Positions 1 through 64,000 of a stretch of DNA of 64,000 nt are shown here, in pieces. Positions within the stretch are counted from its first letter, which is position 1. The number at the start of each line of letters is the position of its first letter. The stretch is from positions 1,922,001 to 1,986,000 of the forward strand of contig OX337239.1 in the NCBI GenBank assembly GCA_946965045.2. Direction: 5' to 3'. The notes beneath the pieces are model-generated. The model worked only from the letters and a program-made list of their open reading frames with translations, did no database searches and was not told the DNA's origin. The stretch is from Epithemia pelagica. Lineage: Eukaryota > Protista > Bacillariophyta. The position numbers were made by a program, and so were the translations under genes.

Positions 1-609
1 TTTTATGCTGTGTCTTTCGCTTTGTCCTTGAGAGGGCCGGAAGGGCTGCTCCTTGATTTAGGAGCCATGACTCGATATGCGGATCTTTACAAGGACCGGG
101 ATTGCGTGGTGGTTTGTCTTTGGGGCCAATTCAAAGGCGAGCATTCTGAACGGGCTCATCTCCTCCCCTGCTGCAATGTAACAGGGAGTGGAATCAAAGT
201 TCGCCAATGGTTGAACAGAGCAATGGTCTTGTCTCGGGACATTGGACGAACGACCGGGCCGTTGATGATGGATCGAAAGGGTGTACCCATCGCGCCACGA
301 ATGCTGGATGACATCCTGCATCGACATTTGTGCAAACTTTTCGACAACGATAAAAACCTTTTTCCTCTGACTGCCATCAAAGGGGAAGAGGACATCGTCA
401 CAAAATACTTTGTGTTCCGATCTTTCAGACGGGGTTCGAATACAAGAGCAAAAGAGGTGGGCGTCGAGCAGCCAGACCTTGAAACTGTCAACCGATGGAG
501 AATAAAGGAGAGAGCAGGAGCCAATAAACCAGGCAGGGCCATTGACCACATGTATGCAGACCTGTCGATGCTTGTGGGGCCGTTTCTCCGGTACAGTTCT
601 GCAATGTGA
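1..609 (+). CDS. Tyrosine recombinase (C-terminal part) of a DIRS/Ngaro-like retrotransposon; 5'-truncated by the window edge
   Basis: Frame is open from base 1 (FYAVSFALSLRGPEG). YR-type catalytic spacing: R in SLRGPE, RSFRRG at the HxxR box, RW, then Y in HMY. Immediately followed by split direct repeats. Confidence 0.8.
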   Translation, partial: FYAVSFALSLRGPEGLLLDLGAMTRYADLYKDRDCVVVCLWGQFKGEHSERAHLLPCCNVTGSGIKVRQWLNRAMVLSRDIGRTTGPLMMDRKGVPIAPRMLDDILHRHLCKLFDNDKNLFPLTAIKGEEDIVTKYFVFRSFRRGSNTRAKEVGVEQPDLETVNRWRIKERAGANKPGRAIDHMYADLSMLVGPFLRYSSAM

Positions 610-635
610 CGACCAAACCAAGATTCTCGGTGGAG

Positions 636-1061
636 GGGGTTTCTGGAACTGGCAAGTTGCGTTGAGGCTGACATGGCAAGGCCTCTTCGCTTCTTGTCCA
701 TTAGAGAGAGAGTTTGAGCCGATTGCGTCCCCTGTCCGTTTCCGCCTTTGCGATTGCATGGTGCAACCTGATCGCGTTGGTGGGCCACAAGCGGATCCAA
801 CAGGAGTCTTGATTTGGGTCTTTCTTTTTGTTCTTTTGGGCCGGTTCCCCTGTCTGAGCATTATGCCAGATCGGACCCTGAGTGGTGAAGGATTACCCTT
901 CCCCCCACGACACAACCTAAACTAGTGTTTACGGTTGCGAGAATCTAATGAGATAAGTTTATGATTTGATTCTGCTGTTTGTCTTTGTGTTTGCGCGAGA
1001 GAAAGGGATCCTGAGGTTGGATGGCGACATGGTGGGTGCTGAGCAGGGTTTGCGAGTGCCC
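636..1061 (+). repeat. Direct repeat B1 (426 bp)
   Basis: GGGGTTTCTGGAACT...GAGTGCCC; matches 1594-2019 at offset 958 with no difference seen. Confidence 0.95.
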
Positions 1062-1593
1062 TCAATGTACACCCAAGTTAAGATGGGACCAAGGAACATG
1101 GTCAGGCCACGTCATGAAGTCTGAGCATTGGCGTTGGAGTGCAAGTCGGGCAGTCCACCCAAAAGAAGAGCCGGCCTCGCTGTCACACAAAGAATGAGGC
1201 AGAACGGGCGTGCAACTCGGAAGAGGAAATTCTAAAAAGAACATGTGCATCCCATCTACTGCGACAAAGCCTCTTCCATTCCATATCTCAAAGTGGACTG
1301 CCTCCAAATAGAGGATCGTCCGATTCAAGAGGCATGGGCACTCTTGAATCAAACAACAATGCGCCAACAATGGATCCCTAATGGAGCGCGACATGCGATC
1401 CATGACAAACAAGCAAAGACGCAGCAAACAAAACAAGAGGGACACGGAGAGCTCACTCTTTGGGTTTTCTACGGTTCGTCGGCGAAGGTCTGATCCCCTT
1501 TGGCGCCGTTCTTGATTTCTAAAGAGTTGAAACTCCAACTTTCGTGGGTACGGATAGTACCCATTTCTTCTTTTTTCCCTCCCTTCCCACCCT

Positions 1594-2019
1594 GGGGTTT
1601 CTGGAACTGGCAAGTTGCGTTGAGGCTGACATGGCAAGGCCTCTTCGCTTCTTGTCCATTAGAGAGAGAGTTTGAGCCGATTGCGTCCCCTGTCCGTTTC
1701 CGCCTTTGCGATTGCATGGTGCAACCTGATCGCGTTGGTGGGCCACAAGCGGATCCAACAGGAGTCTTGATTTGGGTCTTTCTTTTTGTTCTTTTGGGCC
1801 GGTTCCCCTGTCTGAGCATTATGCCAGATCGGACCCTGAGTGGTGAAGGATTACCCTTCCCCCCACGACACAACCTAAACTAGTGTTTACGGTTGCGAGA
1901 ATCTAATGAGATAAGTTTATGATTTGATTCTGCTGTTTGTCTTTGTGTTTGCGCGAGAGAAAGGGATCCTGAGGTTGGATGGCGACATGGTGGGTGCTGA
2001 GCAGGGTTTGCGAGTGCCC
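1594..2019 (+). repeat. Direct repeat B2 (426 bp)
   Basis: Copy of 636-1061. Confidence 0.95.
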
Positions 2020-2281
2020 CCACATTCCTCACGTTCCGAGCTTTCTATCGCTCTGCCTGACATTATATTTATATGGGGGTCAATCAAAGAGGAGAAACAA
2101 GAGATCCAGTATGATGGGTAATATCATTAGGGTTAATGTTTTGCTTTGAAGCACGGTCTTTTCCCTGACTGGAATTGTGCGACCAAACCTCGTCTACAAC
2201 CCCGATGTAAAAAATTGATATACTATCAATTTAATTGTACTTAGTGAGTGGAATCTTAAGAAAAATTATCCAAAATTGCCT

Positions 2282-2346
2282 AGTCATGTCCCCCCATGGT
2301 CGTTTCAGTAACATTCCGGGGGGACAGGACTCCGCAAATTACGGTA
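2282..2346. mobile_element. Possible terminus of a Tc1/mariner (pogo/Tc2-like) DNA transposon
   Basis: Ends ...AATTACGG|TA (reverse complement TA|CCGTAATT) with a subterminal inverted motif TGTCCCCCC / GGGGGGACA. The partner end is not in the window. Confidence 0.3.
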
Positions 2347-2639
2347 GCTAGATGGCCTCTATTCTAGCTATTGTAGAGAGTAGAGTAGGTAGACTGAGAA
2401 TCAAAAATGTTTGTTTCCCGAGTAGCACATTCCGATCGCGGAAACATTGCTGGACAATGACAAACGTGGACGCATGAAACAAGCAACAAGAGATGCGGAC
2501 GAGATCTTTTCGAGACACGCGAGCAACCATCCATTGCAACACATCAACTTGCAGCTCACACACGCCACGAGGACGTTCACAGTTCACACCTAGTGTCAAA
2601 CAAACATAGAGGTCTATCCTGTCGCCACCAAAGAAAATC

Positions 2640-5600
2640 ATGTCTGCATTGGACAACAAGGAGTCGGCAAATGCCACTGGTGCAAGTGGTGGGAAGAGTA
2701 CGGCAAAGCGTGATGCTTTGCGCACCAACGAACTCCGAGTACAAAAAATGTGGGAGGAACAAGGCGCATTTGAAGCGGACCCCGATACCAGCAAGGAGCC
2801 ATTTATGGTCACGTTTCCGTATCCTTATTCCAATGGAAATTTGCACATTGGTCATGCGTTTTCCTTGACAAAAGCCGTATTTCGAGCGCAGTTTGAACGT
2901 CACATGGGCAAGAATGTGCTTTTCCCTTTTGCATTTCATTGCACCGGCATGCCAATTCAAGCAGTGAGTGCAACGAAATGTTTGTTTCTGGGTGCCAGCG
3001 ATATTTAAAGTGGCATTAAATAAGTGTCAGCCGCTTTTCGTTCTCACCGTTTTTAAAATCTGTAGGCTGCTAATAAGCTGAAAACAGAGATTGAGACATA
3101 TGGTTGTCCACCAAAATTTCCCGAAGATGATCCTGAAGTAAGAGCGAAGATGGAGGCGGAGATGTTGGCAGCTGCGGAAGAAGCTGCAAAGAAGCAAGCA
3201 GCAGGTGATAAGAAGGCCAAGGGCGGTAAAACGAAGCTGGTCCAAAAGACTGGGACCGGTATTGTAAGGCAATGGAATATTCTCAAGAAAATGGTCGCAG
3301 AGGATGAAATTCCCTCGTTTCAAGACGCCCTTCATTGGCTGTCTTATTTTCCTCCGATTGGTGTCGATCATTTGAAAGACTTTGGAGCTGGTGTCGATTG
3401 GAGAAGATCCTTCATCACGACGTATGTGAACCCTTACTATGATGCTTTTATTCGTTGGCAATTTGAAGTCCTGAAGGAGAAAGAGAGAGTTTTGTTCGGT
3501 AAACGTAACAACGTGTACTCGTTGGTAGATGGACAAGTCTGCGCCGATCACGATAGGTCCGAAGGTGAGGGGGTTGGTCCGCAAGAGTATGTCTTGATCA
3601 AGTTGCAGGTGCTCCCTCCGGACCATGGACAAGAGCGCCATGTCAAGATGCAAAAGTTGTTGGATGAAAAGGCGGGTGGTCGACCAGTCTATCTTGTTCC
3701 AGCCACTTTGCGGCCTGAAACCATGTATGGTCAAACCAATTGCTTTGTGTTGCCGGAAGGAGAATACGGTGCGTATGTCATTGACGCTACGAATGAAGTT
3801 TTTATTATGAGTGATCGCTCCGCTCGTGGCTTGTCGTGTCAAGTCTTGAAAGGCAATGACTACTTTACCGAGGAATTTGGTAAAATCGAATGTCTTGAAA
3901 CTTTTACGGGTAATGAACTTCTGGGGTTGCCTCTAAAAGCTCCGTTGGCCACTTATGAAAAGGTTTACACGCTGCCCTTGTTGACCATCAGTATGAATAA
4001 AGGAACGGGAGTCGTAACCTCAGTTCCTAGTGATGCACCGGATGACTATGTTTCCCTGAAGGCCTTGCAAGATAAGCCCGACTTTCGCGCCAAATATGAC
4101 ATTACGGACGATATGGTGATGCCATTTCAAGTCGTTCCCATTATCTCAATCGAAGGCTATGGAGAAGCTTCTGCTGTCTTTATGTGTGAAAAGCTCAAAA
4201 TCAAGTCACCAAATGACAAGGCGAAATTGACGGAGGCAAAAGACGAAACGTACTTGAAAGGATTCACAATCGGTGTCATGTCCTATGGTCCACACAATGG
4301 TAAAAAAGTCAGCGAGGCCAAACCAATCATCAAACAAGAGATGATCGACGCTGGACAGGCGTGTTTGTACTTTGAACCAGAGTCTAAGGTTGTTTCGCGT
4401 ACCAATGACGAGTGCGTAGTTGGTAAGTTCGACTAACTAGATCTTCGATGTCCTTGAGAAGTTCGTGAAATCTAACCACTGCTCCCTTTCCCTTGTCAAA
4501 CTTTCTTGATACAGCCGCCACTGACCAATGGTATTTGGCTTACGGGGAAGAATCATGGTCACGTGCTGTAAGAACCCATGTAATGGAAAGTGGTAACTTT
4601 GATGCGTATGATCCCAATGCCTTGGGAAGATATGAATACACTATTGGGTGGTTAAAAGAATGGGCCTGCACCCGTCAGTTTGGACTTGGAACCTTTTTAC
4701 CATGGGATACCGCATGGGTAATTGAAAGTTTGTCGGACAGTACCATCTATATGGCATACTATACCATTTCCCACATTTTGCAAGGGCCAGATAATTTAAA
4801 AGGTGACAAGTCGAAATCACCAGGGCAGATTGATCCTGCTGACTTGACAAAGGACGTGTTCAACTACATTTATCGAAAGGGATTCTCGGTTCCCTCTGAC
4901 TGTAAGATCCCTGTTGAAACCCTTAACCGGATGCGGGACGAGTTTCGATACTGGTACCCCATGACATTGCGAGTGAGTGCGAAGGATTTGATCCCCAATC
5001 ACTTGACGATGGCGTTGTTCAATCACGCTGCTATTTGGGAAGATGAACCTGAACTATGGCCGCGTGGATATTACTGCAATGGACACGTCTTGGTCGATGC
5101 TGAGAAGATGAGTAAATCAAAGGGAAACTTCCTGATTATGAAGGAAACCTGTGACAAGTACGGAACTGATGCTACTCGGTTTGCATGTGCCGATGCCGGT
5201 GATTCTCTGGATGATGCAAATTTCAGTCGTGAACAAGCCGATTCTGCTGTGTTGACGCTGGTTACCGAAGAAGCTTGGATTAGCGAAACTGTTGCTGCGA
5301 TGGAACAGATGCGAGACGGCGAAGACATGAATGTGATGGACAAGATTTTGATGAACGAAGTCAATCGTTATATTGATGGTGCAAAAAAGAATTTTGCCTC
5401 GATGCAGTTCAAGACTGGTATCAAGTTGGGTTGGTTTGAGATGTTGAATGCCCGGAACGAGTACAGAGCGTGGTTAGTTGCCAGTGACATTCCTATGCAC
5501 AAGAAAGTCATTCGACGCTGGATGGAGGCTATTGTTATTATCATTTGCCCTGTTTGTCCTCACTGGTCTGAAAAGATTTGGACTAACATTCTTGGTAATG

Positions 5601-6145
5601 AGGGATTGGCAGTCAAAGCTCCGTGGCCCAAACAAGAACCAGAAGATAAGATTTTGACTCGAAAAGCCATTTTCTTAAGAAGCGCCCTGAAGGGGTTCCG
5701 TGCTCAAGCAGGGAAGGCGAAAAAAGGTTGGAAAACAGTCTCCATTGTCGTTTCGGACACTTACCCACAATGGAAAGTTGATGTTTTGACGTGGCTTCAA
5801 TCCCAGTACAAGGATGGCGAGTTCTCAACTACGATAATGAAAGATATGAAGAACTGGACTGGGCAACATTTCACAGACAAGAAGCAGATCAAGTTCGCTA
5901 TGCAGTTCGGCAATTTTACCATGACTGAAGTCAAAGATGTGGGTGGAGCTGCAATGGATGTTCAAGTGCCCTTTGACCAACAAGAAATTCTGGCTCAAAA
6001 TGTGAAATACATCAAATCCCAGTTGAGCAATGTGAGTGACATAGATATCATTAAGGCAGGAGGCGATGATGCTGCGTCGAAGGAACTTCCCGACAGGATT
6101 GTCGAAAATGTTACACCGGGAAAACCGTCGCTGTGGTTTCGGTAG
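2640..6145 (+). CDS. LARS1: Cytoplasmic leucyl-tRNA synthetase (exons 2640-2963, 3066-4422, 4515-6145)
   Basis: [15 protein letters not shown] (HIGH), [10 protein letters not shown], editing-domain [24 protein letters not shown] introns 2964-3065 and 4423-4514 restore the frame. Confidence 0.97.
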
Positions 6146-6499
6146 GCTTTAAACTTGGGTACTTGTTTCAATAACAACCTTCGACGCATGTAGCGCAGTA
6201 GAGTTAATACTTAAAGGACTTCAATGGAAGAGACTTAAAATATGGCGGTGTTGATTGGGATAGACGATATCCAAAGTCTGCTTTGCTAGAGAGATCGGAG
6301 ATGTAGGTGTAGGTAGTTGTACGTCGGGCAGCGGGCAGACGGGCCGCGTTGAAAGGTGTCAGCTTGTCTGTGGATATATGAATGGGTGAAGATGCCCGAC
6401 GAAACCGGCCGCAGATCCTTTTGGACGGCGAGCGGTCGCTCTATTGTGGACTTGTCTCGCTCTGTTGCATTCTAGAGACATTCAACGAAAGCAACAACA

Positions 6500-7434
6500 A
6501 TGGTGGGCCATGAATCGAAACCAGCTTTCTTGCCGCTGATTGCGAACAGCGAAGGACCCTTGTATGCCACTAGTAGCATCGTTTCTAGTGGTCGACGAGA
6601 GCAACAGGACAATCACCATGCTGCTTCTTTTCACCCTGGCGTTCATGCGCCAAAGGAGCATCGTTTCTCGCCGTACGAGTTCAATGGAGGCACAGTGGTG
6701 GCAGTAGCCGGAGAAGATTATGTGGTTATGGCTGGTGATACACGATTGTCCGCTGGATTCGATATTTTGTCACGGGATACCACCAAACTCCACACGCTCA
6801 CACCCAAATGCATTTTGGCCAGTGCTGGATGCAAAACTGATGTGGAACAATTACGTTCCGTTCTCGATATTTACTTGAAGGTACATACTCGTTCGAGTGC
6901 ATGTTGGCATGTGGTTGTTCATCACAAAGAATAATGTTGAACGATTTCCTCGCAGCATCGCCGATCAAATCTCATGTCTTTTTTTGTGTTTGCTTGATTG
7001 TTGACATTTCGTAGATGTATGAACACAATCACCATAAGACAATGGGCACTGTATCTGTGGCTCGATTTCTTTCTACGACGTTGTATCGAAAGCGATTCTT
7101 TCCCTACTATGCGTTTAATGTGTTTGGTGGTTTGGATGCCGAAGGCAAGGGCGCAGTGTATGGGTACGATGCCATTGGAAGTTATGAACGTACACAAGTT
7201 ACAGCAAGTGGATCTGGACAGGCCTACATCATCCCATTTTTGGACAATCTTATTGCAAATCGCAACCGATTGCAAGAGAAGCCAGTCTTACCTGCAGCCG
7301 AAGTGGTGGAGCTCATCAAGGATGCGTTTGTGAGTTGTGGAGAACGCGATATCTACACAGGTGACAAGGTGGAAATATCAGTCATTACTGCCAGTGGAAT
7401 CGACACAACTTATTTCAATCTCAAAGCAGATTAA
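6500..7434 (+). CDS. PSMB1: 20S proteasome subunit beta type-1 (beta6) (exons 6500-6880, 7015-7434)
   Basis: FSPYEFNGGT, AGDTRLS, KRFFPYY, YDAIGSY, ERDIYTGD motifs; intron 6881-7014. Confidence 0.95.
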
Positions 7435-7853
7435 ATGTGGGGCGTCGCGACAGATGAACGATGGATATCTTGCAATACGGAAGGCCATCGTTCTTTTAAC
7501 CAATAGCTGACTGCTGGTACAAATCCTTATTTACGCTCCATATCGTACGAGCCCTACCTACCTACGGATAGGCAGTCACCCCCAACAGGTTGTAATTCGC
7601 TGTCCTCATGATTTTGGAACTACGTTTAATTCTTAGGACTTGCATACCCAAACCAACCACGTCTCAGTTTCGTGGGCATTGGTTTATGGTGCCCGTTGTC
7701 GATGCAACACTTGATCAACAGTGAGTTGTATACTGTTATCGTATATTAGCCACAGACGCTTACCCTGAGAATGACAAACAGAAAGAGTTGCAATGTTTCT
7801 TGGACCCGGTTCAACGATTTTCTTGTGGTTAGGGGCACTCAGGAACCAAGAGC

Positions 7854-9500
7854 TCAGATCTCCGTGGTACTGGCATTACTTTTACTTTCCGCTGAGCACT
7901 GTCTCACTCTATGTTTGCGGTAGCACTTGGTTCCTGAAAGGAGTGCTGCCAATTTGCCAAACCCTCCTCTATCGAACGACAAACATTTGGCGCCCGCCAA
8001 CAAGTACAGGTCCACAAATATACTATTGTAAGCTGGAGCAGAGTGATTCCGAGCAGATGGGGAGTGAAAGGGATGGATTCCTTTGTTGATCTTTTGTCCG
8101 TCGAGGAAGTTTCCTTTTGTGGGAGTCAAGAAATCTCGTCCTCTGTCCAAATGCAGGGGAGGATTTTCGGACGTGCCATTAGCACTCAGAGGAGATACGA
8201 CAACGGTTGAAGAATTGCTGTACTGTCGTCCATACTCCAATGCCAAGATAGAAGCGTCAATGGAATCCGACGCAAAGAAGATGACTCGATCCGGCGACGT
8301 CTTTCCTAGCAATTGTGTACACGCAAGAGCATTGGCCACAGCACGGGAGATATTGCCAGTGTCGTTGGTTGCTGTATAGAGTATGCGGGCATGGGTAGCA
8401 TCGTAGGAGAACCGTGGGAAATTGTCCCAAAATTGCTCCAGCTCATTTCGAATAGAAGCTGTAGGTCTGTCGAAAAAGAGCTTCCAGACGGATGCAAATA
8501 TGGATTCCATACTGGGATCCTCAAGGTTCACTTTATGCGAATCGTAGTACAATTGACCTTCGTGATAGGCTTGAAAGCGTGAATCCAAAACTTGTTTGGG
8601 GAAGGATGTGAGTTTTCGATTGTCCTGTACATCCTGTACACGCGTCAAGGCCGGAAGCAGACCAAATTCTAAGCCACCCTCAAGCATGTACCACGGCACC
8701 GTCCAATTCAGTGGTCCAGGTTCCAGAAAGGTCTCGAGGGGTGCAGGGCGTTCCCAATAAATGAGAATCAGTCGCCGTGTCATGGCTGCTACCTGTAGCA
8801 AGAAAGGCAATGCACGGACTTTCGAAAAACGAAGCAGCAGCAGCAGAAACGATTCATGACAAAACATCGCATTTCAGCGTGAGCACAATGACAGATTCGC
8901 ACATTTAGTCTATAAGCAAAAGAAAGACGTACGTCGATCTGCGAGGCCACCACAAGATTCATCTCGATTCAAACATCTCAAAATAAGGTAATTGTACTTT
9001 CTCCAAGCGGTTGCATTCTGTTCCATTTCCTTTCGACACGATCGATGCCATGCAGTGTAGTCCAAGATCCACGTCGGAAGCTCAGAGTCTTGTTGATACT
9101 GCATTGAACGTGATATTGCCAAGTCTTGAATTTCCTTCTCCGATGAGTTCGAAACAAGGTCGTGAAACAGAGCGTTTGGCTCCACAATCATGGTCATCAT
9201 GGATCGCGTCGACGTAAATTGAGACATGACGGCCGAAAAGACGAACATCATGATGACATTCATCGAAAGGGTAATGGCCAACGTGAGCACAAGCATGGAC
9301 CGGAGATCCCTTCGTTGTCCATGATGGCGTCGCAAAAATCCAAACGAAACGAGGGATCTTGACCTAGGTGGTGGCGGAGGAGGAAGAAACACATGCCTTA
9401 GGGAGTACGCGAGCTTCTTTCTTTTTTGTGGCGACGAAGGCAATGATGAAATTTGACTTTGCGAATCACCATGTTTCTCCGTCCAGCTTGGCGGAATCAT
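7854..9500 (-). CDS. Diatom-type type II membrane protein, putative glycosyltransferase (O-fucosyltransferase-like fold); exons 9500-8933 and 8818-7854
   Basis: N-terminal TM (MLVLTLAITLSMNVIMMFVF). Intron 8819-8932 joins CGGLADR to LRALPF. C-terminal DLYLLAGAKCLSFDRGGFG resembles GT-B fucosyltransferase-like C-termini. The ORF-track start at 9569 is GTG; first ATG is at 9500. Confidence 0.55.
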
Positions 9501-10077
9501 GCTACGTGTCGCTCGGAAAGAGCTGCGAATTGATGCCTCAAGGTCAAGGAGCAGGAGAGGGTCCAGCACGTTGTGAACTCAAGGCTCAAGGAGAAGAGCA
9601 TCTGAAGACTCCACCTCGAACCTCGACAAAAGCGCAACACAACAAACAAATGAAAATCAGTGCCCGCGACCGTGTCACCGCGCTTGGATGTCCCGGCATG
9701 GGCGCCATGATGCACGCCGACCTCTCCTCCTCCTCTCTCATCTCAATCTCGAGGATGAATCCCCCTCACATTTTCAGTTTTCAATTTCGTGAAGAGACAC
9801 ACTCGAACAAATTGTCGCATGCTTTCACAGCTCTCAGCCATGCAAACGGACCATCTACTAGGAAGAAGATGAACTCGTATGTAGGGCTTCGCCACGACCC
9901 ATGTTATACAAGCTCTCATTCGTCACCTTTATTAAAACTAAGCACGTAACTGATGAATTAGCTCTACCTAAACCACGCATGAGTTGTGGACCTGTGGATA
10001 ATTTTTAAGCAAGGCTTGGCTTTTACAACATTCTTGATCTCAAGAGTGACTCGCGTCTTCGTTCTCATGCTTGACTC

Positions 10078-10932
10078 TTACTCCTTATTGATGGCAGCCC
10101 ACTGCGCAGCCAAATCGGCCATGGGGTCGGCTGGAGCCGGTGCAGCTGCGGCAGGAGCTGGTGCTGATCCCGCTGGGGTCCATCCGGCCGGAGCACCTGG
10201 ACTAGAACCACCCTGTGGACTCCACTTGGTCACAGAGTACAAATTCTTGGGGCCACTGCCGGTTGAAGCAAAGGAAGGCGTCGCAGGAGCCGCTGGTGCT
10301 GCAGGAGCAGCCGCTGCCTTTGGAGGTGCGCCATCATGGTCGCTGTTCACCGACGCCCATTCGAGTGCCAAATCAGCCATGCTGGGACCAGTGGGAGCGG
10401 CTGGGGCGGCCGGAGGAGGAGGGGGAGGAGCGTCCAATACCGGAGAGGCGGCAGCCGCATTAGCTGAAGCAGGAGGACTCCATTTACCAACCGTTTTGCC
10501 ACTGACAGTCATTGGATGAGATCCTGTACGGGGACTCCACCGAGTGACAGCGTAGCTGTCCTTGATACCACCACTACTCGCTCCTGCAAAGGCGGGTGGA
10601 GACGGAGCGGGAGGCGCCGCCACTGGAGCAGGGGCCGGAGCCATGCCCGATTCGGAATTCATGGCAGCCCATTGCTTGGCCAAATCATCCATGGTGGTAC
10701 CTCCACCGACGGGTGCAGGTGCCGGTGGAGGAGGAGTAGCAACCGCAGCGCCGCCACCTCCTGGTGCCCATGACGAACCAAAGGAAGAACCACCTGTGGC
10801 ACCGTACTGGGGCGTCCATTTTGTGGGACGATACTTGTAGAGCTCGGTAGCGACACGATGGTTTGCACCATCTTGCACAACAAAGGCTTCGCACGACGCG
10901 ACCAAGACCATGAACGAAACCGAGACCTTCAT
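10078..10932 (-). CDS. PYCO1: Plastid-targeted Pro/Ala/Gly-rich repeat protein, PYCO1-like pyrenoid Rubisco-linker candidate
   Basis: Signal peptide ending CEA-F (diatom ASAF-type cleavage site). Three units, each with YxxT[KR]W[ST]P and MxDLAx[QE]WAx[MVI]N, separated by low-complexity spacers. Confidence 0.75.
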   Translation of the reverse strand: MKVSVSFMVLVASCEAFVVQDGANHRVATELYKYRPTKWTPQYGATGGSSFGSSWAPGGGGAAVATPPPPAPAPVGGGTTMDDLAKQWAAMNSESGMAPAPAPVAAPPAPSPPAFAGASSGGIKDSYAVTRWSPRTGSHPMTVSGKTVGKWSPPASANAAAASPVLDAPPPPPPAAPAAPTGPSMADLALEWASVNSDHDGAPPKAAAAPAAPAAPATPSFASTGSGPKNLYSVTKWSPQGGSSPGAPAGWTPAGSAPAPAAAAPAPADPMADLAAQWAAINKE

Positions 10933-11610
10933 GATGTTTAATACAGACTATTGATTGAGTGAAAGGGAAAGGCGACAATATTGAATTGCTTGGAACGAAA
11001 AAACCGATGAGTTATCCCCGTAACAAAGAAGAATAAGCTTGTCGGCAGTATCTCTCGACGAGTCAACTGGACGACAAAAGGCGATGCTTGATTGAATCTA
11101 TCAGCAACAGCGACAGACACGATGGGCAAACAGGTGTCCGAAAGATCGCTTCAAAGAAGAAGGTACTTCTTGTATTGATTTCAAGAGACAAGAATCGGAT
11201 CGCAAACCCAAATCGATTGTACTCTTCATCCCACATAGGTTGTCACATGACGTACTCCTTTCATAATATGATCTTTGGATGGATGGGAAGCGAAGTGTCA
11301 AAATGAAGATTCGTTCAGTCACGAATACTCGATCTGGCATAGTCCAGTCCTGAAATCGACTTCAACCTACTAGGAGTACTCATTGAGAGTTGAGAGACTT
11401 GAGAGGACTAAATAGCAATGTCTGATATCGGGAAAAGGGAATGGCCGTATATTAATCTATAAAGAACTGATTCTAAATTACAACGTCTTATGCAAGCGAA
11501 CTATGAGCCAAGCGATAAATAATTGTGGGTGGGTTTTGTACCATGGAGAAGAATAAACGAGATGAAAGCGTCTGTGGTCGGGACGTCTGGGCTTCAAGGG
11601 ACCTAACAAA

Positions 11611-13164
11611 TCATGAGCTGACCGGTCGTTGTTCCGGTAATGGTTTTTGTTGAATCAGGGGCTGCAACCGTTGTTTCGCAAGCCTTAAGACTTGCTTTCG
11701 ACCGGCGGCTACAAGCTGGCGTAATTGTTGACCATGGGCTCGTAACCTTTCTTTTTCAATCCAAGAACGCGGACCAGCATTGTTCTTCCACTGATCCCTC
11801 CCTGTCTTTAACACAACAACAAAAATTTGACAGACTCCTTCAAATAGCCACTGAAGGTTGGATCTAACTTGAGGCAGGACTTTTGTCGATATCCATTGTT
11901 TCAGAGACTGCTTACTTTGTTGCGTCCTAGGGTGTTGCCACAGGCGTTGCATGCCCAAGGATAACTGGCGACAGGCTACACATGTGGCTTTCCAACCCAA
12001 TTGCAGTACCGCTTCCATACTGGACTGCATGGGTTCCATAGGGATGCGTTGCCGTGCTTTTTCACGAACATATTCGATTCGTTGTTGGACGACCGGATGC
12101 TGCCAAATATGCGTGTGTAACATACCCAGCACTATGCCCACTAGCGTGGAAACGACAATCCATGTTCGTCGCATTACCAAATTCATCATTGTCAGGGTCA
12201 CTTTGTAATGACTATTGCGATCCTCTTCCATTTGGGCAATACGGATATCCAAGTCTCGACAATCAAATTTGGCCTCTCGTATCAAATCCATTTGCTCCCG
12301 CAAGACGTTTTCCGATGCCTGTAACTCTTGTCGATAGACTTGTGCGGTGCTTACCTGTTGGGCTCGTCCTTCCTTGATCGCACAAGCAACCTCATCATCC
12401 GCGTTTTGTCGTTCCAGCTGCAACTGTTGTTGTCGTTCGGTCCGATCGGAATGGCGTTCCTCATGAACCGTAGTCAATTGCTGCTGCGCAAGTTTAATTT
12501 GTGTCATGAGACAGACAAGGTCGCATTGCATTTTGAGCATTTGCTCTTTCCCTTGTGTTAATTGATGATTCACCATGTCAAGTTCTTTTTCATGTTCTTG
12601 ACATTCGTGTTGCATGCGGCCATATCTGGCAGCCACATCCAATCGATGTTCCATGTTTTGCGTTGCCAAATTATCGTCAAACTCATGCCGTTCCTCTTCC
12701 AATTGTTTGCATCCTTCATCCCATAGTTGATCTCTTCTGTGTTGGAATTCTTCTTGTTGAAGACGCAACTCTTCATCCCACCGAAGCTTTTGTTCGTCTA
12801 GTTCTTGTTGCAACCACTCGACTTGGCCCTGCAACATGTTTCGAACTGCTAGATCGGTATCCAAGTCAAATTCTCGTCTCGATGTATCCGAGTAATTGTC
12901 AATTAGGACTGTGTTGCTTCTTACATGATTTGGGAGTATTGTTGGGAGTGAAAGATGTGGTCGCTCGTGATGGTTCGGATAAGATCGATGGTGTTGTTGT
13001 TGGTGGTGGTGATGTTGTTGTTGCTGCTGCTGCTCCACCAAACTCACCATGCCCATACTCGAGCTGTGGACGCGAGATGTATGGGCATGGTGGGAAAATG
13101 AATCCGTCCAGGCAACCAATAGCCCAACTATGGCAAATGTGTTTAGATGCAATCTCGCAACCAT
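11611..13164 (-). CDS. Coiled-coil protein (517 aa) with signal peptide/probable plastid presequence
   Basis: MVARLHLNTFAIVGLLVAWTDS-F; long E/Q/R heptad region; hydrophobic segment TWIVVSTLVGIVLGML. Confidence 0.8.
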   Translation of the reverse strand: MVARLHLNTFAIVGLLVAWTDSFSHHAHTSRVHSSSMGMVSLVEQQQQQQHHHHQQQHHRSYPNHHERPHLSLPTILPNHVRSNTVLIDNYSDTSRREFDLDTDLAVRNMLQGQVEWLQQELDEQKLRWDEELRLQQEEFQHRRDQLWDEGCKQLEEERHEFDDNLATQNMEHRLDVAARYGRMQHECQEHEKELDMVNHQLTQGKEQMLKMQCDLVCLMTQIKLAQQQLTTVHEERHSDRTERQQQLQLERQNADDEVACAIKEGRAQQVSTAQVYRQELQASENVLREQMDLIREAKFDCRDLDIRIAQMEEDRNSHYKVTLTMMNLVMRRTWIVVSTLVGIVLGMLHTHIWQHPVVQQRIEYVREKARQRIPMEPMQSSMEAVLQLGWKATCVACRQLSLGMQRLWQHPRTQQSKQSLKQWISTKVLPQVRSNLQWLFEGVCQIFVVVLKTGRDQWKNNAGPRSWIEKERLRAHGQQLRQLVAAGRKQVLRLAKQRLQPLIQQKPLPEQRPVSS

Positions 13165-13765
13165 TGTTGTGTGGCTTCTGTACTAGAAGAAATGGATGGG
13201 AGAACTGTGTGTCGCAATGCCACTGTGGATGATTGCGAGGGCATCTCTTTTGGTTTGTGATGCCCTTCTTATTATTGCTGTGGAGAGGACAATGGATGCA
13301 TTGAGACACATAAAAATGTGCGTCGTTTTGTTCTTTTCAGCTGACACGGGCCACGTCACCGCACCTCCGCCCAAAAAACTACTCCTACTAGCTAGCTAGG
13401 ACCACAAGAGGCGGAGGACCAAGCTAGCTAAGCGTACTCCTACTTGTATGCCGGGATTGACGCTTGTTACCGAATTGGACCTACCTAGAAGCTACGAAAC
13501 GATTTGTAACACTCTTAAGAATACGATGAAAAAGGACATTTCCAATGCAAGTATCGGTAGCTATTTCGAAGAAACTCAAAAGATTGGATCAACTTTTCTC
13601 AGTCAAATGCATATTGCAGAAGAGTGTTTTATAGAACAAAACGACCATGTGACCGAGAAACACCGGATAAAAAAATCCCAAGAAATGACAAACTGTCTCG
13701 CCTCCCGTGCATCAAGCGTCGACGACAACAACTACTCAAGTCCCAACCGCACTGCAACAAAACTT

Positions 13766-14851
13766 TCACCCGTCTTCTTCTTGAGACCCCGTTTCTACCT
13801 TGGTTTCCTCCTCTGCTTTCGCCAGTGTGTCTTTTCGCCGTCTTCGCATGGACAACCGTTTCGATACACGTTGTCGAACCAATCGGAACGATATGCCAAA
13901 CAATTTTCGCAAAGATTGTCGTTCTTCTTCCAACTCTGTAATCCGTGATTCTCGCTTGTGCACGGCATCTTGGGCCGTTTGTAACTTGTCACGTGTCTGT
14001 GCCAATTCCTGGTCGCGTTGCTCCAACTTTTGTGTAAAATCGGCCGTAATAATTTCGACATTGCGTCGTGATTCTTCGACGACGTCCTTGAGTCGTTGCT
14101 TGAGTTCCGTTTGGATTCGTTCCAAAGTTTTGGCCGATTCCTGCTGCTCTCGCACGCGTTGATCTTGTTCTTCTTCCAACTGATCTTCAATCTCCGACAA
14201 ACGTTGCAAGTACCCATGTTTCAATGCCACCATTTCTGCTTGAAGGGCTTTTCGAGCTTCAAGATTGTCTGCAAGCTCGGCTTTGGCCTCTGCCAATTTT
14301 GTTTCTTGGGTTTCAGCAGCTTCTTTCAAGGAAGCCATGTCTTGTTCCATTCGTTTTACTTCACTTTTCGATGGAGCAGCTGCTAATTTGGTTTCCATTT
14401 CCATCTTGTAGGAAAGATATTTGGATCTCATACTTTCCAATGAGGCTTGCGCTGTGCGGACGTCCACATCCGATTGTTCTTTCAACATGGATACTTGAGT
14501 GTCGTACTTTTCCTTTTGTTCATCCATTTCTTGTTGCAACCGTTTGAGTTTTTGTTCGAGCGATTCCAAGTCTGGGTTGGATGTTGTGTCTGTCATGTTG
14601 CTACTGCTATTGTTGCTGTTTACCTCGATCTCTTGGTCTGTTTTCCCGTTGATTGCGTCAAGTTGGAGCGCTCTTGCGGCCGGTGCACTGGAACCCTGCC
14701 AAGCTGGTCTCATGTGCACAGAATGAGGTGTACTACGACGATCCGTTTTTGCAGGGGGGATCACCAGTGCATGGCAGCAGTGATTGCACCACAGAAAAAC
14801 AAAAGTGATGAGAATGGAGCATGCCGTTGGCGGTGGCCGTGCCTGGAACAT
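13766..14851 (-). CDS. Coiled-coil protein (361 aa) with signal peptide/probable plastid presequence
   Basis: Hydrophobic N-terminus ending CHA-L; about 250 aa of heptad-like E/K/Q/L sequence. Confidence 0.85.
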   Translation of the reverse strand: MFQARPPPTACSILITFVFLWCNHCCHALVIPPAKTDRRSTPHSVHMRPAWQGSSAPAARALQLDAINGKTDQEIEVNSNNSSSNMTDTTSNPDLESLEQKLKRLQQEMDEQKEKYDTQVSMLKEQSDVDVRTAQASLESMRSKYLSYKMEMETKLAAAPSKSEVKRMEQDMASLKEAAETQETKLAEAKAELADNLEARKALQAEMVALKHGYLQRLSEIEDQLEEEQDQRVREQQESAKTLERIQTELKQRLKDVVEESRRNVEIITADFTQKLEQRDQELAQTRDKLQTAQDAVHKRESRITELEEERQSLRKLFGISFRLVRQRVSKRLSMRRRRKDTLAKAEEETKVETGSQEEDG

Positions 14852-15300
14852 GGCTTTGGGACGATGATAAGAAGACAGAAAATGAATTGGTGTGGTTTAG
14901 TTGTTGTTGGAAATGCTCTTGACGATGGTGTGGCTTCTTGGTTGCCCTTGCTTTATCCTGGAAATCTTTGACACAATGGGCTCAACGCATTCTTTCCAAG
15001 GAGGGGCGAGAATCTGGTCGCACATAATTGCAGGAAGATCTCGCGAGCCAAGAACTTGGAGCGTCTAATAAGCGACTCAAGACCTTTTAAGTCGCTGATA
15101 AAATCGTGCTGGTAGTGTGCCGGTACACGTCATGAGGACCCGGAAAGTAGAACGTGTCGCGCCATTTGGGTACGTGTCGCCCATCAAATGCCAACCCAAA
15201 CCCCAAACCCCAAAATCTTGATACGTTTGTCATTTTTTGTGAATCGGTCGACAGAATACGTATCCTTCCACTTCTTTACCAGTCTTTTTGCTCCTTCACC

Positions 15301-16494
15301 ATGGCGTTTACCGGTAAGTACTGCATATACAACAAACTGCTTGAATGTGATTGGTGTAGCTGCGAAATGCTCGAAGCTCACGTGCGAATTTCCTTCATTC
15401 GGTTCTTTGTTTGTGGTGGCGGGATTTGATCCATGATCGATCGACGGATGCGTTCGTCATTCCTTGTAGGAAAACTAATGGGAATGGGAAATCCCCTGCT
15501 GGATATCTCTGCCAATGTGGAACAAGACACGTTGGACAAGTACGACGTGAAGCTTGACTCTGCTATTCTGGCCGAAGACAAGCACCAACCGTTGTACCAA
15601 GAACTCGTCAACAACTTTGCCGTTCAGTACATTGCTGGAGGGGCAACTCAAAATTCCATGCGTATTGCTCAGTGGATGCTTCAGAAATATGGAAAATCCG
15701 ACATGGTTGCCTTTATGGGAGCTGTTGGAGTGGACGACTACGCCAAGCAGTTGGAAGATTGTGCCTCCAAGGATGGTGTGTTGGTCCATTACATGAAGGA
15801 CGAGACCACGCCGACGGGAACTTGCGCCGCCCTCATCAAGGGTGGGGAACGTGCCTTGGTGGCCAACTTGGCAGCCGCCAACAACTTCAAACCCAGCCAT
15901 TTGGAAACTGTCAAAGCTCAGGAAATTATTGATTCCATCGACATTTACTACTCGGCAGGTTTCTTCTTGACCGTGTCGGTCGACGCCCTTGTGACCGTGG
16001 CATCCAAAATGGCTGCCGAAAACAAAATTTTTGCCCTCAACTTGTCAGCGCCCTTCATTGTTGACTTCTTTGGTGACCAATTGGCTACGGCTATCGAATA
16101 TGCCGACTATGTCTTTGGAAACGAATCGGAAGCAGCCACCTATGGCAAGAAACACGGTTTGGGCGAAGACGACCTTGGTAAGATTGCCCTGCACATTTGT
16201 GGACTGCCCAAAAAGAATGACAAGCGACCCCGTATTGTCGTATTCACACAGGGAAGCAAGTCCACCATTGTCGCTACCGAAGGCAAGGTCACGGAATATG
16301 CCGTTGACCCTATTCCGGCCGACAAGTTGGTGGACACCAATGGTGCAGGAGATGCCTTTGTGGGAGGATTTTTGGCCCAACTTTTGTTGGCAAAGGATAT
16401 GGAAGCCTGTGTCAAGGCTGGACACTGGGCAGCTGGCTTTATTATTCAACAATCGGGTACGACCATTCCAGGACCATGTGACTATGACGCTTAG
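15301..16494 (+). CDS. ADK: Adenosine kinase (exons 15301-15313, 15470-16494)
   Basis: GMGNPLLDISA, AGGATQNS, PTGTCA, DTNGAGDAFVGGF (PfkB signature). ATG GCG TTT ACC G|gtaag...tag|GA AAA gives MAFTGKLMGMGNP. Confidence 0.95.
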
Positions 16495-16743
16495 GTAGGT
16501 ACTCCTAGAATCCATAGATCAACACGCAAATCATTAAACATCCTCCTTGCACTCGTAATACATTGTCATTGCTGTTAGCTATCATGAAGTATTGTCTATA
16601 TTACAAGGGCCCACAAGATCATGAACAACAATGGATGATAGGCTGTACATCAGTATGCTCCAGACTATTCTGGATCAACATAAGAGGAAACGAAACACGA
16701 AACTAGCTATTTGTGTAGCGACCGACTGGCTATACTTCTGCCC

Positions 16744-16842
16744 TACCCCCAAGCGCCGGGCGAGTATTGAGTCGCACTTAAAAAGGGCTTTCGTATACTC
16801 ACCCCCACGGCGCGTCCTGGAGCTCTCGATCTTGATACAAAA
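16744..16842 (+). repeat. Left terminal inverted repeat (about 99 bp)
   Basis: Shares with the right TIR a 20/22 terminal block, an exact 21-mer CTCACCCCCACGGCGCGTCCT and an exact 19-mer TCTCGATCTTGATACAAAA. Confidence 0.9.
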
Positions 16843-16904
16843 TCCCAAAACACACATATTACCTCCACACATTCATCACGGTGGTAGAGGTAAGGTGTCT
16901 GTTA

Positions 16905-17472
16905 ATGACCTTCTCAATGTCAACATCCTCCCTCCGAAAGCACCGTCTCTCTCAGAAGCAAGCCCGAGAGGCTTTCGCGGCGCAAGGTGAATCCGAAGCG
17001 TCCCGAGCGTCAACGCAAGATGGCAGAAACAACAGCATCCCCAAAACTCGGAACTTATCTTCACAAGAGCCGAATCCTCCCACCCCTTCTCCATCCAATC
17101 CGTTTCCTTTTCCTTCATCGGTCCAAGTCACCACCTCGTCTCTTCCTATCTACGCAACCCCTTTGGCGAGGAATAGGGAACTCCAACCCTTTGTTGCATG
17201 AATGCAAACAGTGTCATGGAGCACAGAGAATTCCACATCCCATGTACCAATACCAGCCTAAACCCGGTGAATTTGGAACCAAGACATGGTCCTGCGAGGG
17301 TCCCTGCAACTTTTTGACACACTGGCGTATTCGTCACGACCAACTCTCTAGTATACCAGTCGGAGATGTTCCTTGGCCCGCTGCGGCTTGGAAAGCGCTG
17401 GCACAAAATCGTGTTCTGGAGGCTCGTCCAGAGCTTGATGTTGTCCAGAAGTCCACCTGTTGCATTCTTTGA
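16905..17472 (+). pseudogene. Frame-disrupted gene fragment inside the TIR element encoding a Cys/His module
   Basis: Short S/P-rich ORF (ATG 16905 to 17201) overlaps a second frame encoding HECKQC...TWSCEGPCNFLTHWRI (to 17472). Confidence 0.5.
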
Positions 17473-17825
17473 ATGTAAGATATAGTCATCGGTTTGAGTC
17501 AAGCGTCAGTAATATTCTAGATGATTGGTTGCCTCTACATAGATCTACCTCAAGATGTTGAATGAATGTTGTTTCGAGAAAGCATCAACAAATGCATAGG
17601 GGTGATACAAAGCCCACACGACACATACACAACTAAACAGATACTTGGACTCAATCAGGACAGACACATACAACAATGTAGGGCTTCCGGAAAAGGTATT
17701 TCATTAATGTAGCACATGTAAGAGATACAAGACACTCTATCTAAAACTTGATCTGCTTCAGTTGATGGTCAAAAAGAGCAAGGATTCAAAAGTTCCTGCA
17801 AATCCTTTCAAAGTACTCCAACTAA

Positions 17826-18760
17826 CTACCAACTGTTGGCAGCTTCACGCACCATTCTGAGGTATGCGACTTCGTGATCAAGAAGAGGACGGGTCTGATT
17901 TATCAAATCCAGTTCCCTCTTTACTGTGCTGAGACATTGACGAGCAACTGCTTGGACCAATGCAAGGAAGCTAATCAAAACGGATGTTATCCTCGCTTGT
18001 CCAGAATAAAGAGTTGCTACATCATCAAGTCGCTTCATCTGGCTTTTGAGAACCTCAACCTCAAAGTTCACCAACTCGGAAGGGGACCACTGGCCTTTTC
18101 CTGGACGAGGATTTGCTTCGAGTCGTACTGAAGACATGAGGATGCGTTCTTGTCCATCAAAGATATCAGCTGGTGCCAGTTTACAGAAAACGGTGAATTT
18201 CTGGCCTGCATACTCCATTGCATCAAGATGCAGGTTTCCCAGCAAATGAAGGTTACCCAACGCTAGCTCCTCACAGCTCCAAGTGATTGCTTTCGATTCC
18301 AAGTCCGAAGGAGTGAAGGACACCAACAAATCTATGTCGCTTAGATGGTTACTTTCATGGATCAACAATATTGATTGGCACTTCTGATACTCCACAGAGG
18401 ACGTAGGATGGGAGGGGTGTGCCGCTTGATCACTACTTCTCCACAAGCATTCACTTGCCATGGCCTTGCTGTTTTGCCATGCCAGTCCGTAAAGGAAAGC
18501 AATATGGCCTGCTCGAGTAGGGGTCACGCATGAGGTTTATTGATAGGAAAAGGGGAAGCGGGTCGGATGGGGTGGATAGAGGTGTCTTGGGAGTTTGTTT
18601 CATGGGCATCACTGGCCTCGTTGCTGTGGTGACGGAGGGCTGATAGAAGGTTGGCTGTGGACACAGAGTGGTTCGTTGCAAGCACCAGGGACACCGTAGA
18701 TAGCTCTTCGATGGTGTTAGTTTCCTGGGAAAAGCGTTGGACTGGGGTGGAAGGGTCCAT
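17826..18760 (-). pseudogene. Frame-disrupted ORF pair of unknown function inside the TIR element, reading inward from the right TIR
   Basis: ORF 18760-18524 (ATG) followed in another frame by a 233-codon ORF 18527-17826; no transposase motif recognised. Confidence 0.35.
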
Positions 18761-18820
18761 GGTTGGTGCACTTGGTCACACAAGGTTGGGTCCGTGGTGA
18801 GACCATGGAGGTGAAAATGG

Positions 18821-18938
18821 TTTTGTATCAAGATCGAGAAATCGCCAAATTTGGAGGACGCGCCGTGGGGGTGAGAAGACGAATGCACCTTTTCTCCGAC
18901 TCAGGCGGGATTCATAACTCACCCGGAGCTTGGGGGTA
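18821..18938 (-). repeat. Right terminal inverted repeat (about 118 bp)
   Basis: Reverse complement aligns to 16744-16842 in three blocks separated by indels. Confidence 0.9.
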
Positions 18939-20167
18939 ACTTCTGCCCAAACAGCACATAGCGCTTCTTCCCTCAACAGAGTTGTGGGTCGAAATCATAA
19001 AGAAGAATGGCCAACGGCCTATTGTTGATTTGGATCGGGTAAGTTCAGAGTCAATGCGAACATTCACTTCTACTCATATGCAGTTTTTTGTTTCGATTTG
19101 TTTGAGACGACCGCTGCTCAAGAGTAAGAAGACAATCCCATATCCTGTTGACAAAAGTAACATGAGCAGTTTCTATGTTGACGGTTCGCACACACCTGAA
19201 TGATACATTTTCACATACACTGGATTTGTGTACGTCAAAGTTTGATTACAGGTCAATGGCATCGTTTAACTTGTTACATTCATCAAGCATGAAAGCTTGA
19301 TTGCGGAGAGACAACAGTTCCATCTCCTTAGTCCCGTTCCAGACTATTCAGGAAATAAAAAAGGAGTAAGGACTAAGGACAGGAAACTATATACATTGGT
19401 AGAGGTTTTCGCAACCGACAGGCCCTCCTCATTTGCGCGGATAGCCCGCAGACTGATTCCCATGAATGTTCCGAAAGAAAGGGCAACGGGCAACGGCCTA
19501 TCGCCTATCTTTGACTGTGATTGATTCGGTACGTTGAGATTCAATGCGAATTGTCAGTTCTATGCAGCTTTTCTTGTCAAGAACGCGAGGGAAGGCAGTT
19601 GATAGTTGATAGCCCGATCCCATACCCTGTTGCCGGAAGCACAGAGTTTTCTCCGTTGACTGTTCACATTTTAGCTTTTTTTGTGTAGCTTCACAGACGC
19701 TGGATTGGTAGACGTCGAAGCTGGATTATGGTGGCACTTGACATTGGCAAATGACAAATGACATCGCCTATCTTGTTGCACATGCGTCAAACTTGATTAA
19801 GGAGACAACCGGCCCACTTAACTTGTTGCGCAACGCGAACCCCTTTGTCTCTCCGTCATCCTTACTTGTAATTGTAGTAGTGTTTTCGCTGTTTTTCGGA
19901 GCATCGGCCTCCAGACTCCAGATCCAGACGCCCAACAAAAGCCCGGAGTCTGAGTCTTCCCGGTTTGCGACCAGGGGTTGCATTCTTCAAATAAGATATA
20001 CTCGTTACTCGTACCTAAAATAATGCAAAATCATATCGATATTATCACAGATCGAAAACAGCAAAGAGTGTGAATACTAGTTTAGTTTCTTTCCCACCTA
20101 GGGCCGGGAAGCAATTCTACTTCTTAGTTCGCTAAATGCACACGCCGGTTTTTGATCTTGGTGTAGG

Positions 20168-20587
20168 CTAGACAGTCGTCACTCGCACTTCTGTCGCGTC
20201 CTCCAAAACTACATCATCAGTCATCAAAGATTCTTCGGCGGTCGGTAGGTCCTCAAGTTTGCTATCGTTCATTTGGATCACTGGGGGAGTGGTCTTCAGG
20301 ATACTGAAGGCAAACCTCGCTTTGAGGCCTTCAAGTCGCCTTTCTTGGTAGGACATCGAAGGGATTTCATTGAGCAAGCTCTCGTCCCTCCTGTCCTCAC
20401 CAAAGTTGTTTACATCATTTGTTGTAGTCGTGTTGGGGGACAGGTTCGAGGTCCACGTGAAGCAAGAATAGCTTGAGTCAGTTGACGTGGTTGAGACAGG
20501 CCGAAAGATAGAGACTCTTTCGTCGTCTATCGACGTGGCTTGCAAAGGAGTCGGAGCTCTTGTTCTGGAGGACTAAGGCTTTGACAT
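20168..20587 (-). pseudogene. Short low-complexity ORF with an early in-frame TAG
   Basis: ATG TCA AAG CCT TAG, then about 135 open codons (STTSTDSSYSCFTW...). Confidence 0.2.
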
Positions 20588-21465
20588 CCTGAACGTGTTG
20601 TTGCATTCGCTTTTTTACGTGTTGTTGCGTGTTGCCGATATAGAATTTGCACGTTTTGAGACACGTCGCTTTGTAGACTACTATCGAACGCCTGCATTTC
20701 CCACCGTAGGGGCAGGCTTCCTTGTTCCTGCAGTTACAATCAAGATCTTCGAAATCCCATATTATGTGGAGAAAGTCTGATTTTTGAGTTTGGGCAGGGC
20801 TTGGGGTACGAATTGCAGGAACTCTCCAGGGCTTCTCGTTCCTACAGAAACTGTTGAGCGTTTACAACGACCGTTACAATTGCCCTTTATCAAAGAGAGA
20901 ATAAGAAAACAAGAATCTTCTAGATCTCGTTTCATCGTTTATTGTTCACCACACTGGCCCAGCGCAATTTCTTGGGTTCATTCATGAAAGTTGGGGACCT
21001 TTAACGAACTTGCTGGGTGAATGGGGCTTCATCAAAGAAAATGCGAAAAACCAAATTCCGCCGCAAAGAAAATTTTCAGAGTTTTCTGTCGAGCATGACG
21101 TAATTGACCTCTCTATCAGGGCCATTCTAATCATTCCGTCTTCCTTCCCTCCACCGGAGACCATCTGACATCTGACATTGACATCTCATCTGACATCTGA
21201 TGTCCGAAATCAAAAGTATTCTACGAGCTCGTACTTACATACGAATAACGAATACTCCGGAAGAGTCAAACGATCTCAACAATGCTTTTCGAGTACATCG
21301 GGCAGCCGATCAATACAGAAATAGGAGAATATCAAAAATTTTACGAATAAGATTACTGACCCATGACAGCTATTCACTATTCAAGCGTGGAAATGAGAAT
21401 CGGGGCCTGATCCTGGATCGGCTCACTTTTCTGCTTGTGAGTTTGGTTCTACTTGTGAAACCCTG

Positions 21466-21954
21466 ATGACGGTACCGCCTATCAAAATGCACTTAACTCT
21501 ATTCATTGATGCCCTGATCAAGGAGAACCAGAATCATGAGATTAGAGGCATATCAGATCTCAAGTTAACAGTTGAAACAGACAACTGCGCCAGCCACGAA
21601 ATCATTTCATCCGTCACCAAGAGGAGAAGAAAGAGGGAAAGAGGCTCCAAATCCAAAGCTACCACGCGATGTCCCGGAACTGTTGACTACGCTCGTTCTG
21701 CCCTGTCATTCAAAGAAAAAGGATCCAATAGACCATGCAGGTGGGAGGCAATCACAACCCCATCCGATAGAAAGAAAAATCAAGCACATCCAGCGATGCT
21801 TCCATCAAACCTTAATGTCCGTGGGGATATTCCCCCAGTTCTGAGGCCAAGACGAAGTAATGATGGGTGTAGTGGAAAATCTGGCACTTATCAGACAACC
21901 AGATCAAAAACTTCGCCGCAAGAGCCTTGCTCGGTGGTTTCTTCTGCAGCGTGA
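21466..21954 (+). CDS. Small basic low-complexity hypothetical protein
   Basis: 162-codon ATG ORF with CRWEA and PVLRPRRS, motifs typical of short disordered diatom proteins. Confidence 0.4.
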   Translation: MTVPPIKMHLTLFIDALIKENQNHEIRGISDLKLTVETDNCASHEIISSVTKRRRKRERGSKSKATTRCPGTVDYARSALSFKEKGSNRPCRWEAITTPSDRKKNQAHPAMLPSNLNVRGDIPPVLRPRRSNDGCSGKSGTYQTTRSKTSPQEPCSVVSSAA

Positions 21955-22279
21955 CTAAGCTCCCACCCTCCGATAATGACACTTCAATCACAAGACCATT
22001 CGTCTTACTGAGTTTGAATTTGCATTCATCATTTCTAACTTTAAATGAGAGGGGAAGGGAAGAGACGAATGTCCACTTTTTGCCAGACTAGTATTCGACC
22101 AGTACAACTACCCAGTGTTGCCCTAACAAGAACTACATCCCCAAAATTTCTTGGACATCTCAATGATCAACACAACAAATGTTCGAAGCAGGACGACTGC
22201 TGGACGCCGCATACCGAAGGTTCTCCTGATGGCCAACTCACTTACAATTGTCTTTTGGCCGAGTACGAACCCTAAAAGG

Positions 22280-22768
22280 TAGGAGTAATGAACTTTTAGA
22301 AACATGGAATACACGCTTGGAGATGAATCATAATATACTTCTGATCTACTAGCTAGTAGTTGATATCAAGAAGCTCATGGCTACTCCTAGGTCACATTTT
22401 CCACCGGAAGCGAACGAACCCGAAGATAGAGAGAGCGATAAGCTTCCTTTGGATTTCTTGGGTGGAAAAGTACATGGTCAAATGTGGAAAGAAGATCGAA
22501 CATTACAGTCAGAACAATGGAGGAGGTCACTAGGAGTAGTTACTGGTCCTAGCCTGTTGAAGAGTAGATAGAATACAACCGGGATCCGATCATCTAACTC
22601 GTGAAAGAGATCGGTCCACGTTTTTCTTTCCGTGTCGGCGTGTTTCGTGGTCGTGCGTGTGGCTTGTGCCTCTATCGAAAATCGCTAATACTGCTGCATA
22701 GTCCTTAGCGGTAGAGTAAAAGTTTCAACATGATTCTAATGTTAGTACCGTATGTTATTTTAGGAGTA
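22280..22768. promoter_or_regulatory. Cluster of four TAGGAGTA octamers (candidate cis-element)
   Basis: Copies at 22280(+), 22382(-), 22531(+), 22761(+); the same octamer recurs in other intergenic regions. Confidence 0.3.
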
Positions 22769-23028
22769 TGACATACTACCGTTTATCATGATTTCAAATA
22801 CATGCTAGGGTGTATTGTGCGCATCTCACATCGCTAGCTCACGCACCACGCACCGCATTTCGCTCACAAAAGGCATTCCGCCCGCGGTCGCTCAACCGCA
22901 CCCGAACCCATGTGAGCAACAAACACTCTTCTCGATTTCGTCTGCAGAAGTAGGAAGCACATTGCTTGGAAAACCCCGCCCCAAGGACTACAACGCAGGA
23001 CCACGAAGCCCAGAATTATTCAGAGAGT

Positions 23029-24131
23029 ATGGCTCGACGTCGGAGTAAGCGGAAGGCTACTGTGCTGGAGGGACTCCTGGAGGGAGGGAAACTGCGACGA
23101 TCGGCACGTAAGGAGAGCAAACGCATCCGTGATTCCAAGCTGTACGGCGATGACACCGGCATACTTCCTTCCGACTGATCCAAGGTGAAAGCCTCAGCAA
23201 TCCCAGGGCGGTAAGTTCCATCGTAGTGTTCACGACCCGAGGGTCATATCGCTGCGTCGAAATTCTCATTGGTGGAGGACGAGCTACGTGTGCTAACACT
23301 AGTGTCAAGTCATAGTTTGGGGTTTGAGAAAAAAACAAGAGTAACTATTGCATGAACTTGGTCTCAACGTTTTGCTGTTCCTCTTTTCGTTCCAACAGGG
23401 TACCTCTGGGATTTGTATGTGGCTTTCCATTGAATCAGGGAGAACTTTATGGTGGGAGTATGTTTGCCAGGTCTGCTGCTCCTGATACTCTACAGGGAAA
23501 GGCAATACAATCGGTCAATGAAAAATGGGGTGATATCATGCCTCGGAATAAGCGAGGACGTGAATCAATTGGAATGGCGGTGTGTAAGAAGAAGTACGCG
23601 CCATTTCGATTTTACTTGGAAGAGCAAAGGCCTTCATCGTCTACTGAACCAGACGGTTGTTCGACAAAATTACCAACCGTGCGGGTGGAACGAATGTTCG
23701 GTTGTCCTTGTCATCACGACCTGAGGAAGTCTCTTATCCAACAGTATGGAGAACGGCCAGGATGGGAACCTTTTGGGCAATGGTCTCTACGCAAAGCTGA
23801 GGACATTGCTAGGCGTGAGACTGCTCGTCTTCGAGCACAGAAAGCAAAATCAGACGAAGACGAACTAACAGATTGGGAGGAGTCGTCGAGTACTTCGCTG
23901 GTGAGCAGCAGTAGTAGTAGTGATGGGGGAACATCAAACAAGTACCTTTGTGAATTTGTGGCAGACAATAAGAGCCGATCCACGACTCTTTGTGTCAATG
24001 GCAATTGTTTGTGGAGAGTCCGATCGGCTTATGATGACGTCCAACAAGAACTAGTCGATCAACATGAACAAAGTCTTCTTGAACAAACAGATAGTCCGGA
24101 GGACGGAAATCTGAACAGCTCAGTGAGATAA
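23029..24131 (+). CDS. Hypothetical protein, probably two exons (acceptor at 23398)
   Basis: Basic N-terminal exon MARRRSKRK... and ORF to 24131. A phase-2 donor at 23142 (GTACGG) gives an intact frame; the donor at 23211 (GTAAGT) would retain an in-frame TGA. Confidence 0.45.
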
Positions 24132-24764
24132 TCCCTGGCATGCATGGCGACTTTCGATGGGGCCCGCAGTTTTGTAAAAGGCGAAGAGGATGAAACTATT
24201 GAATGGAACAACGTTTGGTTGGAATGGTTGTACCCGTGCCTCGCAACTGAATCATCTGTCTAGAATGACCTGTGGAACACACAAACAGTTTTCGAACTGA
24301 ATGTCATGCACAGTGAAAAATGATGGATCTTTTTCATTCTGATGTTTCTTCTTTCTTCCCTCTTGCTCAAGAAAAGGTTCTTATTAGGAGTATGACTCAT
24401 GTGTCTCTATATTACGCCAGAACACAGTATATGGCCCTTTGTTCTATGAAGATCGATCATATTGCAAGTAAGATTATTAAACTTTTGGGTCATTCTTCCT
24501 CAGGTATAAGACTTAGGAGCACTCTTAGGTGATCGAGGAAATGCGGTGGCCAAGGATGTCGATCTATCGCCATAGCAAGCATAGCGGAATTCAGAAAATC
24601 CGCGACCAGAATTCATGACAGACGTGCGACAACAGTGACAACCATCCGAGTCCGAGACCATGGGACGACCAAGAATCTTGATCTCTTAACACGACGAGAA
24701 CGGAACAGCATTATCTGCCCTGCTACTGTGCAAACCACAACAACAGAAAAGATCCATTCTTAGA

Positions 24765-26729
24765 ATGGATGTAGCCTGCTGGGGTCGACAATCAAGTTTT
24801 GATGGATTCAAAGTATTTGGATCGACTCTCAGGATGAGTCAACGATCAACGTTGATTTTGTTCTTATTGGCATACATTTGGCTGATTGACGGAACAGAAT
24901 CCAAATCGTTTGAATCCAAATCGTTTGAATCCAAATCGTTTGATTTGAGGCAGCCACATCTCGGACACACGTTCTCTAAATGCCCTCCGTCACGAAGAAG
25001 CGTGACCTCCTTTCCATATTGTATAAACAACAGAGATGGGCTCAGGTTACATCGACAAGCGGTTTATGTGGCAGGTTTAACTCGTGGAGGCGCATCTGCA
25101 GTTTCACAGACCTCAGATGCCAAGGCACCAATGTTTTCTCCACCTCAAAATGGCAAAGAATCTGGTTCTTCATCCACTGCAGCAGCTACTGGGACACATT
25201 CGTCCAACAGCGGGAGAACACCAGTTACTGGTTCGTCATCTTCACAGGAATTGCAAAAGCCAATATCACCAGTGTCCAGAAAGGCTCAAGATGCAACATC
25301 AATGGATGACAGCGCCAACTCCAAAGAGAATCCGCGCATCATGATGCTGATAAGAGTCTTGTTCTTGTTTTATTATGGTTCGTTGGGTAGCCTGATGCCT
25401 TTTCTTCCCGTGTACTACCATTCACTGGGACACGGCGGCCAGATCATTGGCATGTTGGGAGCGGTAAAGCCCTTTACCACCTTCTTAGTGGCGCCACTTT
25501 GGGGCGCCATTAGTGATCAAACCAACAATCCTTTCTTGATATTGCAGCTCACTTTTTTGGTCAGTTTGGTGGGACAGTTACTGGTAGGGGCCCGACACAA
25601 TACAGCTTACATCATGACCATGGTGTTTTTGACGGCACTCTTCAACGCTCCTGTGAAATCTTTGCTAGATTCCATGGCTATGGACCACATTTTTGATCGA
25701 TCCTCTTACGGCCGTTTACGACTTTGGGGACAGTTGGGCTTTGGATTGGGATCATCAATAGTGGGATATTTGCTGTCCAAAAGCAAACACCAATCGTGGT
25801 CAGATGCCTCATCATTCTCATTTTCCGAATCTTTTGAACAGGCATTGGGGGCATATCCTTTAATGCTACAAACCGCCTTTCGATTTGCCTCCAGATGTTG
25901 GAGATCCTTGTCAGGATACAAACTCTTGTTCTTGTCCTACGCTTCTCTGTCTGTTCCAACTTTAATTTGCATCAAAGCATTCCAAAGACTCGACCGTGAA
26001 AATGCAGCATCAAAGTCTGAGGAAGGAACGCCGACAGTCACTTCAGGGAGTTCCACGGGTAACGAAGATGATACAAGTGTGAAGCATGGACTTTCGTTGG
26101 TGTTCCGCAATGCCGATGCCATGATGTTCTTTTTTCTGGTGCTGGTAGTTGGAATCTCAAGCGGAGTTATCGAGAATTTTGCATACGTACGAATAAGAGA
26201 AGTTGGAGGAACCGGTACGGAGATGGGAATATCTCGTTTGGTGAGTTCCATGGCTGGAGCACCCATGTTTTGGTTTTCAGGTCCCTTGAGTTCTTGCCTG
26301 GGAGTGGATCGTGTATTGGCCATTTCCCTTTTGAGCTATGTGCTGCGCTTTGTCATCTATGCGTCCATGACAAAGGCCTTTCATGGCTTGCCGGCAGAAG
26401 CCTTGAGGGGTGTGACCTTTGCTGCCTTTTGGTCGTCCGCTACCATTTACGCACACAAGGTATCGCCCCCTGGATTGCATGCCACTATGCTCATGTTGGT
26501 CAATGCCATGTATGGCGGATTAGGACAATCTCTTGGTGCCATTATTGGTGGCAAGTTACAGCACCAGATGGGAACGGTCAAAGCATTTTGGTGGTCCGCT
26601 GCTGCGGACCTTGCCTTTGTAATTGCTCTGGTCATTTACTTGGGTCTGCGTTCCGAGTCGAGCTTTCGAAATCCAAGGCCGATCGGGGAACACATGGTGG
26701 GTGCAGACATGGTCGCAAAGTCAGCATAG
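24765..26729 (+). CDS. Major facilitator superfamily transporter (MFSD6-like)
   Basis: About 12 TM helices; LAPLWGAISD, SYGRLRLWGQLGFG, ENFAY, GLGQSLGAIIGG. Long S-rich N-terminal extension with a signal-like segment from Met at 24834. Confidence 0.9.
   Translation: MDVACWGRQSSFDGFKVFGSTLRMSQRSTLILFLLAYIWLIDGTESKSFESKSFESKSFDLRQPHLGHTFSKCPPSRRSVTSFPYCINNRDGLRLHRQAVYVAGLTRGGASAVSQTSDAKAPMFSPPQNGKESGSSSTAAATGTHSSNSGRTPVTGSSSSQELQKPISPVSRKAQDATSMDDSANSKENPRIMMLIRVLFLFYYGSLGSLMPFLPVYYHSLGHGGQIIGMLGAVKPFTTFLVAPLWGAISDQTNNPFLILQLTFLVSLVGQLLVGARHNTAYIMTMVFLTALFNAPVKSLLDSMAMDHIFDRSSYGRLRLWGQLGFGLGSSIVGYLLSKSKHQSWSDASSFSFSESFEQALGAYPLMLQTAFRFASRCWRSLSGYKLLFLSYASLSVPTLICIKAFQRLDRENAASKSEEGTPTVTSGSSTGNEDDTSVKHGLSLVFRNADAMMFFFLVLVVGISSGVIENFAYVRIREVGGTGTEMGISRLVSSMAGAPMFWFSGPLSSCLGVDRVLAISLLSYVLRFVIYASMTKAFHGLPAEALRGVTFAAFWSSATIYAHKVSPPGLHATMLMLVNAMYGGLGQSLGAIIGGKLQHQMGTVKAFWWSAAADLAFVIALVIYLGLRSESSFRNPRPIGEHMVGADMVAKSA
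24897..24941 (+). repeat. 15-bp tandem repeat x3 (GAATCCAAATCGTTT), coding ESKSF x3
   Basis: Three exact copies. Confidence 0.95.
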
Positions 26730-29700
26730 AGTTTCCAATCATGCGAGGGATCTCATCGTAAAGCAACTCTCTCATGGGTGGTTTTCAAAGGGATGACCGA
26801 CGAATTATCTGTTATGATTTGTAAATATAGAATTTGCTGTTTTGTAAAAGACGCTATCATGAGAGCGCTCCCTTTCACTAGGTAGCTGCGAGAATGAGCA
26901 GTGCAATTTGTCGCAAAGCTGCTCCTTGTCGTTGGTAACCATCCGGTTTGTTATTCAGCGTACGATTTTGGTGCAAATCGAACAGGCGAACGATTCTTCA
27001 TGCATGGCAAGAGTTTGCCATCATCATTCTATATTGCTCTTTTTCTGGTAAACGTCGGACACGGGTATTATTACATCGATCGAAGTTGGATTGTTGCTTC
27101 ATCGTCAACGGTCGATCTCTTTTACAAATGGTATCATTATTATCGCATCGAGCCAAACAAACAAAGTGACTGATCGACTCTGGCACGCAAAGTATGAACG
27201 ATCTGATATCTGATCTGCCGTATCGTAGGAAACCTGGTGGGATGATAGTTCAATCTTGAACCTGAGTATTTTGCCATGATCTTTACCCTTTGTCGAAAGG
27301 AATCAGGTGGGTCAAGTGCGGAAATCAAATGGTATAACAAGAAACTTCCTTAAGGAACAATGAGAGTAGCAAAGGCCACGAAAAAGGAAGTGCAAGGGAT
27401 ACCAAGCAAGTACCAGGTCTCTCCATGTGAACCAAGGAGTGAAGATGTCGAATATCTAAGGCCCCATGCCCCATGTATTCGTATGACCTTAAGAAAACGA
27501 GATCATTGGCTCTAATTCAGATCTGAGGCTCAGGTTTTGTATTGGGTTTTGTGTTCACGCAAGTGCTAGCACACCATCCTTTATGTGTATTGTCTATGGA
27601 CGACATCATCATGGTCAATGCGCACCGCATGGCAAAAAAATGATCGACGTGTGATGTGTGATTCGCGATTGGATGATGTTGGGGGCAAGGCCCATGACGC
27701 AAGATGGGGGAAGAAGAAATGTCAGTGGAGATGTACTGTACATAATACCATAGATATATTTTCTACTCCCAACGCTCCAACACCCACGCGGAGTTGTATT
27801 GAAATTGATTTTTTTATATTGACTGGAAAGTACATCTCCAGAGACCCTCACCCCTCACACTCCGTCCATGACATGTAGCAAGCGAACATCCAACCCACCA
27901 GCGATTCACTTTGAGATAATGTATGAATCGTTCTCGAAACATTCGCCATTAAATCCCCTCCATATTGGTGAGGCGGCCAGACCAAAGTTGGTCGCGTGTC
28001 CTGGACACGTGCTAGGGAGAGCTTGCTCTCAAACAGGGTGGCTTTGCCAGCTCTCCAACTGCCAGCAAGCGGCCCTGCGTGGATGACGGTTGGTTGTTTC
28101 ATAATGCCGGACAAGCACACAACACACAATCCTTTTCTCTTGCCAAAGCACATCCTATTAATGGCATTCCAGGTGAGCTCAATCCATTGCAGATTGCCAT
28201 GACAATTACATTGCTCATGCTCATGCTCACTCACACTTGTCACTTTTGCTTGCTCTGCTCATTGGACGAGAGTCTGCTCATCTGCTGTGTCTCTGGCTCA
28301 GCAGCTCATTACTTGCCATTGTTCATTTCTGTCGAAATGAGACCCATAACTTTTGTTGCATTTATCCACAGACTATAAACCTTCTTTTCTTTCCTAGAAA
28401 TAGAACTCAAGTGCTAGCCATCCAAGAGTTTAGTGCGTTTTGTATTCGTGTTGTACATCTGTTTTTTGTTTGGAGCACGTCAATGACCCTCAGTCTCACC
28501 ATGAACACATGACAGAGCAGCTCTTACACGCTTGTACAGCTACAAATTGAATCAATCTAGGAGCTGATAATTGGAGGTAGGGTGTGGCAAGAACAAGATG
28601 GAGCCATCTACTTGAAGCAAAAACAACAAAATGTTCGGTCGTTGAGAAATGATTGAGAATGATGCTATGAATAGTGAATCATCTATCCTACAGAAGACAT
28701 GAAAGTAACAGACCAGCCAACAATCAAACAAGAAAAGAATTACAAGAAGGGGAAAGGAAAAGATATTCCACTTGACCACAAGCAGCTTATACCTATTCTA
28801 TTCGTACAACATGAGACAAAACCAGAGGAGCATGCATGAACAAAAGGAAAGATTGCAGCAGTGATGAGTAGGAAGAAAGAAAAGGAGACAACAAGATTAG
28901 AAATAAGCAGCAGTAGTGAGAAGTTAGAAGTGATTCAGCCCAGCATGATCCGTCCATGGTTCTTACCTCACGTCATGGTCAAGCATTTTGGGTTTTGTGA
29001 CAGACGAAAACGAGAGGGTTGTCCAAATTTATGAGCATTCGTCTCAAACAAGAAACCACTGGACGCAAGCCGACCTTGAAGCAACGGTCGGTGTTGGCAA
29101 TTAGAGATACTTAGAGCTTTCTGGAGCAGTGGCGGGCGACATTGAAAAAAGGATAGGGTTGGGGATTTGTCTGGCCGCCTCACCAATATGGAGGGGATTT
29201 AATGGCGAATGTCTGCGGTACTCAGGCTGCTATGTGACATCGAATCCGGTACTCGATGCGAAAAACCAAGTTCGACAATTCCTACTTGTACGTAGTACAG
29301 CGTAGTACAGTCTTCCCTCGATTTCGCCCACGCAACCGATCTACAACCGACCCGGCACAAGCCGAGCAATCCCGATAAGTAGAATGTGCGCCCTCTTTTC
29401 TCTTTCCTTCGTGAATGAAGGGGAGTATAGATGATAGTGTGTCTGCGTGTTGGCCTCTTTTTTAGGTCCGTCCTCGCGCACGAACTAGCCGGGTCAGGAG
29501 AAGCCTATTTTTCTCTATTATTTTTTACGCTGTTTTCCTCTGCGTCGTCGTGGTCTCCTCAAGTCCCAAGTCCCATTCTTGTCATTAGCAACTCACCAAC
29601 ACACTTTGTCCATCACACTACGGCCCTTTGCCGTGTCTGTCTCTCGGAAAAGAGCTGTGTGTCATTGCAAACGATTTTGTAAGGGATCAAAAGCTCCCTT

Positions 29701-29761
29701 TCAACAAGAGCTTTGTTTCAACCAGTTGTCGGATCATCCATCCGTTTCATCAGTCTCCTGA

Positions 29762-32700
29762 ATGCAGCGTCTCAGGGTAAGAAGGCACATGGGACCTGAT
29801 CCAACATTTGCCTCCTCAGCATCAGGAGACGAAGAAGACGTTGGCACGGATGGGGATTCCCTGAGTCATGGTGGTGATGGAATCTTCAAAGCGCAGGAAG
29901 CTATCGATGCAGACTCGGCGTCCCTGAACAATCTGTCGGACGATGGGTTGCACGTGGCGGTTGCGGACATGAACGAACCCTCACTTCCTACAGAGTCGCT
30001 GGATGTGTCTGTGGATGGTTTGTTTCGCGATGCGATTGATAGTGGTCATCTTTCGGGTGTTTTTCGAGAAGAGTCTTTTGATCTACATGAACCGGTAGAT
30101 GACATGGCCAAAGAGGACGATGATCAGGTGATTCAACATCCACCCGGTGATGGGCTGTACAAGCTCAAAGATAAAGGATCGAAAGCGTCACGGTCACCAA
30201 AGCATCCAAATGTACAGGTCAATGTATCAGCCACTGCCGAAGTTAATCTTCCTTCTCCCGATGGTGTGTACAAGGCCGAAGGGAAGGAAGCCCTCCAATA
30301 CATTCAATCCGAAATGCGGAAAAACAAAGCCATGGACTACAAATCAGACTTTCTGGACGGTCCACCCCGACCGTCTCGCATATCAAGAAGCATAAGTACT
30401 GACAGCAGCACTGCAGCCCCCAACGAATCCAAACGGTACCATCGAAGCACTAGTAGTTGTAGCAGCACTGCTCCCTTGCGAGGCTATCGGCGCAGCACCA
30501 GTAGCTGCAGTAGCAGCACTGTTGGGCGGAACAACAAGAGCGGTCGAAGTCGATCGTTTCGAAGTAGCTTTAAGAGAAGAAGCCAAGCCACATCGTCTAC
30601 CGCTGGTGTTTTAACCTCATTTGCAATCACCACAGTCAAACCAGCACCACCTCCTGTCTACCAACAGTACATTCATGATCGCGTTCATGGACATTCCTTT
30701 GTTCCAAGATTTGAACGAGAGGCTTTGAAAGCGAACAAGAACAGGAGGCCTAAGAAAAACGGAAAGGATGAAAAAAAGCCAGAACGAGAAAGCATGAGCA
30801 GCAGCAGTGCTGGGTTGGGAATTGATGAGAGTGAAATCGAGGATCCTGAAAAGCTTTTTGACTTTGTGTCCGATGCCTTCATGTTCAATGGAGATAATGT
30901 GAGTGGTGTCTTTCGCAGTATCCAAAGTTATGCGGACAGTGATCGTCCGGACAATTTAGAAGAAGAGGAAGATCCGATCGATTGCAAAAATCGACCACCA
31001 CATTTCTTATGTTACCTTCCGCCCTGTGTGGCTAGATGGCCGGGTGTCCTGGAACAAAATCGGTTCTGTGAAGCCGTGGGTAGAATTGGATTACACGATG
31101 TCTTCAAAAATCAACGAATAGCCCGTCGCCGCATCTTTGCCGTTGGTTTTACCTTCAACCTGCTTGCCTTGATCTTGATGGTGGCAGCCTCCATGGCGTT
31201 TTCTCGGGATTATCGCATTTTGAACCACACAAGTTTTGCCCAGGGTGTGGCATCGATTCCAAATCACCCACCGTTTTTGGTCAAGACGGGTGAAACTAAA
31301 GTTGCCACCCTGTACATGGGGTTTCGAGCTCTCACCAGCAACGACGGCATTTTAGTGAATCCCAACTCGGTCCTGTTCACGACCTTTTGTCGAGGACATG
31401 GACTCACGAGTGTTAGTCGAAGCGGCGGTGGTGACTCAGGAGAGGAACCCATGACACAAGAAGACGCCTTCAAGGAAGCCCTGGCTCCTGAAATTTGTGG
31501 TTCTTGTTCGCAAAGTTCACAGGGATTCGTTATATCCATTGTGTTCAACTTTATCTTTATCATCAAGAACATGTTCTCAGATATCACCCGCATGTACCCA
31601 AAATATGATCTCAATTGTCCCAACTTTGCTGGTAGTCTCATGGCGACGCTTTCAGTATTTTTGGGCTTGTACACTATTCTGGCCTACCGAAGTCGTTGCT
31701 TCACATCATTGACCAAGGACCTCAGTGACTTTGGGATTATCACATCCGATGGTGGTAATACAACGTTATCGTTTGCCAATTCCACTCTTTTCCTAATCCC
31801 AGACCACTTGCGCCAAAACTGGGAGGGATACGAATCCGAAATGAATGTTAATTTAGAATGGGAGGCTGGACCGGGTCTGTGGTGCATGTGGATCGCAACA
31901 GGTTTGAAAATCGTGGACGCAATCTGTAACTTTATCGTTCCAACGCCCTCCATTACACGGGATTATCAACGCCGTGAAGACTACGAGTATGAATTTGGTG
32001 ATCCGGGCAAGTTCATTGACATTGAAGACGATGAAGATGATTTGGAGGATATCGATTTGGAACAACCCGGTGATGACGAGACAGCCAAGAAGCGCAGTAA
32101 ACTGGAGAACAGCGAGATTGTGTTTGCGGAATTTGTTGGCACTCGGCCTGAGGACAGTTCTGCCAAGTGGAAGAATCAAGACAATGACTCACCGAAATGG
32201 GTGTACGAAGGAGAGCCTCCGGATCCGGTTTTGGTGGCGCACATGCGTGAGCAAATGAATCGTCATGTTCATGATGAGCCTTTGGACCGCAAAATCGGGG
32301 ATAAAGCAAACAACACACGCCCATATTTCGTACAGATGCCATCCGATTTATCAGACGAACCACAAGATAAAGTGGATACATCCCGCCAGGAGTCATCATA
32401 CCAAAGACAGCCGCCCTCATTTCTGCAACTGGACTCGGATCTGTCGGATGAGCCGCGAGACAGGCGTCGAGGTCGAACGTTACAACCAGTTGAGGAAGCA
32501 TCGAGTGAGTTCTCGGAGCTGCGTCACCGAGATTCGGATCTTTCGGACATTCCGGAAGATCAAATGAGACGGACTCTTGCTGCTCAACACTTTCCAGAGA
32601 ATCAATTCGATCATCCGTTTCCTACAGTTGACACAGACGCTGTGTCGTTGACATCCGAGGACGGTCATGATCTGGAACTGGATTCAAATCATGAACCCGT

Positions 32701-32890
32701 GGTCAATCATGCACTGAGCCATCAGTCTCATCCCAGAGAACGTGACCATCACGACAGAGAGGACTTCCATGGGCGAGAGGAATCTGGTGAAGTCGATGAT
32801 AATGACTCCAGCGATGACGCCACATCTACGGATCCCCAGCTTTCTCGCCCACAAATGAAACGAAGCAACACGACACTCAGTCTTACTTGA
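29762..32890 (+). CDS. Hypothetical 4-TM membrane protein (1042 aa) with long disordered acidic termini
   Basis: Single long ORF with four hydrophobic segments, Cys in the first loop, and WEAGPGLWC before TM4 (claudin-like topology). Confidence 0.8.
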   Translation: MQRLRVRRHMGPDPTFASSASGDEEDVGTDGDSLSHGGDGIFKAQEAIDADSASLNNLSDDGLHVAVADMNEPSLPTESLDVSVDGLFRDAIDSGHLSGVFREESFDLHEPVDDMAKEDDDQVIQHPPGDGLYKLKDKGSKASRSPKHPNVQVNVSATAEVNLPSPDGVYKAEGKEALQYIQSEMRKNKAMDYKSDFLDGPPRPSRISRSISTDSSTAAPNESKRYHRSTSSCSSTAPLRGYRRSTSSCSSSTVGRNNKSGRSRSFRSSFKRRSQATSSTAGVLTSFAITTVKPAPPPVYQQYIHDRVHGHSFVPRFEREALKANKNRRPKKNGKDEKKPERESMSSSSAGLGIDESEIEDPEKLFDFVSDAFMFNGDNVSGVFRSIQSYADSDRPDNLEEEEDPIDCKNRPPHFLCYLPPCVARWPGVLEQNRFCEAVGRIGLHDVFKNQRIARRRIFAVGFTFNLLALILMVAASMAFSRDYRILNHTSFAQGVASIPNHPPFLVKTGETKVATLYMGFRALTSNDGILVNPNSVLFTTFCRGHGLTSVSRSGGGDSGEEPMTQEDAFKEALAPEICGSCSQSSQGFVISIVFNFIFIIKNMFSDITRMYPKYDLNCPNFAGSLMATLSVFLGLYTILAYRSRCFTSLTKDLSDFGIITSDGGNTTLSFANSTLFLIPDHLRQNWEGYESEMNVNLEWEAGPGLWCMWIATGLKIVDAICNFIVPTPSITRDYQRREDYEYEFGDPGKFIDIEDDEDDLEDIDLEQPGDDETAKKRSKLENSEIVFAEFVGTRPEDSSAKWKNQDNDSPKWVYEGEPPDPVLVAHMREQMNRHVHDEPLDRKIGDKANNTRPYFVQMPSDLSDEPQDKVDTSRQESSYQRQPPSFLQLDSDLSDEPRDRRRGRTLQPVEEASSEFSELRHRDSDLSDIPEDQMRRTLAAQHFPENQFDHPFPTVDTDAVSLTSEDGHDLELDSNHEPVVNHALSHQSHPRERDHHDREDFHGREESGEVDDNDSSDDATSTDPQLSRPQMKRSNTTLSLT

Positions 32891-33408
32891 AGAACGTTGA
32901 TTAGCAAGGTGAAACAATCGAGAGGAGCATTACATGGCCATGTGGCATGTCTCCGTTAGACATGTAGCGTGTGACGATGTCCATGGAATGAAATGGGCTT
33001 CGAGGAAACGCTGCCAAGGTCATTTAAAGAACTTCATAGAGACAGCTGATCAACTTGAGTTTTGCCCTGTAATTGTTGTCGTATGAAGTGCTTGTCCTTG
33101 TTGACCGGTCCACTTTTCACTAGGAGTAACATGTTTTCTCTGTAGAACATGGTTGATGTAACATGTTGCCCTAAAGTTGTGATTTTGAATGAATCAAGCC
33201 ACTGGATGTTGAAGCTAAAAGAGTTGGTATTGATTGTCATCGGCAAAAGGTCCTCCATTTTCCATATTTTCACCTATGGTGGCGAGAGCGGGATAGGACT
33301 ACTGTCTCTACAATACCACAGTATACATATACATAGCTGCGTCTTGCAGTCTGTCCAACCAACACTTTTGCTCTCCTGTCTCCTCTGTTCCACAATTCTA
33401 AGGTTACC

Positions 33409-34572
33409 ATGGGGACGATACCGAAACACCACGAAGGTAACAATGATACCAAGAGTAACAACGATGAGAACAACATGAAAGAATGGAGTGCTCTGATGGA
33501 TCAAATTGCGGTTAGCTTGGACTCCAAGGAATACGTTCAGCGATTTTGGAGAGAAGGAACACGTCCCGACGGTCGATTGTTTGCACAGACTCGGCCAACC
33601 TCGGTCCAATTGGGACCGCTACAAACGAGATATCCAGGAACTTCACTGTCAAACGACAGTGTAGTGGGATCATCGATGGTGGCATTGGGAGAGACTCGAG
33701 TTCTTGGTGGTGTCACCTTGGCGGTGGGGCAACAAGCGACGGCGGACCAAATGTCATCTTCATCTTCGACCAGCAGTTCTGTCATGCCAACGTGTCGAGG
33801 AGATGTCCTTGTTACACTATCACCACCTTGTGGAATCAATGATTCTCTCTTACAGCAACAATGGATTCCTATTCAAAATTATATACAAAGGATTCTGGAT
33901 GAAACATTGAATCTAGAACAATTGTCCTTGGAATCTTTGATGCCAAACTCAGTGGCCACTACGTCATCTTCCTCGTCTGCTGCTTCTTCTTCCAAGACAA
34001 AGATTTCCATGATGGCACTAAGGTTGAACGTAGCATTACAAGTTTTGAATCACGATGGAAATATATGGGATGCCGCCTTGTTAGCCAGCATAGCGGCACT
34101 CCACAACACAACGCTTCCCGACGAGAATGGGCTGTTGATGGATGACAATGGGCAAGTTTGGTTTCGAGAAGTACCAAACACAGAGTTCAAGAGGGGTTGC
34201 CCTTTCCAATTGCCCATTCTTCCCATTCCCCTGACTTTGGGTATGTGGGTAAATCATCACAGGGAGGAGAACGACAACCAGAAAGATGGTGGTATCGACT
34301 TGACCGGTCACCACTGGATTACGGATCCAACCTTGATGGAAGAAGAATCGGGACATCTAAATTCTGCCTTGACGGTCGTGGTGGATGCCGCTGCTGGAGG
34401 ACAAGAGGAATCGTCGGTGATTACACCGTCCATCTTGTCCTTGGAGTATTCGGGCACTGCGTCGATCGCTGTCGAAGACGATTTGCTTGTGGCGTTGCAC
34501 ATGGCATCAGCACGGGCCCAAGAAATGTGCAAGCTTCTTCGTTCTGGAAAAGTCGCAACAAGCTCAAAATAA
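33409..34572 (+). CDS. EXOSC8: Exosome complex component RRP43 (RNase PH-like)
   Basis: GTRPDGRLFAQTRP, GSSMVALGETRVLGGV, VLNHDGNIWDAALLASIAALHNTTLP, DPTLMEE. Confidence 0.8.
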   Translation: MGTIPKHHEGNNDTKSNNDENNMKEWSALMDQIAVSLDSKEYVQRFWREGTRPDGRLFAQTRPTSVQLGPLQTRYPGTSLSNDSVVGSSMVALGETRVLGGVTLAVGQQATADQMSSSSSTSSSVMPTCRGDVLVTLSPPCGINDSLLQQQWIPIQNYIQRILDETLNLEQLSLESLMPNSVATTSSSSSAASSSKTKISMMALRLNVALQVLNHDGNIWDAALLASIAALHNTTLPDENGLLMDDNGQVWFREVPNTEFKRGCPFQLPILPIPLTLGMWVNHHREENDNQKDGGIDLTGHHWITDPTLMEEESGHLNSALTVVVDAAAGGQEESSVITPSILSLEYSGTASIAVEDDLLVALHMASARAQEMCKLLRSGKVATSSK

Positions 34573-35513
34573 GTGTAATGGCGCTGGAAACTCAGTAATG
34601 CTTGGTCGCAGACACGAATTACATTGACTAAATGAGAACGAATACTGCTGTCTGTTTCCAGTTGCAACAGAGTGAAATTACGCCACCAGGATTTCTGGCA
34701 AGTGATGGAATGCCATGCTGATTCTTTATCTGTTAGTCCGTCGTCGTTGTCGACCTTGGGGTCGACAATGAGATTGAGACTCGTTTCGAACAAACAAAGG
34801 CACAAGAGGCATCACAAAGATTGGATTGGATTAGAGGTACCCCCTTCCACTCAAAACAAAGCATTGTGGCTTTTCAATGTCCGGGCACAATTGTAACTCT
34901 CTTGGGTCTTGGCTAGATTTGCAAACAACTTTGTGTCTATCCTTTTTTGCCTTTGTATTCAATGTTCCTTTTTCTTTTTCAACTAGAGACGGCAATGTGT
35001 TTGAACGTGAGTAGTTCATTGTCTGGAGTACCTAGGAGTACCGCCATGGAGAATAGTAAAAGGACAAAGGGTAGGGTTAGGAATATAGTGTTCGGCATGC
35101 GCGAAATGATTCGGAAGTGGGGGAGAGATGGGGGACAGGAGCCGACGGTTTTGTGCGTCTGTCCCAACCAACAAAAGAATTTCCACTTTTTCAGAAAACG
35201 AAAAATCTTTCGCTGACTCAAAAATCCATGTCGCACGGTCACGCACTTCTTTCTCTCTTTTCGCTTTGAAGTGTGTGCGGTGGCAAAGGCAACCTCAACT
35301 TTGGAGTACTTGTTGAATAAGAGAAATCGCATGCAAGAGCAAAGAGCACAATCGCAAAGAATAATTACAGGTTCAGAGACTGTTCGGATCGCTCATCCTG
35401 TTGCAACGACAAGCTCAGTACCCTTGAACGAAGACATCCATAGCTCAGTACCAAGCGGAAAGAGGTCATTGACAACGAGCCCATCCATTCGAACAGACAA
35501 AATATTCATCAGA

Positions 35514-38373
35514 ATGAACGTGGATGGCATGTCTCCGTGTCTAATGTTGGCTTTTGTCAGCTTGTTGCTGTCAACGACGGCTGCTTGGAATGCATTTCCT
35601 TCGTTTGCGGTACGAACCGTTCCCAACACCATGGCTGGACGATCGTTGGATTCGAGCGCCGCTCGAAGTAGCAGTACACTCAGTACACCACCCACCCTGT
35701 CGCCCTTGACGGTCGATGAGGAGGAACAAGCATCGCCGTACCAGGTGGCGCCTCTCTGGCCCTCGCATTCCAATGGATATGCGCACAAGAGCAACGATAC
35801 GGTAGCGGTGATTCAAACTTCAAGTCTATCGACAATCCCAACGCCCGAGACTCTGGTCAGTGTGGTTGGTGATAGTGCTCTTGCCATGGAATCGGACGAA
35901 CAATCAATGGAACTATTAACATTGGAACTTCAAGCGCAAGCCGCAACGGATGCCTCGTCCTTTGAAGCGACCAAGTTTCATCCATGGATTACCAATTGTC
36001 ATGTTCAGACCATTGGTGGCTTTGTCTTGCGCGATACCCCGGCAGCCTTTTTGCCCAAACACAATCCCTTGGGTTCGGTCCGTCGCATATGGCAAGGCAT
36101 TCAGTCCAAAGTACAGAAACCTGCGGATGACAATGGACCAGCGTGCAGTCGGTCCGATTTCTGGGATGTTCGACAAACCATTCCAACCAAGGATGGAGAT
36201 TGGTTTCATGCCGACACCAAATACGCCATTGGCACCGCTTCGGCGGGTGGCCAAAAGAAAATGAAACAGACTCCCTTTTTTCTTTCCGAAACATTGCCCA
36301 CTATCAACCACAAGAACGACAATCATGATGACCATCATCCTCTGATCGATGTCTCCACGATGGAGCACTTGTCGTCTTCCAGTAGTACGGACCGTCGTCC
36401 TACCCATGTCGTGTTGATTCATGGACTGGAATCCAACTCCAACTCTTCCTTGTCCAAACAAATTGCTCAGGCCTGTCACGAACAAGATATGACCGTGACC
36501 TGCCTCAATTTCCGATCCTGCTCCATGGATGGCCAAGGCAAAACGCTTCCGAATGAATTACTGGGAGGATGTAAGTTTCGTTTTCTGTTGACCTACCGGA
36601 GGAGCGAATATGTTGAACGGACTCTGGGTCGTACCTCGTTGGACTGCATTGCCGTGGTATGCAAACTCTTGTCAGAATTTTCTCACCAAAAGTATTTTCT
36701 GTGTTCTTTCTGTTTCTAGACCACCTCGGCTTTACGGATGATCTCAAGTACTATTTGGAACTCAACAAGAACAAGAATGAAGACATTTATCTCGTTGGGT
36801 ACGCCTTTTTTCTTCTGTATTGTCTCGAGTACATTCAAATCGCAGACTCTCACCTTCTTCTCTTGTTTAATCTTTGTTAGCTTCTCACTGGGTGCCAATG
36901 TCGTACTCAAGGCACTGGGCGAATTGGGCATCAAGGCGGTGCAAGACTATGGTATCCGTGGTGCTGCCGTGGCCTGTGCACCCTTTGAACAAGAAACAAA
37001 TGCCAAAGCTTTGGCACGGCCTGGTGTGAATCGATTCATTTACACCAACGGTTTGCTCAAGAGCTTGAAACGCAAAGCCGTGGATCAATGGAAACAATTC
37101 TGTTCCTCAGAAGCGGATCCAGAGTCTCCGTCGGCCAAGGCAGTGCGCGAGTACGAAAAGAAGTTTCAAGATCGCTGTTCGGATGCCATGGAAGATTTCT
37201 CCAAAGCCCTGCAACGTACATGGGTGGACATGGATGACATTATCAAAGGTCCCCGGGAAGGCGTGGTACAAGGAGTGTCTGAGCTTGTCGATTCCGTTGG
37301 TAAATTTTTGGATGGACTTGGAAAGGTCGAACCTGAAACGTCCCAACGAAAGCCCTGCACGGAATCCGCTCCCGCACCCTCAATCACGCCTGCTTGGGCC
37401 TTGAAGGATGTTTCATCTGTCACCAATGTACCGAAACTACGGCTTGAAGAAATGAAACAAATTTGGAAGTCTTTTACAAACGGTTTCTCCAAAATACAAA
37501 CGGGTGTGTCTCGTGAAACAATCTTGGCCTCAGCCATCATGGGATCTCTGGTCGCGACAAATGCTGGATCAATGGACCACTTGGATGTGGCAGTCGCAAC
37601 AGGTCTGCTGGCGGCTTACTCATCTCTCCTCAAAGGTCCTGTAGGTGCTGCCATGAGGGTAATGGGGAATCTGGGACTTTCCGTCTCTCTCCTTGGCCAA
37701 GAACTTTTGAGACAGTCTCAAGTAGTTCGTCAAGAGCGCGCAGCGGAACTGGCGGCTTTGCCAACGGCCCATACGGACATGAGTGATAAGTTAGTACCAA
37801 CCAAAGGCAAGGACTTGTTTGATTTGCCACGTGCTCTTGCTGCCAAAACCATTACAGAATTTGACGACGCCTTTATTGCTCCCATTTATGGATTTGATGA
37901 CTGTTGGGACTATTATCGAAAGACATCATCTGTATTCTTCCTGGAAGATATTGTTGTTCCTACGTTGGTAGTCAATGCACAGGATGGTAAGTAAAGGCTT
38001 GTAGCGGGTCGCTGGATTTGAAACTCGTAGCATCACATTCCGATCCATGTTTTTGTTTTGTTTGTTGTCGGTGTTGTGTTGAACAGATCCCTTCTTTGAT
38101 CCATCCGTGCATCCCGTTGAGAAGACCGTCGACGGTGGTGGACGTGCCCCAGTCAAGCTGGTACGAACCGATTCTGGAGGTCATTTAGGTTTCTGCTTTC
38201 AGCAAGTAGAGGGTAATCAGGTTGACGGGGAAGCGGCAACGTCGAATGGCGTCAGTTGGATGCCATCGGAACTAGCTCGCTTCCTAGGACATATTCAAGG
38301 ACGAAGGAGGTCCAAGCGTGCGCTTCTTCAACATTTATTGCCAGTCGAACAACTCTATGGGGAACCACGATAA
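35514..38373 (+). CDS. Alpha/beta hydrolase, YheT/ABHD1-3 family (exons to 36570, 36720-36798, 36881-37986, 38087-38373); start approximate
   Basis: NCHVQTIGG, VLIHGLESNS, CLNFRSCS, YHLGFTDD, nucleophile elbow GFSLG across intron 2, EFDDAFIAPIYGF, NAQDDPF, GGHLGF. Confidence 0.9.
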
Positions 38374-38642
38374 TCCTGGTATCGACCGAGTGTTTTGGCT
38401 TGTGAAAAATGTTAGACGTTAGATCTGTCTGAACCAAGGCCGGTGGTGTACACACAACATTGTCCACGTTGAAAAACCGGAATTTTAGATGGTTCCCTGT
38501 CCTGTATTACACATTAGATGTACATTAATGCTTTCCCATTTGTTACGGCTTTTGGCCCTGAAACTAGAAGAAAAAACAAATTGGCCGGTTCAGGTTGTGT
38601 TGCAAAGGACATATTTAGATTCATTTTCTCCTAACTATAAAT

Positions 38643-38723
38643 GACACGTTGGCCGAGTGGTTAAGGCGACTGACTCGAAATCAGTTGGGGTCACCCGCGT
38701 AGGTTCGAGTCCTGCACGTGTCG
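38643..38723 (+). tRNA. tRNA-Ser(CGA)
   Basis: Acceptor GACACGT/ACGTGTC, anticodon stem ACTGA-CT-CGA-AA-TCAGT, long variable arm, T-loop GGTTCGAGTCC, T-run shortly downstream. Confidence 0.97.
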
Positions 38724-40420
38724 ATTTACTTTTGTCCAGATTGGACGTATCGAGGGTAGTAGAGTTATCTAGAAAAGCTTGTAATGTTAGTTGATGCGCG
38801 TCGTAGGAGGTTGTTTTGATGGTAATCTTTACTCTAAGAAGGAAGCCTTTTGCTTTACATGTTTGACGACCTAGATCCCGAACTGATTCGAATATTCCGT
38901 CCATGCATGCGCAACTGTTTGGAAAGCTACGTGGCCTAGGGGATACTTCGAAAGAGGGGAACAAATACTCACACTTGGGTGAAAGAAGTGCTTTCTGCTG
39001 TTTACATTCACTCATTTCTGCTGCGATTAATTCCACTCAAATCCACACTTATAATCAAAGGTCCAAAGTGTTTTGTCTTACATGCGAGATCGATGGAGTT
39101 CGTCTATTAGCAAGGCAAAGGCCACCATAAGACCAGGATCATGATTCGAGTGTGCTTGGACGTGGACATTCCAGTCTTGTCCTGTTTCTTGAATAGAGGC
39201 GTAGGACGATCCCTTACCCACTGTGGTTCTGACATTGCGTTGCGAGACAGTGGTAGAATGGGTGGCAACTTTGACGGCATAGTGCTTGGGTTTGGTATCG
39301 TTTCGGCCTTGAAAGAAACCACGTACACCACCACTGCTTCCTTCTCGTTCAGCGGTATATTGCCATCCATTGTGCATGGTTAGATGAAATTTTCGTTTCG
39401 AACCATTTGTGAGCATGCTATCGGCCTTGGCAAGAGACCCCCAGGTGTAGAGAGGGCGGCCATCATCGTATTTCATGGTAATACTTGGTTTCTGATTCGG
39501 TACGTAGGGCACAAAGCCAAATACATGGAACTTGTCGGGATTTTGCGGGTCGTTTTTGCGCATTACAGCACAGGGCTGTGGAGGGGTCGTGCTCGTATCA
39601 AACAAAATGACTTGCGAGCCTTTAGCCGTTACTTTTGATTGCAAACGAAGCGGAAAGGCTGCTCCCGTATCTGTATATATGCCCAATTCATGTTCCGGGG
39701 TACCCTGTAGCCAAAGATTACGTTTAACGGTGATGCGATACTCCTTCCCCGGCGAAAGAGAAGGGACAAGTTGAACTTTGTGGCCCGATAAAAGTGATGC
39801 TGTCGTGGTGGTAGCAGTTGTGACAGTCGTTGCCGCGGCTGGAACCATGGCTGCTGCGGGCGGTGCCGAAGGCGCTACCACGACATCGGAAGCAGCGACA
39901 GCAATCTCAGGATCCTCGATTGGAGTAGCAGTTGCTGTGGCGACGGCAATTTCGGGTTCGTCTTCGGTCAGTTTGGTACTGGGCGTGGCAGGAACAAATA
40001 TCTCCGTCTCTTGCGTAGCCGGAGGGGCCGATGGGGCCGGATTAACATGTGCGTAGGGATTGAAGGGTTGGACGGGGTCTGTCCATTGTATAATATGTAT
40101 AGATATGGCCCAAGGAAACAGATAACGAGGAAAACAACAAAAGGCACGGATGAGTCAATCGACAATCAAGAAAGTGACATCGAAACAGGTGCAGACATTC
40201 TTTGCTTCTCTGGATGGTGACCTTTTAGGTTTATCATTTCCCATTTCAGGGTAACGACGTCTTTTCACCTACCTTGCTTTGTCATGGTCAATACAACGGA
40301 TTCTTTTTTTTTGGAAACAACACAGTGATCTCTGAAACAAGAAGTGGGATTCAATTCCAGTCTTGATCTTGAGCGACCAAAAAATGCAATGATATGCGCG
40401 ATTTAAATAAAATGTGTGGA
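38656..40420 (+). repeat. Tandem duplication unit 1 (1,765 bp)
   Basis: Matches 40421-42185; the only difference I found is T40043 vs C41808. Confidence 0.95.
39078..40285 (-). CDS. LURP-one/Tubby-C-like domain protein, copy 1 (likely exons 40285-40273 and 40078-39078)
   Basis: P/A/T-rich N-terminus, then a beta-rich domain ending in the helix DPGLMVAFALLIDEL. The first-exon model MTKQ G|gtaggt...cag is inferred. Confidence 0.6.
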
Positions 40421-40488
40421 AGTGGTTAAGGCGACTGACTCGAAATCAGTTGGGGTCACCCGCGTAGGTTCGAGTCCTGCACGTGTCG
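40421..40488 (+). pseudogene. 5'-truncated tRNA-Ser(CGA) copy
   Basis: Lacks the first 13 nt (acceptor 5' strand and start of the A box); B box intact. Confidence 0.9.
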
Positions 40489-40842
40489 ATTTACTTTTGT
40501 CCAGATTGGACGTATCGAGGGTAGTAGAGTTATCTAGAAAAGCTTGTAATGTTAGTTGATGCGCGTCGTAGGAGGTTGTTTTGATGGTAATCTTTACTCT
40601 AAGAAGGAAGCCTTTTGCTTTACATGTTTGACGACCTAGATCCCGAACTGATTCGAATATTCCGTCCATGCATGCGCAACTGTTTGGAAAGCTACGTGGC
40701 CTAGGGGATACTTCGAAAGAGGGGAACAAATACTCACACTTGGGTGAAAGAAGTGCTTTCTGCTGTTTACATTCACTCATTTCTGCTGCGATTAATTCCA
40801 CTCAAATCCACACTTATAATCAAAGGTCCAAAGTGTTTTGTC

Positions 40843-42050
40843 TTACATGCGAGATCGATGGAGTTCGTCTATTAGCAAGGCAAAGGCCACCATAAGACCA
40901 GGATCATGATTCGAGTGTGCTTGGACGTGGACATTCCAGTCTTGTCCTGTTTCTTGAATAGAGGCGTAGGACGATCCCTTACCCACTGTGGTTCTGACAT
41001 TGCGTTGCGAGACAGTGGTAGAATGGGTGGCAACTTTGACGGCATAGTGCTTGGGTTTGGTATCGTTTCGGCCTTGAAAGAAACCACGTACACCACCACT
41101 GCTTCCTTCTCGTTCAGCGGTATATTGCCATCCATTGTGCATGGTTAGATGAAATTTTCGTTTCGAACCATTTGTGAGCATGCTATCGGCCTTGGCAAGA
41201 GACCCCCAGGTGTAGAGAGGGCGGCCATCATCGTATTTCATGGTAATACTTGGTTTCTGATTCGGTACGTAGGGCACAAAGCCAAATACATGGAACTTGT
41301 CGGGATTTTGCGGGTCGTTTTTGCGCATTACAGCACAGGGCTGTGGAGGGGTCGTGCTCGTATCAAACAAAATGACTTGCGAGCCTTTAGCCGTTACTTT
41401 TGATTGCAAACGAAGCGGAAAGGCTGCTCCCGTATCTGTATATATGCCCAATTCATGTTCCGGGGTACCCTGTAGCCAAAGATTACGTTTAACGGTGATG
41501 CGATACTCCTTCCCCGGCGAAAGAGAAGGGACAAGTTGAACTTTGTGGCCCGATAAAAGTGATGCTGTCGTGGTGGTAGCAGTTGTGACAGTCGTTGCCG
41601 CGGCTGGAACCATGGCTGCTGCGGGCGGTGCCGAAGGCGCTACCACGACATCGGAAGCAGCGACAGCAATCTCAGGATCCTCGATTGGAGTAGCAGTTGC
41701 TGTGGCGACGGCAATTTCGGGTTCGTCTTCGGTCAGTTTGGTACTGGGCGTGGCAGGAACAAATATCTCCGTCTCTTGCGTAGCCGGAGGGGCCGATGGG
41801 GCCGGATCAACATGTGCGTAGGGATTGAAGGGTTGGACGGGGTCTGTCCATTGTATAATATGTATAGATATGGCCCAAGGAAACAGATAACGAGGAAAAC
41901 AACAAAAGGCACGGATGAGTCAATCGACAATCAAGAAAGTGACATCGAAACAGGTGCAGACATTCTTTGCTTCTCTGGATGGTGACCTTTTAGGTTTATC
42001 ATTTCCCATTTCAGGGTAACGACGTCTTTTCACCTACCTTGCTTTGTCAT
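40843..42050 (-). CDS. LURP-one/Tubby-C-like domain protein, copy 2
   Basis: Duplicate of 39078-40285 with one N-to-D change (HVNP vs HVDP). Confidence 0.6.
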
Positions 42051-42595
42051 GGTCAATACAACGGATTCTTTTTTTTTGGAAACAACACAGTGATCTCTGA
42101 AACAAGAAGTGGGATTCAATTCCAGTCTTGATCTTGAGCGACCAAAAAATGCAATGATATGCGCGATTTAAATAAAATGTGTGGAAAAACGTCTAGCTAG
42201 GAGTATCTAGGAGGTACCCCTAAGGTAGGCCCTATCAGTTCCCCCAATTCAGAGCTCCAACTTTCATCTCGCTCTAGTTTTATGAATAAGGAACTATGTA
42301 ACATGGTAAACGATTCCACTGGGGAACCAAAGAGACAGCGTGACAAGCGTCTTGACAGCGAAGTTGGATCGCTTTTGAAGCAGCGCCATCATATCAGAGT
42401 AAAAGCAGACCGTGAACCTTTGCGTGCTCGAGCATGCCTCCAGAACTCGATCATGCAGTGCCCTTACAACTAAACTTGCAGGCTTTCCATCGAATTGAAG
42501 GATTTCGTACCAGCCCAACAGACATCGGGTTTCCCTGGTAGTCCTTCTAAGACCGTGTTGCTCGTTATTTGTCTTATTCGGCAATCTCCAATCGC

Positions 42596-44711
42596 TTAGC
42601 ATCCCTGTTTGAATTCCCATCCAAAAATGTCATGATTGTCAGAACTTCCTCCGACGGATGCCGTATATCCCACAAACAAGATTTGATCGCCATCTTGGAA
42701 AAAGAAATCTTGCAACCGTACATTGTTCATTCGGAGATTGGGAAATCGGGGTCGATCGTCACCCGTATTGTTGAACGTCACATCGAGTCGTCCATCGTTG
42801 CCTCCGCAATTGTACTCGACCCACATACGACCAACGTTGTTACCTCCGTCGTCCGTCCGGATTTGTTCATCACTGGTCTGCGCTAATGTGTCAAACTCGC
42901 CCATACCGCGACCTACTTGTACAACATGGATATTGTTTCTGCCAACGTCTTGTCGACCAGGGTTTTGAACTGGACACGACAAAATTCCAAAGATAATGTC
43001 AGGGTTCAGATTGCTTATCGTAGCAAGGCAGTCAGACACTTTGCGACTTACAAGTATCCCACTCAATCGCCAGAGATGGTTTGATGGTTTCCTGAAAAGA
43101 TCCATATACGCCAATACCACCTCCAGTATTGCCGAGCGCCCTGGCTCCTCGAGGATCTTGGTGCATGACAAACACCATACCATCGGCTGCTCCATCACCT
43201 GCGCCATAGAGGCGGTATCCAATGGTCATTGAGAAGGAAAACTGATTTGGATCTGTTACGGGAACACCCAAGAATGCTGATCCTGCCGTAAACTCCTGAG
43301 TGTTTGCCGTCATTCGCAAGAAGCAAAGAGTGTTTGGATCATTCGGATTGATTTCCTCGAATCGCGGATACTCAGCATCAGCAGGGTTGGAGTTGATGGA
43401 CGCGAAAATGCTTTGATCGCAGGGAAAGCCAGACAGAAAGTCAATAGGAAGCGCAGTGGGAAAGGGCGTTGGTTGTCTGGTAGGGTTGGGTGTTGGTCTC
43501 GGTGTCGGATTCCTTGTAGGACTGGGTGTTGGTTGTGGTGTTGGTTGTGGTGTTGGACTCTTTGTAGGATTCGGTGATGGACGTTGAGTTGGATTCGATG
43601 TTGGATTGGTAGTAGGCAATTGGGTTGGCTCCGCAGTGGTAAGCACTGGTGCAAACGTTGGGTTAACAGTCGGAAATGGAGAAGGAGGGCTGTTTGTAGG
43701 GGACGCTGATGGTGTGGTTGTGGGTTCCTCCGACGGTGATGCTATGGGAGTCGTAGAAGGAGAGGAAGACGGGTGATTGGAGGTAGGAGAAAGAGTTGGC
43801 GTTGTACCAGATGGATTTGCGGTTGGAACGTTGGAGGGTTCCGACGAAAGAGACGGTGCGCCTGTGGTTGGTGCCATTGTCGGATTGGCCGTTTGTGGTT
43901 CCTCTGTGGGAGACGAAGTACTGGACGCTGGCTTTGGGGTTGGCGGGGTGGTTGGTTTTGCTAATTTCTCGTCCCGGCTGCTTTTGTTCATCTTCTTTTT
44001 CTTTTCTACCTCCTTTTTACTCTTCTTGCTCGTTGATGGTGAAGAGGTACCATCGGATTTCTTGTCAGATTTTGGAGTTTTCGGAGATTTGACTTTTTTG
44101 CTTGTTTTCTTAGGTGCCTTGGATGATTTACTATTGGGGTATCTCGCCGGCGAACGCGTTGACGCGTGTTTTTTGCCATTCGACAACTTTTCAGTGCTTG
44201 CACGAGGGTCGTCCTTGTCTTTTTCTTTCTTACTCATGTGCACATCATCATAGGGAGTTGGACTCTGTGATGGCTTGGCACGTTGCTCGACTTTGTCGTC
44301 GTCGTCGTTTTCCTTTTTCGTGCCTACTGGAGATGCTGCTTTCTTTCCAGACTTGATTCTTCCAGGACAAAGGGTTGTACTTTTCTTGCCTTTGGAGTCA
44401 GCCGATTTGGATTCCTTGGTCGATTTTGAATAGCTATCGTCTTTGTTCGATTTGGAGTCTTTCTTTTTCGTTTCCTTGGTCGATTTCGTATAGACTTGGG
44501 CATGGTCGTCGTAGTATTCTTCCTCCTCACAGTCCTCTGTTGTGCCAGTCTTTGCTATATCACTATCATCGTACTCACCGCCACCAATGGGAATAACATT
44601 CTGGCTAATAACTGTTTCGTTGTTGGTAACAGATGGGATTGACAAGGGGATAATCACAGTCTCTTGCACTGTCATTGAAATCGAAGCCAAGAGCACAACA
44701 AGTTGAAGCAT
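42596..44711 (-). CDS. Secreted/surface protein: Lys/Ser-rich region + PT-rich mucin-like stalk + C-terminal L-type (legume) lectin domain (exons 44711-43052, 42969-42596)
   Basis: Hydrophobic N-terminus; ADGMVFVMHQD, GGGIGVYG, AIEWDT|FQN across intron 42970-43051, FVGYTASVGG...HDIFGW. Confidence 0.85.
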
Positions 44712-45294
44712 GATTGCGAGGGCAAGGAAAATGAGACAGATGGAGGTTCCCTACCGATGCGACCAAAGAAATGACCCATCCGTCGCGCAACTGCAGTCAG
44801 TGAGTAGTCTCATCATCATATGAGTCTTTCGAAGCAAACGTGTTTGGTCGACACCTCAAGTTTTTGTGGTACGTTCATGGATTCCGCAAGGCCCTTGATC
44901 TAGTAGAGACACGGGCTGTCATTTGTATCTAGAATGCTCCGGTTTCTCACATGGTTGCCAAAAATGTGAGGGCGTTGACAAAAGATTCTGTTGGTGCAAG
45001 ACTCGTGGTGTTTTTCATTCTTGTTTGTAATGCCTTGATCTTGGTCCCGTAGGGTTTTTGGTAGAGATGTTAGAGAGTGGGCCGGTGGAGCACGCGTGCC
45101 TTGTGTGCACCCTGCGACTGCAGCCCCACGCCCCACCGGCTTTTTCCATCCCACAATTCTATCCAACTAACAACTACTCCCAGGGAGTAACTATACTCTG
45201 GACGACGGTAGCTGAAAACTGAAAGGACAATGGCAAGACCACAAAACCATTGAGTAGGAACATGAGGGAATAGGAGTACAGTGTTATGTTACTT

Positions 45295-47265
45295 TTACCC
45301 TTCCATTTGTTGTATTATCACCCTTCGGAGTTCTTGAGCCAGTTGACGACTGGTTGCAGCATCCTCACTTTCTTTGCTTTGTTCTCCTGCTCCTGCTGCT
45401 GTGGACGACGACAAGACGACGGCTTGTACTTGATCCAGTTCGTCCGCCAATCCCAACTGGTGTGCCAATTCCAACGCCGGACGAGACGGTCGAGTGGTTG
45501 TTGTAATGGTCGTTTTGGCAGTGGCAGTGCCAGAGGATGATGACACGACGACCAGGGGGACCAAAATTCGTCCCGCCATGACCAGTCTTCGCAATTGAAC
45601 CGTCTCATCTGGTTCCAAGGATACCGTTTCCAAGGCGGCACACAGCAAGGTGACCAACGTGTCACTCAATGTGTTTGTTGTTGTTGTTGTTGTTGTTGTT
45701 GTGTCGTCCTGCTGTTGCGAGGCGAGTTGGAGTGTCAAGTTGTAACAACAGGCGGCAGCCGCTTGTCGAATGGCACTGTTGTTCTGCTTCTTGTGCTTTG
45801 TCGTGTTGCCACCCTTGTCGTCGTCGTCTGTGTGGGTCATGGCACCAATCGCAGCTTGAACCAAGGCTTCTTCTGGAGTATCGGCTTGTGGTTGTTGCTG
45901 GTTTTTGTGGTCATTCGGGTCCATGGATTTCGTCCTCCATCCCATGGTATAATGCTTGTTGGGAAACGAGGCGGCCACGGCATTGCTCACCACCAACCAG
46001 GCCAAGGCCCGTGTGGGTACGGTCCAATGGACGACCGTCCATGACCATGACGAATGCGAGGAATTGTTGTCGTCTTCCTTGTCTTGTTGTTGTTGTTGTT
46101 GTTGTTGTTGTTGGTTGGTCAATTGATGCACAATCCAACCGAGGCATTCCTGACAAGGCTCGACCAAGAGACTTTGTGGGTCCGTAACGACAATGCGCAA
46201 CACCAAGAGTATGTACAACACCAATGAACCAGATGACGATTGTGGTTGTGAAAGACATTGCCACAAGATGTGACACAATCGCGTCGTGTCGGGTCGAGAC
46301 AGTGGGCGATTGGTCTGGAGTGGTTCTTGACAGGATACCAAAAAGGCCGCGTCGTCCTCCGACGACACGTGTGGGGTCAGTTTGCGAAAACAAAGAGAAA
46401 TAGTGGTGACATCATTGGATACCAGAGGTTGCACAAAGGAATCCAACGTCAACCGTGGAGGATGATCGGGTTCCGCCGGGTTGTTGGTACTTTGAGTCGT
46501 GGTGGTGGTGGTGCTAACTGCAGTGTTGTTATTCGAGGCTACGTTGGTAGAAGAAGCATTCGTAGTAGAAGAGGTAGAAGAAGTAGTGGACAGATTGGCC
46601 CAAGGATTGGCCGCGGCTGTGGAGTTGGTGGAGGCCCATGGATTAGTTGCATGGTTGGACAATGTTGTAGGACGAGTCATTGAATTTGGGGTTGTTGTTG
46701 TTGTTGCGGCAGTCGTAGAATGATACGGAGTTGTCGTGGACAGCGAGTGGGCTCCTTGTACCGGTGCTCGCAATTGCATTTGATCCAGCATGGGTCGAAC
46801 CAATTGTCCCATGGGAGAGGCCAAAAATCGTTGAGGTACTTGCAACACCCAATCGGGTACCCCCTGGGACAAGGCCAAGCCTTCCAGAGCGGCACAATGG
46901 GCAAAATGATTGCAATTGCACTCCAACAAATCATACGACTGGGCCGTAAAGCGAGAGGTGGCATGACACCACTCTTCAAAGGCGGCTTGCGATACGGTCG
47001 TTCGACCCAAGTCCAACACTTGCATGGGTACCATACCCGTCATTTGACGAAACAAGGTGGGAGATTCGGATTGAATGCCGGATCCAAAAAAGTATTCTTG
47101 ACCGTACACAATCAACCCGGAATGAGGAATGGCCTCGATCGAGTAGGCTGGACCACCTAGAAATTGAGCCGATAAGGAACGAGCCATGCCTCGCGATAAA
47201 TCGTAAATGGCCAACTGGACCGGATACGATACTACTGTTGGTGGCGTTGGTGTCGTCGTTGACAT
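45295..47265 (-). CDS. PPPDE/DeSI deSUMOylating isopeptidase with C-terminal PUL-like helical region
   Basis: VQLAIYDLSRG, HSGLIVYGQEYFFG, YDLLECNCNHF (catalytic His/Cys dyad); AAAACCYNL in the C-terminal region. Confidence 0.9.
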   Translation of the reverse strand: MSTTTPTPPTVVSYPVQLAIYDLSRGMARSLSAQFLGGPAYSIEAIPHSGLIVYGQEYFFGSGIQSESPTLFRQMTGMVPMQVLDLGRTTVSQAAFEEWCHATSRFTAQSYDLLECNCNHFAHCAALEGLALSQGVPDWVLQVPQRFLASPMGQLVRPMLDQMQLRAPVQGAHSLSTTTPYHSTTAATTTTTPNSMTRPTTLSNHATNPWASTNSTAAANPWANLSTTSSTSSTTNASSTNVASNNNTAVSTTTTTTQSTNNPAEPDHPPRLTLDSFVQPLVSNDVTTISLCFRKLTPHVSSEDDAAFLVSCQEPLQTNRPLSRPDTTRLCHILWQCLSQPQSSSGSLVLYILLVLRIVVTDPQSLLVEPCQECLGWIVHQLTNQQQQQQQQQQDKEDDNNSSHSSWSWTVVHWTVPTRALAWLVVSNAVAASFPNKHYTMGWRTKSMDPNDHKNQQQPQADTPEEALVQAAIGAMTHTDDDDKGGNTTKHKKQNNSAIRQAAAACCYNLTLQLASQQQDDTTTTTTTTTNTLSDTLVTLLCAALETVSLEPDETVQLRRLVMAGRILVPLVVVSSSSGTATAKTTITTTTRPSRPALELAHQLGLADELDQVQAVVLSSSTAAGAGEQSKESEDAATSRQLAQELRRVIIQQMEG

Positions 47266-47609
47266 GGTTCGTGCAGATGAATGCAAGAGGAAAGAGTCCG
47301 AATACCAGCAACAACACACGCAAGAGCGATGATGAGTTCAATTGGCTTCGTCGTTGGACGAATGGATTCGGAAGAGATGCCAATCACTGATGAATCGCGG
47401 ATGAGTCACATTTGTAGAATAGGCGAAAAAGTATTCGGTCGCGCTTTGGACTTAGGGAGGAATCTTCGAACGCAAATCTGCGTCAGACGGGTCTGGAATG
47501 ATATCCGACTGCTCCATAGAACAGCAAAAAAAAAAACGACAACAATCATCTTGCTATCAGAATCTACCAAAGGCTCAAAGCAATACGAAACAACAAGAGA
47601 ATTTTCATC

Positions 47610-48716
47610 ATGATCCGATCCAGTCGTTCTCTCTTGGTGGCTACTAGTAGTTTGTTGTTGCCACTGGCGGTTCCAGGTTCGCTCCTGCTTCTTCTGCCCT
47701 GTGTGGTCGACGGCTTTTCCAGTCACCCATCCATTCACCACCATCACCCAACCAAACGAATACAATCGTGGTTTGTGTCCCAAACTCAAACGACGGCGTC
47801 GTTACCGTTGGGTGGTGGTGGTGGTGTGGTGCTCTTTAGTGAACCTTCCGACACGAGCAGTACCTGGGACGACGACCTGGATGAAATTGTCACTCTGGAG
47901 TCAGAAGACGAAGAAACAAGCAGTGACAGCCCACCAGCAGTCCATTCCTTAATGGACATGTTGCCAACCGATGCTACCGCGCAAGTCTCGGATGACGTTC
48001 GGGCGTCCATCAATGAAGCCTTGTATCGCTTGGAAAAATTGTCCCCCACTACTACTACGAGTGAATCATCGATTGCCATGTCACCCTTGATCAATGGCGT
48101 GTGGGAACTCAAGTATGTCGGTGGATCGTTTTCCGCTCAAGCCGCCGCGTCCAATCCTTCCTCGCTCTTGCCCAATACGACGGGAGCCGGAGGACTCTTG
48201 TTTGTCTTGAAATCCCTCCAAACATGGATTCTTTCTCGATTGCCGGGTGCGCCCTTTTTCTCCTCCTCGCCCTTGTTGGCGTCTCCGTCCTTGGTGGAAT
48301 GGGTGAATTTGGAAGTGGTCATTGGACGATCCCAACCTCGTGTCGAAGCCTCGGCCCAGTATCGGATTGCCGGAAACCAACAACTTTCGGGCACTGTCGC
48401 CATTGTCGCCCGCCTCGATGTCCTGTCGGACGTAAGATTGCGGGAAACCTATCAATCCATTGCTCTGACACCACCCTCCTTCTTCTTTTGGACAAACAAC
48501 AACAACAACAATGCACTCGGTGCGCCCGTCGACTTGCCCGACGTGTGGCAATACACGCGCGATTTGTACGTTACCTATGTCGATGAAGATTTGCTCATTG
48601 TCCGAGACTCGACGGGGGCACCAGAAGTACTGGTGCGCCAATCCAAAGTCTTTTCCCGAAATTGGGGAACGGAACCGTCGGATCAAGACGATTTGGTACC
48701 ACCGGGACAAGAATAA
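47610..48716 (+). CDS. Plastid lipid-associated protein (PAP/fibrillin family)
   Basis: Signal peptide ending VDG-F; LINGVWELKY, LRETY, YVTYVDEDLLIVRDSTG. Confidence 0.85.
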   Translation: MIRSSRSLLVATSSLLLPLAVPGSLLLLLPCVVDGFSSHPSIHHHHPTKRIQSWFVSQTQTTASLPLGGGGGVVLFSEPSDTSSTWDDDLDEIVTLESEDEETSSDSPPAVHSLMDMLPTDATAQVSDDVRASINEALYRLEKLSPTTTTSESSIAMSPLINGVWELKYVGGSFSAQAAASNPSSLLPNTTGAGGLLFVLKSLQTWILSRLPGAPFFSSSPLLASPSLVEWVNLEVVIGRSQPRVEASAQYRIAGNQQLSGTVAIVARLDVLSDVRLRETYQSIALTPPSFFFWTNNNNNNALGAPVDLPDVWQYTRDLYVTYVDEDLLIVRDSTGAPEVLVRQSKVFSRNWGTEPSDQDDLVPPGQE

Positions 48717-48987
48717 ATAAAACACAGTCAGTCGTCCCAGTCCGTCAATCCATCATCAGTTTGTACACCACCAAACGAGAAAAGGAGACCCATGAGTCAA
48801 AGTTGGAGTGAATACTTTCTCCTTGTTTGTCGTAGATAGAAAATGCCAGTTCATTCCGAAGTCTGAACATGGAAGTATTTTAGTCTTGATTTATTTGGTC
48901 CGTGACTGGATTTTCAAGGATATTATCCGCGACCCATCATTATTCGCCACCCACCACCACGGAAAGAACCGACAAAGATACGAGAAC

Positions 48988-51900
48988 ATGAAAGATGCCG
49001 ATCGACCTGTAGGACTAGGACAACGACCAGGAAAAGAAACAGGAAGGACTTTTCGGTCCATGGGGTGGTGTTCGGTAGGAGGGACGTTGTCGTCGTCCTT
49101 GGTCTCTTGTTTGGCATTTCTGAATGGAATTCATGCCTTTGCTCCAATGATGGATGGTCCATGGAGCACCACAATCTCCTCCTCCGATCGACCCCAGCAG
49201 TCACAGTCTCTTGGGGTTCGACCATTCCTACCACGCTCCTCCGATTCGTCGTTCTCGAGTTTGCGTGCAGCATCCAAAGCACCCCCGCACCAAGAAGAAC
49301 CACTACGGTCGCAGCCGTCTTGTTCGACGACAACACCTACTACTACGACGACGACGACACGAAGAAGAACCTGGAGACTCTATGGGATTGAAGTACACCC
49401 TGATGACTTGCAATGGGATCCCCATTCCGAACAACAACGCCGCCGCCGACAACGACCGCCAAACCAACCACCACCACACGACGAACCACCAACACCATCC
49501 AATCCCACTACTACCTCGTTCACTGGTACGCTGCAATCGGAATTGCATCCGTCAATTTTACAAGCCTTGTATCACAAATATCCCCGTTTGGGTGATACGG
49601 ATGCCACACAACCCAACGACAGCGGTTTGGGCATGGCACCACCACAGGAGGAATCTCAACCGAATCGCGACAAGGCTCGTTCGACAAACAACAACAAGAA
49701 GAAGAAGAAGAAGCCAACCAAACACAAGAAACAACAACAAAAATCCACTGCCGTTCTAACAGTTTCCTCCATTCGAGTGGTACGACGATCGCTGGATGCG
49801 CGACGACACAAGCCACGATACGATGGACGAGGCAAGGGACCCCGCTTTGTCTATGTGTTGGATGTCGACCTTGAGTCTGCCACAACAACAACAACAAACT
49901 CCACGACCAGGACCGTAACGTCCTGGGAACAACAAGAACAAGAACCACAACCAGATGAGTCCTTGTTTCTGGGACGCTGGAAACCACAACCAGGCAAACT
50001 GGAACTCCTTTCCTCCAATCCCATGTTGCACAACCAGCCATTGATAGTACAACAACAACCACAAAAAAACAAAGACGAACCGTTCTTGCATCTTCTCCAT
50101 AATGCTTCCTTCCCCAATACCAACGACAGTATTGTCAACAACGATAAGAATATCAGTACCCGGACGGTAATTATAGTCGGTGCCGGACCAGCTGGATTGT
50201 TTTGTGCCTTGGAATTGCTCCATCACAACCAACGTGTCTTGCAAACTACCAACAAAAGGAATAATTCCCAGGAGGACCATTCTTCGCCCAATGACAATCG
50301 TACTATCGTCTTGTTTCAACCCATTGTTCTGGAACGAGGCCAACCGGTGGAACGACGGGGCAAAGACATTGGTGCCATTATGGCACAACGGTATGGACGA
50401 GCGGCAGCCTCCAAGCAAGGGGGCCACACCAGCAACCCGGATCATGCACAAAAAGAAAAAGAAGAAGAAGGCTTCGTGGTATTGAATCCGGATTCTAATT
50501 TTTGTTTTGGAGAAGGTGGTGCGGGCACTTGGAGTGATGGAAAATTAACCACTCGGATTGGACGCAATTCCGACTTGGTCCGACGCGTCTTGCAAACCTT
50601 GGTCCAGTATGGGGCACCATCCATAATCTTGACGGAAGGCGCTCCCCATTTGGGAACCGACAATTTGGTTCACTTGTTGCGAACCTTGCGAAAGTCAATT
50701 GAAACACAGGGTGGACAAGTTTGGTTTGGTCATCAAATGACCAAACTTTTGTTTGCAACGGACGAGGAAACGAACCAGCCAAAAGTCATTGGCGTGGAGT
50801 ATAAGCGCACACAACCACCACCATTGAAAAATCGGATGAAACGTGATACGACGGACGAGAACAAGGTCCAGAAAGACTCGGTCACAAACAATGAGGGTAT
50901 TTTGTATGGAGACGCTATTGTCTTGGCCACGGGTCATTCGGCACGCGATGTCTATCAACTTTTGGCCTCCTCACCGGAAACACCCGTCCCCTTGGAAGCC
51001 AAGGGATTTGCCATGGGCTTTCGCATTGAACATCCCCAAGCCATTATTAATCAACTGCAGTACGGACCCGAATGGGGATTGTCGGTACGGACCGGAAAGA
51101 CTACGACCGACAAGCTCAATCAAGAGCACTTTGAGGCCCTGCCATGGAATACTAAAAACGCGACTAGTGATCAGGACAACCAAAGTACGACATCGCAGCC
51201 ACAGCCACACGAACGACTCCCTGTTCCGTCCTATCGATTGGCGACGGACCAGGCATGGGATGGCAGTCGTCGTCGGGGTGTCTACTCCTTTTGTATGGTA
51301 CGTGACCAAACCACTCGACCAAAAACCCATGGCATTCTTTGGCATGTTCTCATTCTTTAAATCTATTCTTCAAAGTGTCCGGGTGGTCAAATTGTGCCCT
51401 CCTCAACCGATCCAACCGAGCTCTGCGTTAATGGAATGAGTTTTAGTCGTCGTGATTCTCCCTGGGCCAACAGTGCCTTGGTCGTAACGATTGCACCAGA
51501 CGATCCGCTTTTGATACCCTATCAAAAAACACATGGTGTCATGGCCGGTATTGCCTTTCAACAAGATATGGAACGTCGTGCCGCACTCATGGGAACACGC
51601 GTCCACACAACAACCAACAGCAGGGACCGCCATGACGAGGAGGATTTGGATGGCGGCGCCACGGATCCTGCTGTCCGTCGGAGGGGTTGGTTGACTGTGC
51701 CTGTCCAACGTGTCACTGACTTTTTGGAGGGACGCATTTCCGAAACTATCCCCTCTTCGTCGTATCGACTGGGTGTTCAATCCGCTCCGTGTCATGAACT
51801 GTATCCACCGGCCTTAACAACCGCGTTGCGGCATGCCCTCGTCGACTATTTCAATCACACCTTGCCTGGTTTTGTCTGTGACGAGGCCTTGTTGCATGGT

Positions 51901-52152
51901 GTCGAGACCCGAACATCCAGTCCGGTACGGATCGCACGAGATGCCGACACCTTGCAAGCGGTGGATATGCAAGGCTTGTTCCCTGCCGGAGAAGGTGCTG
52001 GATTTGCCGGGGGAATTGTATCAGCGGCGGTGGATGGGCTTTTGGTCGCACGTGCCATTGTGGAGGGCCAACAACCTGCCAGCAGCGACAGGAAGAAAAA
52101 CGAAGAGGACCGTTCCAGGAAACACAAACGTCCCAACGACTTTTACTACTAA
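48988..52152 (+). CDS. FAD-dependent oxidoreductase (uncharacterised FAD-dependent dehydrogenase family); intron 51298-51375; start approximate
   Basis: IIVGAGPAGL, FGEGGAGTWSDGKL, PHLGTD, LATGHSARD, GFRIEHPQ, YSFCM|CPGG, NGMS, ETRTSSPVRI, GEGAGFAGGIVSAAVDG. Confidence 0.9.
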
Positions 52153-52249
52153 CAAGAACAGAAAAGTTTCCTTGTGGATATGAAATAAGGTCCAGTGTTC
52201 ATTTGTTCCTGTTCTCGGCACCACCAGTGGATGCGCTTGTTCTGTTTCT

Positions 52250-55200
52250 TCAAATTTTCTGCTGCTGATTGGCCCAAAACTTGTCCCAGTCTTTGACGGT
52301 CCAAGGAAATCCCATGCGGGCATTCGGTTTGATCAAGGGACCCTCGCGTCCCCATGTCCCTGTCACGGGGTCCTTACGACAGGACATGTAGTAGTTGTTC
52401 GTATTATAGGGATTACCCGTACTTGACGTGACACCATGGAACAGGGACCTCGCAATGATTCGAAAGTCCAGCGTCACGCGAGTCTCGTCGGTTTGGTTGT
52501 CAATCGTCCAATGAAGACACAAGCCTCCCGCAAAGCGCTTCATTGTTCCTGTGTTGAAGTAAACAAAGACACATGGTTTAGAAAGCAAAGGACTCTTTCG
52601 AATTGCCTTTGACTGCTGCGATTACCATTTCTGCTATCGATTCATCGCAATCCGACACTTTGTGACGTACCGTACCCTCCCAGAATGGGGTGCCAATCTT
52701 CACTCCCAGGTCGGCTTTCAAGAAAAACGGTCGAAGTATTCTGGTCTGCCGCAATGGTTGTCAACGGGACATAGAAATTGACACAACAAGGGTGATGACC
52801 ATAGGCAATATCACTGTGCGGCCCTATACTAAACTCTTTTGGTTGTATCACGCGCAGACAGGGAAAGGCTTGATAATAAAACACCGTTTCTTGTTCTTCT
52901 TCTTCTTGATCCTTGTCGTCCCGACCACCGTCCTGGACGACATGTGGAATACAAACAGTTCTCACAAATTCATCATACACATGCTGAAACGACTCGTAGT
53001 TTTGTGTAAGATTGTAGAGCAATTGGTCTTTGGAGATCCCATGGTGGTTGCCAGTCTTGTCGGTGGAGGGTACCTTGTGCAGTTGTGACAAGTCAAAGTC
53101 GGGCAAAAGGCCGACACTGGAGAGAAAGGATGTTCGCAAATCCATTGGGCTAGTGTTTGTGTTGCTAGTAGTCACCGGTGGGAGGTGTTTGCAACAAAAA
53201 TCTCGTTCTTGCGCCAAGGCACTGGCCAAAAAGAGATCCACCACACTGTTGTTCGTCGCAAAGAACATGGTTGTCATGGAATGACTGTTTGTTGGAGATC
53301 CAGACTCTTTGTTGGATAAAATGTTTGTCAATGCCTCGCGTCGATTCTTTCGAGCCTTTTCCAAATGAGGTTCCAGGACCATTCGCAATGGCAAGGAAAA
53401 GGGTTGAACGGGGATAAAGGTGGCATGATGGGTCGCATGAGCCATGGCCGTACCCAACCATTCCTTGTTGGTAGTCGATGAGGATGAGGACGTCCCCTTT
53501 GTTTTCGTTTTCATATCGTGCATGGATGGTTGTTCCTCTTGTGGCTCGTTACTGGAATTGGATGTTGGAGCCGCTAACATGTCATCCTTTGCGTCGTTCT
53601 GGAATTGTGTATTGTGAGGAAGGTTGGATATCGGTTCGTTTGAAGAAGCCATTTTCGTTTGGTTGTTATCGTTCAGTTTGTCAACAGTTTGTGGTTCTGG
53701 TTGCTGCTCTTGGTCAAGTTGTTCTTCTTGTTGGACCTCTTGTTGCTCTTGTTGGAGTCGTTGGTGTTCCAGTTGGTAAATCCGGGCCAGTCGGTCCGTG
53801 GTACTGACATGAGGATAGTAGTCAATGCGTTGAAACTGATTTCGTCGAATGGGTTGCGCAAAAAAGGTGGCTTGTTGAGCGGCATCCTGATCGCTGGCAA
53901 AGCCATGCACCACCAAATCAATGCCCTGTTGGTTCATAAAGTCGGACGTGACGACCAGCGGACAGGGACAAATCACGGCATGGACCAGGTCGAGTGCGGC
54001 GACAATGGCACTTCGTTCGTCTTGTGGGACAATGGGTGGTCGTTTGTACCCCGCCGCATCGGCATCGCCCGTCACACCAATAATAACAACCGTGCCCAAG
54101 GCGGAACATTGTTGAATGGCCTTTAAATGACCCAAATGAAACAAATCAAAGACACCGTCCATATAGACGGTCCGATGAGGACGATCGGGAACTCTTGTAG
54201 TTGTCGTTGTTGCACGTGTTGTTGCCGAAGGTTGGAGTGGATGGGAATCCGTGGAATGGACCGTAGTATTCGTGCTGTGTCTGTTGGAATTCAGTGAATT
54301 GGATGAGTGGTTGGGGCGATTGGTAGGCTTGCCCTGCTCTTCCTTCTGGTTGCTGTTCTTGCTGTGATTGGTTTGGTGGTTGGTACTGCAGCCAGACGCA
54401 ATCACCGATCCCCAACTGTTTCCGACACATTCTTTCGGAGAGGAAACGTGTGGTTCTCGGCTGGATGGTGATGCAGCAGCAGAAGTTGGTTCATAGTCTT
54501 GATCTTGATCGTGTTGTAATTGTGCGTGGTGTTGTTGGAGTATGGTGGCTTCCCGTAGCATTTGCTCCGACAAGTATTGCACGAGTTGGTGTCGATTAAA
54601 GTTGGTAAATCGTCGTGCCTGCCGTCGAGTGGGTTGCAGGGGTATATACTGAAACTCTTCAAGGGGTACCTTGACTCCACCCTCCCAGGTACCGGCGGTC
54701 AAGACATGAGGCGGCAAGGGATGGTGTTTGGTGGTGCTCTTGTCAGAATGGGTGGCATTGACAGGCGTTTGTGGTTGGGAAATGGCCGGCAGCAGTCCTT
54801 TGTTTTGGTGTTGTTGTGGTTGTTGGTTTGCTGATTGTTGCTGCTGTTGTGGTTGTTGATGACTGACGACCGTGGTATAATACACGTCAAAACAATCGGT
54901 TCCAAAGGCTCGATGCAACAAGCGGACCGGCATGGCCGGGCCAGGGATTTGGGTGAGAGGTCCCAATTTCAAATCCAGTGCCAGAGGAAACAATTCGTAG
55001 GGTCGATAAATTTCCTTGGGCCACAATTCCATGGCCTTGCGCGTCGAAAAATGCCAAACAGGAAACAACCGTTGTGACGATCTGGTGGTGGTGGTTGTTG
55101 CATGGGGAGACACTGGTTGGTCCGAGACTGGTCGATTGTCGTCATTGTCGTCGTCCTCCTCTTGTTGCTGGTTTGGTTCTCCGAGGAGCGCTCGGGTCAT

Positions 55201-56064
55201 GGTTTGCACCAAGGACTCCACATACGGTTCTGATTGCGGCTGTCCATTGGTTTTGGTGGCCAACACTTCTCCGAGGAGCGCTCGGGTCATGGTTTGCACC
55301 AAGGACTCCACATATGTGTCTGATTGCGGCTGTCCATTGGTTTTGGTGGCCAACACCTGCCGTACATGGTCCCAACCGGTATAGGGTTGAATCACAAACA
55401 AGTCGCAAAAGACGGTATTCACGTGTCGCGGTCGAATCCGATCGCCACCTGGCCATGGTTTGATTTGATACTGATACCGGTCGGGACCCTGTTGCTCATT
55501 CAACACGGCTTGCAAGTGTTGTTGGACGCGGGTATAATAAGAAACGAAGGAGGAAGCATCCGCCTCGTCTTGTTCTTGTTGTTGTGGTGGTCGAGTTTCG
55601 ACAATGGCGAGATCGACATCGTCATCGCAAAACAAAATGGAATGTTGACGAATGGCACCCAACAAGGTCCCTCCCGTGACAATCCACGGAACGTGAAGGG
55701 TCGTCAAGGCTTGTTGGACAGCAGCCACTGTTTCATACAAGGCATCCACTTCGGTTCGACTCAACAAGAGCGGATCCGGACCCATGGACGGTGGGCGACG
55801 TGGACGACGTGGACGACGAGAATGAGAATTGTTGTCGTTCCGGGTGGTTGTTGTCGTCGTTGGGGGGTTTGGTGATATTTCACTTGCATCATCATCCTTT
55901 GATTGGATTGGACAATCCTTCTTCTCTTGATGTTGTTTCTTGTCGTCTGTGGATGCTGATGCAATGGATGGAGGATTCATTTTGTACATGCCATGATAGA
56001 AACCACAAGAACAGGGAGGGATGCCGATGGGGAAGAAAAGATTCAGTCGCACAACATTTGGCAT
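52250..56064 (-). CDS. Fusion protein: LicD-family phosphotransferase + choline/ethanolamine-phosphate cytidylyltransferase-like + StrG-like Fe(II) oxygenase domain (intron 52549-52670); start approximate
   Basis: GGTLLGAIR...DDDVD; YMDGVFDLFHLGHL...STT; PHSDIAYGH...VNFYVPLT...LHWT...TRVTLDFR. Confidence 0.85.
55177..55356 (-). repeat. 90-bp in-frame tandem duplication (30 aa) inside the LicD domain
   Basis: VLATKTNGQPQSDTYVESLVQTMTRALLGE / VLATKTNGQPQSEPYVESLVQTMTRALLGE; 3 nt differences. Confidence 0.95.
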
Positions 56065-56500
56065 CGTGGCACTGCGGATGGAGTCTAAAATGGTTCGTAT
56101 CACCGACGGAAGACATGGGATCTTCCACGTGGAAAGGTATGGCACTGAAGATGGAGGATGGAATGGATCATGGACTTTTTTCAAGGACGAGCACACCGAC
56201 GCACAGACGACGCATTCGTGTCGGTGCGTGTCATCAGAGCAGATGGGGCACCTCTCCTTCTTTCTGCTTCTTTTTTTCGTGTGTCATCTCATCTGGATTC
56301 GTCGGCTCTGACCCAAAACACAACAACACGAGGAAAGGCGCAAGCGCAAGAGTAGATTGAATCGAGGAGAGGACAAGACTTGAGGCGAACGAGACTCTGG
56401 ACGACTCCCACCAAACGCAAGAGGCTTGTGTTCGCGAGTGACGGTGGTGTTCTTTGGAAGTGGACAATCTCGACAACACATTCCAAAATCGATTGATTGA

Positions 56501-59644
<3,144 letters not shown>

Positions 59645-59964
59645 ACACTCCATACACAAAACTGCAAAATTGCACACTCTTGCCCCCTCTATAAACCTAC
59701 ATACTCAAGGCTACTATGTATCCTGCGGACTTGGATTGTTACAGGTCTCTTTTTTAAATATAAAACAAAAAGTTGTGATTTTACTCATTGGTAATTGCAA
59801 CAAGGACGTCCGCAGTCCACGTCGCAACAAGGAGATCAGGCAAAGGAGCGCCATTCCGTAATCCTATGGCGTTCGCCTCAAACAGACAGTTTGTTGTCCG
59901 TTACACGGGAGAAGGAACCTTTTGAGGCGGGTGGTTGGAGAAAGACCACTCTCAACAATTGGTT

Positions 59965-62900
59965 TCACGAAAGTCGTCGACGACGGGTGCGTCGAGACCG
60001 TTGTTTGTCGAGTTGCTTGGCGCTGCTGGGGTCCCAGACATGAGCACGGCGCTTGCGCAGAAGCAAGAACTCGGCAACCACAAGGAAAAGGTAGATGCAG
60101 GTCAACACGTTCAATGCCACCCGAGCATTGGCAAACGGCCAAAATTCTGCTTGGGCGGACAAAAAATTTCCGTCGTACACCACAGAGGTGGCAAAACTCA
60201 GACAAGGAGTTTCCCCAATGTTTTTATTGTGTTCAAACTGATTGGTGAGAACTCCCGAGAATGCCCAGAATGTAAAGGACAAGCCAAACAGCCACCGAGC
60301 GCCCGGTGGAGCTTGGCTTGGGTTGCCCAAGAGACCACCAAAGCAAACATTCAGAAAAATGCAAAGAAGGTAGACCTTGAAAAACTCGTGCTTTCCTTTG
60401 AAAATCAGGCTAAGACATCGGCCAAATGATATGATAACCAGTAGGAACACGCATCCGAACAAAAACTGATTCGGAAACGAAGCCCAGTCCCACCCCAAGA
60501 TAGCGTACGATAGAATCAGAGAGAGACCGGTTGAAATACATGGAATGGAAAGTGAGGAGGCGAGGGTGGCAATCTGGTAGGACAACAAGAAGATGCGGCG
60601 ATCATCGATTTCCCACCGGTGAGCTAACCACATTTGAGTCCCCAGCAACACGTGGTGTTGAAAAATGATAATGGGGACGAAAAATAAAAATAGGCTTCCA
60701 ATGAAAACGGTGGTACGAGAGCTGGGATCAAAACTCAAAACAAACGACATGATACAGAAACAAATGGGCAAGACGAACAAATCAGACAAGTTCCATCCAT
60801 ATTCGAGGCAAAGTCGCCTTCCCAGAGGAACGACTTGGTCCAGCGGGTGTCGATTTTCCCTTGTCGGTCTCATGCGTCCACAGGACGTGTTTACACCCAT
60901 TATCGACACATCTTCTTCACGGAACAGCATCAGATTCAGTTCCATTGATTTGGAAATTGATCCATGTTTTACAATCTTGTGCATGAAATCGGAAAGGCGT
61001 TCGTGGTTGTCTTGCATAGTCAATGCATTGTTCACAATATCCCGTTTCTCGTTGAACATTACTTTGCCTCGCATCATTACTACTAGTTGGTGAATGTAAT
61101 GCAAAACGTCGTCCGAGGGTTGGTGAAGGGTCATCAAGATAGTTCGGTCTTGTTTCTCCGCCACTGTGCATAGTAACTCCATAAGGCATTCACCAGCAAC
61201 ACTATCCAATCCCGAAAGAGGCTATCGACAAACACAAAACAAAACATGAAAAATCAATGTAACGAACATGGTTCGATGGAAAAATATGCTGCCGTTCATG
61301 GTCACGTACCTCATCAAGTAACAAAACCGATGGATCAGTCAACAATGCCGCGGCCACGGCCAAGACTCTTCGTTGACCACCACTGCACATGTTAATTTTG
61401 ACACTTTCAAACACCTGCATCTCTGAGCCACTAGGATGTTCTCTTGCTTCTCCATCACGAAAGTCTGTATCATCTTCGGGAATTCCTTCCATAATTACGG
61501 GTGTAGTCCTCGACATGAGATCCCCGTCTGAATGCGATTGATTCGACAGCGCTGAAAGATTTGATATCTGTCTGCCTTGGGCTTGAAGGTCTTCCGTTTT
61601 CACTTTCAGGATAGAACGTACAGGCATCGCTGAAATTTCCGCTGTATTGCTGCTATTCATGGGGTCAGCTTCTTTTGCTTCTGTTTGTATTAGTGATAGC
61701 TTTTCTGATGAAGAAACGTCCAACCTGGTCCCCTGTTCTTCATTTGATATGGAAACGGAGGTAGCCTTCATCGGAAAACTGTCGTCGACGTTATCAGTCA
61801 TGCTCCGGAGAGTGTCGTCCGGAGCGTTAAGGATATCGCCCCTTATAAACATTTCTGAGGAAACGGATTCGTCCGGGGGCAAAAGAAACCATGACGAATC
61901 TTCTGAGACTTTCTTGTCACTGTTTGTAGCTCCAACCGATAACGTCATCTTTCGTTTGTCCTCTTCCGGGCTGTCAACCGGCTGCGTTTCGTCCTTAATT
62001 TCTTTTGTGTGACCTTCGATCGGCAGTTCTCTTCCCTCCGACATCTCCAATTCTTTGTTACCATTCTCTCCCCCTTGTTCTATAGCTTCTGCTTCGAAAC
62101 TGTGCTCGGTTATGAACACAATTTCTTCTTCAAGTTTGTTGGCGACGAGGTCCGTCCTATCAAGTTCTTTCCAATGGTCGTGTTCGCTTTCTCCAGAGGC
62201 AAACGTTTGTCTTATATCGTCGCCATTGGCGAAATAAATTTGCCCAGCGTAGTCACTGCGCCACAGTTGATCCATCGCTTGTCTATCTTCTTCTCCCAAA
62301 ACGCTCCTTTCCACTTTATTTCCTTCTGTGCGGTCACTGTGCCAAAGTCGATCCATCGTGGGTCGTTCAACTCCTTCTGTATCATGCGTTCGTATTGAAG
62401 TTCCGCTTGTGTCTGCAAGCGCCGACCTACTCATGTTGTCACTGTGAGGTTTGATCACGATGTCCTCTCCATAATGTTCTTCTTGTTCTTGCACTTCATT
62501 CATTTCTGATTTATCGTCGCTTTCGTCTCTCATGACAGACCCTCCCACCTCCGCATGCGGATAGCTGAAAGGATCATATTCTCCAAGTTCTATGTCCGTA
62601 TGTTGATCATGATAACTTTGAATCGTTCCACCTCTTTCCTCTTCATCGATGTCTTTCATAAAGAACCCATGTTCCTCTTCACTCTGGTTTTTGATTGGGG
62701 TGCTCAGAATGCTTTCCCTAAGATGTCTTTCAATCTCTTCTGATTGATCATTGTCTATGTCTTGCCCAGCGAGTTCTGTATTCTCGAAATTCTGATCGTT
62801 GCAAAGGTCACTCCCGCCCAGTTCCATATCTTCTTTTGAGTTTAGACTAGTTCCATTCGCTTGATGATTTTCCTCCTCATCGTTTCTTTCTCTTGCGTTT

Positions 62901-64000
62901 TCTCTGCTCACCTCACTGTGGTCACTTCTGCTTTCTACATCCTGGATTGGGTCATTTTCCGGTTGGATTTGGTCATAGTGTGAGGGACTGGTGATTGATG
63001 CTGGAATTTGATCTGCGGTTGCCTTTGAAAAAGTCGTGCTAAAACCATCATCTTTCCGGATTACAACTGCCGGGCTTTCTGGGGCTTGCGGGTTATCGTT
63101 TGTCACAGCATCGATGCGTTTTGATGCGTCAATTTCATGGTCGTCTGAAATACCCTGCTGGTGAACTCCTCCGATACAAGGCGATTTCCCCATTTCTTCA
63201 TCATGTGGCTCATTATTTCCAAGGGGATGTTGATTGTAGTTTGATTCAAAATGCTCATCATTCATTGAAGTGACAGAGTCTGTCTCCGTCTCCTCCATAT
63301 CCATATGGTTTATTCGATACTCTTTATCATCCATGTCGTCTTTACAATCCTCCGTAACATCCCCCGAAACCCCGTTGACGTCGTAAGTTCCTCCTCCTTC
63401 CGCTGTTCGATGTTGCGGTGGTCGCGGCCGTGGATTCGGTATACGATCAAACACTCGTCCAGTTCGTGGTCGGTCCTTGTGATGGGTACTGGAAGCGACA
63501 CTGCATCCATCCGTTTCCGTCGTCATGTCGTCGTCAGTATCCGTTCCCGACTTGGCGGAGCTGCGGGACGGAAAAAATGGCACAACAAACCGTCGAACTT
63601 GGTCCAATTGATCGGGGTCGGCGCCATACAACATGGCACAGGACTGCAAATACAAGGCCGGAGTCAAGTTTCCCATGGCGACCATGTCGTGTTGCCGTAA
63701 GTAAGTTGTGCCTTCAATATTGATTCGAATATCACTGATTGGGTCTATCTCCACACCCGGACGCATCTGGCCACTAATTGCGCCAAGCTAGAGGTTCAAG
63801 TGAGCAAAAAGTTATATATTCGTCAGTCCAGCAGCAGGAAAAATCAAAGACACCAATTTCTCAAATCGGTTCTTTCTATATGTTGAAATACCACGTACCA
63901 AGGTAGACTTTCCCGTTCCGGATCGTCCCATCAAGCCATTGACGGTTCCTGGTTTCAGATGCAAATTCACCTGATCCAATAATACCTGCCCAGTAGCGGT
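59965..64000 (-). CDS. ABCG (White-type) half transporter, 5' end beyond the window (exons >64000-63899, 63787-61310, 61221-59965)
   Basis: Walker A GRSGTGKST, signature CSGGQRR, Walker B VLLLDE|PLSGLDS, H-loop TLHQPS, then about 6 TM helices. Confidence 0.88.

Follow-up and report, generated by a model that had tools for sequence, protein, structure and literature searches.

To our knowledge, no Rubisco linker of red-type (form ID) pyrenoids other than PYCO1 has been characterised. The protein of Phaeodactylum tricornutum is a basic (pI ~10), prion-like chain of 592 aa that contains six tandem repeats of ~80 aa (PMC10288592). Its KWSPRGGS stickers, for which W476 is essential, form a tetrad and thereby plug the solvent channel that the Rubisco small subunits line. 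Two helices at the C-terminus, AAEWGSMNQ and ASEWASMNT, attach to the large subunit at a hydrophobic cleft, where W580 sits in a pocket and N584 is bonded to Y89 (PMC10288592). The helix motif alone binds Rubisco weakly, and a C-terminal fragment gave no gel shift (PMC10288592). Homotypic condensation of PYCO1 is driven by the tyrosine motifs GTGYNP, and its homotypic phase separation has been linked to basic charge and prion-like composition (PMC10288592).

Published statements describe PYCO1 as being without homologues outside Phaeodactylum (PMC10288592) or as "not widely conserved", and no description of PYCO1 homologues was found in the 2024-2026 literature searched. A "short PYCO1 isoform" of P. 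tricornutum, Phatr3_J40791, has been mentioned but not characterised (PMC10288592), and the literature searched contains no mention of it beyond Oh et al. 2023. As for linkers of other pyrenoids, EPYC1 of Chlamydomonas has 5 stickers and CsLinker of Chlorella has 6.

The gene described here lies on the minus strand of a 64,000-nucleotide stretch of the genome of the diatom Epithemia pelagica (contig OX337239.1, positions 1,922,001 to 1,986,000), called the window below. As judged from a Pfam match and from the presence of both sticker motifs, the encoded protein of 284 aa is a previously uncharacterised member of the PYCO1 repeat family.

The gene is real. The reading frame runs from an ATG at 10932-10930 to a TAA at 10080-10078 and is preceded by an in-frame TAG, six codons 5' of the ATG. 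Gene calls on both haplotigs of the ENA assembly ERZ21939226 (contigs of 2.07 Mb and 0.85 Mb) yield the identical protein. The gene also looks transcribed. A single 1088-bp contig of run X4, from the same organism, spans 9932-11019 exactly with a depth of 301, the evidence from runs X4 and X5 consisting of contigs, which prove neither strand nor transcript ends. Depth is zero in the intergenic DNA at both sides of this interval, and the next X4 contig starts over the neighbouring gene. In the marine metatranscriptome run X5, contigs 95-99% alike cover positions 10403-11128. The environmental variant present there shows 12 coding differences, 8 of them synonymous and 4 non-synonymous (N24S, Y43H, D125G, and L166F); none affects a core motif residue, and one in-frame 3-nt insertion falls in a spacer. 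These differences are a signature of purifying selection on the 284-aa reading frame. ORFs that overlap the gene on the plus strand (for instance, 9986-10519) were dismissed as by-products of a GC-rich coding sequence for Ala and Pro.

A phenylalanine at position +1 of the cleavage site is a signature of plastid import in diatoms. The N-terminus of the 284-aa protein, with MK, a hydrophobic core, and C-E-A followed by Phe at +1, reads as a diatom bipartite plastid presequence, and a crude hydrophobicity/aromatic test was positive. The same layout, including Phe at +1, is present in the homologues and in PYCO1, whose N-terminus is rated "Plastid, high confidence" by ASAFind (Oh et al. Dataset S1, PMC10288592).

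The mature chain would have ~268 residues, of which Pro, Ala, Gly, and Ser make up 62%. Basic (K+R) and acidic (D+E) residues number 14 each, giving a net charge of 0 and a pI of 6.8. The preliminary description had placed a Y-x-x-T-[KR]-W-[ST]-P motif at residues 34, 127, and 232, a second W-[AST]-P at 55, 151, and 251, and M-x-D-L-A-x-[QE]-W-A-x-[MVI]-N at 81, 185, and 271, and each of these motifs was found at exactly those residues. They make up three units, which measure 59-79 aa in alignment A1 (Table 1). All nine tryptophans of the protein (39, 55, 88, 132, 151, 192, 237, 251, and 278) lie within the nine motifs, with gaps of 14-45 residues between neighbouring Trp and of 41-60 residues between successive Rubisco-type motifs, of which there are six. 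Each helix motif carries a Trp and an Asn four residues apart (W88/N92, W192/N196, and W278/N282). A chance origin of this pattern is excluded: of 200,000 shuffled sequences of preserved composition, 2 contained one or more copies of the sticker pattern, and none contained either the helix pattern or six W[AST]P. In the motif segments the same codon is used at 15 of the 37 identical residues that have degenerate codons; therefore, the units are regarded as old duplicates held at the protein level and not as the product of a recent DNA duplication.

Table 1. Position of the gene, its putative transcript and the motifs of the encoded protein (window coordinates; residues of the 284-aa protein).
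Feature	Residues	Position	Strand	Basis
Transcript-like extent: ~87 nt 5' UTR, CDS and ~146 nt 3' UTR		9932..11019	-	Run X4 contig
CDS, complete, intron-free, 284 aa + stop (protein P0001)		10078..10932	-	ORF list
Putative signal peptide (MK, hydrophobic core, C-E-A), cleavage before Phe17	1-16	10885..10932	-	Read from sequence
Putative transit-peptide-like region, Phe17 first	17-31	10840..10884	-	Read from sequence, inferred
Unit 1, small-subunit-type sticker, core KWTPQYGA, degenerate	32-46	10795..10839	-	Motif and unit alignment
Unit 1, second aromatic motif (S-W-A-P-G-G)	51-60	10753..10782	-	Unit alignment
Unit 1, large-subunit-type helix (MDDLAKQWAAMNS)	79-94	10651..10698	-	AF2 helix 81-92, highest-pLDDT block
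Unit 2, small-subunit-type sticker, core RWSPRTGS	125-139	10516..10560	-	Invariant in orthologues P0002, P0003, P0010
Unit 2, second aromatic motif (G-K-W-S-P-P)	146-155	10468..10497	-	V148, G149, W151-P154 invariant in orthologues
Unit 2, large-subunit-type helix (MADLALEWASVNS)	183-198	10339..10386	-	AF2 helix 185-195
Unit 3, small-subunit-type sticker, core KWSPQGGS, canonical	230-244	10201..10245	-	Within best PF24428 stretch, aa 213-246
Unit 3, second aromatic motif (A-G-W-T-P-A)	247-256	10165..10194	-	Unit alignment
Unit 3, large-subunit-type helix, C-terminal (MADLAAQWAAINKE)	269-284	10081..10128	-	AF2 helix 270-281, pLDDT block ~73

The three units had been described as complete. This is correct in the sense that none of the nine motifs is missing, but the stickers are of unequal quality. 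Only unit 3 carries the canonical KWSPQGGS, which is identical to a PYCO1 sticker variant. The sticker of unit 2, RWSPRTGS, differs from K-W-S-P-[RQ]-G-G-S at two of the eight positions (K to R and G to T) and retains the Trp, Ser, Pro, and final Gly-Ser. The sticker of unit 1 is degenerate, with Y/A in place of the G-G-S groove residues of PYCO1. Many family members keep this N-terminal sticker as [ST]-x-[EQ]-L-x-x-Y-x-x-T-K-W-[ST]-P, and nearly all the short ones keep the C-terminal helix motif. In the helix of unit 2, the core LALEWASVN shares 7 of 9 residues with LASEWASMN of PYCO1.

Homology to PYCO1, as proposed from the sequence at the outset, is borne out by Pfam family PF24428 (PYCO1 Rubisco-binding repeat), which matches the 284-aa protein in 3 stretches with an E-value of 8.9e-11 and 41.9 bits, above the curated cut-off of 27. 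The homologues P0003, P0005, P0006, P0008, and P0018 also pass this test. The PYCO1 features put forward in support of the proposal, namely phase separation with form ID Rubisco through KWSP-type motifs and a C-terminal helical motif, agree with Oh et al. 2023 (PMC10288592), and both PYCO1 sticker types, KWSP[RQ]GGS and LAxEWxSMN, have counterparts in the 284-aa protein. Thus, GSGPxKNYSMVKWSP[RQ]GGS of PYCO1 aligns with GSGPKNLYSVTKWSPQGGS of unit 3, and GNLASEWASMN aligns with MADLALEWASVN of unit 2 (PYCO1 sequences from Table S1, PMC10288592).

The features that the 284-aa protein has in common with PYCO1 (Phatr3_J49957) are a putative presequence for plastid import, with Phe at +1, a disordered chain of repeats that matches PF24428, a sticker of the type G-P-K-N-Y-S-x-x-K-W-S-P-[RQ]-G-G-S, a helix of the type L-A-x-E-W-x-S-M-N in which W and N are four residues apart, and an aromatic G-x-G-[YW]-x-P motif located 14-24 residues past the sticker Trp. 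However, there are several differences. The 284-aa protein has 3 stickers, whereas the 592-aa PYCO1 has 6. Its helices are interleaved, one per unit, whereas PYCO1 has two and only at the C-terminus. The spacers are rich in Pro and Ala, in contrast to those of PYCO1, which are rich in Ser, Gly, Asn, and Tyr and prion-like. The pI of 6.8 and net charge of 0 also differ from the pI of 10 of PYCO1.

The motif GTGYNP is present in zero copies in the 284-aa protein and in all 50 family representatives described below. A G-x-W-[AST]-P sequence sits 14-19 residues past each sticker Trp of the 284-aa protein, and the G-T-G-Y-N-P of PYCO1 is found ~24 residues past the sticker Trp; another family protein, P0025, has GTGYSP at the equivalent alignment position. 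From this position we infer that the second W[AST]P corresponds to the self-association sticker of PYCO1, with Trp in place of Tyr. The description of the protein as a compact homologue therefore holds with respect to homology, but it is not simply a compact PYCO1, since it is Pro/Ala-rich, lacks GTGYNP, and has a pI of 6.8 instead of 10. GTGYNP, six repeats, prion-like composition, and basic pI were all looked for in the 284-aa protein as marks of PYCO1 proper and none was found; on these characters, the protein is not an orthologue of PYCO1 proper. As described in PMC10288592, Phatr3_J40791 is also short and has a KWSPR/Q sticker, as do proteins of the class to which the 284-aa protein belongs. 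PYCO1 and Phatr3_J40791 are not among the matches listed in the word-index and profile protein searches, an absence that carries no weight, the word-index searches having covered at most 8000 candidates, among which Pro/Ala words were overrepresented. The idea that the gene might itself be Phatr3_J40791, in DNA of P. tricornutum, was rejected: the DNA is present in only four runs of one study, the exact protein only in ERZ21939226, and the neighbouring adenosine kinase described below points to an Epithemia-like raphid pennate diatom.

The structure was predicted with AF2 from the single sequence, with no alignment, and the model (mean pLDDT 47) was used for helix propensity only. The chain is predicted to be disordered, with helices at residues 81-92, 185-195, and 270-281, which correspond to the three helix motifs and have the highest local confidence. 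The helix motif is present in every unit, with three copies and a predicted helix on each. One further helix is predicted at residues 25-33, in the presequence region. According to this model, the mature protein is intrinsically disordered with helix propensity on the helix motifs. A search of PDB sequences returned nothing relevant, the sole match being PsaL, by chance, with an E-value of 1.4. The PYCO1 motifs may be absent from the PDB matches because only 8-9 residues of them are modelled, and the chains searched had at least 20.

A weak beta-hairpin is also predicted at residues 138-151 (10480-10521), between the two Trp motifs of unit 2. The corresponding segment, T-G-S-x-P-M-x-V-S-G-x-T-V-G-x-W-S-P-P, is conserved in the orthologues P0002, P0003, and P0010. 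In view of this conservation, the sticker and the second Trp motif of unit 2 may form one module.

A word-index protein search found at least 5 relatives of 184-428 aa. The orthologues P0002 and P0003 show 57-60% identity to the 284-aa protein and nearly the same signal peptide; the motifs are kept and the spacers vary. Other short family members are P0006 from Epithemia clementina (184 aa), P0028 from Entomoneis paludosa (202 aa), P0005, and P0018. All six proteins have the same type of presequence, sticker-plus-helix units, and a C-terminal helix motif. The number of units varies among the short members. Most short relatives are basic (pI 9-10), in contrast to the neutral 284-aa protein. Alignment A1 comprises 16 units from the 284-aa protein and the five relatives of the word-index search. 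Y, W, and P in the sticker and L, A, W, and N in the helix are invariant in it, among them both helix residues that have been described as Rubisco contacts in PYCO1. No published data on any short member of the PYCO1 family were found in the literature searched.

An exhaustive search of 1.84 billion cluster representatives with the unit profile returned 50 proteins at E <=0.001. Both motifs are present in 17 of these representatives, mostly of 130-560 aa, and this is the class to which the 284-aa protein belongs. Another 8 have KWSP-type stickers only, some of them exceeding 1000 aa with 17-19 copies, and the other 25 have the helix only, including the giant proteins P0007 and P0009. The named sources of the family are Epithemia clementina and Entomoneis paludosa, and the rest are mostly metagenome, transcriptome, and SRA assemblies. 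Four metagenomic proteins of ~1000-1500 aa (P0013, P0033, P0027, and P0035) have 10-20 KWSP-type stickers and neither the helix motif nor GTGYNP; they are possibly long PYCO1-like linkers of other diatoms.

The recurrence of the helix in every unit had been put forward as a feature that would change valency and condensate behaviour. The recurrence stands, but it is not peculiar to the 284-aa gene: the sticker-plus-helix unit is usual in the short subfamily and common in several raphid pennate diatoms. Within its orthologue group, the exact layout of three stickers and three helices is specific to this gene, because in P0002, P0003, and P0010 helix 1 and helix 2 are separated by one or more additional units that consist of a sticker only.

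The helix motif is also present elsewhere in the same assembly. On other contigs, P0007 (4133 aa, L003:201-12602) and P0009 (1882 aa, L004:201-5849) show 59 and 17 matches, respectively, to the helix part of the unit profile, and no KWSP-type stickers were found in either of them. The many matches in two other proteins of the same genome would fit a Rubisco-address motif that several proteins of this organism share. Such a role has been speculated for Phaeodactylum (PMC10288592).

From the presequence and the motifs we infer import into the plastid, Rubisco binding, cross-linking, and pyrenoid localisation, and the 284-aa protein is probably a multivalent Rubisco cross-linker, that is, a linker or co-linker of the pyrenoid matrix. 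The nucleus-encoded chain would be imported into the plastid stroma by means of its bipartite presequence. The three KWSP-type stickers would then bind Rubisco small subunits around the central solvent channel, and the three amphipathic L-A-x-x-W-A-x-x-N helices would place their Trp in the hydrophobic cleft of the large subunit and form a bond through Asn, in both cases as in PYCO1. The three G-x-W-x-P motifs would occupy the place of the self-associating GTGYNP sticker. Because motifs for the small and the large subunit alternate every 41-60 residues, one chain could contact several form ID Rubisco holoenzymes. In addition, with four stickers needed for a plug and only three on a chain, at least two chains would have to share a plug, and this sharing would itself cross-link the network. 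In principle, the 284-aa protein resembles EPYC1 and CsLinker, which are disordered chains with 5-6 evenly spaced short Rubisco stickers, tens of residues apart. However, there is no sequence relationship between them, EPYC1 and CsLinker bind form IB Rubisco, and each of these has one sticker type for one subunit, whereas the 284-aa protein has two predicted types, for both subunits.

Rubisco binding by the 284-aa protein is likely. Three small-subunit stickers represent a low valency when compared with the six of PYCO1, which speaks against a linker. The protein could instead be a client or modulator that binds Rubisco without being a scaffold, tunes the fluidity of the matrix, caps sites or competes with larger linkers, and does not cause condensation alone. 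That just one of its three small-subunit stickers is canonical would fit such a role, as would the lack of GTGYNP, the net charge of 0, the absence of prion-like composition, and the weak binding of the helix in PYCO1 (PMC10288592). Moreover, P0009 and P0007, with their 17 and 59 helix matches, would be better scaffold candidates in the same genome. We nevertheless consider this role unlikely, given that the six Rubisco-type motifs and their spacing of 41-60 residues provide the valency and spacing of proven linkers and that the tetrad requirement forces chains to share plugs. In the same sense, no long KWSP-only protein from ERZ21939226 is among the 50 family representatives, which is weak evidence in view of the clustering at 50% identity and the prokaryote-style gene calls.

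A function unrelated to Rubisco, for instance that of a Pro/Ala-rich secreted, frustule-associated cell-wall protein or of another plastid protein, would mean that the motifs are due to shared ancestry or convergence and serve another partner. The putative signal peptide at the N-terminus and the Pro/Ala-rich, low-complexity sequence of the 284-aa protein would fit such a function, and a feature search of the ESM Atlas gave no information, its scores of <=0.78 being below the useful level. We regard this function as very improbable because the Phe+1 plastid signature is conserved across the homologues and PYCO1 and because the helix residues that contact Rubisco in the PYCO1 cryo-EM structure are among the invariant ones; the PF24428 match, which exceeds its curated cut-off, also argues against it. 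A Rubisco cross-linker thus remains the preferred reading. A further proposal, possible although in our opinion doubtful, is that Epithemia-like diatoms, and perhaps many raphid pennates, have no long PYCO1, so that short proteins with alternating stickers would be their principal, ancestral linkers, and PYCO1 a derived expansion in which the sticker half was multiplied and Trp was replaced by Tyr in the second aromatic motif. If this were true, the 268-residue protein would qualify as a minimal two-site linker of form ID Rubisco.

Contrary to the published statements of no or limited conservation, the PYCO1 motif set extends beyond Phaeodactylum, since at least three further lineages of raphid pennates have it, namely Epithemia-like diatoms, Entomoneis, and environmental diatoms, in which it is carried by short proteins with the two sticker types interleaved. 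The gain in knowledge is incremental, as family membership is detected automatically by Pfam. A neutral chain of 268 residues with three of each sticker would be a convenient minimal construct for studying the cooperation of small- and large-subunit binding in the condensation of diatom Rubisco, and it would also be suited to asking whether a motif with Trp in place of Tyr supports self-association.

With respect to the surroundings of the gene, the window belongs to the 0.85-Mb haplotig, and the sequence of the other haplotig, identical across the gene, departs from it 322 bp past the stop codon. Beyond this point the two haplotigs are unalignable (window ~7000-9756 versus L001:4177-6855). 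In this region, the ORFs 8910-9569 and 7854-8867 of the window haplotig gave no Pfam match, and on the other haplotig there is a gene for 979 aa, the first 760 of which gave no Pfam match. The difference is possibly due to a haplotype-specific insertion. Upstream, at 11611-13164 on the minus strand, there is an ORF of 517 aa with a poly-Gln/His tract and a long Gln/Glu-rich middle region that looks like a coiled coil; it gave no Pfam match and shows the highest contig depth in run X4 (681). A PfkB-family adenosine kinase is encoded at 15433-16494 on the plus strand. No Phaeodactylum protein is present among the named entries of its best 120 matches; it is 91% identical to its Epithemia clementina counterpart and shows ~80% identity to Entomoneis/Amphiprora proteins.

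Follow-up and report, generated by a model that had tools for sequence, protein, structure and literature searches.

Gene capture of the Pack type has been described as a plant phenomenon, one of MULE, CACTA, hAT, PIF and Mariner elements. The AcademH lineage has been little studied; its DNA transposons were reportedly described from animals and fungi by Kojima in 2020. The Pack-TYPE elements of plants (Pack-MULE, Pack-CACTA and Pack-hAT/PIF/Mariner; PMC8903248, PMC6379663) are non-autonomous, have terminal inverted repeats (TIRs) and a target site duplication (TSD), carry host fragments with an identifiable parental locus, and move after capture, with sister subfamilies bearing other cargo. 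In the published description, AcademH elements have a 9–10-bp TSD and a helicase besides the transposase, the TSD of AcademX being 3–4 bp (PMC10045372). AcademH helicases are reported as DEAD/Helicase_C, and gene capture by helicase-carrying transposable elements was left as an open question in a survey of fungi (PMC10799480). In diatoms, a genuine active MULE with a 9-bp TSD and ~200-bp TIRs has been described from Phaeodactylum tricornutum (10.1101/2023.01.02.522487).

Here we describe an element in a 64,000-nucleotide stretch of the genome of the diatom Epithemia pelagica (“the window”). With a probability of about four in five, we read positions 16744–18938 as a Pack-type non-autonomous derivative of an AcademH-like cut-and-paste family encoding a DUF6589 DDE transposase and a RecQ-like helicase. 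Like the plant Pack-TYPE elements, it combines TIRs and a TSD with the lack of a transposase gene, a host coding interior and mobility after capture, and its family has sister subfamilies with other cargo. It differs from them in superfamily and in host lineage, in carrying its cargo as a single block (two convergent gene ends and their spacer) rather than as a mosaic, and in its low copy numbers (2–6 per subfamily). The parent family is like AcademH in its TIRs, its 10-bp TSD, its large transposase with a separate DEAD/Helicase_C helicase gene, and its lack of an XPG nuclease, but its host is a stramenopile, and in the window it is represented by a deletion derivative with host cargo. Our literature search turned up neither a report of Academ from diatoms nor one of a cargo-carrying deletion derivative of AcademH. 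On this reading, plant-style Pack gene capture occurs also in a diatom and in another kind of transposon. The set of evidence is unusually complete, for the donor locus is known exactly, the two capture junctions are both visible, autonomous partners and a further copy that has transposed are present, and the site exists as a filled/empty pair of alleles.

A polymorphic insertion with asymmetric ends

The 2,195-bp element begins with TACCCCCAAGC and ends with GCTTGGGGGTA, and a perfect 10-bp TSD, ACTTCTGCCC, stands on either side of it (Table 1). Two contigs of ENA assembly ERZ21939226 form a filled/empty pair for this site. The filled one matches the window at 100% identity, and the other (L075, a contig of the other haplotype in this organism) is a precise empty site with one ACTTCTGCCC, the flanks of the two being 99.1–99.7% identical. 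The insertion is therefore polymorphic, filled in one haplotype contig and empty in the other, and the window element is a real, recently inserted mobile element. Within the given genome assembly the flanks are single-copy, and a search for an empty site there was accordingly negative. An assembly artefact was ruled out, the sequence being the same at every base in two assemblies and the element being present in a second copy. The insertion lies ~240 bp downstream of the stop codon of an adenosine-kinase-like gene.

The two TIRs are 80% identical, differ by two indels (9 and 10 bp), share exact blocks of 21 bp (CTCACCCCCACGGCGCGTCCT) and 19 bp (TCTCGATCTTGATACAAAA), and each carry the ACCCCCA motif twice. 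The left TIR has 16 counterparts elsewhere in the genome, with which it shares 94–100% identity, and the same two indels separate left from right in every family copy. Genome-wide, there are ~17 paired-end copies with these ends, ~15 of them with different 10-bp TSDs, so that the observed combination of ends and TSD is not due to chance; MITE-like copies of ~100 bp also have 10-bp TSDs. An earlier note on this DNA had described the long TIRs with their shared blocks and repeated motif, the perfect TSD and an intrinsic asymmetry of the TIRs, and had proposed looking for an empty allele in the other haplotype and for further copies with different TSDs and different cargo; all of this has been borne out.

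Three terminal and subterminal blocks are conserved across copies (TACCCCC.AGCGCCGGG, CTCACCCCCA.GGCGCG and TTGATACAAA). The family transposase would presumably bind these blocks and mobilise the window element in trans.

Table 1. Features of the element and its surroundings (window coordinates).
Feature	Position	Strand	Basis
Neighbouring host gene, PfkB-family adenosine-kinase-like	15433..16494	+	PF00294 on called gene
Left TSD copy, ACTTCTGCCC	16734..16743	.	Single copy in empty allele L075, position 7302
Left TIR, 99 bp, begins TACCCCCAAGCGCCGGGCGA, two ACCCCCA motifs	16744..16842	+	TIR alignment
Left arm, element positions 1-432	16744..17175	+	96% identical to positions 1-432 of 7.8-kb copies (C6, C11, C3)
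Cargo part 1, last 98 codons and stop of host gene B	17176..17472	+	Matches L069:2945-4315:-
Cargo part 2, 353-bp spacer between convergent host genes	17473..17825	.	Collinear with L069 2592-2944
Cargo part 3, last 189 codons and stop of host gene A	17826..18394	-	Matches L069:1245-2591:+
Right arm, element positions 1652-2195, 544 bp	18395..18938	-	93% identical to positions 7210-7765 of C6 copy
Right TIR, 118 bp, 9-bp and 10-bp insertions relative to left TIR	18821..18938	-	TIR alignment
Right TSD copy, ACTTCTGCCC	18939..18948	.	Sequence and empty-allele comparison

Autonomous relatives and the choice of superfamily

Copies of 7.8 kb with the same ends (on C6, C11 and C3) contain two convergent genes, and in the copies on C16 and C2 both reading frames are intact; the family includes a 26-kb copy on C3 and divergent copies on C8 and C9. 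ORF1, read inward from the left TIR, encodes a 1,734-aa protein with the Pfam family DUF6589. ORF2, read inward from the right TIR, encodes a 726-aa RecQ-like SF2 helicase with DEAD and Helicase_C domains, whose matches among PDB sequences all belong to the RecQ family (BLM, RECQ1, WRN, RECQ5 and RecQ). The same two-gene module is found in distant relatives (23–27% identity), namely L077 and L081, each with a convergent helicase, and in P0159 transposase and helicase are joined in one predicted protein.

The earlier note had assigned the element to the Mutator superfamily as a Pack-MULE, moved by a transposase of the MuDR/MULE type, and had looked for an autonomous partner with a MULE DDE domain. 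The partner exists, and it is of another kind. A 10-bp TSD (within the 9–11 bp of Mutator elements), TIRs of 99 and 118 bp (against ~100 bp or more), host gene fragments carried without a transposase, and the presence of an active MULE in Phaeodactylum (10.1101/2023.01.02.522487) would all suit a Pack-MULE. However, in every long copy with these TIRs the genes are those for the DUF6589 protein and the RecQ-like helicase, none has a MULE, Transposase_mut, DBD_Tnp_Mut or SWIM match at Pfam E<=1, the candidate catalytic residues are spaced D-244-D-255-E, with a large all-alpha insertion, and the termini start with TA, which the earlier note had itself called atypical for MULEs. We regard the Pack-MULE reading as largely refuted and now highly improbable. 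The convergence that had been likened to MuDR arises instead from the family's own convergent transposase and helicase genes, together with a cargo that consists of two convergent gene ends. The Phaeodactylum MULE, also a diatom TIR transposon with long TIRs, a TSD in the 9–10-bp range and recent mobility, is autonomous and has a MULE-domain transposase with a SWIM finger (10.1101/2023.01.02.522487); the Epithemia family has neither of these and has a RecQ-like helicase.

A confident structure model of ORF1, built on a 64-sequence alignment, predicts a DDE/RNase H fold whose nearest structural matches are the P-element and Hermes transposases; it has conserved candidate catalytic residues (D797/D1042/E1298) and a large all-alpha insertion interrupting the candidate DDE core. 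An earlier AlphaFold run on aa 640–1420, with 13 close homologues only, had given a pLDDT of 54.8 and no Foldseek match, and the ORF1 profile had no match among PDB sequences. In the P-element and hAT (Hermes) transposases, as in the modelled ORF1 core, an RNase H-like DDE fold is split by a large helical insertion domain. They have no detectable sequence similarity to ORF1, however, and their TSD is 8 bp rather than 10 bp; the Epithemia family has no THAP or BED domain and has an additional helicase gene.

The name AcademH rests on architecture and TSD length, because ORF1 was matched to Academ by published description only. This leaves some room for a separate, so far unnamed superfamily with DUF6589 and a helicase, outside Academ and AcademH, in which element and cargo would be just as described here. 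Pfam offers just a DUF for ORF1; XPG_N and XPG_I had no match in ORF1, ORF2 or seven long homologues, so that there is no link to AcademX; and the distant relative L077 has an 8-bp TSD. We nevertheless think such a superfamily improbable. DUF6589 is, we take it, mainly fungal, and fungi are where AcademH has been reported. Moreover, the family agrees point for point with the published definition of AcademH (PMC10045372), including a helicase of the DEAD/Helicase_C kind (PMC10799480).

Captured host DNA and its parental locus

The ORF listing of the window element contains no transposase, and its inward reading frames, from both ends, stop either side of a gap at 17473–17825. The earlier note had seen these frames and a non-coding gap of approximately 350 bp, and had supposed a non-autonomous, gene-capturing element; the gap proves to be the 353-bp spacer between two convergent host genes, and the interior is host-derived, with a parental locus at C3:1639519-1640742. 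By sequence comparison, the window element is shown to retain nothing of the autonomous element but its ends (432 bp left and 544 bp right), the middle being a 1,219-bp copy of a host locus. The left arm holds the 5' region and first 86 codons of ORF1 (ATG at 16917), whose frame meets a stop at 17199–17201, past the junction. The right arm holds the 5' region and, frame-shifted, the first ~120 codons of ORF2 (ATG at 18760), and the ORF at 18524–18760 begins MDPSTPVQRF, as does the 726-aa helicase.

The cargo is one contiguous stretch, comprising the 3' ends of the two genes and the spacer, and is 96% identical to the parental locus, where both genes are complete. ENA calls genes for both there: gene A, of 448 aa in the host and in the ENA call, has no Pfam family, and gene B encodes a Cys-rich/RING-like protein with homologues in Epithemia, Fistulifera, Odontella and MMETSP transcripts. 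Reverse transfer, from element to C3, was ruled out by the complete genes at C3 and the conservation of gene B in other diatoms. A second Pack copy (C16:546572-564149), which holds a nested copia-type element and a second nested insertion, has the same junctions and its own TSD (GTCTGCGACC/GTCCGCGACC); therefore the element has moved at least once after capture. Both Pack copies share 43 differences (3.5% of sites) from the C3 locus, so that either the capture dates back some way or a different allele served as donor.

As to how the cargo was gained, we lean slightly toward template switching during repair of an excision gap. Excision would leave a double-strand gap whose repair begins from the sister copy as template; repair synthesis would then switch to the C3 locus and back, picking up the cargo. 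The captured fragments then evolved free of protein-level constraint. The capture junctions have microhomologies (TA and CAG), which fit template switching, although 2–3 bp is weak evidence. A possible but rather doubtful alternative is capture by tandem insertion, as in the Pack-CACTA model: two family members would have stood 1.2 kb apart at C3, their inner ends would have been lost through aberrant events, and the hybrid would have been mobilised together with the intervening DNA. This mechanism has been proposed for plant Pack-TYPE elements (PMC13317346, PMC8903248), and it agrees with a cargo that is one contiguous chromosomal stretch and with internal breakpoints in both arms. Against it, the C3 locus is intact today with both genes complete, no match to the TIRs or arms of the window element adjoins the cargo-homologous stretch there, microhomology is found at both junctions, and the junctions of subfamily N2 hold short filler segments, which are typical of repair synthesis.

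Could the chimeric reading frames be a functional new gene, e.g., the 233-aa ORF at 17826–18527 that joins a transposon-derived N-terminus to the C-terminus of gene A? In favour, neither cargo fragment has lost its open reading frame, and automated gene calling gives a 211-aa product at the window element. Since the two Pack copies diverged, however, the cargo coding sequence has accumulated 1 synonymous and 11 non-synonymous copy-specific changes, and therefore shows no purifying selection; the cargo is not in frame with the N-terminal fragments of transposase and helicase, and the insertion is heterozygous. We consider a functional gene very unlikely. The element also bears on the annotation of diatom genomes: chimeric “genes” within it are already among the predictions of gene callers. 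A further, speculative possibility arises from the 5' gene regions of the autonomous element, both of which are retained: since they face inward, the captured convergent gene ends could be transcribed from them, and the resulting overlapping RNAs might then silence the genes at the parental locus.

The family is a tractable case in which to ask how host DNA enters cut-and-paste elements and what part, if any, a RecQ-like helicase encoded by the transposon has in this. A speculative and, in our view, unlikely extension of the template-switching account is that the family by its nature captures genes often, with the element-encoded helicase promoting template switching at post-excision repair intermediates. 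The three non-autonomous subfamilies make up 11 of the 17 paired-end copies, and all carry DNA absent from the autonomous element. Besides the window subfamily, one demonstrably carries other host DNA, and the third has DNA that the autonomous copies lack; loci resembling the cargo of subfamily N3 lie at C10:2582676-2583436 and C1:1788881-1789221.

Element boundaries and the empty site

The 2,195-bp element is bracketed by a 10-bp target site duplication (TSD), ACTTCTGCCC, at both 16734-16743 and 18939-18948, and runs from TACCCCCAAGC... at its left terminus to ...GCTTGGGGGTA at its right. Its terminal inverted repeats (TIRs) are 80% identical, share exact blocks of 21 and 19 bp, carry ACCCCCA twice each and differ by one indel of 9 bp and one of 10 bp. 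From each end ORFs run towards the middle, and their stops flank a 353-bp gap (17473-17825). On re-reading, the window bears out the structure given in the earlier note. The same 9-bp and 10-bp differences separate the left from the right TIR in every copy of the family, so the asymmetry is, as proposed there, intrinsic, a property of the family rather than the product of decay. Three blocks conserved at both ends in all subfamilies (TACCCCC.AGCGCCGGG, CTCACCCCCA.GGCGCG and TCTCG...TTGATACAAA) are candidate transposase-binding sites.

When the protein of the adenosine-kinase-like gene upstream (15433-16494) was looked up by exact match, two contigs came back, both from ENA assembly ERZ21939226: L076, which contains the element and is 100% identical to the window across 13 kb, and L075, which is without it and is 99.7% identical to the window upstream and 99.1% downstream. 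In L075 the 10-mer occurs once only (...ggctat[ACTTCTGCCC]aaacagc...). This is the empty allele that had been predicted, and its comparison with the filled site fixes the boundaries and the 10-bp TSD without statistics; 16744-18938 is a real, recent insertion. The window is C13:1922001-1986000 of the genome that we searched (60.5 Mb, 23 contigs), which a homologue search assigns to a probable raphid pennate diatom. Because the flanks of the insertion are single-copy in that genome, the two contigs are best interpreted as the two haplotypes, with a heterozygous insertion.

The element-less haplotype has its own insertion of ~3.9 kb (L075:7750-11661, at about window 19387), ~440 bp downstream of the empty site, with a 1,006-aa ORF weakly matching the reverse transcriptase domain RVT_1; each haplotype thus carries a different private transposable element insertion in the same intergenic region.

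Origin and fate of the cargo

BLAST against the autonomous copies split the element into three parts, a central cargo and two arms, the left one containing the start of the transposase gene ORF1 (ATG at 16917 plus 86 codons) and the right one that of the helicase gene ORF2 (ATG at 18760 plus ~120 codons, frameshifted). The cargo matches C3:1639519-1640742 over its full length at 95.5% identity, and at this locus two complete convergent genes, A (448 aa) and B (456 aa; 409 aa in the ENA call), lie 353 bp apart; the convergent cargo ORFs and ~350-bp gap noticed earlier are a faithful copy of this host gene pair. Homologues of gene B in Epithemia (58%), Fistulifera (annotated RING-type), Odontella and MMETSP transcriptomes show that it is a genuine host gene, and the transfer ran from host to element, since full genes A and B are found on C3 alone.

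Coordinates of the element's parts (window positions) and of the retrotransposon within its sister copy
Feature	Position	Strand	Length	Source or basis	Identity
Left TIR	16744-16842		99 bp	Inverted-repeat alignment of ends	
Right TIR	18821-18938		118 bp	Inverted-repeat alignment of ends	
Left arm	16744-17175 (element 1-432)			Left end of C6/C11/C3 subfamily	96%
Cargo	17176-18394 (element 433-1651)			Not in autonomous copies	
Right arm	18395-18938 (element 1652-2195)			Autonomous right end	93%
Cargo: gene B	17176-17472	+	Last 98 codons		
Cargo: spacer between genes	17473-17825		353 bp		
Cargo: gene A	17826-18394	-	Last 189 codons		
Copia-type retrotransposon in sister copy	L066:1641-10023 = C16:547940-556322			RVT_2	

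On the left, the autonomous sequence runs to ...GGAATA and the donor is ...TTCCTA/GGGAAC; on the right, the donor is ...CTCCA/CAG and the autonomous sequence ...TAAG/CAG/AGGACG. The two junctions therefore fall in microhomologies of 2 bp (TA) and 3 bp (CAG), respectively. These fit acquisition of the cargo by gap repair, a route that we consider slightly better than an even bet: excision of an element would be followed by repair of the gap, during which synthesis would switch to an ectopic template and then return, bringing in the cargo. Tandem insertion, the model put forward for Pack-TYPE elements of plants (PMC13317346, PMC8903248), is a less probable source of the cargo and would need later restoration of the C3 locus; genome searches with the TIR and with the whole element gave no match to its TIRs or arms beside the cargo-homologous stretch on C3.

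A sister Pack copy (C16:546572-564149; TSD GTCTGCGACC/GTCCGCGACC) has both junctions identical to those of the window copy and has been split by two later insertions, an 8.4-kb copia-type (RVT_2) retrotransposon and a second of ~7 kb. The cargoes of the two copies have 43 changes from C3 in common (3.5%), and beyond these the window copy has 9 changes of its own and the C16 copy 8 (~1.4% between copies). The copy-specific changes in coding sequence comprise 1 synonymous and 11 non-synonymous, so the gene fragments are drifting, although each remains an open frame. Positions 17826-18527 form a chimeric ORF of 233 aa, with a 211-aa version among the called genes.

The autonomous partner and its relatives

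The autonomous partner predicted by the earlier note exists, but without a MULE domain. Copies of 7.8 kb on C6, C11, C16 and C2, and one of 6.1 kb on C5, carry two convergent ORFs, ORF1 (1,734 aa) reading from the left end and ORF2 (726 aa) from the right, both intact at C16:3063261-3071092 and C2:3182701-3190472. ORF2 has DEAD and Helicase_C domains, and its solved sequence relatives are all of the RecQ family (BLM at 1e-11, then RECQ1, WRN, RECQ5 and E. coli RecQ). In ORF1 the sole domain match is DUF6589 (E=2.5e-7), with no MULE, Transposase_mut or SWIM at E<=1. The reading as a Pack-MULE therefore stands for a Pack-type, non-autonomous element with asymmetric TIRs and an empty allele, and falls for the superfamily, since the partners with the same TIRs encode a DUF6589 protein and a helicase.

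A word-based search found 13 close relatives of ORF1 and an exhaustive HMMER search 441 representatives (E<=1e-3). From a 64-sequence alignment AlphaFold modelled aa 760-1340 with high confidence (pLDDT 91.9, pTM 0.92); a Foldseek search with the model came back blank. In model and alignment, D797 lies on beta1 (conserved in 45/46 homologues), D1042 directly after beta4 (61/62) and E1298 on the helix following a large all-alpha insertion (54/54), the positions expected for a DDE triad, and a conserved G-D-L-H..H motif follows beta5. This makes ORF1 a DDE transposase, presumably catalytically active.

The pairing of transposase and helicase genes is conserved in distant homologues. In L077 (ORF1 23% identity) and L081 (27%) a convergent DEAD/Helicase_C gene lies immediately downstream, and its product shares 22-30% identity with ORF2 (E=3e-29 and 4e-34); the 1,677-aa protein P0159 combines DUF6589 (E=1.5e-21), DEAD and Helicase_C, either as a natural transposase-helicase fusion or as a merged gene model. 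The L077 element (L077:7636-14998, JGI metagenome contig Ga0214477_100477) has TIRs of ~180 bp with perfect 25-bp termini (CACACTGTAG...). Its neighbours are a chitin synthase gene on one side and a cNMP-binding kinase gene on the other.

Published descriptions give AcademH elements a transposase, a helicase and 9-10-bp TSDs, and AcademX TSDs of 3-4 bp (PMC10045372; PMC10799480). The AcademH description fits the parent family of the window element; the 8-bp duplication ACTTACTC at the L077 termini, against 9-10 bp, calls for caution over the name. We keep to AcademH-like, with a probability of roughly 75-80%, because the comparison of the family with Academ was made on published descriptions. 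Plant Pack-TYPE elements have been described for the MULE, CACTA, hAT, PIF and Mariner superfamilies (PMC8903248); the window element is likewise Pack-type, but of an AcademH-like family and in a diatom. In Phaeodactylum a genuine MULE is active that has both the MULE and the SWIM domain and makes a 9-bp TSD (10.1101/2023.01.02.522487), our literature search found no paper on Academ in diatoms, and a fungal survey explicitly does not decide whether transposons with helicases capture genes (PMC10799480). Both kinds of element are known; new here are their combination, a Pack-type structure of AcademH-like parentage, and the host lineage.

Family census and recurrent capture

Genome searches, one with the left TIR and one with the element in full, let us pair left and right ends in 17 cases, ~15 of them with perfect or near-perfect 10-bp TSDs, all different. 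Capture recurs within the family: cargo-carrying derivatives make up 11 of the 17 paired-end copies, counting in the N3 subfamily, whose interior includes DNA that is absent from autonomous copies. The N2 subfamily (three copies of ~1.85 kb, e.g. C18:416464-418320) has ~600 bp within its interior that are 87-94% identical to C13:949783-950501, a stretch comprising the 3' end of a Mem_trans (PF03547) gene of 547 aa and DNA downstream of it; at this donor locus (L073, C13:948283-951816) the gene faces a convergent neighbour, a GAPDH gene. Convergent 3' ends with their spacer were taken in both resolved captures (2/2, the window cargo and N2), which may be chance or bias. N3 comprises five copies of ~1.79 kb and a deletion derivative of 1.1 kb; ~1.4 kb of its interior is not in autonomous copies and matches loci on C10 and C1 at 71-85%.

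MITE-like copies consisting of the outer TIR halves alone (L018, L019) lie at C17:2679245-2679350 (106 bp; TSD ACTCGACAGC) and C8:3434637-3434749 (113 bp; TSD GTGGGGCGGT/C), both TSDs being of 10 bp; a third, C16:357430-357525, is without a clear TSD. Divergent relatives at C8:2095012-2097211, C9:2044678-2052310, C10:2818871-2820841 and C4:736515-737029 have ends 76-84% identical, so several family lineages coexist, and the ORF1 homologues P0002-P0011 in ERZ21939226 (60-82% identity) are consistent with this. The C11 autonomous copy is adjoined at its right end (C11:2574544, L062) by another TACCCCC-type terminus (TACCCCCTAGCGGGGATGAG), and hence by a related element immediately beside it. The copy at C2:4329994-4331847 (left end C2:4331847) has six additional bases, TAACCT, between its TSD and left TIR.

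Follow-up and report, generated by a model that had tools for sequence, protein, structure and literature searches.

A diatom gene that joins LicD/FKRP-type, cytidylyltransferase and Fe(II)/2-oxoglutarate oxygenase domains in one protein

The closest described systems to the gene reported here are the bacterial Lic pathway, the mammalian proteins FKTN and FKRP, the cytidylyltransferases (CTs) of the CCT and ECT type, and the PhyH-type iron-dependent dioxygenases. FKTN and FKRP sit in the Golgi membrane with a type II topology and have a stem domain, and FKRP is a transferase that uses CDP-ribitol. The nucleotidyltransferase fold of LicC differs from that of the HxGH class. Canonical ECT has two CT domains in tandem; a membrane-binding helix is a feature of CCT. 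Much of the carbon fixation in the ocean is due to diatoms, yet the chemistry of their glycans, walls and small molecules is largely unassigned. The diatom gene described here encodes a LicD/FKRP-type domain, a CCT/ECT-type CT domain and an Fe(II)/2-oxoglutarate (2OG) oxygenase domain in a single chain, which would place a whole route (donor synthesis, transfer and oxidation) in one protein and suggests an unstudied branch of diatom biochemistry. The component kinds of enzyme are known; what is new is the fusion architecture. Searches of the literature on LicD or fukutin with diatoms, and on StrG, returned no relevant paper, and the remark in the first-pass annotation that the architecture is undescribed agrees with the literature searched, in which no paper describing a LicD–CT–oxygenase fusion was found.

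The gene occupies positions 52250–56064 of the window (the whole 64,000-nucleotide stretch of Epithemia pelagica DNA that was analysed) on the minus strand, as do all of the features below, and was delineated using the list of open reading frames (ORFs), a splice model with its translation and an alignment with 12 orthologues. A frame of 1184 codons is open from 56196 to 52642 in the ORF list and spans the LicD domain, the CT domain and most of the oxygenase domain. The start is either the ATG at 56064, the farthest upstream in frame, or that at 55980, which is the better fit to the N-terminus of the closest orthologue (also from Epithemia). The sole intron (52549–52670; 122 nt, GTACGT...CAG, phase 1) was placed from the sequence, the orthologue alignment and allelic indels, and is followed in the splice model by a last exon of 99 codons (52548–52250) that ends in the stop codon at 52250–52252. 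Across the junction, the spliced C-terminus aligns without gaps to orthologues taken from complete transcripts (GGYG|TMKRFAGG compared with GNYG-TIKHFAGA), bearing out the earlier proposal of one reading frame with a single intron. Four public runs with the fusion-gene stretch consist of DNA-like contigs, which show neither splice joints nor transcript ends and yield only patterns of allelic indels and SNPs. In these contigs from the same organism, the allelic length differences are 2 and 46 nt within the proposed intron; in the coding parts they are 12, 3 and 3 nt, each of which keeps the frame. The coding differences listed between alleles or strains number 35, of which 16 are synonymous, where roughly a quarter would be expected by chance. 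Long low-complexity linkers join the domains in the window protein.

The LicD/FKRP-type phosphotransferase domain (54532–55797; residues 134–555, numbered from the start of the ORF at 56196) was delimited by a profile of 42 orthologues, PF04991 and matches to FKRP. Its nucleotide and metal motif, GGTLLGAIRQHSILFCDDDVD (residues 175–195; 55612–55674), is evident in the translation and the orthologue profile and contains GGTLLGAIR...DDDVD, which aligns with the matching motif of FKRP. In family numbering, T46-G-G..L-L-G..R55 and D63-D64-D65-x-D67 are invariant in 42/42 orthologues, and the domain also carries a conserved C-terminal extension, LPPxV..GGxWE..HYxPxQP. The window protein itself scores 13–17 bits against PF04991 (E of 0.006–0.09; gathering cutoff 22.6); 41 of the 42 orthologue domains match the family at E <= 0.01 (best 2.2e-9), and several database matches carry a precomputed PF04991 annotation. 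The domain profile matches FKRP with an E of 7.6e-5. An AlphaFold model of an orthologue domain (pLDDT 84.8) was searched against the PDB with Foldseek, and the top 13 matches are all FKRP chains (E of 2e-5 to 4e-4, query TM of ~0.4), FKRP being the only solved structure that the domain matches. The model thus assigns the domain a nucleotidyltransferase-type fold like that of the FKRP catalytic domain. Tandem Repeats Finder identified a 90-bp in-frame tandem duplication (55177–55356; two copies, 96% alike) that repeats 30 residues of the LicD domain, VLATKTNGQPQS..LLGE, such that profile positions 130–159 are matched twice. The duplication is found in this species only, being absent from all of the orthologues aligned, and as it affects a conserved segment it could impair the LicD domain of the window protein.

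The CT domain (53758–54186; residues 671–813) was identified by PF01467 (E of 3.7e-13, 50.3 bits, cutoff 21) and by a PDB sequence search, in which it matches human ECT (PDB entry 3elb, E of 5.5e-28) and Plasmodium CCT (4zcp, E of 2.6e-17). Per-domain scores are 54–65 bits for eukaryotic ECT and CCT, 35 for HldC and 14 for TagD. The HxGH motif is H687-L-G-H690 (54127–54138), read from the translation and aligned with those of ECT and CCT; together with the Lys of YKRPP and STT it is invariant among the 42 orthologues. The RTEGISTT signature reads YYPHVSTTD in the window and Y-x-G-L-S-T-T-D in the orthologues, with STT kept and Arg-Thr replaced family-wide, and CTP is therefore only the putative nucleotide. 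The NCBIfam model for heptose-1-phosphate adenylyltransferase scores at least as high as that for glycerol-3-phosphate cytidylyltransferase, and these and a generic-domain model all fall far under their cutoffs as indicators of substrate class. In Plasmodium CCT, the positions that we take to be the choline cage are the Trp of CPW and the Tyr of DDIPY; these align with Leu and Asp in the window, and phosphocholine therefore looks less likely as the substrate than an ethanolamine-like or polyol-like phosphate. Pfam and our own profile found one CT domain only, with no second CT domain in tandem; nor did Pfam find a further domain after the CT core, and the amphipathic membrane-binding region of CCT was not found. 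Canonical ECT (PCYT2) is ruled out by the single CT domain, despite the automatic names, and canonical CCT (PCYT1) by the residues at the presumed cage positions and the lack of the membrane-binding region.

The third domain is a PhyH-type Fe(II)/2OG oxygenase (52253–53469, interrupted by the intron; residues 910–1271 of the spliced protein), recognized using the orthologue profile, AlphaFold, Foldseek and TIGR04324. In the translation, H1127-S-D1129 (52810–52818) provides the first two iron ligands, H1188 (codon 52511–52513) the third and R1199 (codon 52478–52480), 11 residues further on, the 2OG-binding Arg, the segment from H1188 to R1199-V-T spanning 52478–52513. The corresponding residues in family numbering, H172, D174, H231 and R242, are invariant in 42/42 orthologues and S244 is nearly so. 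The 11-residue spacing is presumably that of human PHYH (H264/R275). An AlphaFold model of an orthologue domain (pLDDT 95.7), which includes a helical N-terminal part of ~145 residues, resembles PtlH (Z of 12.4, r.m.s.d. of 3.7 Å over 201 residues), EctD (Z of 11.4), GriE (Z of ~11), PHYH (Z of 11.0), PHD2 (Z of 10.4) and proline hydroxylases (Foldseek and VIA). Foldseek gave 75 matches with an E <= 0.001, of which the listed ones are Fe/2OG oxygenases. The modelled fold is accordingly the double-stranded beta-helix of PhyH-type Fe(II)/2OG dioxygenases.

By sequence, no Pfam family, PF05721 (PhyH) included, matched the oxygenase domains of the 42 orthologues or the pieces from the window, and the domain therefore belongs to a family that is uncatalogued at the sequence level. 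The window's own pieces gave nothing, or one match at E of 0.099, against Pfam, NCBIfam and PDB sequences, and the profile gave only chance matches to PDB sequences; the domain is identifiable only by its predicted fold. The family is large (~1980 cluster representatives at E <= 0.001), and its significance lies partly in these some 2000 representatives outside all Pfam models. Of the curated families, the nearest is TIGR04324 ('sporadic carbohydrate cluster 2OG-Fe(II) oxygenase'), matched by 28 of the 42 orthologues (best E of 1.4e-5) with all scores far under the curated cutoff of 150 bits, which indicates a related family and not the same one. Stand-alone relatives from Symbiodinium, 33–38% identical to the diatom domain, carry the NCBI name strG; this and the Fe(II)/2OG oxygenase fold give the earlier label 'StrG-like' a basis, the link being via record names. 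Six distant bacterial relatives (23–28% identical) were found; those in Prochlorococcus and SAR11 adjoin genes for GDP-mannose dehydratase, epimerases, DegT aminotransferase, a glycosyltransferase and a methyltransferase. A search of the neighbourhoods of all six for substrate hints found neither a LicD nor a CT gene within 10 kb. With such low identity and neither partner nearby, the link to glycans is indirect. The bacterial neighbourhoods give a general glycan-cluster context only.

The first-pass annotation had proposed a search for the same architecture in other genomes. The LicD–CT–oxygenase order was found in 123 of the fetched proteins, a set that includes ORFs marked 'type:complete' from the MMETSP and EukProt transcriptomes, and the fusion is conserved across centric and pennate diatoms. 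Complete transcripts also give compact orthologues of ~790 aa in which the linkers are short and the domain order is identical. Separate transcripts had been named as an outcome that would count against a fusion; in the orthologues, complete transcripts carry all three domains. The three domains, their order and their intact motifs were likewise recovered from the translation and the orthologue profiles where the annotation had placed them. The catalytic residues of the LicD domain (GG.LLG..R and DDDxD) and of the oxygenase domain (HxD, H, R and S) are conserved in the 42 orthologues, an invariance that argues that both are active. We regard it as confirmed that the gene joins a LicD/FKRP-type enzyme, a CCT/ECT-type CT and an Fe(II)/2OG oxygenase in one, probably soluble, protein, with the single transcript seen in orthologues. 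Approximately 20 further proteins, diatom transcripts of Extubocellulus and Asterionellopsis among them, have the LicD and oxygenase domains without the CT domain, and one of these bears an N-terminal cytochrome b5 domain. Two-domain CT–LicD proteins (~325 aa, PF01467 and PF04991) occur in phages (ESM Atlas clusters). In paralogues the CT domain is dispensable and the other two domains are not. We take the LicD–oxygenase pair to be the core. We read the CT domain as a built-in, inserted donor supply to this conserved core.

In the 13 orthologues examined, neither a signal peptide nor a membrane helix was found, from which the protein is probably soluble and probably works in the cytosol, as the bacterial LicD enzymes do. 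A type II Golgi protein that acts in the lumen, as fukutin and FKRP do, is unlikely on the same grounds.

We put the chances at about even that the protein is a soluble enzyme of three steps, in which a phospho-alcohol group is made and installed and the same molecule is oxidised; its substrates and the order of its steps are what we infer from the domains. The central HxGH domain would join CTP and a small phospho-alcohol to give a CDP-alcohol. The LicD/FKRP-type domain, with its DxD metal site, would then move the phospho-alcohol from the CDP-alcohol to an acceptor hydroxyl with release of CMP, the acceptor most likely being a sugar or else a glycan linked to lipid or protein. The PhyH-type oxygenase would hydroxylate or otherwise oxidise the same molecule, acting either on the head group or on the acceptor, in the latter case to make or tune the site of attachment. 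This 'activate, modify, transfer' logic, suggested in the first-pass annotation, is the most economical reading, and is strengthened by the LicD–oxygenase fusions that lack the CT domain and by the bacterial relatives in glycan clusters. The annotation's further suggestion of a zwitterionic group passed to diatom glycans or wall proteins is conjectural. As all of the steps would lie in one protein, it could be expressed and assayed as a single unit.

The distribution of the fusion offers a further lead. Among the matches that carry a name, about a quarter of the total, every holder of the full fusion is silica-forming: many diatoms, Triparma verrucosa (a parmalean), Paraphysomonas (a chrysophyte with silica scales) and two loricate choanoflagellates, Didymoeca costata and Stephanoeca diplocostata. 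In a full-length tree the non-diatom fusion sequences cluster together. SIT silicon transporters have been reported from diatoms, from loricate choanoflagellates and from siliceous chrysophytes, Paraphysomonas among them, and not from stramenopiles that are non-siliceous (PMC5100055). The fusion could conceivably belong to a silica-former gene set moved between lineages like the SITs, with a product, a hydroxylated phosphodiester-bearing glycan or small molecule, that serves silica building; we consider this a long shot. The apparent restriction to silica-forming lineages is a lead and not a result, and if true it would tie the fusion to silica structures in a testable way. A caveat is that the fusion-type oxygenase domain stands alone in the non-silicifying Symbiodiniaceae. 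No model diatom appears by name among the fusion matches, and LicD, CT and oxygenase domains of this kind go unmentioned in a comparative paper of 2026 on silica genes. Transcriptome contamination is a possible source of some of the holder sequences.

Other readings of the three domains were weighed. The oxygenase might hydroxylate a Pro, Lys or Asp residue of a cytosolic protein and the LicD domain esterify the new hydroxyl with the phospho-alcohol, by a logic analogous to the cytosolic hydroxylation and glycosylation of Skp1 in protists. Such a modification would account for the inseparable oxygenase–transferase core and for the absent secretory signals, and the fold matches include the prolyl hydroxylase PHD2. 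The best of those matches, however, are small-molecule oxygenases (PtlH, EctD, GriE and the free-proline hydroxylases), the bacterial relatives are located in sugar clusters and we know of no LicD-family enzyme that acts on a protein hydroxyl. We judge this reading unlikely.

A phosphonate route, in which the CT domain would activate 2-aminoethylphosphonate (AEP) or a related compound as a CMP conjugate, the oxygenase hydroxylate it and the LicD domain attach it to a glycan or lipid, is quite unlikely. In its favour, known PhyH-type oxygenases include PhnY, which acts on aminoethylphosphonate, and FrbJ, whose substrate is a CMP-linked phosphonate, and a PDB sequence search matched the CT domain to that of a phosphoenolpyruvate phosphomutase fusion (5x3d, E of 3e-6). 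At 28 bits, however, this match is far weaker than those to ECT and CCT (55–65 bits), and no PhnY-type or FrbJ-type structure is among the best fold matches. A diatom ECT-type enzyme has been proposed to be able to make CMP-AEP (PMC9765203), which would also favour this route if that gene were an orthologue of the fusion. The fusion here has no phosphonate synthesis gene linked to it.

That the protein is an ordinary Kennedy-pathway enzyme with regulatory or inactive flanking domains is very improbable. The CT domain is indeed closest to ECT and CCT, and the automatic names supplied by the database sources are 'ethanolamine-phosphate', 'choline-phosphate' or 'glycerol-3-phosphate cytidylyltransferase', but the single CT domain lacks both the ECT tandem partner and the CCT membrane-binding helix, and it is the CT domain, rather than the LicD and oxygenase domains with their catalytic residues invariant in 42 orthologues, that paralogues dispense with. 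The databases mislabel the fusion as an ordinary lipid-pathway CT. Finally, the reading of three adjacent genes taken as one, whose boundaries the long low-complexity linkers could hide, is essentially refuted by the 1175 codons that run stop-free across the domains, the in-frame coding indels and the short-linker orthologues of the same order from complete transcripts; the recurrence of this order in 123 proteins, complete transcripts among them, excludes a gene-model artefact.

The preferred reading, a soluble enzyme that would make, install and oxidise, can be set against each known system in turn. The CT domain shares PF01467, the HxGH, YK and STT motifs and its best matches (3elb and 4zcp) with CCT and ECT (PCYT1 and PCYT2), but differs in being single, in having no CCT membrane-binding region, in the replaced RT of RTEGISTT and in the Leu and Asp that align with the presumed cage Trp and Tyr. 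The oxygenase domain has the double-stranded beta-helix of PtlH, EctD, GriE and PHYH (Z of 11–12.4), with HxD...H and an Arg 11 past the last His; it differs from the PhyH-type and TIGR04324 families in having no Pfam match, in falling far under the TIGR04324 cutoff, in its helical N-terminus of ~145 residues and in its fusion to LicD. The likeness to StrG consists of stand-alone relatives whose records carry the label strG. Mammalian FKTN and FKRP, whose donors come from CRPPA (ISPD) or PCYT2, resemble the diatom protein in the GG.LLG..R and DxD motifs, which align between FKRP and the diatom LicD domain, and in the profile and Foldseek matches to FKRP (E of 7.6e-5 and 2e-5, respectively). 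The diatom protein, in contrast, has neither a signal peptide nor a membrane helix, and the mammalian pathway has a separate donor synthase and no oxygenase. The bacterial Lic pathway (LicC and LicD) is similar in that a CDP-alcohol is made and the phospho-alcohol is moved to a glycan by a LicD-family enzyme in the cytoplasm, although the presumed choline-cage positions are not conserved in the diatom CT domain. The phage CT–LicD proteins already have PF01467 fused to PF04991; compared with these and the Lic pathway, the diatom protein has the order LicD then CT, a third, oxygenase, domain and a eukaryotic host.

The fusion gene was read from an open frame of 1184 codons on the minus strand (56196-52642), and residue numbers refer to this frame and, for the C-terminus, to its spliced product. 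The N-terminal LicD domain spans residues 134-555. The match of the window protein to the Pfam LicD model reaches only 13-17 bits and is confined to the motif; the model is matched by 41 of the 42 orthologue domains used for profiles and invariance. Searching with a profile of these 42 LicD domains recovers the FKRP catalytic domain (E = 7.6e-5), the GG.LLG..R/DxD motifs of the two falling in register, and the 13 best PDB matches of an AlphaFold model of the domain (pLDDT 84.8) are FKRP chains. LicD, fukutin and FKRP belong to a CDP-alcohol-dependent family. Within the domain, a 90 bp in-frame tandem duplication (55177-55356; two copies, 96% alike) repeats 30 residues that include positions invariant among orthologues, and is present in none of the orthologues compared. 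Public DNA contigs break off at its two edges, as a genuine repeat would make them do. The duplication, together with low-complexity linkers, accounts for the length of the window protein (~1200 residues), compact members of the family having short linkers and ~790 residues.

The C-terminal domain (residues 910-1271) matched neither Pfam models nor PDB sequences when pieces of the window and the orthologue profile were searched. Its assignment comes from the fold: the AlphaFold model of an orthologue domain is excellent (pLDDT 95.7) and superposes on Fe(II)/2-oxoglutarate dioxygenases of the PhyH type (PtlH, Z = 12.4 over 201 residues; EctD, Z = 11.4; GriE, PHYH and proline hydroxylases, Z of about 11). 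Across the 42 orthologues, the HxD motif, the distal His, the Arg 11 residues further on and the next Ser/Thr vary little or not at all, and the window has them all. An exhaustive profile search with this domain returned ~1980 cluster representatives. Among curated families, TIGR04324 (a 2-oxoglutarate oxygenase of bacterial surface-carbohydrate clusters) comes closest and is matched by 28 of the 42 orthologues (best E = 1.4e-5). Distant bacterial relatives in one Prochlorococcus and one SAR11 genome lie amid genes for GDP-mannose dehydratase, epimerases, a DegT aminotransferase, a glycosyltransferase, a methyltransferase and PhyH paralogues, and no LicD or CT (cytidylyltransferase) gene was found in the neighbourhoods searched. 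These relatives suggest a glycan context for the oxygenase domain.

Oxygenases of this family or of a similar type or fold are found in other settings. In an uncultured Pelagibacteraceae contig (L004, 5105-10594), three PhyH-type oxygenase genes within 5.5 kb alternate with epimerase, glycosyltransferase and methyltransferase genes and are adjoined by an ABC exporter, forming an oxygenase-rich glycan-tailoring island. The family of the fusion's oxygenase is joined to a SAT domain (polyketide-type starter-unit acyltransferase, PF16073) in a protein of the haptophyte Prymnesium parvum (P0216) and in two metagenome proteins (P0288 and P0296). Among ESM Atlas clusters, giant-virus and phage proteins join a DegT sugar aminotransferase to an oxygenase-like fold (TM 0.53-0.59).

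A word-index search with the fusion found 100 relatives of 630-1090 residues (33-45% identity). When all fetched proteins were scored for domain order with our own three domain profiles, 123 had the order LicD-CT-oxygenase, so that the architecture noted in the first-pass annotation recurs in other genomes. Transcriptome open frames labelled 'type:complete' are among them (Conticribra, Odontella and Thalassiosira punctigera), and the fusion is therefore a single message in these relatives. Among the ~1980 representatives are many LicD-oxygenase proteins of 600-850 residues that lack CT, with LicD as the N-terminal half; they include transcripts of the diatoms Extubocellulus and Asterionellopsis. 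Such paralogues are P0261, P0268, P0271, P0275, P0292, P0293, P0295, P0306, P0368, P0376 and P0382, the last with an N-terminal cytochrome b5 (precomputed PF00173 tag; ~138 N-terminal residues beyond the LicD and oxygenase profiles). In our reading the core of the architecture is the pairing of transferase and oxygenase, into which CT was inserted to supply the donor. In four metagenome proteins with all three domains (P0244, P0245, P0249 and P0099), a dual-specificity phosphatase domain (PF00782, E = 5e-20) lies within a variable oxygenase loop near the C-terminus; this variant clusters with Symbiodiniaceae in the oxygenase tree, and the insertion again points to phosphate chemistry. Phages (Uroviricota) encode CT-LicD proteins of ~325 residues (ESM Atlas clusters), which fit the known CDP-alcohol dependence of LicD-family enzymes.

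The most economical mechanism, to which we give about an even chance, is one in which the protein would make a CDP-alcohol, pass the phospho-alcohol to a sugar-type acceptor and oxidise the same molecule, with order and substrates left unspecified. Modification of a protein instead, by hydroxylation and then esterification, is unlikely, and a phosphonate route is quite improbable. The CT domain itself (residues 671-813; Pfam CTP_transf_like, E = 3.7e-13) has human ethanolamine-phosphate cytidylyltransferase as its best solved relative (E = 5.5e-28, with both CT domains of that enzyme matching) and also matches the choline-phosphate cytidylyltransferase of Plasmodium (E = 2.6e-17). The window retains H-L-G-H, STT and the YKRPP lysine, and the Arg-Thr of RTEGISTT is substituted family-wide. 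When aligned with CCT, the domain has Leu and Asp at two positions that we take to be the choline cage, which makes phosphocholine less likely; we infer that an ethanolamine-like or polyol phosphate head group is favoured. The automatic names ethanolamine-phosphate, choline-phosphate and glycerol-3-phosphate cytidylyltransferase were rejected as unjustified, because the fusion has one CT domain whereas ECT has two, and lacks the membrane region of CCT. The same differences stand against a plain Kennedy-pathway enzyme with the other domains decorative, a reading that we consider very improbable.

That the fusion is an artefact of the gene model is barely credible. The long frame stops nine codons past ...HPILGGYG on the translated minus strand. 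A GTACGT donor lies exactly at the end of this sequence, and a pyrimidine-rich tract leads to an AG acceptor 122 nt further on; removal of this phase 1 intron (52549-52670, 122 nt) adds a last exon of 99 codons ending in TGA at 52250-52252. Orthologues known from complete transcripts in other species can be aligned to the spliced C-terminus position by position, and no gap falls at the junction. Public DNA contigs from the same organism reveal two haplotypes or strains, with length differences of 2 and 46 nt within the proposed intron, 1 nt past the stop, and 12, 3 and 3 nt within exons. The gap-free junction and the contrast between exonic and intronic lengths indicate that the one-intron model is sound. 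With the gene model and all three domain identities holding (CT by Pfam and PDB, LicD by Pfam through orthologues and the FKRP fold, the oxygenase by its fold), the initial proposal of LicD, cytidylyltransferase and oxygenase domains with intact catalytic motifs in one frame with one intron is confirmed in every point.

The intronic deletions lie at 52603-52650 (46 nt) and 52569 (2 nt), and single-base differences are numerous gene-wide; Epithemia pelagica is heterozygous or several strains lie behind the public contigs. The coding differences listed between alleles or strains are synonymous in 16 of 35 cases, consistent with constraint on the gene. The farthest-upstream ATG is at 56064, the start given originally, and the ATG at 55980 agrees better with where the closest orthologue begins. 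An FAD/NAD-binding (GAGPAGLF) oxidoreductase-like gene (48808-52152, plus strand) converges on the 3' end, ~100 bp from stop to stop, and an FtsH-like AAA protease gene (56501-58264, plus strand) diverges from the 5' end.

The full fusion occurs in diatoms of many lineages, namely Epithemia, Cylindrotheca, Nitzschia, Thalassiosira, Conticribra, Skeletonema and Odontella, in the parmalean Triparma verrucosa (P0383), in the silica-scaled chrysophyte Paraphysomonas (P0052) and in the loricate choanoflagellates Didymoeca costata (P0070) and Stephanoeca diplocostata (P0239). In the full-length tree the non-diatom sequences and two from metagenomes fall into a single, poorly supported group next to the branch of Odontella, compatible with a sister relationship to diatoms if the root is placed on their stem; the orthologues of the four non-diatom genera may reflect transfer between lineages or contamination. 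Stand-alone Symbiodiniaceae domains fall inside the same clade of the oxygenase-only tree. All named holders, about a quarter of the hits, form silica, a distribution like that of the SIT silicon transporters (PMC5100055). A link between the fusion and silica is a doubtful lead, since only this quarter is named, contamination is possible and the oxygenase occurs alone in non-silicifiers.

No relevant paper came up when full texts were searched for LicD or fukutin together with diatoms, in line with the original remark that no description of the architecture was known, and a recent comparative paper on silica genes mentions none of the three domains. The kinds of component enzyme and the CT-LicD fusions of phages are already known; the three-domain eukaryotic architecture, the LicD-oxygenase core and the uncatalogued oxygenase family are new. 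The 13 orthologues examined have no signal peptide or membrane helix, their most hydrophobic stretch being a core strand of the CT domain, and the fusion protein is therefore predicted to be soluble and probably cytosolic. In this it would resemble bacterial LicD, which is cytosolic, and differ from fukutin and FKRP, which reside in the Golgi.
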